This document shows, piece after piece, positions 1 to 64,000 of a stretch of DNA of 64,000 bases. Each line of letters opens with the position of its first letter. Position 1 is the stretch's first letter. The translations under genes were made by a program, and so were the position numbers. Source of the DNA: an uncultured delta proteobacterium (lineage in GTDB: Bacteria; Desulfobacterota; Desulfobacteria; Desulfobacterales; UBA2156); the NCBI GenBank assembly GCA_963736855.1, contig CAVTQK010000014.1, positions 8,654 through 72,653 of the forward strand, in the 5' to 3' direction. Below the pieces are notes generated by a model. It did no database searches, was not told the DNA's origin, and worked only from the letters and a program-made list of their open reading frames with translations.

Positions 1-2
1 CC

Positions 3-188
3 GAAGGGATTCGACCCGACTGTGTAGGGCTGGGACATGGTTTCGGATCCAGCGTCGGTCGGGTTGCAACCGTCGGCAAAGGAGTAAGCAACAACCTCCT
101 GGTTCCTGACGCAGGCTCCACCCTGGACTGGCAGGATGTTGTAGGGGGTGAATCACATGTCTCCACGCGCGTTCGCATCGTGAAATAA
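3..188 (+). CDS. C-terminal end (partial) of a molybdopterin oxidoreductase catalytic subunit, PsrA/PhsA-like
   Basis: Frame 3 reads EGIRPDCVGLGHGFG...GKGVSNNLLVPD...VSTRVRIVK*, typical of the molybdopterin dinucleotide-binding C-terminal domain; followed by an AGGAGG RBS and an Fe-S subunit. Confidence 0.7.
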   Translation, partial: EGIRPDCVGLGHGFGSSVGRVATVGKGVSNNLLVPDAGSTLDWQDVVGGESHVSTRVRIVK

Positions 189-199
189 AGGAGGAAACC

Positions 200-2197
200 A
201 TGAAACAGTTAAGTTTGATGATAGATCTGAATCGGTGTACCGGGTGCCGAACCTGCATTGTTGCCTGCAGAAACTATCATGAGATCATCGATCATGCCAC
301 GGCCATGCCGAATGAAATACCCTATTACCTGAGAGTGGAAAGCCGCAGCCGGGGAACATATCCAGCTCTTTCAGAGGACACATGGGTCGTTCCCTGTCAG
401 CATTGCGGCGAGCCGAATTGCGCGGCCGCTTGCCCGGAGGGGGCAATCCGCAAAGATCCTGAAACAGGGATCGTTCGCATCGATAAAGAGATTTGCAACG
501 GGTGCAATGCACTCAAGGGATCTCTGACGGCGGATAAACAACTTACTTCGCCCTGCAAGGTCGCCTGCCCGGCGCATATGAATGTCCAGGGATACATCGG
601 TCTGGTTGCCAAGGGGAAATTTAAGGAAGCGTTGAAGGTGATGAAGGAGGATAATCCCCTGCCCGCTATATGCGGCAGAGTCTGCGACCATCCTTGCGAG
701 TCAAAGTGCAATCGGGGCGAAATTGACGAACCGGTCGCCATCAATGCGATTAAAAGATTCGTGGCGGATCTGGATTTAAAAGAAGATACACGGTATGTGC
801 CTGAAATTAAAGATAAGAAAGAAGAGAAAATTGCAGTCGTCGGTTCGGGTCCTGCCGGTCTGAGCTGCGCCTATTTTCTTGCCCGTGAAGGGTATGCGGT
901 CACTATATTTGAAAAAGCGCCTCTCTTAGGGGGTATGCTGACCTTCGGCATCCCATCGTACCGGCTCCCCAGAAACCTTATCGAAGCGGAAATCAAGGTC
1001 ATCCAAGATATGGGGGTTGCCATGACAACAGGCATGGAACTCGGCAGGGATATCACCGTAGAGCAGTTGAGGCAGCAGGGTTTTAAAGCCTTTTTCATTG
1101 GAATCGGCGCCCAGGAATGCAAAAGCCTTGGCATAGAAGGCGAGGATCTGAGTGGTGTATATCCGGGCATTGACTTTCTGAACAAAATTAACCTTGGAGA
1201 ATCGGTTTCCCTGGGAAAACGGGTGGCTGTGATTGGAGGAGGCAATGTAGCGCTGGATGCGGTGCGGGCGGCCCGCCGCCTCGGCGGGAAAGAGGCCTGT
1301 ATCATCTACCGGAGAAGCTTTGATGAAATGCCGGCAAATGCGGATGAAATCAAAGAATGTCAGGATGAGGGCATTCCCATGCATACCCTGACCCAGCCGG
1401 TTCGATTCATCGGAAAAAATGGACGCGTGAGTAAAATAGAATGCATAAAGATGAAATTGGGAGCGCCGGATGAAAGCGGACGTAAAGCCCCTGTGCCCGT
1501 CGCCGGTTCTGAGTTTACGATGGATGTGGATGCTGTCATCACCGCTTTGGGACAGGAAACGGACTGGGCCTGCCTGACTCCGGAATGCGCCTGCCGGTTG
1601 ACGGACTGGGGAACCATGAACGTCGATCCGCTCACCTATCAAAGCGATGATCCGGATATTTTTGCAGGAGGAGATGCGGTGACCGGACCCCGGACGGTCA
1701 TTGAAGCAATTGCCGCCGGAAAAGAAGCGGCTATATCTATTGACCGGTTTATTCGAGGGGCTAATCTCCGTGAAGGCCGGGGCAAAGAATGGGCTGTTGC
1801 AGCCGAGATTCAAAAGGAGAAATATCATCCTGCAAAACGCACCCGGATGCCTGCTCTGAAACCTGAAGAGAGGGTGAACAACTTCGATGAAGTGCAACTG
1901 GGATTAACCGAAGAAATGGCGGTTGAGGAAGCAAAGCGATGCCTGGGTTGCGGTTGTGCATGCGTTCAGGCCTGCCCTTATTATGTCATTCAGTTTGACC
2001 TGAAAGCCGGGATATCCCATAAATGTAACCTGTGTTATGACAAAACCCATGTGGGCGAATTGCCGGTCTGTGTGGAGGTATGCATGACAGACGCGATAAG
2101 ATTTGGTGAATATGACCTTGTCAGACAATGGGCGCTTTGTGACGGCAAAACAATTGTTGCGGATCTGAGCAAGGAATCGCTTTTATATGTCAAATAG
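200..2197 (+). CDS. DmsB/PsrB-type 4Fe-4S subunit with an inserted GltD/NfnB-like FAD/NAD(P)-binding oxidoreductase module
   Basis: N-term CTGCRTCIVAC, CQHCGEPNCAAACP; middle PCKVACP..CGRVCDHPCESKC, GSGPAGL, GGGNVALD, DIFAGGD; C-term CACVQACPY, CNLC..CVEVC. Confidence 0.85.
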   Translation: MKQLSLMIDLNRCTGCRTCIVACRNYHEIIDHATAMPNEIPYYLRVESRSRGTYPALSEDTWVVPCQHCGEPNCAAACPEGAIRKDPETGIVRIDKEICNGCNALKGSLTADKQLTSPCKVACPAHMNVQGYIGLVAKGKFKEALKVMKEDNPLPAICGRVCDHPCESKCNRGEIDEPVAINAIKRFVADLDLKEDTRYVPEIKDKKEEKIAVVGSGPAGLSCAYFLAREGYAVTIFEKAPLLGGMLTFGIPSYRLPRNLIEAEIKVIQDMGVAMTTGMELGRDITVEQLRQQGFKAFFIGIGAQECKSLGIEGEDLSGVYPGIDFLNKINLGESVSLGKRVAVIGGGNVALDAVRAARRLGGKEACIIYRRSFDEMPANADEIKECQDEGIPMHTLTQPVRFIGKNGRVSKIECIKMKLGAPDESGRKAPVPVAGSEFTMDVDAVITALGQETDWACLTPECACRLTDWGTMNVDPLTYQSDDPDIFAGGDAVTGPRTVIEAIAAGKEAAISIDRFIRGANLREGRGKEWAVAAEIQKEKYHPAKRTRMPALKPEERVNNFDEVQLGLTEEMAVEEAKRCLGCGCACVQACPYYVIQFDLKAGISHKCNLCYDKTHVGELPVCVEVCMTDAIRFGEYDLVRQWALCDGKTIVADLSKESLLYVK

Positions 2198-2212
2198 GCT
2201 ATGTTAACGCAT

Positions 2213-2246
2213 AAGGCCGCGGTCCAAAGGACGCGGCCTTTTTTTT
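2213..2246 (+). terminator. Rho-independent terminator
   Basis: AAGGCCGCG..CGCGGCCTT stem followed by a T-run right after the stop codon. Confidence 0.8.
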
Positions 2247-2335
2247 AATAAAAATCGATGGGGTGGCAAGCCCTGCTGCGCATTTTCTTGAAAATTTTGA
2301 TATAAAAAAGTTTCAAGAGATATCGATGTGGCGTT

Positions 2336-3442
2336 ATGATGGGGACCATGGGCATGATTGATCCACTCCAATTTGTACCACGCGGCATGGCCACCGGTAT
2401 CGGCAGCCTGCCGTTTCAAGACCCCCTGGAAGCACTGGATCTGATAATTTCCGAATTTCCCAAGTGCCCCCACTGGCCGCAACTGCCCCGCCGCTGCAGG
2501 GAGGAACATTTCGTCCACCAGTTTCTACAACCCCTGATGGAATGCGGCCTGCTGGTGAATCGCAACGACCGGTGGTACTTTGACATGTCATCCGACACCC
2601 GCGCTGACTGTCTTACCGTGTTTTATACCTCCTGCCTGGCGGCGGAAGCGGGTGATGCCTTGGCCTTGCAGTGCTTTTTACCCTCTTTGCAGGCAGCCGC
2701 CGGGCTCCACGCCTTTCTCGTCCGGGCCGGATCCGCCGAATTTTTAAAAAATGTCGATTTCGTCAAAGGACAGATCGCCGGACCCCTGACGGTCGCCCTG
2801 GAAATGAAAGACGAACAGGGCCGACCAGCCTATTATGACGATGACCTGCGCGATGTCATCGTGAGAACCCTGGCGCTGAGCGCCCGATCTCAGGCGGCGG
2901 CCCTGTCCGCCTTGGAGCGGGTGCCGATTATTTTCGTGGACGACCCGGCCGTCAGCGCCTTCGGTTCGCGGCTGCACCTGGCGTTGAGCCGGGAAAACAT
3001 CGTGGCCGACCTGAACTTCATTTTCGAGGCTATACGGTCAGAGGGTGCATTCGCTGGAGTCCATTCCTGCGAAGCCATCGACTGGTCATTGTTGACGGAC
3101 TCGACCGCCGACATCATCAGCGTCGATACCTTTCGTTTTGGAACTTCGCTGGCGCCTTATGCGGTGCAACTGCGCGGATTTCTCGAGCGCGGCGGCATCA
3201 TTGCCTGGGGCATCACACCGACCCTCGATGACCCATTTGCCGAATCCGTTGAATCTTTGCTGCAGCGCCTGCAGCGGCTGTGGGAGGAATTGTTCTCCCG
3301 AGGCCCCGATAGAAATTACGTGCTGCGTCGGAGCATGATCACGCCGGCCTGCGGGACGGGCTTGCTTTCGCAGGCGCAGGCGCGGCAGATCTACCGCTTG
3401 ACGGCTGCCGTTTCCGCCCGCATCGGCGAAATGACTCAATGA
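2336..3442 (+). CDS. Core (single-barrel) MetE-like methionine synthase, MesB-like
   Basis: ATGIGSLP start motif, WPQLP, KGQIAGP, Zn ligands GVHSC and ITPACG; no N-terminal folate-binding barrel. Confidence 0.7.
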   Translation: MMGTMGMIDPLQFVPRGMATGIGSLPFQDPLEALDLIISEFPKCPHWPQLPRRCREEHFVHQFLQPLMECGLLVNRNDRWYFDMSSDTRADCLTVFYTSCLAAEAGDALALQCFLPSLQAAAGLHAFLVRAGSAEFLKNVDFVKGQIAGPLTVALEMKDEQGRPAYYDDDLRDVIVRTLALSARSQAAALSALERVPIIFVDDPAVSAFGSRLHLALSRENIVADLNFIFEAIRSEGAFAGVHSCEAIDWSLLTDSTADIISVDTFRFGTSLAPYAVQLRGFLERGGIIAWGITPTLDDPFAESVESLLQRLQRLWEELFSRGPDRNYVLRRSMITPACGTGLLSQAQARQIYRLTAAVSARIGEMTQ

Positions 3443-3629
3443 TACGGATGGATGATTCTCAACCGACTGCCGGAGCTTTTCAGAAAACCCCAAATTGCAT
3501 TCTGATATCGTTCACATTTTCTGCTATATATTCCTACAAATCCCTGCATTTTCCATTTGCTTAATGTGTCTCAATTTAGTACTTTAGAATTGCCATTTCA
3601 CAATCAGAGGCGATTTCTCGTCATGCCCC

Positions 3630-4874
3630 ATGAATAAAACTTTTTTTCAAAAACATGCCCAAGTCGTCAAACAATTACTGATTGCTTTTTTTACCCTTGC
3701 CGCCTGCTGCCTGACCTATTATTTCCATGCGGTCCTGAGAGTGGGAACGATTGTATCCCACTTTTATTACATCCCCATTATCTTAGCCTGTATTTGGTAT
3801 CAGAAAAAAGGGATTTGGATCGCCGTTTTTTTGGTCACTTTTCTCCTGGCCAGTCATCAGCTTCTGAAACCCGCTGCATCAACATACACTCTTTACATAC
3901 GGATATTCATGCTGATGACCATTGCGATCGTTGTAGCGGCACTGAGTGAAAGGATATCCGCAACAGAACGCCAGCTTAGAAACGCTCATGATCAACTGGA
4001 AAAGCGGGTTGTAGAACGAACAGCTCAACTGGCGGAAGTCAACCGCAAACTGGAACTGGAAATCGAACAGCATAAACGAAGCGAGGAGCGCCTGGCGCTG
4101 AGCGCCAAAAGATTGGAACAGCGCAACGAGGAAATCAAGAATTTCGCCTACATTGTTTCCCATGATTTGCGCGCACCCCTGGTCAACCTGAAAGGCTTTT
4201 CCGCTGAACTGCGGATCGCTCTGGACATTATCCGCCCCGTTTTGCAAACCCTTATCACCCAGCCGGACCAGCAGCTCCAACCCGCTGTATCCACTGCCCT
4301 CCTGGATATATCCGAAGCGCTCGATTTTATCGGTTCTTCCACAAACCGCATGGACAGCCTGATCAACGCCCTCCTGCAGCTCTCCCGCCTGGGTCGTTCC
4401 GAACTCAAACGGGAACCCATCGACATGGAAAAAATGGTTCAGGAAACCCTGAATGCGCTGGCGCATCAAATTGCCGAAAAACAGATCGACGTAAAAATTG
4501 GTCCTTTGCCGAAAATCGAAGCCGATCGGCTGGCAATGCAGCAGATCCTGGGCAATCTGCTCAACAATGCCGTTTTGTATTCACTTCCCGAACGCAAAAG
4601 CAGAATCGAAATCACGGCTGAAACCGGACTGGATCAGGTGACCATTTTCGTGAAAGACAACGGCCGGGGCATCGCCCCGGAAGATATGGATAAGGTTTTT
4701 GTACCGTTCAGACGGGCCGGCAAGGCGGACGTTCCCGGCGAAGGCATGGGCCTGGCCTACACTCAGGCCCTGGTCAACCGCCATGGCGGTCATATCCAAT
4801 GCCATTCCAAGGTCGGTGAGGGAAGCATCTTCTCCTTCACCATCCCCATACACCTCTTAACCGACGAGGCGTAA
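3630..4874 (+). CDS. Membrane sensor histidine kinase
   Basis: N-terminal TM helices, H-box SHDLRAPL, N-box NLLNNA, G1 DNGRGI, G2 GMGL. Confidence 0.92.
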   Translation: MNKTFFQKHAQVVKQLLIAFFTLAACCLTYYFHAVLRVGTIVSHFYYIPIILACIWYQKKGIWIAVFLVTFLLASHQLLKPAASTYTLYIRIFMLMTIAIVVAALSERISATERQLRNAHDQLEKRVVERTAQLAEVNRKLELEIEQHKRSEERLALSAKRLEQRNEEIKNFAYIVSHDLRAPLVNLKGFSAELRIALDIIRPVLQTLITQPDQQLQPAVSTALLDISEALDFIGSSTNRMDSLINALLQLSRLGRSELKREPIDMEKMVQETLNALAHQIAEKQIDVKIGPLPKIEADRLAMQQILGNLLNNAVLYSLPERKSRIEITAETGLDQVTIFVKDNGRGIAPEDMDKVFVPFRRAGKADVPGEGMGLAYTQALVNRHGGHIQCHSKVGEGSIFSFTIPIHLLTDEA

Positions 4875-4876
4875 CG

Positions 4877-5338
4877 ATGACGACTATCACAAAAAACATT
4901 ACCATCCTGCTGGTGGAGGACGATCCGGGGCACGCCCGCCTGGTCGAAAAAAACCTGCGCCGCGCCAACCTCACCAATCCCATTATCATGCTCAGTGACG
5001 GCCGCCAGGCTATGGATTATCTTTTTCGTGAAGGCCCTTATTCAAGTGATCCGATACCGTCGAATCTGCTGGTGCTGCTTGATCTGAACCTGCCGGTGAT
5101 TGACGGATATCAGGTCCTTGCCCGCATGAAGGAGAATGCTTCCACGCGGCGAATCCCGGTCATCATTCTTACCACCACGGATGATGCGCGGGAGATCGAC
5201 CGCTGCTATGACTTGGGGTGTAATGTCTATATCACCAAACCGGTTGATTACGAGGGATTCAGCGAAGCCATCCGCAAGCTCGGGTTGTTTCTTTCGGTGG
5301 TCTCCATCCCCATAGAAGGGTCCAACGGACATGAATGA
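4877..5338 (+). CDS. Single-domain response regulator (Rcp1-like)
   Basis: ILLVEDD, LLDLNLP, ILTTT, YITKP. Confidence 0.92.
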   Translation: MTTITKNITILLVEDDPGHARLVEKNLRRANLTNPIIMLSDGRQAMDYLFREGPYSSDPIPSNLLVLLDLNLPVIDGYQVLARMKENASTRRIPVIILTTTDDAREIDRCYDLGCNVYITKPVDYEGFSEAIRKLGLFLSVVSIPIEGSNGHE

Positions 5339-6380
5339 TTCGAAACCGATCCGCATTCTCTGCATGGAAGACGATCCCGGAGCCGCCCGCCTGGTTCAAA
5401 AAACCCTGGATCGCGCGGGCTATATCGTGGATATCGCCCACAACGGACAGGAAGGGTTGGACATGCACGACGCCGGCAGCTATGCACTGCTGGTGGTGGA
5501 TCAGTCCATGCCCGTAATGGAAGGCCTGGAGGTCCTGCAGAGGCTCTCTTCCCGGGCATCGACGGCGCCGGTCATCATGATAACCGGCCACGGCGACGAA
5601 CGCCTTGCCGTGGAAGCGATGAAGCTCGGCGCCAGGGATTATATTGTCAAAGATGTCGATGGCAGTTTTCTGGAACTATTGCCTACCGTTATCCGGCGGG
5701 TTCTTCAACAGCAGCAGCTGATGGAAGAAAAACGGCAGGCGGAAGCGGCCTTGAAGGAGTCGGAAGAGCGGCTCGATTCCATCATCAAGAGCGTTCCAGA
5801 TATCATCTACCGACTAGATACCCAAGGCTGCATCACCTTCATCAGTGATGCCGTCATCCGTTACGGATACCTTCCCCGTGATTTATTGTCCAGAAAAATG
5901 CTGGAACTAGTTCATCCGGATGACCGGGAAAAGACCGAGCATCGCATTAACGAAAGAAGAATGGTAAAGCGTGAACCAGACGATCTGGAAATTAGGTTCC
6001 TAGTGGGCAGGGACGGCCCCATCGCATCCGAATCCGAACCGATATTCCTGGTCAACGCCCAGGGACTCTATCGCACAGAGCAGCCGAATGCCAGGACATT
6101 CATCGGTACCCAGGGCATCGCCAGGGACATTACGGAACGCAAACGCACGGAAGAGGAGCGTGAAAAGCTGCTTGCGGAGCTCCAAAATGCTTTGGCGCAG
6201 GTTAAAACCTTAAGCGGAATGATCCCCATTTGTGCATCCTGCAAAAAGATCCGCGACGATAAAGGCTATTGGAATCAAATCGAAAGCTATATCCGCGACC
6301 ATTCCGATGCCCAGTTTAGCCACGGCATTTGTCCGGAATGCGCAAAAAAATTATACGGGGATCTTTTAGAAAAGATCTAA
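5331..6380 (+). CDS. Response regulator with PAS domain and C-terminal Cys-rich tail
   Basis: REC domain, PAS/PAC (ARDITERK), tail PICASCKKIRDD..SHGICPEC. Confidence 0.88.
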   Translation: MNDSKPIRILCMEDDPGAARLVQKTLDRAGYIVDIAHNGQEGLDMHDAGSYALLVVDQSMPVMEGLEVLQRLSSRASTAPVIMITGHGDERLAVEAMKLGARDYIVKDVDGSFLELLPTVIRRVLQQQQLMEEKRQAEAALKESEERLDSIIKSVPDIIYRLDTQGCITFISDAVIRYGYLPRDLLSRKMLELVHPDDREKTEHRINERRMVKREPDDLEIRFLVGRDGPIASESEPIFLVNAQGLYRTEQPNARTFIGTQGIARDITERKRTEEEREKLLAELQNALAQVKTLSGMIPICASCKKIRDDKGYWNQIESYIRDHSDAQFSHGICPECAKKLYGDLLEKI

Positions 6381-6471
6381 ATCGTGTCTGACCGAAAAAA
6401 GGTGCGGATCGTTACAGACGTTCTGCAATCCCCGCACGCATAGATCATAAGGAGGGGCACGGCAGGAGCAT

Positions 6472-7734
6472 ATGAAATTCATCCATGCTGCCGACATTCA
6501 TCTTGACAGCCCGCTGGTCGGACTCCAGCGCTACGAAGGGGCGCCCGTCGAGGAGGTCCGCGGTGCTACCCGCGGGGCTCTTCAGAACCTCGTCGAGCTT
6601 GCCGTTGCCGAGAAGGTTGACTTCATCCTGATTGCGGGAGACCTCTACGACGGGGACTGGAAAGACTACAACACCGGACTTTTCCTTTCGAGCCGGATGG
6701 CCAGGCTCCGTGACGAAGGCATCCGTGTCTTCATCATTTCGGGCAACCACGACGCCGCAAGCCAGATCACCAGGCATTTAAGACTGCCGGATAATGTCAA
6801 GAGTTTCTCCATACGAAACCCCGAGACGGTCATCATCGAGGAACTTGGCCTTGCGATCCACGGACAGGGCTACCCCGTAAGGGCCGTCACCGAAGACATG
6901 GCGAGCGCCTACCCCCAGGGTTTAGCGCATCATTTCAACATCGGGCTTCTCCACACAAGCCTTGACGGCCGTCCAGGCCACGAGTCCTATGCGCCGACGA
7001 ATACAGCCGCTCTCCTGACCAGGGGATACGACTATTGGGCGCTCGGACACGTCCATACCCGGGAGATTGTCCACCAGGACCCCTGGGTTGTGTTCCCCGG
7101 TAACATCCAGGGCCGAAACATACGGGAAATCGGGCCGAAGGGCTGCATGCTGGTCGAGGTAGAGGACGGCCGGGTCGTCGGCATCGAATTCAAGGAACTT
7201 GACGTTATGCGCTGGGCTGCGGCGACCGTCGATGCCGGAAAGGCCGCCGGGAGTGACGATGTACTCCACGCCGCATCCGGAATACTCAAACAAACCTTGA
7301 AGGAAAACAAGGAGATGCCCCTCGCCGTGCGCCTGGAGATTATCGGGGCCACAAAGGCGCATCGGGAGCTTCTGTCAAATCCTGAACGCTGGAAAAGCGA
7401 ACTCCGGGCGCTGGCCACGGAGATCAGCGGCGGCACTTTGTGGCTCGAGAAGATCCGGTTCGGCACAAAAGACGCAATCGATTCAGCAACCCTTGCCTCA
7501 AAAAGCGAAGCCTTTGTCGAGTTGATGAACTCCATCGATGAACTTGAGACCCATCCGAATCTCGTGAAGGCCGCCCTCGAGGCGCTCTCTGACCTCGGAG
7601 AGAAGCTGCCTCACGAACTGAAAAGCGGAGTCGAGGCGATCCTCCTCGATGACCCCGAGACGGTTCGGCGGGCGGCCGAAGGCGTCAGGCAGATGCTGAT
7701 GGACCGCATCCTGAACAGAGGGGTTGAGCTGTGA
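6472..7734 (+). CDS. yhaO: Mre11/SbcD-family metallophosphoesterase DNA exonuclease (YhaO-like)
   Basis: HAADIHLD, AGDLYD, GNHD, LLHT, ALGHVH motifs. Confidence 0.88.
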   Translation: MKFIHAADIHLDSPLVGLQRYEGAPVEEVRGATRGALQNLVELAVAEKVDFILIAGDLYDGDWKDYNTGLFLSSRMARLRDEGIRVFIISGNHDAASQITRHLRLPDNVKSFSIRNPETVIIEELGLAIHGQGYPVRAVTEDMASAYPQGLAHHFNIGLLHTSLDGRPGHESYAPTNTAALLTRGYDYWALGHVHTREIVHQDPWVVFPGNIQGRNIREIGPKGCMLVEVEDGRVVGIEFKELDVMRWAAATVDAGKAAGSDDVLHAASGILKQTLKENKEMPLAVRLEIIGATKAHRELLSNPERWKSELRALATEISGGTLWLEKIRFGTKDAIDSATLASKSEAFVELMNSIDELETHPNLVKAALEALSDLGEKLPHELKSGVEAILLDDPETVRRAAEGVRQMLMDRILNRGVEL

Positions 7735-10700
7735 AAATCCTGGAACTCGATCTGCGCGCTTTCGGACCTTTCACCAATGTTAAACTCAACCTGGCTGACG
7801 GGCGCGAAGGGATGCACATCCTCTACGGACCCAACGAGGCAGGGAAGAGTTCTGCTCTCCGCGCTCTCAAATGCATGCTCTACGGGATTCCCAAAAACTC
7901 AGCCGATAATTTCCTCCACGACAACAAGGCCCTGCGCATCGGCGGGCGGCTGCAAAACTCCGACGGCGCCGAACTCGCGTTCCTGCGGCGCAAAGGAAAC
8001 AAGGACACGCTCTTAAGTCCGGATGAAAAACCCATCGACGATCGAAAAATAGACCGCTTTCTTCACGGCATGACAGAGGAAATCTTCGGGCTTCTCTTCG
8101 GAATCGACCACGACGCGCTTGTTCGAGGCGGACGGAATATCCTGGAGGGCAAGGGCGAGACCGGCCAGAGTCTCTTTGCAGCCGGCGCCGGCGGTGCAAA
8201 CCTGCGGACCGTGCTCGAAACCATCGAGGCCGATGCGGAGGTCCTTTTCAAAAACAGGGGGCAGCTTCCGGTCATCAACAAGAACATCGGCCGACACCAG
8301 GAACTCAGGAAGAAAATTTCGGAACTCGCGCAATCGAGTCGAGAGTGGGCCGAAAAGGATAAAGAACTCGCCAGGGCAATGGCCGAGCTCGAAATCCTCA
8401 GGAAGACTCAGGAGCGGGATACGGCTGAGATGAACAGGCTGCGGCGCCTCAAGGAGATCGTCCCCAGGGCGGGCCTTCGAAAAGAACTCCTGGCAAAGAT
8501 GGAGGCCATGGGAGCGGTCACCATCCTGCCGGAGGACTTTACCGGCAAGCGCCACCGGGCCGAAAATAAGCTCAATGCCGCGCTGGAGGTCAAGCGTCAG
8601 GCGGAACTGGACCTCGAACGATTGAATGAAGACATCAGAAAAATCGTGTTGCCGCAGAAAATTCTTGACCAGGCCGACGCCGTTGAGGGGCTCCACAGAG
8701 CGGCTCGGCCAGCATACCAAAGCAGCCGAGGACCTGGGAAAGCTTCAGGGCAGGCTTCAGCAGAACAAGGCGGATATCCGGGTCCTGCTGCTGGAACTGA
8801 AGCCCGGTCTCGATACGGAGGCGGTCAGGAACCTCAGGCCGAAGGCCGCTGTAAAAACCCGTATCCAGAAGCTTGCGAGCAAGCACGCGTCCTTGCAGTC
8901 GGAACTGTCGAGGGCGGCAAAGGACCTGCGCGACGCGGAGCAGAAACTCAACCGGCTGAAGGACGATCTGAAAACCCTTGAGACCCCGAAAGACCCGGCT
9001 CCTTTAAAGAAGACCCTGGCCAAACTTGCAAAGAGCGGCGACCTGTCATCGGCCCTGCGGGATGCGCAGAAGGCGCTCCAGAACGAAGAGGAAAAGATCC
9101 GAAGCCTGCTGCAGCGCCTGCCTCTTTGGAGCCGAGCAGTCGAGGATCTGGGCAAGAGTGCCCGTACCCTCATCGGAAACCGTCAGCCGTTTCGAAGACG
9201 CGTTTTCCGGCTGCAAGATCATTGCCGACAACCTGGAGGGCCGCCTGGACGATGCACGGGCTGCGCTGCAGGAAATCGAGCAGCAGATCGACGCCATCCG
9301 GCTGGCCGGCGCCGTCCCGACCGAGGAGGATCTCGATAAAGCCAGAGACAGGCGGCAACAAGGGTGGGGCCTTGTAAGAAAGGCCTGGCTCCAGGGCGAA
9401 AATGTGGAGAACGAGAGCCGAGCCTATGACCCGGAGCATGACCTGGCGGAAGCCTACGAGGTATCCGTCGCGCAGGCCGATGAGACCGCCGATCGGCTGC
9501 GCCGGGAAGCCGCCCGGGTGGCGGAGTATGCCGCCCTTCTCGTGCAGGAGAAAAAGATAACGGAAGAGATCGTCAAGCTGGAGGCAGATCGGCGCAAGGC
9601 GGAACAATCCCTCGCCCTAAACAACGAGGAATGGAAAGCGCGTGGACACCCTCCGGCATTGAGCCCCTGACGCCCAAGGAGATGCGATCGTGGCTGGAGC
9701 AATACGGCAAGATCCTTCAGCGGCTGGAGAAGCTCGATGAGCAAAAGGGTTTGATCGAACAAACTCCAGGAGCAGATCGCCGGGCATCGGGAAGCGCTGA
9801 TCCGGCGTCTCGAAGAGCTCGGCGAGAGGGGATCGACACCCGATGAGACATTCGGGCCGCTCGTTGAGCGGTGCGAAACCGTCCTGGATAAACTGGAGAA
9901 GCTTGTCCGGCATCGTGAGGATCTGGAAACGAAGATTTCAACCCTTTGCCGACGATATCAAGGAGTACGTGCAGGCAAAGGCCGATGCGGAGCAGAGACA
10001 CAAGACATGGCAGGCGGAGTGGTCGGAGGCCGTGAAAACGATAGGGCTGGATGAGGGAACCACTCCCGACGAGGCCCTTGTCACGCTCTCGAAGTTCGAA
10101 GATCTCTTCAAAAAGATCGATGAATGCGACACCCTGGAGCAGAGAATCTTCGGTATCCATCGCGACGCCGAAGTGTTCCATGCGGACGTGAAGGCCCTCA
10201 TCGGCCACGCCGCCCCCGAGTGGTCGAACCTGATGCCCGATCAAGCGGTGGTGCAGCTCAACGCGGAACTCACCCGCGCAAGAAAGGCAGCGGCCCGGCA
10301 CGCGCAGCTTGCCGAAGAGATCGAACAGAAGCGCCGGGGGCTCGGCGACGCGGAAAAGGAGATCGCCCTTGCAAGGGAAATTCTTGACAGCCTTTGCCGG
10401 CAGGCCGGATGCGCAAACCCCGATGAACTGGAATCCAGGGAAAAGCTGTCGGCCGACTACCAGGACCTGAGACGACAGATCCGGTCGCTGGAGGCGGACA
10501 TCGTTGAACGCGGCGGCGGCGCAGCACTTGAACAGATCTTGCAGCAGATCGAGACAGGTCGATATCGACGCCTTGGCCGCACAGATCGAAGACCTGGAGA
10601 GCCGCCTTGGGGAATTGAAGGAGCGTCAAAGACGAGATTCATGAAAAGGTCGGCAGCCTGCGCAGCGAGTTAGGACGCATCGACGGATCTGCCGCAGCGG

Positions 10701-11239
10701 CCGAGGCCGCCGAAGAAGCACAGGGGGTCCTCGCAATTATACGGGATAATGTCGACGAGTATGTCAAGCTCCGCCTGTCCTCCATGGTTCTCCGGCATGC
10801 CATCGAAAAGTACCGGGCGAAAAATCAGGGACCTCTTCTTGAAAGGGCCGGCAAGCTGTTTACACGGTTGACACTCGGTTCCTTCTCGGGCCTCAGGACC
10901 GACTATGGCGAAAATGACGAACCGATCCTGCAGGGCGTGCGCCCCGACGGCAAGGTCGTCGATGTCGCCGGCATGAGCGACGGCACCCTGGATCAGCTCT
11001 ACCTCTCCCTGCGCCTGGCCACCCTGGAGAAATACCTCGAAACGAACGAGCCGATGCCGTTCATCGTGGATGACATCCTGATCCGCTTCGATGACGACCG
11101 GTCGAAAGCCACCCTCGAAGTGCTGGCCGATCTGTCCCAAAAGACCCAGGTCTTATTTTTCACGCACCATGAACGGCTGGTGGAAATCGCAAAAACATTA
11201 AAATCCGGTGATGGCGTGTTCGTCCATCGGATGGGATGA
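7731..11239 (+). CDS. yhaN: YhaN-family AAA/coiled-coil ATPase (Rad50/SbcC-like), broken by about 7-8 apparent frameshifts
   Basis: Walker A GPNEAGKS; long coiled coils spread over several frames; C-term MSDGTLDQLYLSLRLA, PFIVDDILIRFDD, FFTHH. Confidence 0.8.
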
Positions 11240-11326
11240 TTTTTCGAAGATCGAAAAAAATATCGCGAATTTAAACAGAAAGAGAGATTTAAAACAGGAA
11301 CCGAGAATGGACACGAATAAACGTGG

Positions 11327-11803
11327 ATGGAACGGGCCAAATATGGGGATAATCTCTTATCGGAACTTGCCAAACGCTTTACCGAACTCAAAATCAGCAA
11401 CTGCAACCGACGCCAGCTTTGTCGTTATCTCCGCTTTTACCGTCTTTATCCCGGAATTGTGCGGACACTGTCCGCACAATTGAAAACGCTGTTACCTCCA
11501 AGAGCGAATGACCTCGAGAAAGTGGGGACAGCGTCCCCACAATTGCAGATCCCCCAGGATAAGATCATCCATCGACTTTCCTATATTCACCTGGAATTGA
11601 TCGTTGATCTTGACGACGACCTCAAACGTGTTTTCTACGAAATCGAGTGCATCCGAGGCAACTGGTCGGTACGGGAGCTGAAACGCCACATCGGCAGCCT
11701 CTACTATGAGCAATCCGGCTTATCCAAAGACAAGAAGAAGCGGACGAAAATCCGACCACGCTTAAAAACCCGTTTGATTATCCTGGGTCCTTGGATCCTC
11801 TAA
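11327..11803 (+). pseudogene. Fragment of a DUF1016/YhcG-family protein (N-terminal part; PD-(D/E)XK domain missing)
   Basis: RAKYGDNLLSELA..RFY..YP, LSYIHL, FYEIECIRGNWSVRELKRHI; truncated at both ends. Confidence 0.7.
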
Positions 11804-11896
11804 CCAAAGAAAAAACATCTCTTACAAGAGAGGCCTCCCAGCTAGAAAGCGGGGCAGGCTCCTTGTCTCTCCCGGAGTTGTTTCACTCGTTGCAGC

Positions 11897-13117
11897 TTAC
11901 GGCAGCCCAGCAAGCCACTGGCAAGCCGGAGCGACCAACATTTTCTGATCGCCGTTTGAAAGCCTTCGAAACCCTTCCGCCTCCTCAACCAGTTGCACTG
12001 CGGGGATCTTCAAGGCATTCTGAAACTTGACCAGCGCCCTTGAGGGTTGCACCTCCGAAAACTTTGCCTCGATCAGCACAACGGGTTCATTCTCATTTGC
12101 AATGAGGAAATCAACTTCTTCCTGTTCCTTGTTCTTGATAAAATGAAGCGAAAACCGGCCGTACCCCATGTTGTTCCACAGGGTGATCGATCGAAAAAGC
12201 TCGCAGGCAACTCTGTTTTCAAAACGAGCCGCAGGGGCTTTGACAAGCGGCACATCCCAAAGATAGACTTTATGCTCTTTTTGAATCGCCCTTGCCACGC
12301 GGCGTGTCCAGGTGGAGATACTGAAAACCATAAAGAACCGCTCAAGGGTCGACAGCCAGCTCCGGACCGTATTGTACGAAACCTTTAAATCCCGGGATAG
12401 GGAAGAGACCGAAATCGGGCTCCCAACTTTGGTGGGAATCAAATGGTAGAGGGTTTCCACATCACCGATAGCCTTAATATCGGTTAGATCGCGGATATCC
12501 TCCCGGATCAACTGCTGCGAATACGCACTGGACCAGCGCCGATAGGTGGTCTTTCGACCCGAGAGAAACGGTTCCGGAAACCCGGAAAGCTCTGCTATGC
12601 TTGACCAGATCTCTCGGATATTCTTACTTATTTCCATTTCGATGCGAAGTGGGTCCTTCATAAACAGGTCGTGCGGAATGTTGCAGCCAGCCAGTTCTGC
12701 CACGGTAAACGGCCACAGGTGAAACAAGAAATACCGTCCGGCCAGTGAGTCTCCCCCCTTTTGATAGATGTCGAGCCGTCCGCTTCCGGATATTAGGAAC
12801 TGAAATAAATTCTGGTATTGATCGTAGCTCCCCTTGAGATAATTTTTCCAGTCCCTGTATTTATGAATTTCATCAAATACAACCAGCGGAACGGATTCAT
12901 CCTTTCGCTCGATGTGCTCAAAAAAAGCCGGGTCCTCCAGAAGACGCATCCTGTCCTGTGGAATATCCCAGTTGAAATACAGGCTATTTGTAAAGGAACC
13001 CATGATCTGCCGACAAAGGGTGGTCTTTCCCGCCTGCCGGGGACCAGCCATAAATACCATGCTTTTTTCACCGGACAATTCCGTCCAGATGTTTAGGTAG
13101 AGAGGTCTGGATCGCAT
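11897..13117 (-). CDS. AAA_14 ATPase with DUF4143 C-terminal domain
   Basis: GPRQAGKTT, FDEIHK, SGSG, SLAGR, SGFPEP, EVDFLI..IEAK. Confidence 0.88.
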   Translation of the reverse strand: MRSRPLYLNIWTELSGEKSMVFMAGPRQAGKTTLCRQIMGSFTNSLYFNWDIPQDRMRLLEDPAFFEHIERKDESVPLVVFDEIHKYRDWKNYLKGSYDQYQNLFQFLISGSGRLDIYQKGGDSLAGRYFLFHLWPFTVAELAGCNIPHDLFMKDPLRIEMEISKNIREIWSSIAELSGFPEPFLSGRKTTYRRWSSAYSQQLIREDIRDLTDIKAIGDVETLYHLIPTKVGSPISVSSLSRDLKVSYNTVRSWLSTLERFFMVFSISTWTRRVARAIQKEHKVYLWDVPLVKAPAARFENRVACELFRSITLWNNMGYGRFSLHFIKNKEQEEVDFLIANENEPVVLIEAKFSEVQPSRALVKFQNALKIPAVQLVEEAEGFRRLSNGDQKMLVAPACQWLAGLP

Positions 13118-13138
13118 AGTGGCAATATTTCATCTTAC

Positions 13139-13164
13139 TGAAAAATAGTCAAGACTATTTTTCA
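13139..13164. promoter_or_regulatory. Perfect 12-bp inverted repeat overlapping the -35 of the AAA gene; probable operator
   Basis: TGAAAAATAGTC-AA-GACTATTTTTCA; contains TTGACT on the minus strand. Confidence 0.5.
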
Positions 13165-13428
13165 ATAGGCTAAAAAATGGTCACAATATAGATCAGAAGG
13201 AATTCCTTTGCTGGAGGATTTTTTTGACCACATCCGGATCTTCAAAGATGGAAAAAGCCGTATCTCTGTTCAAAATAGCACTACACATTCAGCTCTTTGA
13301 CAACCTTCAGTTTACAATGGTCACCCGGCCGGGAGGCTGGACGCCGGAGACCTTGAACGGCTGGTAGGCAACGCCCTCAAAGTCGGTTCGGAAATGCGCT
13401 TCTACGCGTTATCAATCACCGATGCACA

Positions 13429-13839
13429 TTACGAAACCCAATTCTGCACCTTTAATCCGGCGATGCGTCGAAATTCTCGTTCGTTGTTGGTAACGACCGT
13501 AAGGCCTGCCGCTTTAGCGTGTGCAGCGATCCATAAATCGTTGTTGCCGATAGACCGCCCCTGAGTTTCAAGTGCCGCCCGGATGATTCCATATGTATTC
13601 CCGGCCGTCTCCGGTATCGGCAGAACGGGAACAAAGGTCTTGAACTCCGCAAGCAACTCGAGAGCCTTTTTACGCTGCTTGCTTTTCTCTGCACCGTACA
13701 GCAGTTCGCCCCACGTGATAACGGATATCGCAGCATCTCCGGGTTCAAGTTTTTGGAAACGCGTCAATACGTTCCCCGGTCTTTGGCGTTGGATGTAAAT
13801 ACAGATATTGGTATCCAATAGAAAACGAGCCGCCATCAC
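13429..13839 (-). CDS. vapC: VapC PIN-domain toxin
   Basis: LLDTNICI, ELLYGA, NDLWIAAHA, VTNNEREF. Confidence 0.93.
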   Translation of the reverse strand: MMAARFLLDTNICIYIQRQRPGNVLTRFQKLEPGDAAISVITWGELLYGAEKSKQRKKALELLAEFKTFVPVLPIPETAGNTYGIIRAALETQGRSIGNNDLWIAAHAKAAGLTVVTNNEREFRRIAGLKVQNWVS

Positions 13840-14066
13840 AATCCCTCCCGATGCTGAGGGAGTGTGTCCTGACGTCCTTCAGCAAAGAAATCATCAGGAA
13901 GTTCGGTCAACACTTCAAATGCTCGTCCCAGTCCTTTACCGGGTTCCCGCAGCACGATTTCGTCTCCGCGGCGAAGAATCTCAACAATCTTGCTCTTGAC
14001 GGAGAATTCCTTTGGCAACCTTACTGCCTGGCTATTTCCTGATTTGAAAACTCTAGTTGTTTTCAT
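13836..14066 (-). CDS. vapB: VapB (AbrB/MazE-fold) antitoxin
   Basis: VFKSGNSQAVRLPKEF; overlaps the vapC start. Confidence 0.92.
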   Translation of the reverse strand: MKTTRVFKSGNSQAVRLPKEFSVKSKIVEILRRGDEIVLREPGKGLGRAFEVLTELPDDFFAEGRQDTLPQHREGL

Positions 14067-14381
14067 AACAACCTCCTCGCCCTTCATCCGACTCGCATCT
14101 CCTTCAATCATCGGAGATTCTTCTATTTATGTATACACTGGAAAGTATATACATGCGGATAAGAAATGTCAATTTCTGAATTTGCCGGTTTCATTCAATA
14201 AATATACAAAAAGCAAGGCTTATTTCTGTGTTTCCCATGATAAAGACTTACGTTCATCAATCGTGAACAAGTCGAGATAGTGAACAACAGATGGAGACGT
14301 ATCGTCGGTGATGTTTGAGACGACAGGAAGAAGATCTGTTTGCTGAGTTCGATCGGCTGGAAGCTCTGAAAAGAAAATCGA

Positions 14382-15094
<713 letters not shown>

Positions 15095-15098
<4 letters not shown>

Positions 15099-15865
15099 TC
15101 CACCACGTCTTTTCCCAGGTAGGCATCGATCACCTTGGGATTGCTGCGAATCTCTTCCGGTGTTCCTTCGGCGATGATTTCTCCGAAGACCAGGGTCTGG
15201 ATGCTCTGGCAAAGCTCCATGACGACCCGGAGCCTGTGTTCGATGAGGAAAATGGCCAGACCGAGTTCTTCATGAACCTGCCGGATGGTCGCCACCATCC
15301 TCCCCAGCTCCTCCGGATTCATCCCTGCGGTGGGCTCGTCCAGGAAAAGCACCTTGGGTTCGGTGGCCAGGGCCCGGGCCATCTCCACGCGCCTCTGGGC
15401 GCCGTACGGCAGGTTGAGGATGTTCTGATCGGCCAACGGATCCACACCGAACATGTTTAAAAAAAAATGCGCTTTCTCTTCTGATTCCGCCTCTTCCCGA
15501 TGGCGCGCAGCGGTTCCGAAAAAGGCGCCGAAAAGCCCGTACTCCAGCTTGGAATACCGGGCCATCTTGACATGCTCCAGGACCGTCATGTGGCGCCAGA
15601 GCTGCATGTTCTGAAAAGTTCGTCCCAGGCCCATGGCCGCCACCTGGTGCGGCTTGAGGCCCTTGATGCTCGTTCCTTCGAGGAGGATCTCCCCTTCGGT
15701 GGGAGTGTGGATGCCGGTTATCAGGTTGAAAATCGTGCTCTTGCCGGCGCCGTTGGGTCCGATGAGTCCTTTAATCTGTCCCGGATCGATCTGCAGGTGA
15801 TAGTCGTGAACCGCCCTCAGGCCTCCGAAGTAATGCGTCATTTTTTCAACATGCAAAAGACTCAT
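15095..15865 (-). CDS. livG: Branched-chain amino acid ABC transporter ATPase
   Basis: GPNGAGKST, LPYGAQRR, LDEPTAGMN. Confidence 0.92.
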
Positions 15866-15874
15866 GAAAATCCC

Positions 15875-17147
15875 TCAAAAGGACTTGCCCTTCGGTTGGA
15901 GAACGCGTTTGGGATCAAACTCTTTGAAGGCGATTAAGCCTTTGGGCCTGAAAATCATCACCAGGATCAGAAGCAGCGGGATGATGATCCACTTGAACAG
16001 TTCGAGAGGCCTCAGGGCTTCCCCCAGCAGGTTGAGGCTTACGGCACCCACGATGGAGCCATAGACGGAATTGAGTCCTCCGAAATAGACCATGGCCAGG
16101 ACTTCCGCAAGATTCTGCACGGCGAAAGTCGCAGGGTTGATATATCGCAGGACGTGGGCAAAAAGACCGCCGGCGACTCCTGCCCAGAAGGCTGCAAACA
16201 GAAAAGCCGTCATCTTCGTGTTTCGGGTGTTCACGGTCATGGCGTCCGCGGCCAGTTCATCGTCCCGGACCGCATTCATTGCCTTTCCCAGGGTGGAGCG
16301 AACAAAGTTATTGATGATCCAGATGCATAATACGGTCCAGATAAAAACAGTGGGAAGAGAGGCCAGATCCGGCTGCCCTCCCAGCCCCCGGGGACCGCCG
16401 ACGAATTCCAGGTTTTCGATAAGGCTTTTAATGATGAACATGAAGGCCAGCGAAATGATGGCCAGGTAATCCCCCCGTGTCCGAAAAGAGGGGATGGCAA
16501 TGATCAATGCGCCAAGTGCGGCGGCAAAACCTCCGAGAATCAAGCCAATGGGGAAAAAATACGGCGCCAGAGACGAGGAAAGCCATGCCTTCCCGTAGAG
16601 CCGGCTGTCGGCAAAAAACATGAGGGTAAAGACCGAGCAGACATAGGCCCCCAAAGCCATGAAGCCGGGATGGGAGCAGGAGAATTCCCCCATGTACCCG
16701 TTGACGACATTCAGGCTCAGGGTCAGCATGATGGAGATCAGGGTCAGCTTCAAGGTCAGGACCCGGTAGGCGGAAATGTCCGACCACAGGTGGATGCAGG
16801 CATACAGAAGCACCAGGTGAATCGCGGCCGAAAGCCCCACGGAATGACGGAGGAGACGGCCGGCCACTGCGTTTGCCGCAGGGGCGGAAAGCCTTGCGAC
16901 AATCGAAATGGGCAGCACATAGACAAGCCCGACAAAGGCCAGTGAACCGGGGATGAGAGCCGGTTTTTTCAGCATGATCACGAAACCGAACAGAACCGGA
17001 ATCTTGGGAAGCCCCAGGATTCCGGCAAGGCTTTCCCCCAGATAGCGCTCCAGAAGGACTGCCGCCAAAATCCCGACAAGCCATCCCAGGAGCGGTATCC
17101 CGGAAAAAAACCTTCTGAAAAAAGTGCTTCGAATCGGTTTTCGCCAT
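15875..17147 (-). CDS. livM: Branched-chain amino acid ABC permease (probable frameshift near the 5' end)
   Basis: GDYLAIISLAF, AVRDDELAA, GGLNSVYG; ATG at 17147 lies in another frame. Confidence 0.85.
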
Positions 17148-17162
17148 CTCTCGTCGAACTTT

Positions 17163-18086
17163 TTACAGCCGCAGCTGCGCGGAGTACGGCTCGCCGAAGA
17201 AGCCGTGGGGCCGGAAAGTCAGAATCAGCAGGATGATGGAATAGGCGATGAGATCCCGCAGGGTGGACGGAAAGATCATGGCCACGAAAATCTCGATGAA
17301 GCCCAGCAGAAAACCGGCCAGGCATGCCCCCATGATGGAGCCCCTTCCTCCCAGGATGGCGGCCACAAACGCCTTCCATCCGAACAGAATGCCCATGTAC
17401 GGGTCCAGGACCGGATACGCCGTGCCGAAAAGGATCCCGGCCACGGCGGCCAGCGCCGATCCGATGGCAAAGGTCATCCGTGCGATGGTATTGATCGAGA
17501 TTCCCATCAGAGGAACAATGAGGTAATCGAATGCCATGGCGCGGATGGCCATCCCCCATTTGCTTCTCCGGATGAATTGGTCCAACGCCAGCATGATCGC
17601 CAGCGACACCACCACGATCATGATTTTCTTGTTGGTGACGTAAACGCCCCCGAAGTTGTAGGTGGCGGTTTCGATCAGGCTCGGAAAGCTGACGCGCTGG
17701 GCGCCGAGAAGGGCGAGGTTCCCGGTTTCCAGGATGATCCCGATCATGAGCCCCGTGATGGCCGCGGAAGCACGGGGCGCATCCCGCAGGGGGCGGTATC
17801 CGATCCGCTCCACCAGCATTCCGACAAAAGACGTCAGAAACATGGAAAAGAGGATGGTGAGCACCAGGATGAGCCAGTTGGGCAGGGCGATCACCCCCGA
17901 CGCGGTCAGGGCGATGATCCCCGTCGATACCCCGAAACCGATATAGGCGCCGACCATGAAAATGTCGCCGTGGGCGAAATTAAACAGCATCAGGATACTG
18001 TAAACCATGGAGTATCCCAGGGCGATCAGCGCGTAGAAGCTTCCCCACTGCAGCGCATTGATCATGTTCTGGAAGAAAAACACCAT
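17163..18086 (-). CDS. livH: Branched-chain amino acid ABC permease
   Basis: YALIALGYSMVY..NFAHGDIFM, KAFVAAILGG. Confidence 0.92.
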   Translation of the reverse strand: MVFFFQNMINALQWGSFYALIALGYSMVYSILMLFNFAHGDIFMVGAYIGFGVSTGIIALTASGVIALPNWLILVLTILFSMFLTSFVGMLVERIGYRPLRDAPRASAAITGLMIGIILETGNLALLGAQRVSFPSLIETATYNFGGVYVTNKKIMIVVVSLAIMLALDQFIRRSKWGMAIRAMAFDYLIVPLMGISINTIARMTFAIGSALAAVAGILFGTAYPVLDPYMGILFGWKAFVAAILGGRGSIMGACLAGFLLGFIEIFVAMIFPSTLRDLIAYSIILLILTFRPHGFFGEPYSAQLRL

Positions 18087-18120
18087 CGGTCAGGATCCCC
18101 TTGCAGGCGTTTCTTCTTTT

Positions 18121-18164
18121 AAAAGGGCGGGCGCGGGAGACTGTCTCCCGGGCCCGCCCTTTTT
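18121..18164. terminator. Hairpin/terminator after the substrate-binding protein gene
   Basis: AAAAGGGCGGGC..GCCCGCCCTTTT. Confidence 0.7.
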
Positions 18165-18190
18165 ATCGGTATTTTTACGATTTTATCAGG

Positions 18191-19363
18191 TTAAGGACAA
18201 ACCGACTTGTAGAACTCGAACTCGCCTTTTTCGCTGATCCGAACGATCACGGCGCACTTGATGGGATCCCCTTCCTCGGTAAAAGTCATTTTCCCGGTGA
18301 TCCCCTCGAAATCCTTCAACTTTGCCAGAGCGTCGCGCAGGCACTGACGGTCCTGCTCGATCTTGCCGGTGACCTTCCCGCATTTGGCCAGGGCGCTTTC
18401 CACGATCTTCATGGCATCCCAGGTCAGAGCCGCCACGTCGTCGGGAACATATCCGTGCTTTTTGTTGTAGCGGTCAATGAACTTCTTGGTCTCTCCCTTG
18501 GCTCCGGCGGCCGCGTAATGGGTGGAAAAGAAGAGTCCGTAGCAGTCCTTTCCGCACAGTTTAACGGTCTCCGCACTGCCCCAGCTGTCGCTTCCCACGA
18601 TTGGGGCCTTGAATCCCAGCTCATGGGCCTGCTGAACGATGAGGGCCACTTCATTGTAATACTGCGGGGTGAAGAGGAACTCGGCACCGGATTTCTTGAT
18701 CTTGGTCAGCTGGGAGCTGAAATCGGTGTCCTTGGTGGTGAAACTCTCATAAGCCACCACGGAACCCGGGCCGTTGACGCCTTCCCACGCTTTTTTGAAG
18801 AACTCGGCCAGTCCCTTGGGGTAGTCGCTGGCCACATCATACAGGACAGCGGCTTTCTTGAATTTGTATTCCGCCTTGATGAAATTGGCCACCACCGGTC
18901 CCTGGAACGGATCGAGGAAGCACGCCCGGAAGACATAGGGTCGGTTCTTGGTGGTGTCCGGATTGGTGGACCAGGGGGAGATCATGGGGGTTTTATAGTT
19001 GTTGGCGACCTCACCGGCCGGAATGGCCTGTTTGGATGCCTGGGGTCCCACCATCACGATGATTTCATCCTCGGTGATCATCTTGGTGGCCACCTTCACG
19101 GCGGATTCGGCTTTTGCCTCGTTGTCCTCGATGACAAGCTCCACCGGATATTTCTTGCCGCCGATGGTCAATCCGCCGGCCGCTTTAACATCCTCGAGCC
19201 ACATCTGGGCCGCGAACTTGGTCCCTTCCCCGACTTTCGGGATATCCCCGGTGATGGGAGCGTTGATCCCGATTTTGATGGGTTTGGTTTGGCTCCAGGC
19301 AGACGGCATAACGATCAAGCCGATTGCCACACACATGATGACGAAAATCAATCCCTTGCGCAT
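18191..19363 (-). CDS. LivK/LivJ-family ABC substrate-binding protein
   Basis: Signal peptide, IKIGINAPITG, FRACFLDPFQG; AGGAG RBS. Confidence 0.9.
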   Translation of the reverse strand: MRKGLIFVIMCVAIGLIVMPSAWSQTKPIKIGINAPITGDIPKVGEGTKFAAQMWLEDVKAAGGLTIGGKKYPVELVIEDNEAKAESAVKVATKMITEDEIIVMVGPQASKQAIPAGEVANNYKTPMISPWSTNPDTTKNRPYVFRACFLDPFQGPVVANFIKAEYKFKKAAVLYDVASDYPKGLAEFFKKAWEGVNGPGSVVAYESFTTKDTDFSSQLTKIKKSGAEFLFTPQYYNEVALIVQQAHELGFKAPIVGSDSWGSAETVKLCGKDCYGLFFSTHYAAAGAKGETKKFIDRYNKKHGYVPDDVAALTWDAMKIVESALAKCGKVTGKIEQDRQCLRDALAKLKDFEGITGKMTFTEEGDPIKCAVIVRISEKGEFEFYKSVCP

Positions 19364-19531
19364 GTCTCCTCCTTTTCGATCTGAGTCGGCCCCCAGGTAA
19401 GAAAACGGGCTAAAAGCCCGCATTTCAATGGTCCAAGAACCGACTCCGGTTGATATAACCCTAAAACGGGAAGCCTTTTCCCTCTTGAACGCCGTTTCGG
19501 CGGATATCATATGGTTTCAGGTTTGGCAATC

Positions 19532-20377
19532 CTAATCTATCATATTAAGTAGGCGAAAGAGCAGGTTCCCGGCCACCTGCCGCCGGTAGGCAGCGCTTGC
19601 CCGGACATCGTCGATGGGGGTGACCCTATTCCGGACGGCTGCGGCCGCGGTTTCGAGGGTTTCCGGAGACAGGGTTTTCCCGACAAGATCCTTTTCCACG
19701 TCCGGAAAGCAAAGGACCGTGGGTCCGACGCTTCCCCAAGCCAGCCGGATCTCGCGGATCTCCCCGGATTTGGTGATATCCGCTAGCGCCGCCATGCTGA
19801 CAACGGCGCAGGCCAATGCATTTCGAAGCCCCACTTTTTCGTAGTGTTGGACGGCCCAGGGTCGGGGTTTAGGTATCAAAACGGTGGTGACAATCTCCTT
19901 GGAGTCGAGGCGGGTCCGTCCCGGCCCGACGATAAAATCGGAGAGTTTCATCTGCCGGCGGCGGTTCTCAGATGCCAACTGCACTTCGGCATTTAACAGA
20001 TACAGCGGCGGCAGTGTGTCACCTGCCGGTGAGGCGGTCACGATATTCCCGCCGATGGTTCCCATGTGCCGGATGGGCGGGGAACCGAGTCGCGCAATGG
20101 CATGACAGAGAAGGGGGTACTCTTTTCGGATGATCGGATGACCCATGATATGAGCATGCGACGTACAGGCACCGATGTGAACCGTTTCACCACGATCCTC
20201 GACACCTTGAAGCGCACCGATCCGATCGAGGCATATCAGCGCTTCAGGGTCAGCAATCCGTGCATGCATCTTAACAAAAAGGTCCGTCCCACCGCCATAA
20301 ACCCCTGCTTTGGGATATTCCTCCCATATTTCCCAAAGTGCCTGCAGGGTCTTGGGCAGAAAGACGTTCCGATTCAC
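19532..20377 (-). CDS. Xanthine dehydrogenase family FAD-binding subunit
   Basis: GGTDL, IRHMGTIGGNIVTASPAGD, IDDVRASAAYR. Confidence 0.9.
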   Translation of the reverse strand: MNRNVFLPKTLQALWEIWEEYPKAGVYGGGTDLFVKMHARIADPEALICLDRIGALQGVEDRGETVHIGACTSHAHIMGHPIIRKEYPLLCHAIARLGSPPIRHMGTIGGNIVTASPAGDTLPPLYLLNAEVQLASENRRRQMKLSDFIVGPGRTRLDSKEIVTTVLIPKPRPWAVQHYEKVGLRNALACAVVSMAALADITKSGEIREIRLAWGSVGPTVLCFPDVEKDLVGKTLSPETLETAAAAVRNRVTPIDDVRASAAYRRQVAGNLLFRLLNMID

Positions 20378-20847
20378 TTTTTCTCCTTACCGATTTCGGC
20401 GGAAGCGGCCTCAACCGCATCCACGATCTTCTGGTATCCGGTGCAACGGCAGATGTTTCCGGAGATCCCTTCCCGGATCTGATCGCGCGTGGGATATCGG
20501 TTGCGCGATAACAGATCGTGTGCCGCCAGGATCATCCCGGGAGTACAGTAGCCGCACTGGACAGCCCCGTATTCCACAAAGGCCTGCTGGATGGGATGCA
20601 GCCGGTTATCTTGGGAGAGCCCTTCGATGGTGGCCAGCCGTCTGCCTTCCAGCTGGACCGCCAGCATCAGACATGAAAGCCTGCTCTCCCCGTCCACCAG
20701 AACGGTGCAGGCCCCGCATTCACCGGAGCCGCAACATTCCTTGGTACCATAAAGGTTTAAATCTTCCCTCAGGATATCCACTACACGGCGGTCCGGCGGG
20801 ACATCCAGGGTCATCTCCTTGTCATTCAGGATGAAATTGATTTTCAT
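20374..20847 (-). CDS. Xanthine dehydrogenase family 2Fe-2S subunit
   Basis: CGSGECGACTV, QCGYCTPG, CRCTGY. Confidence 0.93.
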   Translation of the reverse strand: MKINFILNDKEMTLDVPPDRRVVDILREDLNLYGTKECCGSGECGACTVLVDGESRLSCLMLAVQLEGRRLATIEGLSQDNRLHPIQQAFVEYGAVQCGYCTPGMILAAHDLLSRNRYPTRDQIREGISGNICRCTGYQKIVDAVEAASAEIGKEKK

Positions 20848-23146
20848 GCCTTCTCATCCTTTTGCTTTTGTGCCAAAGCAGACAGGACCTTTTCCGGCGT
20901 CATGGGCGGTTGAAAAATGCGAATCCCGCAGGCGTCGGCTAATGCATTGGCTACCGCCGGAAGCGGACCGCTGATGGGGATTTCGCCTATGCCTTTCATT
21001 CCGAAAGGACCCGTTTCCTCGCGAAGCGGAAGCGCCACGCTGTCCATTTCCGGAACATCCATGGCCGTCGGCAGGATATACGTCGTCAGGTTCGGGGTTC
21101 GGCTGCATCCATCTTCAACCCGGTAGTCCTCATATAGCCCGTAGCCGATGCCTTGAGCGATGCCGCCATGGATCTGCTGTTCAAACACCTGCGGGTTGAG
21201 AACGGCGCCGCCGTCGGTCACCGCCAGGTACCGGCAGACGGTGACGGCTCCGGTCAGAAGATCCACCTCCACCAGTGCCAGGTGGGCGGCGAATGCAAAA
21301 ATGATGTGCGGAAAACCGTAGACGGAGTTTAATTCTACCTTCAGCTTGTCCGTCGCCGTCGGCGCCTGCCAGGTATGCGTGGCCATCCGCTCGGCGGCCG
21401 ACATGATCTCTCGCAAAGTTTGGAAAGCGCGATTTCACGCCCCGATGGGATATGGCGGATCTTTCCGGGAAGAAGTTCGAATTCTTCTTTTGAATCGATC
21501 CCCATCCGGGAGGCGGCTTTTTCGAAAAGCAATTGTTTCATCTTACCTGCCGCGCCGATCAGCGCATTGGCGTAAGTATAGGTGGTGCGGCTTGCCGCAG
21601 AGGATCCGGAGGGGAGTGTTTTATCGGTGTCCGGAAGGACAAGCGCCATGCGGTCCCAGGGCTGGCGGAGCAGATCCGCTGCAATCTGAAGAAACGTGCT
21701 CGCGTTGCCCTGCCCCATGTCCGTTACGGCGGCATCGACCGTAAAGGTGCCGTCGGACAGAAGCTCGATCTTGGCGTTGCCGACATCCGGGACGATCGGT
21801 CCATACCCCATGCCATGGGCCAGCAGCGCAATGCCCGCACCCCGGCGCTTGAATTTTCCGGCGGATTTTTTCCACGCCTCGCGCCCCTGCCACAGGGGAT
21901 GATGCTGAAGATGATTCAGACACTCCTCCGCACCCACGGAATGGGTCAGGGCGACCCCTACGGGGTTCTGATCCCCCCGGTGCACGACATTTTTAAGGCG
22001 CAGCGCCAGGGGATCCATGCCGAGCCTTTGGGCCAGCATGTCCATGAGTTGTTCGAAGACGGCCGTCGCCTGGGGGCCCCCAAAACCCCGGAAGGGTCCT
22101 GCGGGCGGATTGTTCGTATAAACCGAACGGCCGTTGATGACGACATGGGGAATCCGGTAAGAGGCGCCGGCATGCTCCACGGCAAGGGCCAGGATCTCTC
22201 CGCACAGGTGGTCATAGGCGCCGGCGTCCATTAAAATGCGGCAATCCATAGCTTGGAGAAGGCCGTTTTCGGACGCCCCTAGCCGGCAGATGATCTCGGC
22301 CGGCATGCGTTTGACGCTGCAAAGAAAACTCTCTTCCCTGTCCCACCACATTTTGACCGGACGGCCTCCAGCATTAAGCGCGGCCAGCGCCAGCAGCGCC
22401 TGGACGGTTGCACCGTCCTTCCCTCCGAATCCGCCGCCGAGATACGGCGCAATCACCCGGATCCGCTCCAGGGGAAGGCCCAGGGCTTCGGCCGTCTCTC
22501 TCCGATCCCGATGGGGCGACTGGGTCGATACCACGATCGTGATCTTTCCGGTTGCATCCATCTGCGCCCATCCGGCCTCGGTCTCAAGATAGGCATGCTC
22601 CTGGCGCGGAAGCGCGAATCGACCGGAGACAACAATCTCGCAGCCGGCAAGGGCTGCCTCGCCTTCCCCTTTTTCCACGTGAACCGCCGCCAGGATGTTT
22701 CCGGGGCTTTCCGAATGGATCAGGGGGTCTCCGGAAAGCGCGGCATCCGCATTAAAAACCGCAGGAAGCAAGTCATACTCCACCCGGATTTCTTCCAGGG
22801 CCTCAACCAGCGCGGTCCGGGTTTCGGCAAGGATCAATACGACGGGATCCCCGATGCGCAGCACTTTTTCATTTGCCAGAACGGGCTGGTCCTTTTTTAT
22901 GATTCCCTGGCGGTTGGGGCCGGGGACGTCTTTGGACGTCAGCACGGCAACAACGCCGGTCTGTCGGCGGGCCGATTCCGCGTGGATGTGCCTGATCCGG
23001 CCGTGGGCCACATCGGAGCGCTTCACTCCGGCCCAAAGGAAGTTTCCGTCATAGTAGTCCGCCGCGAATTTCTCTTTTCCGGCGACCTTGGTCCAGGCAT
23101 CGACCCGGGCTGCGGGACTCCCCACTTCAGGTATTTCAGGATGCAT
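20844..23146 (-). CDS. Xanthine dehydrogenase/aldehyde oxidoreductase molybdopterin subunit (frameshifted near 21400-21420)
   Basis: QEHAYLETE, GGGFGGK, FRGFGGPQ, GMKGIGE split over two ORFs. Confidence 0.88.
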
Positions 23147-24281
23147 CGCGACTCCTTTGAGAATGCGGTCCGCTGCGGCCCAGAAGATCGGCCAGGGCGC
23201 GGATAAACGCCTCCATGACTTCCTTATGGGAAAGCGTGACACGAATCCAGTTGGGAAATCGAAAGCCGGTCATGGTGCGGATCATGACCCCCTGGGTCAT
23301 CAACTGCCGGTATGCCAGGGTGTCGCTCATGGGGAGCCTGATCATCATGAAATTTCCCTCGTTGCAGAGAAATTCCAGCCCCAGCGCATTCAATTGTTCT
23401 GACAGAAAGGCCTTGCTTTCCCGGACCAGCTCCCGGCTGCGATGGATGTGGCCGTCATCATCGAGGGCGGCCAGGGCGGCCTCCTGGGCCAGCACATTGA
23501 CGGAATAGACCACGCAGGTTTTCCGGATGACATCCACCACGTCCCGGGTCCCCGCCAGATACCCGATCCGAAGGCCGGCCAGGGCATACATTTTGGAAAA
23601 GGTTCGGAATATCACCAGATTCGGATAGTTTTGGATCATCCGGATACCGTCCGGGTAGTCCTCCTTCTCCACGAATTCGCAGTAGGCTTCGTCAACCACC
23701 ACGATCTGACGGCCGCCGATCCGATCCAGAAACCGGGTCAGCCGGTCCATGCCCCAGTAGGTTCCGGTGGGGTTGTTGGGATTGCACAGGAAAAGGATTT
23801 TCGTGCGATTGTCGATTCCTGCCAGCATCCCTTCATCGTCGAATCCGAAATTTTTAAGCGGCACCAGGCGGGCTTCCATTCCCGAAAACTGGGCGACCCA
23901 TTCATAAACGGCAAAGGTTTTATCCGCGGTGATGATGTTGTCCCCCTCCTGGCAGAAGGCTTTGATGACAAAGGCGATCACTTCATTGGCGCCGTTTCCC
24001 ACGATGAACTGATCCGGATGGAGGCCGAATCTATCCGCCAGCCGGTGTCGGAGATCGTAGGCGTCGCCGCTCGGATAGACGGATGCCCGGGGCGGCGGAA
24101 AACCGTCGATGACCTTGCGGGCGGCCGTCGGGGGCCCCAATGGGTTTTCATTGTTGTTGAGCCGGTGCAGAACGCGGCAGCCGAAAAATTTTTTAAGCTC
24201 GTGATCCGGTTTGCTGGGAATATAGGCCTCAAAGCCTTTCAGATATTCCGGGACGAGTCTTTCGAGGGGCAGGCGGATCAT
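23136..24281 (-). CDS. HisC-family (class I/II) PLP aminotransferase
   Basis: NENPLG, NPNNPTG, DEAY, RTFSKMYALAGLRIGY. Confidence 0.88.
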   Translation of the reverse strand: MIRLPLERLVPEYLKGFEAYIPSKPDHELKKFFGCRVLHRLNNNENPLGPPTAARKVIDGFPPPRASVYPSGDAYDLRHRLADRFGLHPDQFIVGNGANEVIAFVIKAFCQEGDNIITADKTFAVYEWVAQFSGMEARLVPLKNFGFDDEGMLAGIDNRTKILFLCNPNNPTGTYWGMDRLTRFLDRIGGRQIVVVDEAYCEFVEKEDYPDGIRMIQNYPNLVIFRTFSKMYALAGLRIGYLAGTRDVVDVIRKTCVVYSVNVLAQEAALAALDDDGHIHRSRELVRESKAFLSEQLNALGLEFLCNEGNFMMIRLPMSDTLAYRQLMTQGVMIRTMTGFRFPNWIRVTLSHKEVMEAFIRALADLLGRSGPHSQRSRDAS

Positions 24282-25600
24282 GTTTCGGATGCATCCAACT
24301 GAAAAATGGCGATGTCTCCGTCCCCTGCATACGGAAGCACCGCCCTAGGGGTGAATCCCTGTTCGAGAAGGTGAGGTGTGAAAAGCGTCTGCCGGGGGTG
24401 GGCAAGATCCATGAAGAAAAAAACGCCTGTCGCCGGCTCCTTGGCCAGCACCTGCACATGGCTGCGGATGTTTTCCTTAGCATCCGTACCGAACTGCAAA
24501 GGCCTGATCGTCACCTGGGCCTGGGGGCGGTCGAATTCCGTCCAGAGGACCGAGAATGCCGGCATCGACTCTCCAAAATCTCTTACCGTTAAAATTTCAC
24601 GGGGTAAAAATAATCGCCTGTACTCCTGTTGTAAAAAGGATTCCAAATCCGGATGGCACCAGACCGACGTGCCGGGGTCCTCCTTCATCTGTCGGAAATA
24701 GGCGGTCCGTGTGATACGTGTCCCCTCCGGTAAAAATCCCATCCAGCCGCCCAGCCGTTCAAAGTGTTTCAGAGGCAGCTCATCGGTGGGGTATTGGTTG
24801 ATGAGGCAAACGGCCTGGGTTTTGGCAATGTCGCCGATGCAGGCGTCAATGAGTTCTTCAGCCATGGGATGAGGAGACCGCTGGTTGAAAATATAGGGAC
24901 CGAAACATTCGACGGTTTTGATGCCGTACCAGTGCCACAAAATACACCCACCGATCCGATCGCCGTCTCCTTTGGCAAGGGCCGCCCGGTACTCGCCGCA
25001 GGCCACCATGTCCGACACCTTCCCGGGGAATCTGAAAAGAGACGGGATCGACTGCTGCGGATACGCCTGGGTGATCCACTGGGAGACCAGCTTGAGTTCC
25101 TCCTGGAGTGGAGCGACCACCGTAAACGAGTTCAAGGGGTGAGTCTGGATCGATTCGGTTTTCAATACGACGGGATAGGCTTTTTCCTTGATCAGGCTCA
25201 ACCGGGCCCCGCCGCCGTCGGTCTCTGAAAACTGCAGCCGGTCCACCAGGCGGGAAGCAATCCGCAATCCCATCTCCTCCAGATCGCCCTCGTCCGTGAG
25301 CGAAACGGAAGCGGTCAGGTTGAAGGCGCGCATGTTGAAGGCGCGGGTGGAAAGGAAAAAATCGATCCGAACATAATACCCGCCCCCCAGGCAGCGGATA
25401 TCAACCGTCTGGGCGTTGCGATCCGCTTTGCAAAGATAAGCAAAGACTTCCTCGATGGCCAGGGTCAACTCGGTTGCCTGGGTTGGGGCGAGCCCGAAGA
25501 TCTGGGCGCCTTTCTCGACGAAGGCAGTCACCACCGGAAGGAACATCTCGTCGCTGCGAACCTGCAAACGCACGGCATTCTCCTGTTCGATGGGCGTCAT
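24278..25600 (-). CDS. Protein with a degenerate RsbW-like HATPase N-terminus and a putative GNAT-like C-terminal region
   Basis: ELTLAIEE and EMGLRIASRLVD resemble HATPase_c_2 boxes; C-terminal assignment is tentative. Confidence 0.5.
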   Translation of the reverse strand: MTPIEQENAVRLQVRSDEMFLPVVTAFVEKGAQIFGLAPTQATELTLAIEEVFAYLCKADRNAQTVDIRCLGGGYYVRIDFFLSTRAFNMRAFNLTASVSLTDEGDLEEMGLRIASRLVDRLQFSETDGGGARLSLIKEKAYPVVLKTESIQTHPLNSFTVVAPLQEELKLVSQWITQAYPQQSIPSLFRFPGKVSDMVACGEYRAALAKGDGDRIGGCILWHWYGIKTVECFGPYIFNQRSPHPMAEELIDACIGDIAKTQAVCLINQYPTDELPLKHFERLGGWMGFLPEGTRITRTAYFRQMKEDPGTSVWCHPDLESFLQQEYRRLFLPREILTVRDFGESMPAFSVLWTEFDRPQAQVTIRPLQFGTDAKENIRSHVQVLAKEPATGVFFFMDLAHPRQTLFTPHLLEQGFTPRAVLPYAGDGDIAIFQLDASET

Positions 25601-25628
25601 GATTGGGTTTCCTCTCTGGGATATCGCA

Positions 25629-27557
25629 TCAGGGTTGCGATCCGCCGTTGAATCTCAAGGCCATCATGGTGATGTCATCGGCCTGGGGCGCGCCTTTGGC
25701 AAAGGTATCGATGGACTCCATCACCTCGGCTACGATCTCTTTCACCGACCGATCTCCCAGCTCCGACAACCGGCTTTCCAGGCGTGCCTCCGAAAACAGC
25801 TCGTCTTCGGCGTTCATGGCTTCCGTCACGCCGTCGGTATACAAAAAGAGGGTTTCGCCCTTTTCGAGGCGGATCGTTTTCGATTGATACTGAAAACCCT
25901 CTTCCACACCGAGGATCAACCCACCGGTCGGTTCCAGGATTCTCGGCCCCCCTTTTTTTTCGTTCAAAATATAGGGAGAGTTATGACCCGCATTGCTGTA
26001 TTGAATCTCCCCGGTCCGGATATCCAGGATGCCCAGGATAAGGGTGACGAACATCATGGAGGGATTCTCGAGCGACAGGTCTTCGTTGACCCGGGTCAAG
26101 ACGGTTCCAGGGCTCATGACCTGAACGGCTTTGGTTTTGATCAGGGTGCGGGTTATCGCCATAAACAGCGCTGCCGGAACTCCTTTTCCGGATACGTCTC
26201 CGACGGCAAAACAAAGGTGATGGTCGTCCATTAAAAAGAAATCGTATAAATCACCACCCACCTCTTTTGCCGGAGTGATGGCAGCATAAATGTCGAATTC
26301 CGTGCGCTCAGGGAAAGGCGGAAAGGTCTTGGGAAGCATTCCCATCTGAATATCATGGGCGATTTTCAGTTCACTCTCGATCCGCTCCTTGGCTGCAGTC
26401 GTCTCCGTCAACTGCCGAATATATTGTTGAAGTGATGTTTTCATCGCGGCGAAAGAGGCGGTGAGGCGCCCCACTTCATCGCCGCTTGTAATGGCCGGAA
26501 GTTCGATATCCAGGTTGCCCACAGCGACATGCTCGGTGGCCCTGGAAAGCGCCCTGATGGGACGGGTGATCGTTCCGGCAATCCAGACAATGACTCCCAG
26601 GATGATAAAAAAGCCGGTTATCCCCAAAAAGAGCACCGTACCGGTCAACCGCCTGATGTCCGCCATCAGTTCATTCTGAGGGAACAAAACAGCCAGGGAC
26701 CAGCCGTTGGTGGCCAGCGGCGCGTAAACCATCCAGCACTGCTTCCCTGTAAAGAGGCTGCGAAACTGGGTAAAACCGGTTTTTCCCCCGATCATCTGTC
26801 GTCCCAACTCGCGCATGCTTTCATCTTTTCGGTCTTCGGCAACACTGAAGATCGTCTCATTCATCACGAGCTTCGGATCCGGATGGGTAACAAAAGTGCC
26901 GTTCCTGGACAGGATGAATCCGTATCCCGTTTCGGCGATCTTGATGGAACTGACGATCTTCTGGAGCCATTCCAGGGAAACATCCGCAGTGATCACTCCC
27001 ATGAATTTTCGATTTCCATCGACGGTTCGATAAATCGGAACCGAATAGGTGGATGTTACGATATCGCCGGCGCTTTCCCCGTAATAAGGTTCGGTCCATG
27101 CAGGGCGATCCAGCTCTTTCGGGATTTGATACCAGTCCCAATAAATATAATCATAGTTAAGATAAGTCAGCCTCAGTTCATTTCGATACTTATAGCAATA
27201 AGGGGCAAGGGTTCGTTGGCCTCTGCCCATGGCATTTTCCTCATAGGCGATGGTGGCGCCGTAGATTTCCGGATTGTTGCCCACGACCATTCGGAGCAGA
27301 TCGTTGATCTCCGTTGAAAGGATTGGAGCGCTTTCCATGAATGATGCCACGTTTCCGGGAACTTTCTCGATGGATCTCAAAACCATGTCGATACGGTTGA
27401 CCGTTGCATTAGCCATATTATATGCATTTTTTTCGATATTTTGGATGATAATGCGACGGGAGATCGCATAATTGTAAGCGAAGATAGCGGCAAAAATGAC
27501 CGTGATACTCGCCAGGATCAAAACCGTGAGTTTGAGCGCAAGCCCTCTATTTTTCAT
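25629..27557 (-). CDS. Cache-HAMP-SpoIIE (RsbU-type PP2C) membrane sensor phosphatase
   Basis: TM, WTEPY Cache, HAMP (DEVGRL), VGGDLYD, GDVSGKG, LYTDGVTEA, DDIT. Confidence 0.92.
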   Translation of the reverse strand: MKNRGLALKLTVLILASITVIFAAIFAYNYAISRRIIIQNIEKNAYNMANATVNRIDMVLRSIEKVPGNVASFMESAPILSTEINDLLRMVVGNNPEIYGATIAYEENAMGRGQRTLAPYCYKYRNELRLTYLNYDYIYWDWYQIPKELDRPAWTEPYYGESAGDIVTSTYSVPIYRTVDGNRKFMGVITADVSLEWLQKIVSSIKIAETGYGFILSRNGTFVTHPDPKLVMNETIFSVAEDRKDESMRELGRQMIGGKTGFTQFRSLFTGKQCWMVYAPLATNGWSLAVLFPQNELMADIRRLTGTVLFLGITGFFIILGVIVWIAGTITRPIRALSRATEHVAVGNLDIELPAITSGDEVGRLTASFAAMKTSLQQYIRQLTETTAAKERIESELKIAHDIQMGMLPKTFPPFPERTEFDIYAAITPAKEVGGDLYDFFLMDDHHLCFAVGDVSGKGVPAALFMAITRTLIKTKAVQVMSPGTVLTRVNEDLSLENPSMMFVTLILGILDIRTGEIQYSNAGHNSPYILNEKKGGPRILEPTGGLILGVEEGFQYQSKTIRLEKGETLFLYTDGVTEAMNAEDELFSEARLESRLSELGDRSVKEIVAEVMESIDTFAKGAPQADDITMMALRFNGGSQP

Positions 27558-28626
27558 GGCAATTGTAGTAAAAGGCGGGATACGTGGGAATTTGACGAAT
27601 CAGATCGTTTTCCATCAATCCGGTGGCGACACGAAGATAGTCTTCCGGTTTCAACAACCCCATAGTAACAGTCGGGTCATCGGGAAGCATCAAATCCTTC
27701 ATTCGTTCGAACATCCATTTTTGGTGAACCCGGGTGGCCGGGATGTACGCCCGTTGCAGATTCATCATGACGGTGTCCAGTGTCTCCTTTGGATGCTCGA
27801 AAGCATAGCGCCACCCTTCCAGCGAAGCCCGAACAAATGCCTTGCACAACTCCGGGTCTTTTACATAGGTCTCTTCGAGGGCGTAAATGCCGTCTTCAGG
27901 AAAGTTCAGTCCATACTCATGGAAAAAGAAAGTGGCCAATTCATCGGCATTGAATCCTGCATTGAGGATGGTATGATATTCATTATACCACATGGCTGAA
28001 GCGATATCCACACCATCCCGTAAAAAGAGGTTCACCGAAAAGGATTGCCGCACCACATGGACATCCAGGTTGTATTTCTTGAAAAACGCCTTCGGCTGAA
28101 CCTGAAAAATCGGTCCCCAGAGACCCGCTTTTTTCCCGTTCATATCTTCAGGCCGTTGAATTCCTCTGCTTTTTTTGGCGATCAACATCAAGGCGGATCG
28201 CTGCATGGTTTGAGCGAGATTGACTACCGGGATGCCCTGATCCCGCATCTGAATGGCTGAGGACAGCCAAAGGGTGGCAAAATCGGCTTTCCGGTCCTTT
28301 AAATATTGTCCGGAAGAGCGATCGGGACCTCCGGTAATGATGGTCAGGTCGATGCCGTGTTTCCGGTAGATTCCTTGCTGAAAGGCCACATAATATCCGG
28401 CAAATTGCGCCTGGGGGACCCACTGGGGGATAAAGGTCGCCTTTTTGAGGTCCTCGGCCCTGACGTCAGGGACAAAAACCACTCCGAAGAGTCCTGAAAC
28501 CAGAAGGATGTTCAGAAGTGAAAAAAACAGATTCGCTAACCGAAAGGATGAAGATGGCATCGGCAGGAAAAGCCCGCCGAGTTTAAATCCACGGCGCGTC
28601 CGGCCGTCGTTCGGATGCAGCTTCAT
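27547..28626 (-). CDS. NMT1/THI5-like periplasmic binding protein
   Basis: QWVPQAQFAGYYVA, AMWYNE, FVRASLEGW. Confidence 0.85.
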   Translation of the reverse strand: MKLHPNDGRTRRGFKLGGLFLPMPSSSFRLANLFFSLLNILLVSGLFGVVFVPDVRAEDLKKATFIPQWVPQAQFAGYYVAFQQGIYRKHGIDLTIITGGPDRSSGQYLKDRKADFATLWLSSAIQMRDQGIPVVNLAQTMQRSALMLIAKKSRGIQRPEDMNGKKAGLWGPIFQVQPKAFFKKYNLDVHVVRQSFSVNLFLRDGVDIASAMWYNEYHTILNAGFNADELATFFFHEYGLNFPEDGIYALEETYVKDPELCKAFVRASLEGWRYAFEHPKETLDTVMMNLQRAYIPATRVHQKWMFERMKDLMLPDDPTVTMGLLKPEDYLRVATGLMENDLIRQIPTYPAFYYNCHEK

Positions 28627-28643
28627 GATCTTTAGAGGGGCAC

Positions 28644-28976
28644 CTACATGTTTTCAAGGGCGTCTTCTACCCTTTCGTATATCGCCAAAATCGCATTGAA
28701 CCCTGAAATTTCGAACACGTTTTTCGCCACTCCCGTAAGAGCCGCTACAGAAAGGACGCCGTTTCCTTGCTTAAGCCGTTTTGAAACGTAAAGAATGCTT
28801 CGTAGCCCGGCGCTGGAGATGTAATTGAGCTGGCCGCCATCAATAACCACAATCGTATTTCCCTGGTCGACAAACTCCAAAAGGCGCTTTTCAAAATCAG
28901 GTGCCGAGACCGCATCCAGTCTGCCGGCAACTGACACGACCAATCCCTTCCTCTCTCTTCTGGCATAAATTTCCAC
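28644..28976 (-). CDS. STAS anti-sigma factor antagonist (RsbV-like)
   Basis: GRLDA, YISSAGLR, VFEISGF; GTG start with AGGAGAGG RBS. Confidence 0.9.
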   Translation of the reverse strand: MEIYARRERKGLVVSVAGRLDAVSAPDFEKRLLEFVDQGNTIVVIDGGQLNYISSAGLRSILYVSKRLKQGNGVLSVAALTGVAKNVFEISGFNAILAIYERVEDALENM

Positions 28977-29238
28977 GGGCCCTCTCCTGTTTCCCAGCAT
29001 CCGCGTCTCAGCCGGTGGTTTTATTTTTCCGATGCATGCCGCCAAAAACGGCGATTGCGCATCGGCTTTCAGCTCCAGCCCAACCTTTCGAGACGTCGAT
29101 TTAAACCAAAAAATGAATGTCTATTTCGATAAATGAAGCGAGTGTTGTTGTCAATCACAGTTTTGTGGGATTGGGTTAAAAGGCCGTGCCGACTCGAATC
29201 CGTCACGCTTTTCGGGTCTGTCGTATCGTCTTGGAAAG

Positions 29239-29395
29239 TTGATGAAATCGTAAAAATTCAAAACTGGGATAGCAAAGTAAAAAGCTTCAGATGCAAGGCG
29301 CGCAAATCCTGAGGAATGAGGCGTACATATGGGTACGCCGCAATGACGAAGGATGCAGTGCAACGCAGCAAATAAACTTTTTACGAAGCCAGCAA
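29239..29395. repeat. Non-coding palindromic dispersed repeat (MITE/REP-like)
   Basis: Terminal TCGTAAAAA/TTTTTACGA, internal GGCGTAC..GTACGCC hairpin; resembles repeats frequent in Desulfobacterota intergenic DNA. Confidence 0.6.
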
Positions 29396-29542
29396 AAGTT
29401 AATTCATTGACATTCAAGGATGGACTGTTGAATATTGGAAAAGCTCAAGCGAAAACTGACACCCAAAGCTATCAGCAGGGAGTCAGCTTCCGCCTTATAG
29501 ACGATGGGAAATCGTCACGCTTTTTGCGGGAGTACACACCCG

Positions 29543-29956
29543 ATGCCGACAATCCGACTGGCCGCCGACTTACAAAACCTTGAAAAACTCGTGCAATTTG
29601 TTTCTTCCTTTGCCCGCAAACAGGGTTTCGACTCTAAGCGTTTGCAGGAGATCGAGTTGGGCACCGAGGAAGCCCTCGTCAACATCTTCAAGTATGCCTA
29701 TCCGGGCGATCAAACGGGGGATGTGGAAGTGAATTGCGAATACGAAAAGCAAGCCGGGCTTGTCATCACGCTAACGGACAGCGGAGTCCCCTTTGACATC
29801 AAGTCCCTTCCCCCGCCGGAGTTTAGTGCTGACATCACGGACCGTCCCATCGGCGGCCTGGGGGTGTATTTGATCCATAAAATGATGGATGATATCCGAT
29901 ACCGCCGTGACGGAAACAAAAATATCCTCGAGCTTTTCGCTAAAAAGAGAAAGTGA
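29543..29956 (+). CDS. RsbW-like anti-sigma factor Ser/Thr kinase
   Basis: EEALVNIFKYAY, DSGVPFD, GGLGVYLI..MDD. Confidence 0.9.
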   Translation: MPTIRLAADLQNLEKLVQFVSSFARKQGFDSKRLQEIELGTEEALVNIFKYAYPGDQTGDVEVNCEYEKQAGLVITLTDSGVPFDIKSLPPPEFSADITDRPIGGLGVYLIHKMMDDIRYRRDGNKNILELFAKKRK

Positions 29957-29992
29957 TCAATGGCCGGCTCCATCAGTCGTCGATTACGAAAA

Positions 29993-30264
29993 GGAACCGC
30001 TCAGTAACTAGGTTTTGAGGTCCTCGACCAATTTTTTCAGGATGATCCAGACCTTTTTTCCCCGTCTTCGGGCGATCTGGTGAGCGTCTTCCACCAGGGT
30101 TGCCGCCATTTCCGACAACCGGGACGCATCGGGCGGCGGGAGATTGGCTTTTTTATACCGCCATACCATCGGAATATCCGTTCGACATAAAACCGAATGC
30201 GCCCCCTGGGTTTTGCAGATGCACGATATTGAAAAATCCTTGGATGACCGGAACGGATCCATTA
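29993..30264. repeat. Chimeric near-identical duplicate of two downstream loci
   Basis: 29993-30168 matches about 35696-35872; 30169-30264 matches 37731-37826 (inside lspA); only scattered substitutions. Confidence 0.9.
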
Positions 30265-30895
30265 TGGGTTTGCCCGGGTCCGCTGCGGAGAGTGCGGTCA
30301 TGAAGTATCCCAAAGATCCTCAGACGCTATTTTCTGTTTGACCGCAAGCTGTTATCCGAGCTCAGCCGCTGCGGGTGGAAAAGCCTGAAGGATTATTTCA
30401 GTTTGGCCTCACGAAATTCAACCACAGTACCCGGCGCCGCCATCGCCATTCAAACATTCGGGGATTTTCTGGGGTTCAATCCCCACCTGCATGTGCTCAT
30501 TTCTGATGGATACTTCCACGAAAGCGGCATGCTCAACGTCGCACATCGGATCGATTGCCGGACTCTGGAGCGCCTCTTCAGACATCGCGTGCTCAAGATG
30601 CTTTTGGAAAAAGCCAAAATCACCCGGGATATGATCACCCTTCCGGATCAATGGCGGCATACCCTGTCTGCGCCTGCCTGTCGCGTTCACGACGCAGACA
30701 GGCGGCCTAGGCCCGAACGAGCCTGGTAAATGGCATCTTGCCGATAAAATCCGTATTGACAGTGGATTTCCCTTCAGTTAATCGAGAAGTTATACGCCAC
30801 GACAAATGTGTGTTCCCATATCTTGGGGTGCAGACGATGGTAAGACATAATTCATGCCCGTGCCTAACCCGTCCGCAAAAAAGCAACTTCTATCA
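30265..30895 (+). mobile_element. Internally deleted IS91-family (rolling-circle, HUH) transposase remnant with a degenerate ori end
   Basis: GFARVRCGECGHE zinc finger; PKILRRYFLFDRKLL; QTFGDFLGFNPHLHVLISDG HUH motif; AAAAGCAACTTCTATC near 30880 resembles oriIS. Confidence 0.8.
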
Positions 30896-31001
30896 CTTCA
30901 CTATCACTATCACTCACTTTTGAAAGAAGCGGTGGGAATGCTCTATGAATCTCTATTTCGTTTATGCTGTTTAAACATCAGGTTGAAAAGGAACAGCAAA
31001 C

Positions 31002-33164
31002 ATGGAAGTTGAAGCGAATTTGTTTCCCAACCTCCCACAGCGCCTCATAGGACTGGGTGAACTGGCTAAAAACCTCTGGTGGAGTTGGCATCCGGCGGCG
31101 AGGATGCTTTTTAAGAGGTTGGACCGCCAGGTATGGAAAGAAACAGGGCATAATCCGGATAAGACGCTCAAAGAACTGAAACGAGAGGTACTGGAGTCGG
31201 CCGCCCATGATCCGGATTACTTGAAGTGTTACGATGAAGTGCTTTCCAGATTCCGCAAAGACACCACCGAAGGGACCTGTTCTTATCTCCAGAACGCCGC
31301 GGCTCTAAATACGGACCCCGTGGCCTATTTTTCCGCGGAATTCGGGCTCCATCATTCCATTCCTTTCTACGCCGGGGGCCTAGGTTTTCTCGCTGGTGAT
31401 CTGCTCAAAGAGTGCAGTGATTTGAAGGTCCCTATCGTAGGCGTTGGATTCATGTATCCCGAGGGATACTTCCGTCAACACATCCGCGAAGACGGTTGGC
31501 AGGAACAGACTGATCAGATCCTTGACCGCGATGCGGCATCGATTACCAGGGTGATGAACGAAAAGGGAGAACAGGTCGTGGTCAAGGTCCCCTTGATGGA
31601 GCCTGCCATTTACGTGGCTGTGTGGAAAATATCGGTGGGTAAAGTGTGCCTTTTTCTCATGGACACCGACATCGAGATGAACGATCCCTGGAATCGGCAA
31701 ATATCCGCCCATCTGTATATCGGCGATATGGAGCACCGGTTGCGGCAGGAAATCGTTCTCGGAATCGGGGGATCTGAGGTGTTGGAAAAGCTCGAAATCA
31801 GGTATTCCGTCCTCCATCTCAACGAGGGCCACCCTGCTTTTGCCCTGTTGGAAGAAATCAGAGATCGGGTCCAGAGGGGGATGGGGTTCGAAGAAGCCTG
31901 TCACCAAGTCCGGGCGGTTACAGTCTTTACCACCCATACTCCAGTTGCCGCCGGCCATGATGTATTCCCTTTTTTTTTGATGGAAAAATATTTTCGTTCC
32001 TATTGGCCGTCACTTGGGCTCAATCACGATACGTTTCTGCAATTAGGGGCGCACCCCGAATATCCGGGGGCCGGTTTCAACATGACGGCTTTTGCTCTGA
32101 GGATGTCCGGTTATCGAAATGGGGTCAGTGAAAAACACGGGCAAGTGACCCGTCGTATGTGGCACAGTATATGGCCAGGGGTTCCGGAAGAAAAGGCGCC
32201 CATCGATCATGTGACCAACGGGGTTCATGTTCCCACTTGGATCGAACCCAAAATGGAACTCCTTTTTAACCAGTATCTGGGGCCTGACTGGTTGGAACAT
32301 CACGATGATCCGCAGCTTTGGGAATCCATTGAGAACATACCGGACGACGTGCTATGGAAGACCCACTACTGGCTAAAGATCAAACTGATCGACGCCATCC
32401 GGGAGCGATCCCGCCAGCGTTGGACCGAGGAACGCGTGAGCCCCTCCATTGCGTTGGCCGGAGGGGCCCTGTTGGATCCTTCCGTATTGACGATCGGTTT
32501 TGCCCGTCGCTTTGCCACATATAAGCGCGGGGATTTGCTGTTCCATGACATACCCCGTTTGAAGAAACTTCTCAATGATCGTTGGCAGCCCATACAGATT
32601 ATATTCGCCGGCAAGGCACACCCCGCGGACGATCCTGGTAAGCGCATACTTCAACGGGTATTCAATGCGACCCGTGACCCCGAGTTTGGAGGGCGGATCG
32701 CTTTTGTGGAAAACTATGGAGAGCAGTTCGCACAGTATATGGTTCACGGGGTGGACGTCTGGTTAAACAATCCTATTCCTCCCATGGAAGCCAGTGGAAC
32801 CAGCGGGATGAAGGCGGCGTTGAACGGGGTGCCACATTTAAGCATCCTGGATGGCTGGTGGGCGGAAGGATTCAATGAGAATAACGGCTGGGCTTTTGGA
32901 CCGGACACGGCGAACGCGAACCGCGATGAAGCAGATGCCGCAGCGGTCTATGACCTTCTCGGAAAAAGGGTCATTCCTCTGTATTACACGGTTGCAGACG
33001 ATGGGGTCCGTCATGACTGGGTGAAGGTCATGAAAGAGACCATCAAGAGCAATGCAGCCAAGTTTTCAGCCAGGAGAATGGTGAAGGAGTATATTCAGAA
33101 ATATTACGCCAATGCCTTGAAACAAGCACATCATTTTAGAGAGTCGATAAAGAAATTTGAGTGA
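31002..33164 (+). CDS. glgP: Alpha-glucan (glycogen) phosphorylase
   Basis: YFSAEFG, GGLGFLAGD, HLNEGH, FARRFATYKR, EASGTSGMK. Confidence 0.95.
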   Translation: MEVEANLFPNLPQRLIGLGELAKNLWWSWHPAARMLFKRLDRQVWKETGHNPDKTLKELKREVLESAAHDPDYLKCYDEVLSRFRKDTTEGTCSYLQNAAALNTDPVAYFSAEFGLHHSIPFYAGGLGFLAGDLLKECSDLKVPIVGVGFMYPEGYFRQHIREDGWQEQTDQILDRDAASITRVMNEKGEQVVVKVPLMEPAIYVAVWKISVGKVCLFLMDTDIEMNDPWNRQISAHLYIGDMEHRLRQEIVLGIGGSEVLEKLEIRYSVLHLNEGHPAFALLEEIRDRVQRGMGFEEACHQVRAVTVFTTHTPVAAGHDVFPFFLMEKYFRSYWPSLGLNHDTFLQLGAHPEYPGAGFNMTAFALRMSGYRNGVSEKHGQVTRRMWHSIWPGVPEEKAPIDHVTNGVHVPTWIEPKMELLFNQYLGPDWLEHHDDPQLWESIENIPDDVLWKTHYWLKIKLIDAIRERSRQRWTEERVSPSIALAGGALLDPSVLTIGFARRFATYKRGDLLFHDIPRLKKLLNDRWQPIQIIFAGKAHPADDPGKRILQRVFNATRDPEFGGRIAFVENYGEQFAQYMVHGVDVWLNNPIPPMEASGTSGMKAALNGVPHLSILDGWWAEGFNENNGWAFGPDTANANRDEADAAAVYDLLGKRVIPLYYTVADDGVRHDWVKVMKETIKSNAAKFSARRMVKEYIQKYYANALKQAHHFRESIKKFE

Positions 33165-33299
33165 TGAACGGGCACTACGCATTTTTCTGGCGGCGCGACG
33201 GAAGACATCGTGGGGTGCGAGGCATGTCATGACAAAAAATGATACTTTTCGTTGCGGTTTCATCAGGAATAATGAAATAAGGAATTGATTCATATCCAT

Positions 33300-34730
33300 A
33301 TGAATACCCTTTCAAAATTTAGAAGTACGAAGGCTGTATGCACCATAGGTCCCGCCACTTCTACGGCCGATCAGATCAGGCGGCTTATCGTTGCGGGAAT
33401 GGATGTGGCCAGACTCAATTTTTCCCATGGAGACTGCGACACCCATCGTGCGTCTTTTCGCACCATTAGGCAGATATCCCAGGAATTAGGAAAAGAGATC
33501 GGTATCCTCCAGGATCTTGGGGGGCCGAAGATTCGTATCGGGCAATTGCCGGTCCAAGAACGGCAACTCCAAGCCGGTGAGAAGGTCGTTCTCAGTCCAG
33601 GGGAATCATTGGATTCATCGGTTATTCCCGTCAATTATCCTTATATTGTCGAGGATGTAGAAGTCGGAAGTCGTATCCTCCTTGCGGATGGATTGATTGA
33701 ATTGCAGGTAGAAGGCAAAGCGACGGATCGGCTTCTTTGCCGCGTTGTGGTGGCGGGCGTGGTGCAATCTCATAAAGGCATCAATTTGCCATCAAGCAAC
33801 CTGAGGATACCAGCTTTTACAGACAAAGACCGGAAAGATCTCGAGGTCGGATTGGAAGAAGGCGCAGACTTTGTAGCCCTTTCTTTTGTTCGGCATGAAC
33901 AGGACCTGGAGCCTGTGAAAGCGATTTTGAACCAGAAACCGAACGGCCCGCTGTTGATTGCCAAGATCGAAACACCGCAGGCCATTGAGAGGTTGGAGAA
34001 AATCCTGGCCATGGTCGATGGCGTCATGCTTGCTCGCGGTGATCTGGGTGTTGAAATGCCGTTGGAAGATGTGCCGATGATCCAGAAAAAGATTATTCGG
34101 ATGGTCCGCCAGTCCGGCAAACCGGTGATCACGGCCACGCAGATGCTCCGATCTATGGTAAGCAGTCCGCGTCCCACCCGTGCCGAGGCAACGGACGTGG
34201 CTAACGCCATCCTGGACGGTACGGATGCGCTGATGCTTTCAGAGGAAACCGCCATGGGAGCTTATCCCGTTGAAGCTGTACAAGTGCTGGATCGGATTGC
34301 TCGCGCCACGGAACCTTACTTAAAGGAGCGGGATTTTCTCAATGAGCCCATGTCTGAGCTTTTGCCTATGACTGCATCAGGGATCAGCCGATCCGCCTGC
34401 TGGATGGCCGACAGTTTTCATGCCGCCGGCATTGTTGCCGGTACGTCTTCAGGCAGTACGGCCCGCTTGGTTGTTCGATTCCGACCGGCTTGTCCTGTGG
34501 TGGGGTTGACGCCGTATCTTAAAACCCAACGCCAGTTGACCATGTCCTGGGGCGTGATTCCCACCCTGGTGCCTCCCTTCTCAGATATTGAGCAGATGTT
34601 TGACCTGGCCCGCTCATGGGCCTTGGAACACGGCATCGCCCGGCAAGGGGATCGTTTGATCATCACTGCAGGTGTGCCTGTCGGGACCCCTGGAAGCACA
34701 AACCTTCTGAAGGTGGTAGAGATGAAATAG
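33300..34730 (+). CDS. pyk: Pyruvate kinase
   Basis: CTIGPA, RLNFSHG, AKIE, ARGDLGVE, TATQML, MLSEETA. Confidence 0.95.
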   Translation: MNTLSKFRSTKAVCTIGPATSTADQIRRLIVAGMDVARLNFSHGDCDTHRASFRTIRQISQELGKEIGILQDLGGPKIRIGQLPVQERQLQAGEKVVLSPGESLDSSVIPVNYPYIVEDVEVGSRILLADGLIELQVEGKATDRLLCRVVVAGVVQSHKGINLPSSNLRIPAFTDKDRKDLEVGLEEGADFVALSFVRHEQDLEPVKAILNQKPNGPLLIAKIETPQAIERLEKILAMVDGVMLARGDLGVEMPLEDVPMIQKKIIRMVRQSGKPVITATQMLRSMVSSPRPTRAEATDVANAILDGTDALMLSEETAMGAYPVEAVQVLDRIARATEPYLKERDFLNEPMSELLPMTASGISRSACWMADSFHAAGIVAGTSSGSTARLVVRFRPACPVVGLTPYLKTQRQLTMSWGVIPTLVPPFSDIEQMFDLARSWALEHGIARQGDRLIITAGVPVGTPGSTNLLKVVEMK

Positions 34731-34808
34731 TCTCGCAATGTCGTTGGCTGGTTCTGTTCATTTACTTCTCATGTTTCCCGGAATTTTCGGAAGAGGCCGT
34801 TATCAGAC

Positions 34809-35453
34809 ATGACTCAACTACTTTGGCCTGAGATCAGTATAGTTTCACTCTGCCTCATTATATTATTGCTTTACCACGTCCAATTGGTCCTGGTTGTACG
34901 GAGGACTCCGCTGAAGACGTCCATCGGCCTTACGAACCACTTACGCAGGGACTGGGTCAGAGCGGTGATGGAGGGCAAGCTGGATCTTTTGGCCGTCCAG
35001 ACGCTGCGCAACTGGGTCATGGCGTCCAGTTTTCTCGCTTCGGCGGCCATCGTGATCGGATTGAGCATCCTGAGTGCTGGTTTCAGAACCGATCACATTG
35101 CCGAGTGTGCGCATGCGCTCAACATTTTAGGGACCAAGGATGCAACCATGTGGTCCATCAAGCTCATGATTCTGACGGTCTGTTTTTTCTTCGCGTTTTT
35201 CAGTTTCGCCCTTTCCATCAGGTATTACAACCATGCCAGTTTTGTGATCAATGTTCCGACCGCAGATGATCCCATTGTCACCTACGATGCCGTCACGCAT
35301 ATTATCAACCGGGCCAACACCCACTATACGCTGGGCATGCGCGCGTACTATCTATCGGTGCCGTTCACACTATGGCTCTTCGGTCCGACATGGATGCTCA
35401 TGGGGACGGTGATTTTGACCATCCTCCTCTACAAGCTCGACCGGACCATCTGA
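34809..35453 (+). CDS. DUF599-family membrane protein
   Basis: LAVQTLRNWVMASSFLAS, IRYYNH, GMRAYY..LWLFGP. Confidence 0.85.
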   Translation: MTQLLWPEISIVSLCLIILLLYHVQLVLVVRRTPLKTSIGLTNHLRRDWVRAVMEGKLDLLAVQTLRNWVMASSFLASAAIVIGLSILSAGFRTDHIAECAHALNILGTKDATMWSIKLMILTVCFFFAFFSFALSIRYYNHASFVINVPTADDPIVTYDAVTHIINRANTHYTLGMRAYYLSVPFTLWLFGPTWMLMGTVILTILLYKLDRTI

Positions 35454-35711
35454 TCGAACAAGAAAAAATGGTTGAGATTTTATTGTTTCCTTCCAGGGGA
35501 AAAGATACTTCAAGGCTTTACCGACATTCTATGCTATATATATGGCAACGTCGGCGTAACCCGGGAAGCTCTAAAAATTGTCTTTTGGCTCGATTTGTCG
35601 CGATGGTTGCGCCTGACGGCTTGAAAAACGCAATTCAGGCGCTATAGAGTGAGGTGGTCTGGGTTCTTAGGACAGGAGACAGGGATTTATAAGTGGGAAA
35701 CCGCTCGGCAA

Positions 35712-35918
35712 CTAGGTTTTGAGGTCCTCGACCAATTCCTTCAGGATGATCCAGACCTTTTTTCCCCGTCTTCGGGCGATCTGGTGAGCGTCTTCCACCA
35801 GGGTTGCCGCCATTTCCGACAACCGGGATGCATCGGGCGGCGGGAGATTGGCTTTTTTATAACGCCATACCAGCAGCCGCATGGCCATCTGTTCTTCCTG
35901 CTTTCGGAAAAAACCCAT
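35712..35918 (-). CDS. Small hypothetical protein downstream of holA
   Basis: 68-aa ORF co-oriented with holA; its 3' part is duplicated at about 30.0 kb. Confidence 0.55.
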   Translation of the reverse strand: MGFFRKQEEQMAMRLLVWRYKKANLPPPDASRLSEMAATLVEDAHQIARRRGKKVWIILKELVEDLKT

Positions 35919-35946
35919 GGGAATCGCCTTTTCTCGTCAAAGCTCT

Positions 35947-37401
35947 TCATTCTGAAGGGTTACAAATCGTAAGAAGCACCTTTTCCAGCAGCAATCTCGG
36001 TGAAATGGGCGTGGACTTGAGGAGCCGATCGGTGTCGCCCAACAGCATGAGGGCGTCTATTAATTCATCCTTCCGGAAGCGCTCCGAAGCCTCGATCAGC
36101 TTGAATGCCGGATAAACATTGGAGCCGCCTCGAGTGATCACCAGATCGGAGGCGATTTTATCGGTTTTTCTCTTCTTTCCTTTACCTGCCGGAGCGTTTT
36201 CCGTCTCCTCCTTATCCCATGAGGACAGCACCGCTTCGAGCTGTTTTCCGTGGGATTCAAGTAGCGGCATCACCTTTTCTTTGAACCGATTGTATGGATA
36301 TCCCTTGCGCCATTCTCCTTTTAACTCTTTTTCGAAAAACTCTCGGGCAACGATCAGTCTTCGAACCTGATGGGTCAGGGCTGAAAGAATGGCCATGGGA
36401 TGAAAATCGGATCTTAAAAGCGAATCTAAGAAAAAAAAGGCCTTGTCAGGGTTTCGTTCCATTACCGCCCCGGTCAATTCAAAAATCAAATCCACCTTCG
36501 TCCTTGAAAGGACTTCCTGGACGTCGCCGAGGGTGATTCGCGGGTGATTTCCTGTAAAGGCAATGAGTTTTTCGAGATTTCCTTTCAATACCCCGAGGTT
36601 GAACCCTGTCATTTCACAAACCGTGGTGTATGCATCCGGATCCATTGTTTTACCGGCTTCTTTGAGTATCTCATGAATGATTGCTTTAAGAATATCATCC
36701 CGAGCCTTCTTATCCTTCGCGGTATTTCCGGCAGGGACCGAACAATCAATGACTTTCCCTTTTTCGACAACGGCCTGATAAAGCTCCATGCGCGAATCCA
36801 CCCGGCTCGTGGTGACGATCAGGAAGTTCCCCTTCGGTAATCCCTTCCTTATGGCATCTTCGAGTATCTTTGCATCGCTTTTCACGTCGGGAATCGACAG
36901 ATTGTTTTCTTTACAATAATGCACCAAATCCTCGATCCACGCTCCATTCCCAACGGTTGCCGGATCGCGTTTACCGGTTTTATTTTTAATGATGTCCGGC
37001 ATATCTTCAAAATCGATGCGGGATGCAGCCATCCAAGTCAAAAAATATTGGGTCGCCTTTGGGGTTTCATCGGTTTCGTAGGCCTCTTTCGCCTTTTTCA
37101 GGATCGTATCCGAATCCGTTTGGGGGGAAAAAACCATGGCGTCAAGAAGGGCTACCACCTTCTTTTCCGAAAAAAGAGAAAAGGTGGCGATTTTTTGTAC
37201 GGCTTCCCGGACATCGACAACGGTGCCGTCAAGAGGTTCATAACCAAAGCCCTCCCCTTCAGGAAATATCTTTCTCAAAAGGGCGCCCAGAGCCCGTTTG
37301 CAAAGAAAGGGCTCCCCGAAAATCAAATAGACCGAAGGGTTTTCCCCGTCTCGGATCTCATTTAAGCAGACTTTAAGTTCATTTGAATAGATCGCAGGCA
37401 C
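35947..37401 (-). CDS. holA: DNA polymerase III delta subunit
   Basis: VYLIFGE, SLFSEKKVV, NLEKL, IFELT, D..LK C-terminal motif; GTG start after CAGGAGG. Confidence 0.8.
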   Translation of the reverse strand: MPAIYSNELKVCLNEIRDGENPSVYLIFGEPFLCKRALGALLRKIFPEGEGFGYEPLDGTVVDVREAVQKIATFSLFSEKKVVALLDAMVFSPQTDSDTILKKAKEAYETDETPKATQYFLTWMAASRIDFEDMPDIIKNKTGKRDPATVGNGAWIEDLVHYCKENNLSIPDVKSDAKILEDAIRKGLPKGNFLIVTTSRVDSRMELYQAVVEKGKVIDCSVPAGNTAKDKKARDDILKAIIHEILKEAGKTMDPDAYTTVCEMTGFNLGVLKGNLEKLIAFTGNHPRITLGDVQEVLSRTKVDLIFELTGAVMERNPDKAFFFLDSLLRSDFHPMAILSALTHQVRRLIVAREFFEKELKGEWRKGYPYNRFKEKVMPLLESHGKQLEAVLSSWDKEETENAPAGKGKKRKTDKIASDLVITRGGSNVYPAFKLIEASERFRKDELIDALMLLGDTDRLLKSTPISPRLLLEKVLLTICNPSE

Positions 37402-37438
37402 CGATCGCCTCCTGCCATGATGCTGCCGGAAAAGGACG

Positions 37439-37930
37439 TTAATCCGGTATCTTTTTAAAAATGAGGTAGAAAAGAAAAACGCCCGCACCCAGAGTTACGG
37501 CGCTGTCAGCCACGTTGAAAGCCGGCCAGTGAAGATCTTTCCAATAGAAGTCGAGGAAATCTACAACCCTTCCATAACGGATGCGGTCGATGACGTTTCC
37601 TGCGGCACCTCCCAGGATCAGGGCAATCCCTGCACGAAGCAAGGAGTATTCTTTAGGGAGCTTCCGAAAAAGAACGATCAGTAGTGTCGCGGCGATAAGG
37701 GTTCCGGCCACAAAGAAGAGACGCTTGATGTCGGAATATCCGTTCGACAAAAAACCGAATGCGCCGCCCGGGTTTTGCAGATGCACGATATTGAAAAACC
37801 CTTGGATGACCGGAACGGATCCATTACGGGGAATCGATGTCATGATCAGAGACTTGGTAGACTGATCGAGGATCAACACCAAAAGAGAAAGGGCGGCGAG
37901 CAGCACCCATTTAGATTTTGTGGGCGCCAT
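37439..37930 (-). CDS. lspA: Lipoprotein signal peptidase II (alternative start at 37984 overlaps the ileS stop)
   Basis: LDQSTK, NPGGAFG, GNVIDR, VVDF, WPAFNVADS. Confidence 0.93.
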   Translation of the reverse strand: MAPTKSKWVLLAALSLLVLILDQSTKSLIMTSIPRNGSVPVIQGFFNIVHLQNPGGAFGFLSNGYSDIKRLFFVAGTLIAATLLIVLFRKLPKEYSLLRAGIALILGGAAGNVIDRIRYGRVVDFLDFYWKDLHWPAFNVADSAVTLGAGVFLFYLIFKKIPD

Positions 37931-37980
37931 TTTTTTTATTCGATCGGATTTCCCGAGTCGGTAAGGTTCATGATCCTGCC

Positions 37981-40789
37981 TCATTCCTTCAAACCCATCG
38001 CGTTCAATGCTTCGAGGCATCGGTGGCATATGTCCGGATGCCGGAGATCGGTTCCTACGGAAGTTGTATGGACCCAGCACCTCTCACATTTTTTGCCGGG
38101 TGCATTTTTCACCAGAACGGCAAGCCCGTCGATGGCTGCGCTTATAAATGCGTTATCTCCGGGTGCATCCGGTGTGAGGATTGCCTCCGATACGATCAGG
38201 ATAGATCGCAAATCCGCATCGAATTCTTTTAAAAATTCATGGAGCTCCCCTTGGGCATACAGCGTAATCGACGCATCCAAGGGGTGCCCGATACGCTTTT
38301 CGGCCCTGGCCATCTCCAGTGCTTTCAGCGCCTCGCTGCGCACCTGAAGCATGCGGTTCCATTTTTGGGCCAATTCCGGTTTGATGTAGACAGGGTTCGT
38401 CTCGGGAAGCGCCGCCATGTGAATGCTTTCGGCCTGGTCACCACCGGCCGGCATATGCCGCCAGATCTCTTCCGCGGTGAATGCCAATATCGGGGCCATG
38501 AGCCGTGAAATGACATCCACGATGTTGTAGAGGACGGTCTGGGCGCTTCTGCGCGATGCGGATCGCGGCGGCGCGGTGTAGAGCCGGTCCTTTAGAACAT
38601 CGAGGTAAAAAGCGCTCAGATCCAAGGCGCAGAAGTTGTGCAATGCATGGTAGATGATGTGAAACTCATAGTCGTCGTAGGCTTTGACCCCTTTTTCGAT
38701 GAGTTCCTGGAGCCGGTGTAATGCAAACCGATCGATCTCCGGCATATCCGCATAGGCCACTGCATCTGCCTGAGGATTGAAATCGAAAAGGTTCCCCAGC
38801 ATGAACCGGCACGTGTTTCGGATGCGTCGGTAGGCATCGGTAAGCTGTTTGAGGATGTTTTCCGAAATGCGGATGTCCTCCCTGTAGTCCGTGGCACACA
38901 CCCACAAGCGCAGGATCTCGGCTCCATATTTCTCAATGACTTCCCTGGGAGCCACGATGTTTCCCAACGACTTGGACATTTTTCTTCCTTCGGCGTCCAC
39001 CACAAAACCGTGGGTCAGCACCGCGTCATAAGGGGCCCGGCCCCGGGTCCCCACAGCAGTCAGCAAGGCACTGTGAAACCATCCCCGGTGCTGATCGCTT
39101 CCTTCCAGGTAAAGGTCTGCCGGCCATTTCAACCCCGGCCGTTTTTCCAGCACCGCCGCGTGGCTTACTCCGGAGTCGAACCAGACGTCCAAGATATCCG
39201 ATTCCTTGACGAAATTTTTACTGCCACACTGGGAACAACATTTCCCTTCAGGCAAGAAATCCGATATTTCCTTTTCAAACCAGATGTCGGCTCCGTGGGC
39301 TTCAAACTGGGCATAGACCATCTCCATGATGGCATCGTCCAAAAGGATCGTATTGCAATCCCTGCAATAGAATACCGCGATAGGAACCCCCCACGCCCGC
39401 TGCCGGGAGACGCACCAGTCGGGCCGACCTTCGATCATCCCATAGATCCGCTCCCGTCCCCAGTGGGGAATCCACCTGACCCGATCGATTTCCTCCAGGG
39501 AACGTTTTCTCAATCCTGTCTTGTCCATAGAGATGAACCACTGTGGGGTTGCTCTAAAAATAACCGGATTTTTGCACCGCCAGCAGTGGGGATAAGGGTG
39601 GGTTATGGACCCCTCGTTCAAAAGGGCTCCTGTCTCTTTCAGCTTTCGATTGATGGCCGGGTTGGCATCAAAAACGAACTGCCCTCCGAAAAAGCCTACA
39701 TCCTCCGCGAATCGGCCCTCATCGTCCACCGGCGAATAGATATCAAGACCGTACTCAAGCCCAACCTCGTAGTCTTCCCTGCCGTGCCCCGGAGCGGTGT
39801 GGACACAACCGGTCCCGGCATCCAGGGTGACATGGTTCGCCAGAATGATCTGCGATGTCCGATTGTAAAGGGGATGGCGGCAGGTTTTTCCCTCCAGACC
39901 CTTGGACTCCAAAGTGCCGATAATCGAGGCATCGGACCTGCCGAAGATCTCCATACAGGCATGGGCCAGGTATTTGGCCATAATATAGACTTCTCCATTA
40001 CCGGCATCCATCGCTGCATATTCGAAATCCGGGTGCAGGGCGATAGCCAGATTGGCAGGAATCGTCCATGGCGTGGTTGTCCAGATGACCATGGATACCC
40101 GCTTCCCCGATAGTGCCAGGGAGGGCCTCACTCAGGTCATCGATCATCGGGAATTTAACGTATATGGAAGGGGATGCGTCATCCTTGTATTCGATTTCGG
40201 CCTCGGCCAGCGCCGTACGGCACGTATTACACCAGTAAATCGGCTTTTTACTCCGAAACAGGCTTCCGTTTTTTGCAAACTTTCCGCATTCCCGTGCGAT
40301 GGTGGCCTCGTAGTCATAAGTCATGGTGAGATAAGGCGACTCCCAGTGGCCCATCACCCCCAGGCGCTTGAACTCTTCCCTTTGGATGTCGATGAACTTT
40401 TCGGCGTAAGCACGGCACAGCCGGCGTATCTGAGCCTGGGAGAGTGTCCTTTTCTTGTCCCCCAGCTCCTTATCGACATTGTGTTCGATGGGGAGTCCGT
40501 GGCAGTCCCATCCCGGCACATAAACCGCGTCAAACCCCGACATCTGGCGGGACCGTACGATGATGTCTTTCAAGATCTTGTTCAATGCAGTGCCGATATG
40601 GATATTACCGTTGGCGTAAGGGGGGCCGTCGTGGAGGATAAACTGTTTTCGGCCCGAGGAAAGCTTCCGGATTCGATCATGCAGGTGGATATCCTCCCAG
40701 GCTTTGAGTTGTTCAGGCTCACGTTTATACAGGTTAGCCTTCATGGGGAAAGATGTTTCAGGCAGGTTCAGTGTCTTTTTATAGTCCAT
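37981..40789 (-). CDS. ileS: Isoleucyl-tRNA synthetase (one apparent frameshift near 40120)
   Basis: HIGT (HIGH-like), [23 protein letters not shown]-terminal Zn finger. Confidence 0.95.
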
Positions 40790-40963
40790 TTTTTTCTCCG
40801 AGAGAACGATAAATTCAAAATTATAAATTTATGCGGATCTCCATTTGATGTCAAGGGAAACCATTTTGCTTGTAAACTCGCGCCATATATGTCACTGAAA
40901 GATTTATCAAACTCCAAATCGGGGAATCAGACAGGCTTTCAAGAAAAGAGGTACACTCGGATC

Positions 40964-41236
40964 ATGAGTAATCGGAGCAAGAGAGATTACGTCCGGTTGA
41001 AAGTGTCCAGACCGGTCGAATTCACTGTCTGGGGACGGCGCTATGAAGGTAGGATCACCGATGAAGGCGGAGGAGGGGCATTTATCGATACCTCGGGACG
41101 GTTTAAGCTGGGGCAGGAAATCAAACTGAGCTATCTGTCTCCTCAGAGGATCCTCATTGAAAAAAGCGGAATGATTGTCCGCGTCGACGAAAACGGAATC
41201 GCCGTGCGCTTCCACCACCCGGGATATGCCCGGTGA
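40964..41236 (+). CDS. PilZ-domain protein
   Basis: KRDYVR (RxxxR) and DEGGGG (DxxxxG), GIAVRF. Confidence 0.75.
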   Translation: MSNRSKRDYVRLKVSRPVEFTVWGRRYEGRITDEGGGGAFIDTSGRFKLGQEIKLSYLSPQRILIEKSGMIVRVDENGIAVRFHHPGYAR

Positions 41237-41249
41237 ATTCAGGCTTTTT

Positions 41250-42896
41250 TCATAAGTCAGGGATTGTATCCGGTCCTGCCGATTGCCGTTTTTCCCGGTA
41301 GATCATCACCCCCATAATGCCCATCTGAAGCATGGAAAGGCCCACAAAATACCAGATCCACAATGGAAGCCCCACAATTACAGGATCCACACGCCCCCAG
41401 GACCAAAAATCGGTTCCCATAAAAAAAGTGAGACCCAGCAAGTAGAAATAAGGCGATTGCATCCAGGCTGGAAAGGAAAAAACCAAGTGCCCCTTTTTCC
41501 ATGCCAAAATCCCATAGGTCAATAGATAGATCCCGAATGCGATGAGCATGACATAAACTACCGGTAAAAACCTGTTGGCGGATAACCACTTCAAATAAAA
41601 AGCGATCACGGCGGCTTCACCGGTGATAATAGATAACATGGCCGGCAGTGCATATCGGCGCTTGAAATAAAGGCCAAAGATGACGGTGGGAAAAAGCACC
41701 GCCAAACCGGTAAAGGTCTGGGTGGCGATCTGCAAGATGGTGGCCGGCGGCCGAAAGGCCAGAACCAGTCCTGCAAAGCCTAAAAGCGCCACAAACACTT
41801 TCCCGGTAGCCTCTTTTTGAACGGCGCTTGGACACATCAAGAATAAAATGTCCCGGGAGAAAATCGAGCTTAGAGTCAACAACTGAGAATCCATCGTGGA
41901 CATGAGGGCGGCCAGCCCGCCGGCGATCACAAGAGCCGCCATAGCATCGCCTGAAAGGGAGGTCATCAACATGGGCAAAATGCGATCGGCCTGGCTTCCG
42001 GTCAACCCCGGTATCGAAAGGCGGCCTAGGACCCCGATTCCGACGGGCATGACGAAGACCGCTGTGCAGATCAGAGGATAATAAAGCATCATGAAACGGA
42101 TCGTTTTTCGGCTGCGGGCGGCAAAAAACCGTTGAAAAAGTTGAGGAAACATCGGATCGCAGAAAAACCAGAGCATCATGAAACTCATCCAAATCCCGGG
42201 CGAGTATGCCCCCATGCCGCCGGGCCTGGAAAAAAGTTCCGGTGTCGTGGAAAGGGCCTTTTGGTGTGCCGCCACGAAGCCGCCATGATGTCCCGCTACG
42301 ATGATGAGGGAGATCAATAGCATGACGAACATCAGCATCCCTTGAAAAAGGTCGGTCCAGGCCACCGCCCGCATCCCGCCGGTCAGGGTATAAAGCACGA
42401 TGACGGCAGTCACCAGGGTGCAACCGCCAAAATAGGGCAATCCCAACAGTTCCTCCAGGGCGTACCCGGCCGCCATGGGCTGCAATGCCAAATACGGCAT
42501 GGTGAAGACGATCATTACCAGTGCAAATAAAATGGAAAGCGGGGGGCTTTCGTAAAGATGCCGGATCAACTCCGGCGGCGTAACGGCACCGGTTTTTCGG
42601 CCGACTTCCCAGATGCGCCGACCCAGGATCCAGAAAGTAACCGCCATAAACCCGGTGCCGAACCCCATGATAGGGAAAAAGGCGTATCCGTCGCGATAGC
42701 CGGCTCCCGATGCTCCAAACACGGTAAAGGCCGAAAAATTTGTAGCGGCCATGGTCCCAAGCAAGACAACGGATCCGAGCTTTCGATCGGCCAGAAAATA
42801 ACCTTCAGGGGTGAAATCAAACCGTCTCCTGGCCAACATCCCAATTATCAGAACGATCAAAAAATAGCCTGACAATATAGCAATTCTAATAATCAT
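41250..42896 (-). CDS. Sodium:solute symporter (PanF-like) with a fused short C-terminal membrane module
   Basis: YFLADRKLG, ATNFSAF, GGMRAVAWTD, AALMSTMDSQLL; tail DFWSW..GLPLWIWY. Confidence 0.85.
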   Translation of the reverse strand: MIIRIAILSGYFLIVLIIGMLARRRFDFTPEGYFLADRKLGSVVLLGTMAATNFSAFTVFGASGAGYRDGYAFFPIMGFGTGFMAVTFWILGRRIWEVGRKTGAVTPPELIRHLYESPPLSILFALVMIVFTMPYLALQPMAAGYALEELLGLPYFGGCTLVTAVIVLYTLTGGMRAVAWTDLFQGMLMFVMLLISLIIVAGHHGGFVAAHQKALSTTPELFSRPGGMGAYSPGIWMSFMMLWFFCDPMFPQLFQRFFAARSRKTIRFMMLYYPLICTAVFVMPVGIGVLGRLSIPGLTGSQADRILPMLMTSLSGDAMAALVIAGGLAALMSTMDSQLLTLSSIFSRDILFLMCPSAVQKEATGKVFVALLGFAGLVLAFRPPATILQIATQTFTGLAVLFPTVIFGLYFKRRYALPAMLSIITGEAAVIAFYLKWLSANRFLPVVYVMLIAFGIYLLTYGILAWKKGHLVFSFPAWMQSPYFYLLGLTFFMGTDFWSWGRVDPVIVGLPLWIWYFVGLSMLQMGIMGVMIYREKRQSAGPDTIPDL

Positions 42897-43234
42897 GTCA
42901 TTCCCTCCAAAAAAAAATGCCACCCCGGTCGGGATGGCATCGCCTGACATAACCTTTGATTGGAAATAAATTTTTTGTGTATTTATCTGAAAACCATCAA
43001 CAGATCAAGTCCTTTTTTAACCTCTTTTTTGATTTAATAAAGGGTTAAAATTTAATATCTAGAAAGGACTATGCCGAAGCGATGGCATCTTTTTTTAATT
43101 TTTTCTTGTATTTTAATGTTCGTTTATGATTGCTATGCAAAAAGATAAATTGATGACTTAGGCCTGAGGATGGCTTTCTCTTCGAAAAAACCAGACTATT
43201 TTCCCGTCCAACGCCGCAACTTGATTCTTGATCG

Positions 43235-43366
43235 GAAGTCATCACCGACGACCGCCTTGACCCTCGGATTTGGCGCCGGCTGGAAAAGCAGGGCGTTAAG
43301 GTATCGATAGCCCCATCCACAAGCCCATCGAGGGACTCCCATCAGGAAAGGAGAAAAACACGTTGA
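43235..43366 (+). pseudogene. C-terminal remnant of a DeoR/GlpR-family regulator
   Basis: EVITDDRLDPRIWRRLEKQGVKVSIA matches the DeoR C-terminal pattern; its TGA overlaps the panB TTG start. Confidence 0.5.
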
Positions 43367-44208
43367 AAAAGAAACTGACGCGCTTTGATCTGCAAAACAT
43401 GAAAGACAACGGCCGGCGCGCGGTTTGGATCACCGCATATGATTACATCACCGCCCAACTGGCAGAGGAAGCGGGCATGGACATGCTTCTGGTAGGCGAC
43501 AGCCTCGGAATGGCCATTTACGGGTATCCGGGAACCATCCCGGTCACCATGGACCAGTGCATTTGCCACGCCGAAGCCGTTCGCAGGGGCGCTCCAAATA
43601 CTTTCGTGATCGGCGATATGCCGTTTGGAGCTTACCAGATCAGTATCCATGACGCAGTGCGCAACGCTGTGCGATTCCATAAAGAGGCCGGGGTGGACTG
43701 TGTGAAACTGGAGGGCGGCAAACGGGTAGGCCGGGTTATCCGGGCCATTGCTGACGCCGGGATGCTGGTGATGGGGCATGTGGGGCTGACGCCCCAGAGT
43801 TCGAGCGCTTTGGGCGGATTCAAAGCCCAAGGCCGCACCGCCGAGAGTGCCCGGGCCGTTATCGAGGATGCCAAGGCGGTGTACGATGCTGGGGCATTCT
43901 CCGTGCTGGTGGAAGGTGTCCCGCCAGAGGTCACCCGGATCATCTGCCGGGAGATTCCCATACCGGTTTACGGCATTGGGGCTGGAGACTGCGACGGTCA
44001 GGTCATGATCTGCGTGGACATCCTCGGTCTTTTCCAGGCATTCACACCCAAGTTCGTCAAACGGTACGGTAATGTGGCCGACGAGTATCGGAAGGTGTTT
44101 TCTACCTATATCGAGGAAGTGCGCAAGGGGGATTTTCCCGGCAAAGAACACGTCTACCATATGGAAGAAGGAGAGATCGAGAAGCTGGCGGCGGAGTGGA
44201 AAAAATAG
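43363..44208 (+). CDS. panB: Ketopantoate hydroxymethyltransferase
   Basis: TAYDY, LVGDSLGM, DMPFG, VKLEGG, GHVGLTPQ, GIGAG..DGQV, PKFVK. Confidence 0.93.
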   Translation: MKKKLTRFDLQNMKDNGRRAVWITAYDYITAQLAEEAGMDMLLVGDSLGMAIYGYPGTIPVTMDQCICHAEAVRRGAPNTFVIGDMPFGAYQISIHDAVRNAVRFHKEAGVDCVKLEGGKRVGRVIRAIADAGMLVMGHVGLTPQSSSALGGFKAQGRTAESARAVIEDAKAVYDAGAFSVLVEGVPPEVTRIICREIPIPVYGIGAGDCDGQVMICVDILGLFQAFTPKFVKRYGNVADEYRKVFSTYIEEVRKGDFPGKEHVYHMEEGEIEKLAAEWKK

Positions 44209-44210
44209 CC

Positions 44211-45548
44211 ATGGGAGAGAAGCGCTTCATTCTGAAATATGGAAAGGGAGAGGTCAGCTTCTCCATTCCAGAAGCGCATCTTCTCTATGAACTCGTGGGG
44301 CGCAACCGCAGGCCTCCGTCCGATCTGGCCGCAGCCTACCGTCACGCCCTGGATCAGCCCATTGACAGTCCCCCACTTAGGGAACTGCTCAAACCCGGCG
44401 AGACGGTGGCCATAACGGTCAGCGATATCACCCGCGGGTGGCAGCGTAACGCGGACACGCTGCCGCTGCTGCTGGAATACCTGAACGCGGCCGGGATTTC
44501 CGATGACAATGTGACCGTTATTATTGCGGTGGGGGCGCACCGCCAGAACACAGAGGCCGAATTTGTGGAGCTTTGCGGCGAGGGGATCTGCCATCGGGTC
44601 AGGGTGGTCAATCACAACGCCTGGGACACTGAAAACATGATCTATCTGGGAAAGACCAGCCGCGGCACTGAAGTCTCGATAAACCGGCTGGTCGCTGAAG
44701 CCGATAAAGTGATCCTCACCGGCGGAGTGATTTACCATTACATGGTCGGATACGGGGGAGGCCGGAAAAGCATCATGCCGGGCGTTTCATCGTTGAGGAC
44801 CATCCAGCAGAGCCATATGTGGGCGATGCAGAGGGAAGTCGGTGCGGGTACGAATCCTCTGTCCGCCAACAAGATGACGAAAGGAAACCCTGCTCATGAA
44901 GATATGATGGAAGCAACGGCCTTTGTGAAGCCGGACTTCATCGTGAATGTAGTCCCGAATCTGGACGGGGATATCGCAGGGATTTTCACGGGCAACTGGA
45001 TTTCTGCATGGCTTGAGGCCACGCGGATGGTGGATGATATCTTCGGGGTGGAAATCCGCGAGCAGGCGGATATTGTGATTGCCACTGCGGGAGGATACCC
45101 CAAGGATATCAACTTGTACCAGACGCAGAAGACCATCGACAACGCCTTCTCTGCCATGAAACCGGGCGGGACGGCTGTCATCTTGGCCGAATGTTTGGAC
45201 ATAACCGAGCCCGCGGAATTCTTTGACTGGTTTAGCTGCCACACTTTCCTGGAAATGGAGAAAGCCGTGAGGGCCAATTTCCTGATTTCCGGATGGGTGG
45301 CGGTGCGACAGATGGAGTATTGTCGGAAGGGCACCATGATCCTCATGACCCGCCGGGAAAACCTTGACCTTGCCGGAAGGGCCGGGGTTGTACCGGTCAG
45401 CAGCATGGACGATGCCCTGCGATTGGCCTATGAGAACAGCAGAACGGACAGACCGAAAATCACGATCATGCCCCAGGGGGCGAACACCTTTCCCATACTC
45501 GTGGGAAAGGGGCAGGATTTTTCCCGGGAAAGCCTTATCGAGGCTTAA
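44211..45548 (+). CDS. larA: LarA-family nickel-pincer 2-hydroxyacid racemase/epimerase
   Basis: SDITR, GAHR, NHN, HYMVGYGGGRKSIMPG, GGYPKDINLYQ. Confidence 0.88.
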   Translation: MGEKRFILKYGKGEVSFSIPEAHLLYELVGRNRRPPSDLAAAYRHALDQPIDSPPLRELLKPGETVAITVSDITRGWQRNADTLPLLLEYLNAAGISDDNVTVIIAVGAHRQNTEAEFVELCGEGICHRVRVVNHNAWDTENMIYLGKTSRGTEVSINRLVAEADKVILTGGVIYHYMVGYGGGRKSIMPGVSSLRTIQQSHMWAMQREVGAGTNPLSANKMTKGNPAHEDMMEATAFVKPDFIVNVVPNLDGDIAGIFTGNWISAWLEATRMVDDIFGVEIREQADIVIATAGGYPKDINLYQTQKTIDNAFSAMKPGGTAVILAECLDITEPAEFFDWFSCHTFLEMEKAVRANFLISGWVAVRQMEYCRKGTMILMTRRENLDLAGRAGVVPVSSMDDALRLAYENSRTDRPKITIMPQGANTFPILVGKGQDFSRESLIEA

Positions 45549-45576
45549 CCACATTTATCATAAAGGAGGATTGGAC

Positions 45577-46563
45577 ATGAAGAAAGCATTGGTGTCGAGT
45601 TTAGCGGTGTTGTTGGTTCTCGTGTGCGTCGGGCCGACTTGGGCCCAGTATAAGGCCACCATGAGGCTGGCCTCCGCCCTGCCCATGGACCATCCTTACA
45701 TGGTCGGGGCGCAGAAATTTGCCGATCTCATCAAGGAAAGAACCCAAGGCCGCATCGAGATCAAGCTTTACCCCAGCAACCAGTTGGGCAAAGGCGAGCG
45801 CGAAATGACGGAGGGCATCCAACAGGGCGCCATCGACTTGTTGGTGACCTCCACGGGGCCTTTAGGCGGGTTCAGCCCGTCCATCAACATCCTTGACTTC
45901 CCTTTTCTTTTCCGGGATTTCAACCATGTAGACCTTGTAATGGACGGTCCGATCGGCCGCAAGCTGCTGGACGACTTTGAGAAGGCCAATATCAAGGCCC
46001 TGTCTTTTTGGGAAAACGGGTTTCGTCACCTGACCAATTCCAAAGTCGAAGTCAAGAAGGTCACAGATGCTAAAGGTTTGAAGATCCGAACCATGGAAAA
46101 CAAAGTTCATCTGTCGGCATGGAAGGACGCCGGCCTCAATCCCACCCCCATGGCCTGGGGCGAGGTTTACACCGCGCTGCAGCAGAAGGTCATTGATGGA
46201 CAGGAAAACCCGATCGCCGTTTTCTACAGCTCCAAGTTCTGGGATGCGGGCCAGAAGCATTTCTCGCTCACGGCACACGTCTACTCCCCGTCCCCGTTCC
46301 TGATGAGCAAGAAAACCTTTGATTCCATGCCCAAGGAGGACCAGGAGCTTTTCGTGAAAACTTCTTATGAGGCAGGCAAGTTCCAGCGGAAAATCAACCG
46401 CGATGCCGAGGAGGCGAAATTGAAGGAGATGGCCGACAAGGGGGTCGCCATAGTGCGTGACGTGGACCGGGAGAGCTTCAAGAAGGCCATGGCACCGACC
46501 TATGAGGCTTTCAGCAGTCAGTACCCCAAAGCTGAAATCGAAGCCATTATGAACGCCAAGTAG
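45577..46563 (+). CDS. dctP: TRAP transporter substrate-binding protein
   Basis: Signal peptide, ENGFR, GLKIR, EVYTALQ..DGQENP. Confidence 0.93.
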   Translation: MKKALVSSLAVLLVLVCVGPTWAQYKATMRLASALPMDHPYMVGAQKFADLIKERTQGRIEIKLYPSNQLGKGEREMTEGIQQGAIDLLVTSTGPLGGFSPSINILDFPFLFRDFNHVDLVMDGPIGRKLLDDFEKANIKALSFWENGFRHLTNSKVEVKKVTDAKGLKIRTMENKVHLSAWKDAGLNPTPMAWGEVYTALQQKVIDGQENPIAVFYSSKFWDAGQKHFSLTAHVYSPSPFLMSKKTFDSMPKEDQELFVKTSYEAGKFQRKINRDAEEAKLKEMADKGVAIVRDVDRESFKKAMAPTYEAFSSQYPKAEIEAIMNAK

Positions 46564-46575
46564 TCACCCTGCCAC

Positions 46576-46611
46576 AGGCGCCCTTCGGAGCCTTCCCAGA
46601 GAAGGGCGCCT
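46576..46611 (+). terminator. Hairpin after dctP (attenuator or mRNA stabiliser)
   Basis: AGGCGCCCTTC..GAAGGGCGCCT. Confidence 0.55.
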
Positions 46612-46693
46612 TATCGTTTTCGTAAAAACGCCGGATGGTCAGACCCATCGTCATTCAGCCGGGCGTGAATATCGATTTGCCCTGGAGTATGTA

Positions 46694-47185
46694 ATGCGTG
46701 CATTGCAGATCTTCAACGAATGGATCGTGAAATTGGGGAGTTGGGGGACGATTCTGTTCATGGCCGTCATCGCCGTCGTAATCCCCTATGAAGTCATCGG
46801 CCGATATCTGTTTCAGAGAATGAATATCTGGACGGGGGAGGTTTCTACATACTCCCTGGTTTGGGCTTCCATGCTGGGCGGCGCCGTGGGGCTAAGAAAG
46901 GGCTACCTGGTAAGCATGACCTCGGTGCTGGAAGCCGTCCCGCCTGCAACGGCAAAAGCATTGAAGCTTGTAAGTTATTTATGCAGCCTCGTTTTCTTCG
47001 CCGCCTTGTTCGGCTATGGCCTTTTTCAGACCATCTATAACTGGAAACAGACCTCCCCGGCCATGGGCTTGATCATGAGCTTTCCCTACGCTGCGCTTCC
47101 GGCCGGTTTTTTCATCATGTTTTTCGTCACCCTGGAACAGTTCCTGGGATTGCTCGGTCTCGGTGCGAAAGGAGAAGGCCGATGA
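46694..47185 (+). CDS. dctQ: TRAP small permease
   Basis: 4 TM helices, RY..W..E, QTSPAMG. Confidence 0.9.
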   Translation: MRALQIFNEWIVKLGSWGTILFMAVIAVVIPYEVIGRYLFQRMNIWTGEVSTYSLVWASMLGGAVGLRKGYLVSMTSVLEAVPPATAKALKLVSYLCSLVFFAALFGYGLFQTIYNWKQTSPAMGLIMSFPYAALPAGFFIMFFVTLEQFLGLLGLGAKGEGR

Positions 47186-48459
47186 TCGTGTTTGTCGGCT
47201 CCTTTATCGCACTGTTGTGCATCTCCGCACCCATCCTCGTGGCACTGGGCGGCTGCTCCCTGGCCTATGCCCTGATCAGCGGGAATGTGCCCATCACGAC
47301 GCTGATTCAAACCACATTCGGAGGCCTGGCGACATTCCCCCTGCTCGCCATACCGCTCTTCATGCTGGCGGGAAACCTCATGAATGCGGGCGGGATCACG
47401 CCGGTCCTCGTGGACTTTGCCCGCCTCCTGCTTGGGCATATCCGGGGCGGGCTGGGGCATGCCACGATCCTGGCCTGCGCCATCTTCGCGGCGATCTCCG
47501 GAGCTGCCGTCGCCACTGCAGTCGCCATCGGCGTGGTGATGATTCCCGCCATGCATCAGGCAGGCTACGACGATGATGTGGCCGCCGCCCTGACCTGCAC
47601 GTCCTCTTGTATGGGGCCCATCATTCCTCCCAGCATCCCCTTCATCATCTACGGAGTTGCCGCCAACGTTTCGATCGGCGCCCTCTTTCTGGGCGGAGTT
47701 TTTCCGGGCATCCTGCTCGGCCTGGCCTTGATGTCCTATATGGCCTATGTGGCGACCAAGCGCAACTACCCGAAAGACCCCCGAAGGCCGATGAAAGAAG
47801 TCCTGGTAGCCACATGGAAGGCTTTGCCTGCCCTCTTCATGCCGATCATGATCATGGGCGGGATCCTGACCGGTATGTTTACCCCAACCGAGGCCGCCGG
47901 CATCACGGTCGTTTATGCCGCCCTTGTGGGAGGTTTTATCTACCGCAAGTTGACCTTGAGAAACCTTCCCGATGTCCTGCTCAAAGCCGGTCTGGAATCG
48001 GGAATGGTCATGATGCTCATTGCCATGTCAGAACCTTTTGCCTGGATCGTCGCCCTGAATCAGATCCCACAGTTTCTCATCGATTGGATTTCTACCTTGA
48101 CCACCTCTCCCTGGGTGATCCTGCTGCTGGTCAATGTTTTTCTCCTGCTCCTCGGGATCCCCATGGAAACCGCACCCGCCCTCGTCATCGTCACACCGGT
48201 GCTCGCGCCCATAGCCGTCACCCTGGGCATCGATCCGGTGCATATGGGCATCGTCATCTGCCTAAACCTTGTTCTGGGTCTGATTACACCGCCGGTCGGC
48301 GCTGTGCTCTTTGCGGTCTGCGGGGTGGCGAATATCTCCCTCGACCGCCTGAGCAGGGCAATTTGGGCACCCTTTGCGGTCGCTCTGGTGGTGCTGCTTA
48401 TCGTGACTTACATCCCCTGGTTCAGCACCTTCCTGCCTAGAATTTTCATGGGAGGTTAA
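47182..48459 (+). CDS. dctM: TRAP large permease
   Basis: LLAIPLFMLAG, IIPPSIP, FTPTEA, GLITPPVG. Confidence 0.93.
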   Translation: MIVFVGSFIALLCISAPILVALGGCSLAYALISGNVPITTLIQTTFGGLATFPLLAIPLFMLAGNLMNAGGITPVLVDFARLLLGHIRGGLGHATILACAIFAAISGAAVATAVAIGVVMIPAMHQAGYDDDVAAALTCTSSCMGPIIPPSIPFIIYGVAANVSIGALFLGGVFPGILLGLALMSYMAYVATKRNYPKDPRRPMKEVLVATWKALPALFMPIMIMGGILTGMFTPTEAAGITVVYAALVGGFIYRKLTLRNLPDVLLKAGLESGMVMMLIAMSEPFAWIVALNQIPQFLIDWISTLTTSPWVILLLVNVFLLLLGIPMETAPALVIVTPVLAPIAVTLGIDPVHMGIVICLNLVLGLITPPVGAVLFAVCGVANISLDRLSRAIWAPFAVALVVLLIVTYIPWFSTFLPRIFMGG

Positions 48460-48472
48460 GGGTAGGGGCGCT

Positions 48473-48764
48473 ATGGTTCAAGTCATTATCCCCTTTCATG
48501 GGAGACCTTATCGGTTCGATGTGCCGGACAGGAATCCGGCCGAGGTCTTGAGCCCCAGGTCCGCGCCGTCTGTTGACAATAAGGGACCGCCTCACGGTCG
48601 GACTGGCCGAGGGATGGCTCCAAGGCGGACTGATCCTGGGAATTGCTCCGCTTTCCCTGACGGGACCCACTGAAATTCCCGACCGGGTGGTCCGTGGGTT
48701 TGCCGAGGTGACTGAAGCTCTGATCAGACAGTCGGCGCCCCGCAATCCCTTTTACAACTCCTGA
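48473..48764 (+). pseudogene. Fused remnants: LarA-like N-terminus plus a possible DUF1537 (four-carbon acid-sugar kinase) C-terminus
   Basis: MVQVIIPFHGRPYRFDVPDRN..VLSP resembles a LarA start; GLAEGWLQGG resembles the DUF1537 C-terminal motif. Confidence 0.35.
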
Positions 48765-48790
48765 GACTTCTTTCATAAAGGCGGACTATA

Positions 48791-49258
48791 ATGGCAACAA
48801 ACCAGAGACGACCGCTGTTGGGCATCCCCGCGCATCGCTGTGGCGGGTCTAAACCCTCACTGCAGAGAGGGCGGTTTGTTCGGCACCGAGGATGATGAGG
48901 AAATTGCCCCGGCCGTGGCCGAAGCGCGGGACGCCGGAATCAACGCCGAAGGCCCGCTTCCGGCCGACACGGTCTTTTCCAAAATGCTAGGAGGCATGTA
49001 TGATCTGGTGGTGGTGATGTAACACGATCAGGGCCATATCCCGACCAAGCTTGTGGGGTTCAAATACGACGACAAGACCCAAACCTGGGGCAGCATGGCC
49101 GGCGTTACGTCACCCTGGGATTACCGATCATTCGCACATCCGTGGATCACGGAACTGCCTTCGGCAAGGCCGGTGAGGGACGTGCCAATCCCCAATCGAT
49201 GATCGACGTTATCCGCCTTGCGGCCTTGCTGGCATTGCAGGATAGAAAGTGGGGTTAG
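48791..49258 (+). pseudogene. pdxA: PdxA/PdxA2 dehydrogenase pseudogene (large internal deletion, nonsense codon, frameshift)
   Basis: [12 protein letters not shown] joined directly to [40 protein letters not shown]. Confidence 0.85.
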
Positions 49259-49390
49259 AGCACCGGGCGCGTTTTCATCATAGACGCCCGCTTCAAGTTG
49301 ATAAAATAATAGTATTTGACGACTTAGAGTCAGTAAAAATAGATTTTTTTAAACCCATCCTTGACTTTAGTTTAAAAATATGATCTTTTA

Positions 49391-50179
49391 ATGAGCATGA
49401 GTCATCAAGTAAAAACTAAAATAAACCGGTTGATCACAGAATGGCCCAGAGGCACGGTTGGAGTTGCATCTTATTTGAACACCTTGGGCTTCGGCCATGA
49501 TCTTCTGGCAAAATACAGAAAGAGCGGATGGATAGATTCCTTTGGAAGAGGCGCCTATACCCTCAATGAAGACAAAGTGGAATGGGCTGGTGCCCTTTAT
49601 GCGCTTCAAACCCAACTGAAGCTCAATGTCCATGCAGGAGGGAAAACATCCCTTGAACTGAAAGGTTATGCCCATTACCTGCCAGTTCAACAGAAGAAGA
49701 TATTTCTGTATGGCCCTCTCGGGCAGGTTTTGCCCATGTGGTTCAAAAGAGCCCCTTTAGGTGTCGATATAGTCATGACGCGCACAAATCTGTTTCCTGC
49801 CCACGTCCAAGATGGTTTTTCAGACTACACTGAGAGGGATTTCTTTTTAAGAATCTCCTCCCCTGAAAGGGCAGCGCTGGAAATGCTTCATTTGGTCCCC
49901 CGAAAAGTGACTTTCGAGGAGGCCTCATTAATCCTGGAGAATCTCGTCAGCCTCCGTCCGGAGCTTGTTCAGAAATTGCTTGATTCATGCCGGTCTGTCA
50001 AAGTGAAGAGGCTCTTCCTTTACATGGCGGAGAAACACGAGCATGCCTGGCTTTCGCAGCTCGATCTTTCCCGAGTCGATTTGGGGCATGGAAAGCGGAT
50101 GCTGGTTCCGAACGGAAGGTATGAGAAGAAATATCGGATCACAGTTCCCAGGGATCATCAGGAAGAGGTCTCCGGATGA
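49391..50179 (+). CDS. abiEi: Type IV TA antitoxin AbiEi
   Basis: TKINRL, Y.KSGW, SSPERAALE, SVKVKRLFLY. Confidence 0.88.
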   Translation: MSMSHQVKTKINRLITEWPRGTVGVASYLNTLGFGHDLLAKYRKSGWIDSFGRGAYTLNEDKVEWAGALYALQTQLKLNVHAGGKTSLELKGYAHYLPVQQKKIFLYGPLGQVLPMWFKRAPLGVDIVMTRTNLFPAHVQDGFSDYTERDFFLRISSPERAALEMLHLVPRKVTFEEASLILENLVSLRPELVQKLLDSCRSVKVKRLFLYMAEKHEHAWLSQLDLSRVDLGHGKRMLVPNGRYEKKYRITVPRDHQEEVSG

Positions 50180-51093
50180 AGGATACGGTATTCTTCAGAC
50201 AGGCGGAATTGCTCCTCAGAATCTTGCCTTTGATTCATAGAGAGGAGGTGTTCGCCTTGAAGGGAGGGACGGCGATCAACTTCTTCGTTCGGGACCTCCC
50301 TCGTCTTTCAGTGGACATAGACCTTACGTATCTTCCGGTGAATGAAAGAGACTTTGCCCTGAACGATATCCGTAATGCTTTGATACGTATCTCTGAAGAG
50401 ATCCAGAGGAGGATACCAGGGACAAAAGTGACCTTGAGAAAAATCCACGGCGCAAATATCTTGAAGGGCATGGTTGTGGAAAGAGAGGGAGTCACCGTCA
50501 AAATAGAGCCAAATCTGGTCATGAGAGGCTCTGTGTATCCCCCCGAAGTACGAACCTTGTCCAGGAAAGCTCAAGAGGTCTTTGAACTTTCTATCCAGAA
50601 CCGAATCCTTTCCACTGAAGAATTGTACGCCGGGAAAATCTGTGCAGCCCTTGACCGTCAGCATCCCAGGGATCTCTTCGATGTGCATTGGCTGATCAGA
50701 AATGAGGATCTCAGCCTTAGAACAAGAAAGGCATTCCTTGTCTATGTCATAAGCCACCCAAGACCCATGATCGAAATCCTGAATCCCCGCTTCAATGACA
50801 TACGGGATGTCTTCGAAAATGAATTCAAGGAACTGGTAACTGAGAAAGTGAGCTATGAGGAGCTTTGCGCGACAAGAGAAAGCTTGGTTTCAATGCTAAC
50901 GAATGAGGTTACGCCTGAGGAAAAACACTTCCTCGTTTCAGTAAAGGAAGGCGTGCCCAAGTGGGATCTTCTTGGGCTTGAAGGAGTTGAGAAACTGCCC
51001 GCAGTCAAGTGGAAGCTCCTGAATATCGGGAAAATGGAACCATCAAAACACAGGGATGCTGTTCATAAGTTAAGGGATTATGTCGGTATGTAG
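50176..51093 (+). CDS. abiEii: Type IV TA nucleotidyltransferase toxin AbiEii
   Basis: FALKGGTAIN..RLSVDIDL, GKICAALDRQHPRDLFD. Confidence 0.92.
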   Translation: MKDTVFFRQAELLLRILPLIHREEVFALKGGTAINFFVRDLPRLSVDIDLTYLPVNERDFALNDIRNALIRISEEIQRRIPGTKVTLRKIHGANILKGMVVEREGVTVKIEPNLVMRGSVYPPEVRTLSRKAQEVFELSIQNRILSTEELYAGKICAALDRQHPRDLFDVHWLIRNEDLSLRTRKAFLVYVISHPRPMIEILNPRFNDIRDVFENEFKELVTEKVSYEELCATRESLVSMLTNEVTPEEKHFLVSVKEGVPKWDLLGLEGVEKLPAVKWKLLNIGKMEPSKHRDAVHKLRDYVGM

Positions 51094-51297
51094 AACCCAC
51101 CTGCCCGGGTAAGATGTGATCGTTGGGCGGCTCAACCTTTCTTCAGAAGCAAGGAAAAGTCCGCAAAATCGCCTGGAAATGGGAGAAAAGCCTTCAATTG
51201 ACAGTCGCGCACAAGAAGAATAGAATCGCGTTGTAATTGGCTATTCGTTACAGACAGTTACCCAAGGCAAACACAACTCACTGGTGGACATGGCCTA

Positions 51298-52221
51298 TTC
51301 GGCCTGGTCAGCGATTTCCTTTCCTCATGCTGGAATCATCTGCGCTCCCAAAGCCGGGTCAACAAGCTGCAAGGTCGTATCCAATTCGGTGGCGCCTTGA
51401 GCGGACGCGACACGTCCGCCACGCAAAAAACGATAAGTGGACTACTCAAACTGATGTTTCCCGATCCCGAAGCCAATATCCCCAACGATGCCATCGAGTG
51501 GGCTGCTAAGCTCGCTCTGGAATGTCGCCGAAGGGTGAAGGAGCAACAAAAACGCATAGGGGCTGCCGAATTCCGAAACACCCATTTCAGTTTCACCATG
51601 ATCCCCGATGGGATTGAGCAATTCGTCTCAACACCTGAACTTCACCGCGAGAACAGCATCGGCAGCGACCCGCTCCCTGCCGATCAGATATGGGCGTTGT
51701 CTCCCGGCGGCACTGATGAGAATCCCGGACTGTTCTGCATTGAGGTGACGGAAGGACCAGGAAGTGGGGTGAAGATTCTCAATCAAAGCCCTCCGGGGCC
51801 GCTCAAGGAGAGCGTGCGCTGTGCCGAACAAAATCTCTATGCCAGAGCAAGGGAACTGGTCGGTGATCGCGATCCACGTGCCCATGAGTTCACCATCCAG
51901 TTCCGTGCTTTTGATGCCTGCAAGAGCGCTGCGGCAACAGGAATACCCATCTTGCTCGCCATGAGTTCCGCGCTGGTCGAGCGCAGCCTGGAAGGCGGAC
52001 TCGTCATCGTGGGCGGACTCAATCTCGGGGGATCCATCGAGCCCATATACAACGCCGTCAGCATCATCGAACTGGCTGCCGACAAAGGAGCCCAGAAAAT
52101 CCTCATTCCTGTCTCTGCGCGCAAGCAACTTTTCGAATTACCTGACGACTTGGCCACCAAAGTCATTGTCGTGTATTATGCAGATGCAAAAGATGCCCTG
52201 CTCAAAGCGCTCAGTGAATAA
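51298..52221 (+). pseudogene. brxL: 5'-truncated BREX Lon-like protease BrxL (C-terminal part only)
   Basis: FGLVSDFL..GALSGRD, ALECRRRVKEQQKRIG, GGLNLGGSI; no start codon or N-terminal domains. Confidence 0.8.
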
Positions 52222-52277
52222 AAATCTGATATCAAATTAGCGTCTCAAAAACAAGAAACATACCTCCAGACGCAGAT

Positions 52278-52298
52278 GGGCACAATTTCGGGCACAAT
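52278..52298 (+). repeat. Tandem GGGCACAAT repeat, arm-type integrase-binding site candidate (left of att core)
   Basis: GGGCACAAT-TTC-GGGCACAAT. Confidence 0.55.
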
Positions 52299-52353
52299 CT
52301 TCTTTTGACAATAAAAAAGGGAGTCGCAAAAATGGCTAACTCCCTGAAATTAT

Positions 52354-52413
52354 TGGTGCCTGGAGCCGGAATCGAACCGGCACGGGGACTTAGCCCCAAG
52401 GGATTTTAAGTCC
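52354..52413 (-). tRNA. 3' fragment of tRNA-Leu(TAA), from anticodon arm to CCA: att-site duplication, not a full gene
   Basis: Reverse complement GGACTTAAAATCC-long variable arm-GCCGGTTCGATTCCGGC-TCCAGGCACCA; 5' half absent. Confidence 0.85.
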
Positions 52414-52523
52414 TAGAACACAAAACATGAAATATTGTTCAATTACAACTACTTGATCTTGTGGCTATTTTTCAATGCGTTTTTGGTTTCATTTGGAAAT
52501 ATTTGAAAAAATTTGACCTTGAC

Positions 52524-52543
52524 GGGCACAATTTGGGCACAAT
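52524..52543 (+). repeat. Tandem GGGCACAAT repeat, arm-type site candidate (right of att core)
   Basis: GGGCACAAT-TT-GGGCACAAT. Confidence 0.55.
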
Positions 52544-52964
52544 TTTTTATCCATCACATTCCCAACAACAAAACCAAAACGGAAATACGGGCAGTCTGTA
52601 TATTTCAAAAACCGACTAAAAATTCATCTATTTGGAAATCCGAACCGTCCACACATTAGAGTGTTTGCGATCTCCTCCCCCACGGTCGCAATTGAAAACG
52701 TTCTGACCCTTATAGCATAATGTAATAACATAACAATTCCATTTGGTTATCCTCATCTTCCTCATTACAATCGGACCTTACCAGTCATCATTTCAATCCT
52801 GTAAAACTGAAAGAAAAGTGAGCAGAATAGACCCTAATCAGGTAGGATAGTATAGAATAATCTAGGATAGCATCACGTCAAAGAAGGAAGGAAGGAAGAA
52901 AGGGGTGTTAGGGCTATCCTACTGTAATTTAGATGTATTTTTATTATGGTACGGTAAAAAGCCC

Positions 52965-53111
52965 ATGGTCACATACCAAGACATCAAATCAAAGCCCTAT
53001 TTCAAACAGATCCTTCGTTATGTCGAGGAGTATTTGAATTGTCGGTTCCAGCGTACTGGTAAAGATAAATACAGCGCCCTTGTCCTTCTCCTTGCCTTCT
53101 GCTCGGTGTAA
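52965..53111 (+). pseudogene. Possible remnant of a primase-type zinc-finger N-terminus
   Basis: ..EEYLNCRFQRTGKDKYSA followed by CP in a shifted frame; interrupted by the cassette array. Confidence 0.3.
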
Positions 53112-53154
53112 ACCTGGTGTAAGGACTCTCACCTCACAAGCCCTGTGCCATGCT

Positions 53155-53210
53155 CGGTAACGAAAAAATCAGCCGGAGCGTAGCGATCGGCTGGATTGAC
53201 CGTGTTGGAC
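53155..53210 (-). other. attC site
   Basis: Minus strand GTCCAAC..ATCCAGCCG..CGGCTGAT..GTTACCG with one extrahelical base. Confidence 0.75.
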
Positions 53211-53300
53211 TATGGTTTATGTGTTGCATTATGTCCACTGTTACTGTCAAAGGCTAACTGGCTATCCTGATGCCAGAATTGCCGTGAGATAATGATTCTC

Positions 53301-54125
53301 TTACTGCACCGTGACGACGACTGAAGCCTCTTTGTTGAAGGGGTTAGTGCGCACAGCTAGGGAGAAGAGAAAAGGATAGTTATTTTTCAGATACTTCATA
53401 TAGATAATCCATTCTGCCACCATCAGGTGGTAGCCCCGTTTGATATCTCCTGCAAGATGATTTACGTCTGGTTTCGGCACATCTTCGAAAGAACTACGGT
53501 AAGCTAACTCTTCGGTGAGATGAAAGACGGCGCGTAACAGATCGGTAAAGGACTGATGCTCCATGAGCACAGGGTTTTCTAAGAGCCTCAGGAGAAAGTC
53601 TCGTTTTGCTGTGAGAAAGCCCTTTAGTGCAAGAAAATCTACCTGCGAGACATCAACGCCGAAGTCGTGCTTCACAGACTCCTTACTGGCGGCAATAAAC
53701 TCCTTGTCTTTCCAGGTTTCGGTTATGATTAAACTGCGCCTGATGGCGTCGAAATTGGGGTCGTAACGGGCGAATCGGGAGAGAAGTTCCAGACCGACCT
53801 CGCTGTAAAAGACACCGATAATCATGTTGAGTTTTTTCATGCGGCTTTCCATCTCCCGTTTTTCCAGCATGATCTCTGTAACATTGGCTATGACGCCAAG
53901 AAACGTGCCCACTCCGGTGACGATGATAAAAAGAGCAAAGATTTTCCCAAAATTAGTTACTGGATAGACATCGCCGTATCCCACCGTTGCCATGGTAACG
54001 ATGACAAAATAAAAGGAATCGATAAGAGACTTTTTCTCAATGGTCATCATGCCTATCGTACCTAAAACGATGACCGCAAAGAATATGATGAGGTATATTT
54101 TCAGCCGCGATTTGATATTTCCCAT
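53301..54125 (-). CDS. Potassium channel-family protein (gene cassette)
   Basis: TMATVGYGD selectivity filter. Confidence 0.9.
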   Translation of the reverse strand: MGNIKSRLKIYLIIFFAVIVLGTIGMMTIEKKSLIDSFYFVIVTMATVGYGDVYPVTNFGKIFALFIIVTGVGTFLGVIANVTEIMLEKREMESRMKKLNMIIGVFYSEVGLELLSRFARYDPNFDAIRRSLIITETWKDKEFIAASKESVKHDFGVDVSQVDFLALKGFLTAKRDFLLRLLENPVLMEHQSFTDLLRAVFHLTEELAYRSSFEDVPKPDVNHLAGDIKRGYHLMVAEWIIYMKYLKNNYPFLFSLAVRTNPFNKEASVVVTVQ

Positions 54126-54160
54126 TAGGTAGTTCTCATTTATCTTTTTCTGCTGTACGC

Positions 54161-54249
54161 CGATAACGGGGCAGCGAGATGAGCCGCCGTCGGCTGGGGG
54201 CGGAAATTGCGTGTTTTATGCAATTTGCCGTGCCAGCCGACCGAAGCGG
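54161..54249 (-). other. Truncated attC (R' half and long stem only)
   Basis: CGATAAC..TCGGCTGG/CCAGCCGA and AAATTGC/GCAATTT stem; R'' end replaced by the next attC. Confidence 0.5.
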
Positions 54250-54319
54250 AGCGAACGTCAAGCTCACCTGGACCGAGGGCCGCAAGGCCCTTGGGATCAG
54301 GTGAAGCGACAGGTTCAGA
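54250..54319 (-). other. attC site
   Basis: AGCGAAC..GCTCACCTG..CAGGTGAAGC..GTTCAGA (plus strand); overlaps the corA stop. Confidence 0.75.
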
Positions 54320-55250
54320 ACCATCTGTTTCTTATAAATATCAGGACGCTGAGTAACGACAGAGTGAAAGAAATTCCTGTAACAATAAAGAAAGCATGGG
54401 GAGAGTGCTCAAACGGTAAATCGATATTCATCCCGTAAATGCTTGCAGTCAGCGTGGGAATCATCAGAATTATTGTTATTGATGTCAGAATTTTCAAGAC
54501 AACATTCAGATTATTTGAGATAACCGATGCGAACGCGTCCATCATTCCGCTTAAAATGTTACTGTATATGTTAGCCATTTCGATTGCCTGTTTGTTGTCA
54601 ATCAGCACATCTTCCAGCTTATCTTTGTCATCGGAGGTCAGTTTCAGCAGTTCCATTTTCAGCAGCCGTTCCATCATAAGTTCATTGGATTTCAGAGATG
54701 TTGTAAAAAAAACGAGACTCTTTTCTATATTCAGAAGTTTTATAAGCTCCTCGTTTTTTAACGACTTCTGCAATTCTCTTTCAATTTCTCCGGTACGTCT
54801 GTTTATTTCTTTCAGATGTTTTAGATAAAGCAGTGATGTTTTCAAAAATATTTGAAGGACAACACTGCTTCTTTTTCCGGTAATAATGCCTTTTGTTCTA
54901 CTGTTGCATAAATCCAGAATGTCCGTAATATCAGAAGAACTTATTGTAACAATTGTATCTTCTTTTGTGAGTATAATTCCCGCAGGGATTGTTGTGAAAG
55001 GGATTTCCGGATTGATTTCATCATATTTCGGTATTCTTAACACAATAAGCAGAACGCCGTCTTCGGTTTCGATTCTTGCCCTTTCATCAACATCCAGCGG
55101 GTCTGTCAGAAAATCGGTAGGGATAAACATTTCGCCTGACAACTTTACCAACTCACTTTTTTCCGGACTGATTACATTAATCAGGCAGTGTCTTTCAATT
55201 TTATCAGCCGGAACAAATCTGTTTTCTGACCATCTTAATATTTTTATCAT
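54315..55250 (-). CDS. corA: CorA-family Mg2+ transporter (gene cassette)
   Basis: DPLDVDERARIE, SNNLN, YGMN, two C-terminal TM helices. Confidence 0.92.
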   Translation of the reverse strand: MIKILRWSENRFVPADKIERHCLINVISPEKSELVKLSGEMFIPTDFLTDPLDVDERARIETEDGVLLIVLRIPKYDEINPEIPFTTIPAGIILTKEDTIVTISSSDITDILDLCNSRTKGIITGKRSSVVLQIFLKTSLLYLKHLKEINRRTGEIERELQKSLKNEELIKLLNIEKSLVFFTTSLKSNELMMERLLKMELLKLTSDDKDKLEDVLIDNKQAIEMANIYSNILSGMMDAFASVISNNLNVVLKILTSITIILMIPTLTASIYGMNIDLPFEHSPHAFFIVTGISFTLSLLSVLIFIRNRWF

Positions 55251-55285
55251 GATATTATTACCTCTCAGAATACTACTGCATAGCG

Positions 55286-55351
55286 GCATAACATGATGCT
55301 CACCGGCGTGGCGCGCCGTTTTGCCACGTCCGGTGCAGCTACTTTTTCTAC
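55286..55351 (-). other. attC site with a mutated R'' box
   Basis: GCATAAC..GCTCACCGG..CCGGTGCAGC..(T)TTCTAC. Confidence 0.65.
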
Positions 55352-55566
55352 CTTTCCCTTCCTTCTCTGATAATATCCACTATTTCTTTTGTCGTAATTT
55401 TCGCTTTAATAGTAGGTACATCGAGCGGAGAAGAAAGATTTCTTTCCGGAACTAATGCAAATGTTCGGCCGTCTTTTCTTCGAATCAATACCTTTCCTGT
55501 ATTTTCAGCCTGTTCAAGCACCAAGGCAAGTTTTTGTCTAGCTTCTGAATATGTATAAACTTGCAT
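55348..55566 (-). CDS. Phd/YefM-like antitoxin (TA cassette)
   Basis: YTYSEARQKLA..VLIRRKDG. Confidence 0.85.
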   Translation of the reverse strand: MQVYTYSEARQKLALVLEQAENTGKVLIRRKDGRTFALVPERNLSSPLDVPTIKAKITTKEIVDIIREGRER

Positions 55567-55567
55567 T

Positions 55568-55960
55568 TTATACCTCCAATGTTTCGACTTTTAGATTTTG
55601 GGCCGCTGCCTTTAACTTCTTATCTAACGTCAATAAAGGCGATTTATATCGAATAGCACAATCCAAAAAATATGCATCGTAGGCATACATGTTTACAGCC
55701 TTAGACAGGCGTAAGACATTAGAAAAGTCAAGTTCGACATACCGAAGGGGGATGTTAGCAAATATTGATAGGCCTTTTTCGGCTTCATCAAGTGATAACC
55801 TGTTTTGCTTAAACATGGCCGAGAAAGCATTGCCAATTTCCCATGGAATGGAACCAGGCCCTATTAATGTATTCCCGGTGGTTAACTCAATAATTTTAAT
55901 TCGTTCAGGTTTACCAACGATAACTGCAATTAAGGCAGATGTGTCAATTACGATATCCAT
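55568..55960 (-). CDS. vapC: PIN-domain toxin (toxin-first TA cassette)
   Basis: VIDTSA, WEIGNA, YDAYFL, LLTLD. Confidence 0.88.
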   Translation of the reverse strand: MDIVIDTSALIAVIVGKPERIKIIELTTGNTLIGPGSIPWEIGNAFSAMFKQNRLSLDEAEKGLSIFANIPLRYVELDFSNVLRLSKAVNMYAYDAYFLDCAIRYKSPLLTLDKKLKAAAQNLKVETLEV

Positions 55961-56027
55961 ATCAATCTCCAAAACGCTATTTTCAGACAATTGTACAATG
56001 GATGGCGGATTTGTCAAGAATAATGTG

Positions 56028-56150
56028 GTAGAACGCTCATCCTCACAGGTGAGCAGGGATTTTGGCCTTCTTCAAATGCACATTAACACCAAATTATGTA
56101 TGAGCTTTAGCGGCCCGCCCCTGCGAATCCTGTGCAGGGTGTTGTTATGT
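56028..56150 (-). other. attC site (long, 123 bp)
   Basis: GTAGAAC..CCTCACAGG..GCAGGG..CCCTGC..CCTGTGCAGG..GTTATGT. Confidence 0.7.
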
Positions 56151-56212
56151 GCTGCAACATTAAGACCCCAATATTAAAAGCAATAATTTTACAATACATT
56201 TTTTATAAGCGC

Positions 56213-56416
56213 CTACCTTTTAACAACAAATGGTAAAGCCACAAAAATGATACCGGCAATAACAAGAAAAAAGACATTCGAAATAAAATACGGGAACAAC
56301 ATTAGCCCTATTCCGCTAATAAATGGAATGATGGCTTTTTGCTTTTTCCCATAAACAAAAAATCCAAGTCCTATAGAACCAAAAATCACTCCCCAAATTA
56401 ATGTTGAAGTATTCAT
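56213..56416 (-). CDS. Small membrane protein (gene cassette)
   Basis: 67 aa, hydrophobic, FGSIGLGFFVYGKKQ..FPYF. Confidence 0.75.
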   Translation of the reverse strand: MNTSTLIWGVIFGSIGLGFFVYGKKQKAIIPFISGIGLMLFPYFISNVFFLVIAGIIFVALPFVVKR

Positions 56417-56430
56417 TAATATATTTCTTC

Positions 56431-56491
56431 ACATAAGGCCTGCGTCACGGGCGGCATGCACCTTGCCTTCCCGTGGATGCGGAGGTTATTT
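56431..56491 (-). other. attC site with a mutated R' box (AAC changed to AAG)
   Basis: ACATAAG..GCGTCACGGG..CCCGTGGATGC..GTTATTT. Confidence 0.7.
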
Positions 56492-56983
56492 TCAATCCAA
56501 TATTTTCTTGAAAAGCACCATGGGATTTTCCTTTCCAAGATAATCTAATGTGACAGGCACATCATCAATTATTCCGTTTCCTGCCTCGATCTCAAAGCCC
56601 ATCTTTCTATGAAAATTTATTGATAGCTTATTAACTGGAGAGGTGCAGGACTTTACAATTGATCTGTCATTTGCCTTGCAAGCCGCATAAAATTTTTCAA
56701 ATAGTCGGCGCCCAATACCAAATTTTCTAAATTGAGGATGTACACCAGCAAAATGGATATATCCGACTCTTTCCTCGGATTGGGACATAAAGCCAACCAA
56801 AAAGCCGATCAACTCATCTACGATTTCAGCAATAAATGTACTTTGATTGAAATGGATGAAAAAGACCTTTAGGACCGAGGATGATAAATCACGTCCACCC
56901 CACCACTCAGGCATTACAGAAACAATTTTTTCGTGATCAGAAGGCTTTCCATTTCTGATTTTAAGATGCTCAAGTTCGCTCAT
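56492..56983 (-). CDS. GNAT-family acetyltransferase (gene cassette)
   Basis: YIHFAGVHPQFRKFGIG, N..S..FH..MGF. Confidence 0.9.
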   Translation of the reverse strand: MSELEHLKIRNGKPSDHEKIVSVMPEWWGGRDLSSSVLKVFFIHFNQSTFIAEIVDELIGFLVGFMSQSEERVGYIHFAGVHPQFRKFGIGRRLFEKFYAACKANDRSIVKSCTSPVNKLSINFHRKMGFEIEAGNGIIDDVPVTLDYLGKENPMVLFKKILD

Positions 56984-57007
56984 AAGCTCTCCGGACCTTC
57001 CAGTAGA

Positions 57008-57093
57008 AGATAACATAGAATTGAGGGGCGCGCGAAAAACTCTTCCGGAAATGCCGCATTTTTCTTCGCGTCCCCTCGAATGACTGGTTCGCT
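57008..57093 (-). other. attC site
   Basis: AGATAAC..TTGAGGGG-CGCG..CGCG-CCCCTCGAA..GTTCGCT. Confidence 0.8.
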
Positions 57094-57105
57094 CGCGACT
57101 CGCAA

Positions 57106-57996
57106 CTAGGGCTCCGCAGGAGCCACGGGTTCCTTCACCGGTGTCTCTTCATCTGGTCGGGCGGCGGCGGTCTCTTCGACAGTTTTCGGGTCGCGCCTGC
57201 CCGCCAATACCGTTGCTGGCATCGCGCGAACAACCGCATTGCCAAACTCCGTCCAGACAAGAGTGACAGCGCACTTCTCCTCTGCGGGAAAGGCGTACAC
57301 TCGCAACATGCCCATACGCTGAAGATCAGATACAGCTTCGGTCAGATCCGACGTAACCCCGCTCAAGTCATCCTCAGGCTTCTTTGAGAAGACATTGAAG
57401 GGGTAAGGCCACCAACTGCGAATCAGCTTAACATCCCTTAGCGACATCGCCTGGATTGCCCTCGAGACCTGGAGGGCCTTTGTCTGGTCGACAACCTTGA
57501 GCGCATCGCGTATCAGAGCCCCAATGGTCTTGCGGGAGGATGCTGTGTCGCCTGCCGGGTAACGATGGATGCGCACGCCGCTCACGTCGAATAGCAGCTG
57601 GTGCTCATGGTCATCCCGGATGACGACAACCTCTTCGGCTTGGCGCATTGCGTGTGCAAGGCCCAACTCGTACATGACGTTTCCGTTTGGGTATCGGGGT
57701 TTCCTATGATTGCGCTTGAGCAGATCACCCAGTCCGAGACATGGCGGGCAACTGACCGCACTCACATCCACAAGCACTAGGCGCGCATGCGCGATTCCAT
57801 CGAGGATGTCGACCAAGATGCTATCCGAGGTTACCCGCGTGTCCACGCGAGTCGCAGAGAGGCCGCAGTCTCGTGCCGCAGGTTGGATCGCGCCATCCCA
57901 CACGGCGTCGAAGCGCTTGGCAAATGGCATTGCCACGAAAACCTCGTCGCGAATGGCTGGCTTCCAATAGTCGATGAAGAAATCGCGCGGAAACAT
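57106..57996 (-). CDS. Nucleoside-deoxyribosyltransferase/TIR-like domain protein (gene cassette)
   Basis: VFVAMPF, RVD, I..A..VLVDVS, NGNVMYELGLAHA, LLFDV. Confidence 0.7.
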   Translation of the reverse strand: MFPRDFFIDYWKPAIRDEVFVAMPFAKRFDAVWDGAIQPAARDCGLSATRVDTRVTSDSILVDILDGIAHARLVLVDVSAVSCPPCLGLGDLLKRNHRKPRYPNGNVMYELGLAHAMRQAEEVVVIRDDHEHQLLFDVSGVRIHRYPAGDTASSRKTIGALIRDALKVVDQTKALQVSRAIQAMSLRDVKLIRSWWPYPFNVFSKKPEDDLSGVTSDLTEAVSDLQRMGMLRVYAFPAEEKCAVTLVWTEFGNAVVRAMPATVLAGRRDPKTVEETAAARPDEETPVKEPVAPAEP

Positions 57997-58032
57997 TTAC
58001 ATAGACCTTCCTCTCTACGCTCCACGTAGCCG

Positions 58033-58103
58033 AGCGAACGTTACGGGTGAGCGGATTTTTTGCTCGCCCCGGGCAAAAAATACGCTCCACCCGCTGGTTG
58101 GGC
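58033..58103 (-). other. attC site
   Basis: AGCGAAC..GGGTGAGCG..CGCTCCACCC..GTTGGGC. Confidence 0.85.
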
Positions 58104-58107
58104 TTGT

Positions 58108-58566
58108 TCATCTCTGCCGTTCATTCGTTTCCTTATTAGATGTCTGCCGCAATTGCTGATAGACACCGAGTCGGTCAGTGATCTGCCAATGTCCTGCGAG
58201 GCGATCGCCGTCGAAGTAGTAGACGGTGGCACCTGACATCTTGATCTTCTTTCCTGTGGCGGGAAATCCCGGGATATCGCCCTTGTGCGTGGCTGACCAA
58301 AGCCAAGTCATCACGACAGCGTTGCCGTCGGCAAAGAGTCCTTGTATGTCGAAAAGTTGATCTGGAAACGCTGCGCGAAGCATTGTGACGCGCTCCTTGT
58401 AGCCAGCGAGGTCGAGTTCGCGACCGTCCCACGGATCGCCAGGATCGTGATGAATCGTGTATCTGGGCGCTATGTACTTGTCCGAGGCCTCAACGTTACC
58501 CTCGCTCCACACCTCGCGGGTGAACTGGGTCAGGATCTTCTTCTTGGCTTCGCTAGTGATTGACAT
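58108..58566 (-). CDS. SnoaL-like ester cyclase (first cassette)
   Basis: AAFPD, ATHKG..GFPATGKKI, F.GDRLAGHW. Confidence 0.88.
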   Translation of the reverse strand: MSITSEAKKKILTQFTREVWSEGNVEASDKYIAPRYTIHHDPGDPWDGRELDLAGYKERVTMLRAAFPDQLFDIQGLFADGNAVVMTWLWSATHKGDIPGFPATGKKIKMSGATVYYFDGDRLAGHWQITDRLGVYQQLRQTSNKETNERQR

Positions 58567-58582
58567 CCGTTTGTTCCTTGAA

Positions 58583-58633
58583 GCCCAACCATTGATTATC
58601 AGGTCGATTTGCCCTGATAATTGAATTATCGGG
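58583..58633 (-). promoter_or_regulatory. attI-like array start with an adjacent inverted repeat
   Basis: GCCCAAC crossover box matching the first cassette's R''; ATTATCAGG-N9-CCTGATAAT, and a third copy ATTATCGGG. Confidence 0.55.
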
Positions 58634-58910
58634 AGAATTTTCCTTTATTTGTGATTATAGAAGAAACACCTTATACTGTCAAAACCTTCATCGTTTCAGG
58701 AATATTTTAGTATAGCATAGAATAGCACACCCCAACAATCACCATCCATTCCCTATTCCTCATAAACTCAATTATAAAAATTCTCCATCCTGGTCGCCTT
58801 TAAATTTCTCCTCCCCCGCGTGTAATCGCCACCCCTATCTTTGAGTCGGCTCATTCTTTTCCTTCACATTTTTATACCCCCCCCACCGTCAGAAAGGAGG
58901 TGAATCCTCC

Positions 58911-59130
58911 ATGGCTTATACCCCAGAACTTTCTTATCAGTCCTCTTGCACCCTGCGCCGAATCTCGTGGGCATTGGGATGTACCCATGACCAAAGGAAT
59001 CGAGTATGTTTTCGAGCACCTTCCCAAAGTTCTCGATTCTCAAAAGGTTTGTCGGGCATGCAAAGACCCGTCCAAATGCTCAACCTGCGCTTTTAATTAT
59101 CCACAGAAAGGAGGCAATCCCACCGATTAA
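58911..59130 (+). CDS. Small Cys-rich hypothetical protein (one apparent frameshift)
   Basis: AGGAGG RBS; MAYTPELS..RRISWALG continues in another frame as PMTK..CRACKDPSKCSTC. Confidence 0.55.
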
Positions 59131-59160
59131 GTCCGTTTAACCCAAACTTCATTCACCCCA

Positions 59161-59198
59161 GGCAAGAGCCCGTCGGTTTATCCGATCGGGCTTTTGTC
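59161..59198. terminator. Intergenic hairpin
   Basis: GGCAAGAGCCCG..CGGGCTTTTGTC. Confidence 0.55.
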
Positions 59199-59235
59199 GT
59201 TTTTAAACCCTATTCAATCCAAAAGGAGGAACACC

Positions 59236-59872
59236 ATGAACCGAGAACTTCTGGAAAAACCTTTCGACCCTTCTCAAATCAAACAGAGGGATGGGAACTT
59301 CGGCAAGAGACTGGATTACATCGAAGGCCATGCCGTGATTCAGCGATTGAATGAGGCCCTGGATGCCCAATGGTCCTTTGCCATCCTGGAACATCACATT
59401 CTCAAAGAGACCGATGAGGTTATGGTCCTGGGCCAGTTGAAAACAGGAGAGGTCGTCAAATCTCAATTCGGCTCCAGCCGAATCACCCGCGCCAAAGAGA
59501 CAGGAGAGCCTATTTCATTAGCCGATGATTACAAGGCAGCGGCAACGGATTCTCTGAAGAAGTGTGCCACGATGCTTGGCGTTGGGTTGCATCTTTACGG
59601 CAACGATAAGGGCAAGCCCTCGGTCCCCCAATTCCAACACTCCCAGAGAAAGCCCCAAACCCCCTGAACCCCAAAAAGGCAACGGAGGAAACGGCGGCAA
59701 CGGAAACAATCGCCTTTCTTCCGCTCAATACAAGTACATCCTTCGACTTGGAGATGAGGCAGGAAACACCCGCCAGGATTTGGACCGCATGTGCTTAAAG
59801 ATGTTCGGAGTCGTTACCCAGCATCTTTCCAAATCCGATGCCCATGCCATGATTCAACACCTGCTCAATTAG
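59236..59872 (+). CDS. Rad52/Rad22 (Sak)-family single-strand annealing protein (frameshift near 59640)
   Basis: LDYIEGHAVIQRLNE, KAAATDSLKKCATMLGVGLHLY; C-terminal SSAQYKYI..LSKSDA helical domain. Confidence 0.85.
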
Positions 59873-59956
59873 CCCACCAGTCCCTTAATCCCTTTTCCAT
59901 ATGTGGAATTTCTTACCGCGCCACAGGTGCGCCCAAAATCAGCAAGGAGGTGAACC

Positions 59957-60788
59957 ATGAACCGTCCATCGACGTTACAGGCATTCAGCCAAGACCTTTG
60001 TATCAGTTACAGCCAGATTTCAACGTACCTGAACTGTCCGCTTCGCTATCGGTTCCAGTATGTGGAAAACCGACCCAAGGAGCGCATCAGCATTTCGTTA
60101 CCCTTCGGAGCCGCAATTCACATGGCGATTGCCCTCTATTATCGGACCCTGAAAAAGCAGGGAACGTTGGAGCCCCTGGAGTCCCTTTGTCAACGCTTCG
60201 AGGATTGTCTTGGAAGTGGACCTGGAATCCAAAGACATTCCCATCATCTACAAGAAGGATATGCCCAATCGGCATAAAGCCCTTCAAATGGGAAAGAACC
60301 TGCTCAAGTGCTTTTACGAGACCGTTGACCTGAAGGGTTATGAGATTCTGGGTGTGGAACTCCCGCTTTCCGCAACCCTTTACACGGAAGACGGGAAGGC
60401 CACGGATTTTAAACTCATTGGCATTCTGGACCTTGTCATTCGGGATGAAAAGGGAGAGGTCCTTGTTGTAGACAGCAAAACGGCTTCCAAGTCTATCGCT
60501 CAAACAACGGCAGACGATGACCTGCAGATGAGCGCCTATGGGTATCTTCTGGCTTCAAACAAGTTCGTGTTTCCCACCGCCTCGGTAACATGCCAGTTTC
60601 AGGTGCTCCGTAAACTGGTCGAACCCAAATTGGAATATGTCGAAACAACCCGCACGGCAGCCCATCGGAAACGCTTTACCAAAATCGCCAATTCCGTTTT
60701 AGCGGCCATCGATTCTCAAATCTATTTTCCGCATGCTTCCTGGATGTGCGCCGATTGTCCGTATTCCGAGGCATGTAAATCCTGGTAA
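59957..60788 (+). CDS. PD-(D/E)XK RecB/Cas4-like exonuclease (frameshift near 60210)
   Basis: SYSQI..CP, FGAAIH, GILDL, VDSKT, LQMSAY, C..CPY...C. Confidence 0.85.
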
Positions 60789-60821
60789 CACCCAAAAACA
60801 ATCTGACTTAAGGAGAAGATC

Positions 60822-61756
60822 ATGAAAAAGACAGCGTTGCTCGAAGAAGTCATCCACACCGTTCACGAACACTCCGTAAACCATTATGATGATACCGTTC
60901 CGATCCACGATATGCGGTTTGAGTCCCTGGAACGAATGGACATCTCTGGTCAATCGTTCGGAGTCCTCCCCAGCGCCCAGAAATTATTCGCCAATCGGTT
61001 GCGGGTCCCGCATTCGTATCTGATGCGGTGTCCTGCAGAACTCCAGAAAGACAATCTCCAGTACTGGTTAGACCGTGAAGCGAGAACCGAGACACGCTCT
61101 TTTGTCGGTTCGATGGCGATTCTTTGAGAGCCGTGTTTACCGAGCGTTATACCGTCCTGGACCACATGGAGGTGCTGACCAAGATGCTGGAATACGGCTT
61201 CGATTCTGCCGCAGAGGTTCATTTTTCCCTGGATCAGGAAATCATGGTGCTCAAGGTCCCTGAATATGGACGGACATTTGATCTGTCGGAAAAGGACAGG
61301 ATTGTTCCAGGAATCAGCATCGCCAATTCCGAGGTGGGTGTTCTGGCTCTGTCCATCGAGGCATTTTTTTATCGGCTTGTATGCACCAATGGGCTTATCG
61401 CCAAAACAGCGACGGATGCCCGTTACAAGCACATCTCCCGCAAGGTCATGGATGAGTTTCCCATGATTCTGGAAGGGGTCATTCGCCAGTCCAGCAGAGG
61501 ACACGAACGGTTCCGCATCTCCTTGCAATCGCCCGTGGATAATCCCGAAAGAAGCATCGAGGCGTTCGCAAGGCAGTTTATGATTCCCCAGGAGCAAGCC
61601 CAAATCATTCAGCAGGCGTTTTATCAGGAGCCAGGGGCAACCATGTTTCACATCATCCAGGCATTCACAAGGGCAGCCCAGGACAGAAGTTTGTCTGCTT
61701 CGGATTCCTATCGCTTGGAAAGGGCGGGAGGTGCCATTCTCGGAATGGTGAAATAA
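60822..61756 (+). CDS. DUF932-family protein (frameshift near 61100)
   Basis: RAVFTERY, GISIANSEVG, RLVCTNG. Confidence 0.8.
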
Positions 61757-61775
61757 CCAGTAACATCACAAAAAG

Positions 61776-61795
61776 AAGCCCTCATGGTCCATTTA
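61776..61795 (+). repeat. 20-bp direct repeat, copy 1
   Basis: AAGCCCTCATGGTCCATTTA identical to 62756-62775. Confidence 0.8.
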
Positions 61796-61920
61796 TCTGA
61801 AGTATTGGTCATGTAAATCCTGGTAAGCCTTTCTCACCCTTTATTTCTTAAAAACCCAAAATCATCATCCAGATCGTCCAGATCGCTTTTATGGGCGGTC
61901 TGGGCGATAAAGGAGGACTT

Positions 61921-62736
61921 ATGAATACAACTGTCAAACAAGCCCTGAATGTCGTTTTGGAGAAGTTTAAAACAGGAGACATTCCCGAAGCCGTTGCTTA
62001 TTCCATATTTCCCATTCCTGATATTCCAAGTGCCAGATGGTCTCTGATGAACCGTACCATCATGTTTTTATTCGGGACCCAGGATGCCAGGGGTTATCGC
62101 CAGTGGCAGCAGGTCAATCGTCATGTGAAAAAGGGAGCCAAAGCACTCCATATATTAGTCCCCTTTATCAAGAAAACAGAGAGCCAGGGGGAGGAAGTGC
62201 AAGTTCTTCTCGGATTCGGTTCAAAGCCCGTCTTTAAAGTTCAAGACACGGACGGAGAGCCCCTGGATTACCAGAACATCCAAGTCCCTTCATTTCCGTT
62301 GATTGAAAAAGCAAAAGAATGGGGGATTTCGGTTAAGGCAGTTTCAGGCGGTTCTGCCTATTACGGATTCTATGATCCCAATCGTCAGGAAATCGTTTTA
62401 GCCACCCAGGAAGAATGTGTGTTTTTCCATGAACTGGCTCATGTAGGTCATGAAAGGGTCATGGGCAGGTTGAAAAATGGTCAGGATCCTTTTCAGGAAA
62501 TTGTGGCAGAACTGGTGAGCCTGATCCTTTGCCGCCTGGTGGGGAAAAGCGGTGAAAGACATCTTGGGAACAATTATCGGTACATCGAGCGCTATAGCGA
62601 AAAATTCAAACTGACCCCGCATCAAGCATGCATGAGAGTCCTTGGAGATGTGGAAAAGGTTCTGGATTTAATCCTATCGGTCGAAAGCCACGAACAAGAA
62701 GCAGAAGAAGAAACCGTCAAACCCGTAACCACATAA
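61921..62736 (+). CDS. ardC: ArdC-like antirestriction protein (ssDNA-binding domain plus HExxH metallopeptidase)
   Basis: WSLMN, GYRQWQ..RHVKKG.KA..ILVP, PVF..DTDG, FFHELAH, EIVAE. Confidence 0.8.
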   Translation: MNTTVKQALNVVLEKFKTGDIPEAVAYSIFPIPDIPSARWSLMNRTIMFLFGTQDARGYRQWQQVNRHVKKGAKALHILVPFIKKTESQGEEVQVLLGFGSKPVFKVQDTDGEPLDYQNIQVPSFPLIEKAKEWGISVKAVSGGSAYYGFYDPNRQEIVLATQEECVFFHELAHVGHERVMGRLKNGQDPFQEIVAELVSLILCRLVGKSGERHLGNNYRYIERYSEKFKLTPHQACMRVLGDVEKVLDLILSVESHEQEAEEETVKPVTT

Positions 62737-62751
62737 AACAATAACCACAGA

Positions 62752-62796
62752 CAAAAAGCCCTCATGGTCCATTTAAAGGACTGTGGGGGCTTTTTG
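62752..62796 (+). terminator. Hairpin containing repeat copy 2
   Basis: CAAAAAGCCCTCATGGTCC..GGACTGTGGGGGCTTTTTG. Confidence 0.65.
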
Positions 62797-62818
62797 CGTT
62801 TATGGGAGGAAAGAAGCC

Positions 62819-63010
62819 ATGACCAAAGAAAAAGAAGTCCTGTACGAGGATTCAGAGCGGCTTAAAGAGATTCTGATCAAGGTTCTGAAAGGGAAGAAAT
62901 ATCGCCTGGATTGTGGGCATCATTGCACTTTTGCCCACCATTTTGGAAACGATATCACTATCTACAACGGAAAAGATTTGAAGATTGTGTGTAGCCAGTG
63001 TGGCTATTGA
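62819..63010 (+). CDS. Small putative zinc-binding protein
   Basis: GGAGG RBS; LDCGHH and CSQCGY. Confidence 0.65.
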   Translation: MTKEKEVLYEDSERLKEILIKVLKGKKYRLDCGHHCTFAHHFGNDITIYNGKDLKIVCSQCGY

Positions 63011-63133
63011 AACAGGGGCTCTAAAAAAAGGCATGTTAGACCTGATGCCATTCTCACTATTAAAAATATCGTCAAGGTCGTCCGAATCTTCGTTGGGCGG
63101 CATAGGACGGTCTAGACGATGGAAGGAGTCTAC

Positions 63134-63191
63134 GTACAACGCTGAGATCAGCCGCCGAGTTTACGAGGTCGGCTGGATCTACTTGTTCGCC
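63134..63191 (-). other. attC site of the second array
   Basis: GTACAAC..GATCAGCCG..CGGCTGGATC..GTTCGCC; R'' matches the cassette start GGCGAAC at 63678-63684. Confidence 0.85.
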
Positions 63192-63381
63192 CTGTAATTA
63201 TTTTTTTTAACTCTGAAATTCCGATTGTTGGAGCATCCCTCTCTTCTATCTTAGCTTCTCTAAGGCATCGAAGGTCTTCATATGAAGCAAGCGCTTCCTG
63301 TATTTTTTGAAATTCGTCATAAGGTAAAACAACAAATTCTTTTTTCCCATTTTTCTTTATTATTTGGGCAGTTAATTCCAT
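63148..63381 (-). CDS. Phd-like antitoxin (TA cassette)
   Basis: IIKKNGKKEFVVLPYDEF..ED; reads into attC. Confidence 0.8.
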   Translation of the reverse strand: MELTAQIIKKNGKKEFVVLPYDEFQKIQEALASYEDLRCLREAKIEERDAPTIGISELKKIITGRTSRSSRPRKLGG

Positions 63382-63392
63382 AAAGCCTCCTT

Positions 63393-63641
63393 TTATCGAT
63401 AAACTTCTCGGCGATGACGAACTCTGTAAACAATTATGCTCTTATTTTCGATTTCAAACAACACCCTGTAATTCCCAACTCGCAAACGATATTCAGGTGT
63501 AAAATTTGTAAGCCGTTTAACATCTCCCGCCAAATCATCACCCATTCCTTCAATATCTTTGATGATTTTTGTTTGTATGCGTGATGATAGCTTTTCAATA
63601 TCCTTCACTGCTCTTGGTTTAAATTGTATTTCATATTTCAT
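63393..63641 (-). CDS. relE: RelE/ParE-family toxin (toxin-first TA cassette)
   Basis: A.KDIEKL, YRLRVGNYRVLF, RHRREVYR. Confidence 0.92.
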   Translation of the reverse strand: MKYEIQFKPRAVKDIEKLSSRIQTKIIKDIEGMGDDLAGDVKRLTNFTPEYRLRVGNYRVLFEIENKSIIVYRVRHRREVYR

Positions 63642-63899
63642 AATTTTACGAATCAAATTTATAGATCCTCATTTATGGGCGAACATATAATATACAGACT
63701 TATCTCTTTCGCTCTTGCAACAGATATTTTTATCTTTGACAACAATATTTAAGTTTCCCTTTATCAGAAAGTTTGTTTTGTGTCAAAATATCCAAATTGC
63801 ATAAGAAAAATAATTCCTTAGAAGGATGTCATCGATTTACAGCGAACACAATTGAAAGCGAGTCGCAGTCAATGTGTTATTGAAAAAGGAGGCTTCACC

Positions 63900-64000
63900 A
63901 TGGACTTTTTCGACGATGATTTCGAACTTGAAGATTTTGCCCTTATCGGCGGCTTAATCGGTGCTGTCGAGGAAGAATTAGAAGAGGAACGAAAGAAAAA
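63900..64000 (+). CDS. Acidic hypothetical protein, partial
   Basis: AGGAGG RBS; MDFFDDDFELEDF.. runs off the window. Confidence 0.5.
   Translation, partial: MDFFDDDFELEDFALIGGLIGAVEEELEEERKK

Follow-up and report, generated by a model that had tools for sequence, protein, structure and literature searches.

Solo attI sites of two integron classes on a decaying tRNA-Leu island of an uncultured delta proteobacterium

Arrays of attC-bounded cassettes without a neighbouring intI are described as CALINs and SALINs. Half of CALINs are found in genomes that encode IntI, and 95% have no intI pseudogene nearby, according to the available text of two papers (PMC4889954; 10.1101/2022.09.11.507474). 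In that text IntegronFinder matches only class 1-3 attI, and surveys of CALINs and SALINs could therefore not see attI of the kind reported here. The origin and activity of CALINs are hard to assess, partly because attI is searchable only for these classes. The locus described here is a CALIN/SALIN variant that retains attI, on a decayed tRNA-Leu island. It differs from the described cases in that both of its units keep a recognisable attI of a class resident in the genome, and the left one lies behind a consensus promoter.

Phage-borne CALINs are another known case of mobile elements with integrase-less arrays; among them, the CALIN of Shewanella prophage M16-3 is headed by an attI of its own. 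As far as the available text goes, phage attC were tested as donors, illegitimate recombination was suggested as the entry route, and M16-3 also bears a complete integron (PMC9892861), whereas the island has solo attI of two classes, and one of these, class A, heads arrays in complete phage records in which no tyrosine recombinase was found. In class 1 and 2 integrons, the truncated and off-position attI of Delta-attI cassettes are recombination-competent; they close cassettes inside complete mobile integron arrays (PMC12901181, available text), whereas the attI here head their arrays and have no intI. The central gene module is similar to the ssb-bet-exo operon of IncC plasmids and SXT/R391 ICEs in combining an annealing protein, an exonuclease and anti-restriction (PMC7498323, in the part available). 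However, it has a Rad52/Sak-type annealase and a PD-(D/E)XK_1 nuclease rather than RecT and YqaJ, and no conjugation genes were found among the proteins scanned from its element. Literature searches outside subscription journals turned up no description of this element family, nor of solo attI in this group, whether on islands or in phages that lack an integrase.

The island and its gene module

The window, i.e., the whole 64-kb stretch of contig C14 that was analysed, comes from an uncultured, sulfate-reducer-type delta proteobacterium and contains a decaying island. Its features are collected in Table 1. A sequence-only reading of the window had placed the locus in a tRNA-Leu island, and this is borne out by a 57-bp copy of the tRNA-Leu(taa) 3′ end. 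ARAGORN finds no tRNA in the window, and the boundary is a tRNA fragment. The intact tRNA-Leu(taa) gene is on contig C23 together with a tyrosine integrase (PF00589), and the duplicated 57-bp core and the integrase are the marks of a tRNA-integrated element. C14 and C23 are probably parts of one element, separated by a gap that is not closed. The direct repeat near the boundary is also present in the G003 element and may be an integrase arm site.

Of the element's primase gene, which in G003 has CHC2 and Toprim domains, only a stump is left, and no close full-length copy is found in the genome that the window comes from. At the far end of the left array the primase stump is fused to a second stump, which we take to be the 5′ end of a group II intron, partly from the consensus of such ends. 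The related sequence on C9 adjoins an RT-like fragment, and in runs X1 and X6 the intron stump is joined to an attC of the 54250 type.

The plus-strand Rad52/nuclease/DUF932/ArdC module named by the sequence-only reading is confirmed by family matches (Table 1). In the homologous locus L031 the Rad52/Sak gene is one 211-aa frame, the exonuclease gene one frame and the DUF932 gene one 312-aa frame; one-base indels are seen in the exonuclease gene in run X1 contigs and in the DUF932 gene in runs X1 and X3. The ArdC Pfam match is weak (20.2 bits vs a cut-off of 22.6), and the ArdC-like gene is missing from L022 and L031 and skipped in run X6. It was compared with ArdC of R388, reportedly a mobile-element gene with an anti-restriction role. 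The family to which the element would belong combines a Sak/exonuclease/DUF932(/RadC/ArdC) operon with a primase and a tyrosine integrase, and its cargo varies.

Table 1. Features of the island in window coordinates
Feature	Position	Strand	Evidence
Island att core, 3′ part of tRNA-Leu(taa)	52357..52413	-	57 bp, identical to C23:5614-5670; weak Rfam tRNA match
Direct repeat resembling integrase arm site	52524..52543		repeated near 52276-52296 and at C23 integrase end
CHC2-Toprim DNA primase gene, 5′ stump	52965..53074	+	70.7% to G003 primase start
Putative group II intron 5′ stump, cassette orientation, at last attC	53075..53157	-	77% to C9:661608-661689
attC 7, last, damaged	53155..53210	-	18.4 bits
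Cassette gene, potassium-channel-like protein	53301..54125	-	PF07885
Short unit, gene-less or decayed	54168..54249	-	sequence; no covariance-model match
attC 6	54250..54319	-	27.6 bits
Cassette gene, CorA Mg transporter	54315..55289	-	PF01544
attC 5	55286..55351	-	26.8 bits
Cassette, PIN toxin/Phd antitoxin pair	55348..56017	-	PF01850, PF02604
attC 4	56028..56150	-	33.2 bits
Cassette gene, 67-aa hydrophobic protein	56213..56416	-	no Pfam family
attC 3, R′ mutated	56431..56491	-	19.4 bits
Cassette gene, GNAT acetyltransferase	56492..57016	-	PF00583
attC 2	57008..57093	-	32.8 bits
Cassette gene, 296 aa, weak TIR-like match	57106..57996	-	PF10137 below cut-off
attC 1	58033..58103	-	24.2 bits; bottom-strand fold z -4.9
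First cassette gene, SnoaL-like	58108..58566	-	PF07366; start agrees with own R″
Solo attI, class A (site 1); crossover AAC 58587-58589	58587..58648	-	85% to DNA upstream of intact C24 intI
Perfect sigma-70 promoter firing into attI-A	58654..58682	-	12/12 consensus; sole such in 52400-64000
Conserved 61-aa first module gene	58911..59096	+	no family found
Rad52/Sak single-strand annealing gene, split in this assembly	59236..59872	+	PF04098
PD-(D/E)XK exonuclease gene, split in this assembly	59957..60788	+	PF12705
DUF932 gene, split in this assembly	60822..61756	+	PF06067
ArdC-like anti-restriction gene, optional, between 23-bp direct repeats	61921..62736	+	PHROG 7245, E 1.7e-11
orf63, conserved 63-aa gene	62819..63010	+	conserved across homologous loci
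attC of single right-hand cassette	63134..63191	-	36.9 bits
Right cassette, ParE/RelE toxin + Phd-like antitoxin	63148..63656	-	PF05016, PF02604; 90.8% copy on C22
Solo attI, class B (site 2), core 63682-63698, with flank common to C8 paralogue	63682..63815	-	nine-copy alignment
Conserved acidic backbone gene, start	63900..64000	+	occupies expected intI-B start; contig ends here

attC sites and cassettes

Two pattern-based attC scanners found only 4-5 of the eight sites and made false calls, and nhmmer with an attC alignment was insensitive (15 matches genome-wide). A covariance model, trained on 43 attC sites all outside the window, was used instead. It detects eight attC in the 64 kb, all of minus-strand cassettes and scoring 18-37 bits, and zero further sites in the rest of the window. 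As background, the model gives one match of 15.3 bits over 400 kb of host sequence, and control viral sequence (420 kb) gives no match. The module had been described as flanked by two minus-strand attC arrays. The left array stands, and with seven same-strand attC and no nearby intI it is a CALIN by definition, as scored with our own model rather than with IntegronFinder. The right one is not an array but a single toxin-antitoxin cassette with one attC, below the CALIN minimum of two, and fits a SALIN. A cassette start complementary to the unit's own R″ is seen in six of the eight units, at 3-4 of the 4 variable nt (five of the seven left units, and the right unit at 4/4); the CorA and potassium-channel units fail.

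The PIN/Phd cassette has its own promoter-like site at 56017-55990 (11/12 consensus). The CorA cassette is skipped between attC R″ boxes in a run X1 contig, and the potassium-channel-like cassette has a 95.8% copy in a C19 array. Because the copies of window cassettes elsewhere in the genome are only 91-96% identical, no very recent exchange is seen. PADLOC named none of the cassette genes, including the 296-aa gene with the TIR-like match.

Solo attI of classes A and B

Both array starts carry an attI, which the sequence-only reading missed. It had noted correctly that no intI lies beside either start: none is found on C14 (TIGR02249), and the expected intI positions are taken by module genes at site 1 and by the acidic gene at site 2. 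An intI remnant at the array starts, named then as evidence against a cassette platform, was not found either, yet attI is present at both. The integrase in trans that was postulated is available, since the genome has intact integrase frames of both classes, on C24 (IntI-A) and C22 (IntI-B).

Site 1 resembles the intI-adjacent C24 site over 62 bp (E 4.7e-14). attI-A is found in 56 of 301 genomes, and the AAC at the boundary is retained in 26 of 29 other attI-A loci. At 13 of the 29 an intI or its remnant follows at 150-280 bp (5 intact, 8 broken or stumps; 16 have none), and these intI are 59-84% identical to the C24 enzyme vs 34-46% to that of C22. The site-1 promoter may act as a Pc. Its −35 flank is also present in an attI-less paralogue on C25, which has the same backbone, cargo other than cassettes, and no attC. 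No sigma-70 consensus promoter is listed at site 2.

The class-B core is 16/17 identical to the attI upstream of the C13 intI, where the first cassette start agrees with its own R″. It has six matches in its own genome vs 0 for a reversed control, each at a cassette start and once before intI. Among 300 other genomes the 145-bp site-2 block has no real relative, and the 17-nt core occurs in five, as attI-like sites in L218 and L219 and within genes in three. A class-B solo attI with a cassette is also found at site 1 of the homologous module in L038; it is 17/17 identical to the intI-adjacent site of L149. The 59 viral matches of the class-B core were rejected as chance, having 0 attC beside them, and served as a control.

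The attI-A core occurs in 11 viral records, with at least two attC on the array side in five and no attC in three, one of which has just 302 bp on that side. The first cassette start agrees with its own R″ in 7/7 phage arrays tested, and there is no PF00589 match in 4/4 and no IntI in 7/7 of the records searched.

At least nine solo attI copies are present in this genome, i.e., the two window sites and at least seven others, and such sites are common in the genome and in the order. No GTT, the boundary made by IntI, was seen by eye at the upstream end of a solo attI, and the idea that attI moves as a cassette is therefore not supported.

Loading of the sites in trans and rival explanations

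The reading that we prefer, at a probability of roughly 0.62 for the whole, is that a decaying integrative element of tRNA-Leu(taa), of which the window shows the left two-thirds, had its two solo attI loaded in trans by host integrases. The element lineage would have acquired attI, but not intI, from two integron classes resident in the host; most likely intI was deleted first and the element then carried the attI along. attI-A would have been grafted just downstream of the leftward promoter that the element itself has for its cargo, so that promoter, attI and seven cassettes follow one another, and attI-B would have arrived as a block of ~870 bp between orf63 and the acidic gene, holding one toxin-antitoxin cassette. 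Host IntI-A and IntI-B, presumably each at its cognate site, would then, after intI was lost, have inserted cassettes or swapped them for others through ordinary attC x attI recombination.

Loading in trans has indirect support from different cassettes at the same solo site in paralogues and relatives, and from the attI-A core at the start of cassette arrays in phage records in which no integrase was found. The attI-B/acidic-gene junction of the window recurs on C8 with a different toxin-antitoxin cassette. At a tRNA-Glu in G005:C5, part of attI-A, the promoter and the backbone are 86% alike and another cassette follows; the attI is truncated there and the crossover displaced. A 213-nt contig of run X4 (depth 2.5) spans 58587-58783 and has 16 different letters before the crossover. 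These junctions, and the near-identity of the minimal attI-A from which clean arrays start in unrelated phages where no integrase was found, argue against a rather unlikely account in which the island took up two whole integrons, or blocks of them, as cargo; intI would then have been lost and no cassette loaded since, the attI being fossils. That account would fit the graded loss of intI beside attI-A (n=29), the other solo copies in this genome, the damaged attC boxes, the intron stump and the lost primase. The one ParE cassette at site 2, unchanged in runs X1, X4 and X6, also fits inheritance, and the different first cassettes could predate intI loss. The loss of the primase and the splitting of module genes in this copy likewise weigh against the preferred reading. 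The contrast drawn earlier with a simple decayed integron was overstated, as attI left by intI loss are common in the order (16/29 without intI).

The sequence-only reading proposed a mobile platform with several docking sites and capture favoured by single-stranded DNA. What survives of this proposal is that docking sites lack an integrase and that related copies differ in the cassettes they hold at one site; conservation of the positions across the family is not supported. A dedicated cassette-harvesting family with two such positions is very improbable. In its favour, three of 18 related elements have attC at site 1 (with a solo attI in one of them), L088 and L034 have attC downstream of the module, and the attC background in host DNA is near zero. 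However, site 1 has no attC in 15/18 and site 2 is empty in 14/14 other module loci, where the proposal is largely refuted; none of 39 homologous loci (4 kb examined) has attI-A, the site-2 block or intI; and other cargo in related elements is ordinary defence-island DNA. Capture favoured by single-strandedness is not supported: attI recombines as double-stranded DNA (10.1101/2022.09.11.507474, available text), and a scan of 96 selected proteins from the element and relatives, which cover these elements in part, gave no relaxase and no T4SS family. A last rival is that the cassettes entered at secondary genomic (attG) sites and that the likeness to attI is due to chance. Insertion at attG is a known process (10.1101/2022.09.11.507474, in the text available), and the short, AT-rich site-2 core with its attC-less viral matches might suggest it. 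This rival is hardly probable at all: an attG has a GWT core with CRGM at positions 6-9 and lacks homology to attI, whereas both sites are attI-homologous and the CAGA motif is on the wrong side at the wrong distance. The 62-bp resemblance to an intI-adjacent site makes it unlikely for site 1, and the placing of all six genomic class-B matches at cassette starts, vs none for the control, opposes it at site 2.

That one of the two island sites, attI-A, also heads cassette arrays in phages in which no integrase was found suggests that mobile elements borrow the integron integrase of their host. A wider and more tentative proposal, to which we give slightly less than even odds, is that Desulfobacterales-type hosts have a portable docking module under selection, a minimal attI of ~36 bp, by which islands and phages would parasitise the host integron without intI, using their own promoters and sometimes two copies around a central module, and build and reshuffle their accessory arrays. 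With two attI classes defined by sequence, it becomes possible to tell which "integrase-less" arrays of this order kept a docking site and which did not. Should solo attI be loaded in trans, counts of the active capture sites in a genome would be too low, given at least nine solo copies here, and islands and phages would tap the cassette pool of the host for a few dozen bases.

Two attI sites and their cassettes

The source genome is a 3.9-Mb assembly of 25 contigs; the window covers C14:8654-72653, and its right end is also the end of contig C14. An attC model was trained on 43 aligned attC sites taken from other genomes and other contigs, with the window excluded; pairing holds in 89% of the cells of this 43-site alignment versus 74% in shuffles. 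In the 64-kb window the model found eight attC sites, all for minus-strand cassettes, and none beyond these. As a control, host DNA gave a single match of 15.3 bits in 400 kb, with 7/8 of the window sites recovered in that run, and 420 kb of viral DNA gave none. Cassette starts pair with their own R″ in the right unit and in five of the seven left units, the exceptions being the CorA and K-channel units; in a contig from sequencing run X1 the CorA unit is skipped between two R″ boxes. Of the two attC arrays described in the sequence-only reading, the left one, with seven attC, stands and is a CALIN; the right one is a single cassette with one attC. Many more attC clusters are found on C9, C15, C17 and C21.

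Site 1 (attI-A), at the head of the left array, is 85% identical to DNA upstream of the intact C24 intI, and two further copies are on C16. Within the order, 56 of 301 genomes contain a match to it. Among the matches listed, with the best match taken per genome, there are 29 non-self loci; 26 of these retain AAC at the boundary, and the DNA past the boundary differs. A C24-type intI lies 150–280 bp from attI-A in 13 of the 29 (five intact, eight broken genes or stumps); the other 16 lack it. To judge from its sequence, site 1 is an attI. A perfect consensus match (TTGACA-17-TATAAT) to a promoter, with predicted activity, is directed into it and looks like element backbone, since its −35 flank is common to an attI-less paralogue on C25 and not to C24. 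On C16, a sequence resembling a type I-C CRISPR repeat lies ~200 bp behind one solo attI-A.

The 17-nt core of site 2 (attI-B) is identical at 16/17 positions to a site ~250 bp upstream of a broken long-type intI on C13, where the start of the first cassette matches its R″. The pattern occurs six times in the genome versus zero times for a reversed control, with an additional weaker copy on C9. For every one of the solo copies on C6, C9, C19 and C20 the model finds attC on the array side, and nine aligned copies show an invariant core with differing DNA left of the AAC. On this evidence site 2 is assigned as the attI of a second class. Seven further solo attI of both classes were noted in the genome, most of which head cassettes. 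The units first behind attI are often gene-less, GC-rich, short and palindromic.

Features of the window, of other contigs of the source genome (C) and of relatives' loci (L)
Position	Feature
49391-52221	AbiEi/AbiEii pair and BrxL C-terminal fragment, left of att core
52357-52413	57 bp identical to 3′ part of tRNA-Leu(taa) on C23
53075-53157; C9:661608-661689	group II intron 5′ end at attC R′ end, cassette-oriented
53155-58103	seven attC
58587-58648	site 1, attI-A
58682-58654	promoter directed into attI-A
61857-61908; 63068-63121	repeated hairpin, before module genes
63134-63191	one attC
63682-63698	site 2, attI-B core
C6:2964; C8:52748; C9:29949; C19:5995; C20:10118; C16:7106; C16:1869	further solo attI
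left of C6:2964; left of C20:10118; C16:6937-7105; L022:15620-15690	gene-less palindromic units
C16:7310-7345	CRISPR-repeat-like sequence
C24:202104; C22:2463-4193	intact integrase genes cut off from their arrays by insertion sequences
L246:5920-6031	attC ~25 bp upstream of solo attI

The tRNA-Leu island and its relatives

The tRNA-Leu on C23 adjoins a PF00589 integrase. In a by-eye comparison with the related locus L031, the first bases of C23 look like the remainder of the acidic gene, which is truncated where C14 stops, and a gene on C23 is also present downstream of the module in another genome, G003; on these grounds the two contigs probably join in an island of ~17 kb without intI. The left end of the element in G003 runs into a CHC2-Toprim primase. 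The window keeps only a 5′ stump of this gene, which at the last attC is joined to the stump of a group II intron. Introns oriented like cassettes at attC have been described as rare (PMC7923331); the C22 intron has the usual IIC-attC orientation.

The Rad52, nuclease and DUF932 genes, each split in the window, are whole in L031. At two of these three places X1 contigs differ by one-base indels, so the breaks are either errors of the assembly or specific to the strain. Not every member of the element family has ArdC: it is present in 5/39 homologous loci (L053, L070, L077, L078 and L079), and run X6 skips it, from one direct repeat to the next. Among the genes of relatives are RadC, UvrD, primase-helicases and defence cargo. 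Two decayed paralogues are in the same genome, on C8 (at tmRNA) and C25, and this locus taken alone is a decayed example. Arm-like repeats flank the att core, and the DNA to its left probably belongs to another decayed element, in tandem with this one at tRNA-Leu. The repeated hairpin is also found between the nuclease and DUF932 genes of L022 and L031; as a guess, it may be a recombination hotspot or a single-strand promoter.

The two sites were proposed as docking sites of a mobile platform, to be checked for cassettes at the same positions in homologous elements. Over 4 kb, none of the 39 homologous loci (69 were fetched, some redundant) has attI-A, the site-2 block or intI. Site 2 is empty in 14/14 other loci, the next backbone gene following orf63 within ~80 bp. 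Upstream sequence of 600 bp or more was available for 18 distinct related elements, three of which (L022, L042, L038/L060) have an attC of at least 20 bits at site 1. The positions are thus mostly not conserved docking sites, and site 1 is a hotspot for cargo in general, which now and then includes parts of integrons. In L038 its position holds a class-B solo attI, 17/17 identical to the intI-adjacent site of L149; attC are found downstream of the module, on the other strand, in L088 and L034.

Integrases and possible loading in trans

Four genes in the genome, on C21, C24, C22 and C13, score above the integron-integrase cut-off and the profile search gave no match on C14, in agreement with the earlier observation that no intI lies beside the array starts. 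The integrase-less feature of this locus is real. An intact class-B integrase is on C22. Because insertion sequences separate both intact integrase genes (C24, C22) from their own arrays, the solo sites may be the main remaining targets of these integrases.

The suggestion of an integrase acting in trans is upheld in part, as other cassettes are found at shared junctions. The C8 paralogue has the same attI-B/acidic-gene junction as the window with a different TA cassette; G005:C5, at a tRNA-Glu in another genome, has part of attI-A, the promoter and the backbone in common with the window (86%), with another cassette; and run X4 has a low-depth contig over 58587-58783 with 16 other letters before the crossover. 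However, runs X1, X4 and X6 hold the same ParE cassette at site 2 and cassette copies within the genome are only 91–96% identical, both of which count against loading in trans. Little weight can be given to capture favoured by single-strandedness: attI is reported to be recombined as double-stranded DNA (10.1101/2022.09.11.507474), the incoming attC being the single-stranded partner, and no relaxase or T4SS families were found among 96 selected proteins from the element and its relatives. If the element became single-stranded, attC × attC events would be favoured rather than capture at attI.

attI-A in phages

The strongest support for loading in trans comes from outside the island, from phage records. 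The attI-A core is present in 11 IMG/VR records, representing ~8 distinct phages, with homology ending ~36 bp from the crossover. The four records searched for a tyrosine recombinase, three of them rated complete, yielded none, and no IntI was found in the remaining seven, one complete. Array-side attC number at least two in five records, one in three and none in three, and in 7/7 arrays tested the start of the first cassette matches that cassette's own R″. G308 is confirmed as a phage by terminase and portal, and in G305, a complete record, a small central region lies between two divergent solo attI. Two to six attC-bounded small genes, a methyltransferase among them, lie behind the 36-bp core in L238 (G305), L242 (G306), L244 (G307), L246 (G313) and L247 (G308). 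In L246 the attI core is within a short gene-less unit, an arrangement that may say something about the way attI moves.

CALINs and SALINs have been described before and are common (PMC4889954; 10.1101/2022.09.11.507474), mobilisation of CALIN cassettes in trans has been stated (10.1101/2025.06.18.660453), and phage CALINs, with one prophage CALIN having its own attI, are on record (PMC9892861). Literature searches of limited coverage brought up no account of an island with solo attI of two classes, or of a minimal attI in integrase-less phages. The two attI definitions, together with the phage arrays, offer a testable route to the CALIN question.
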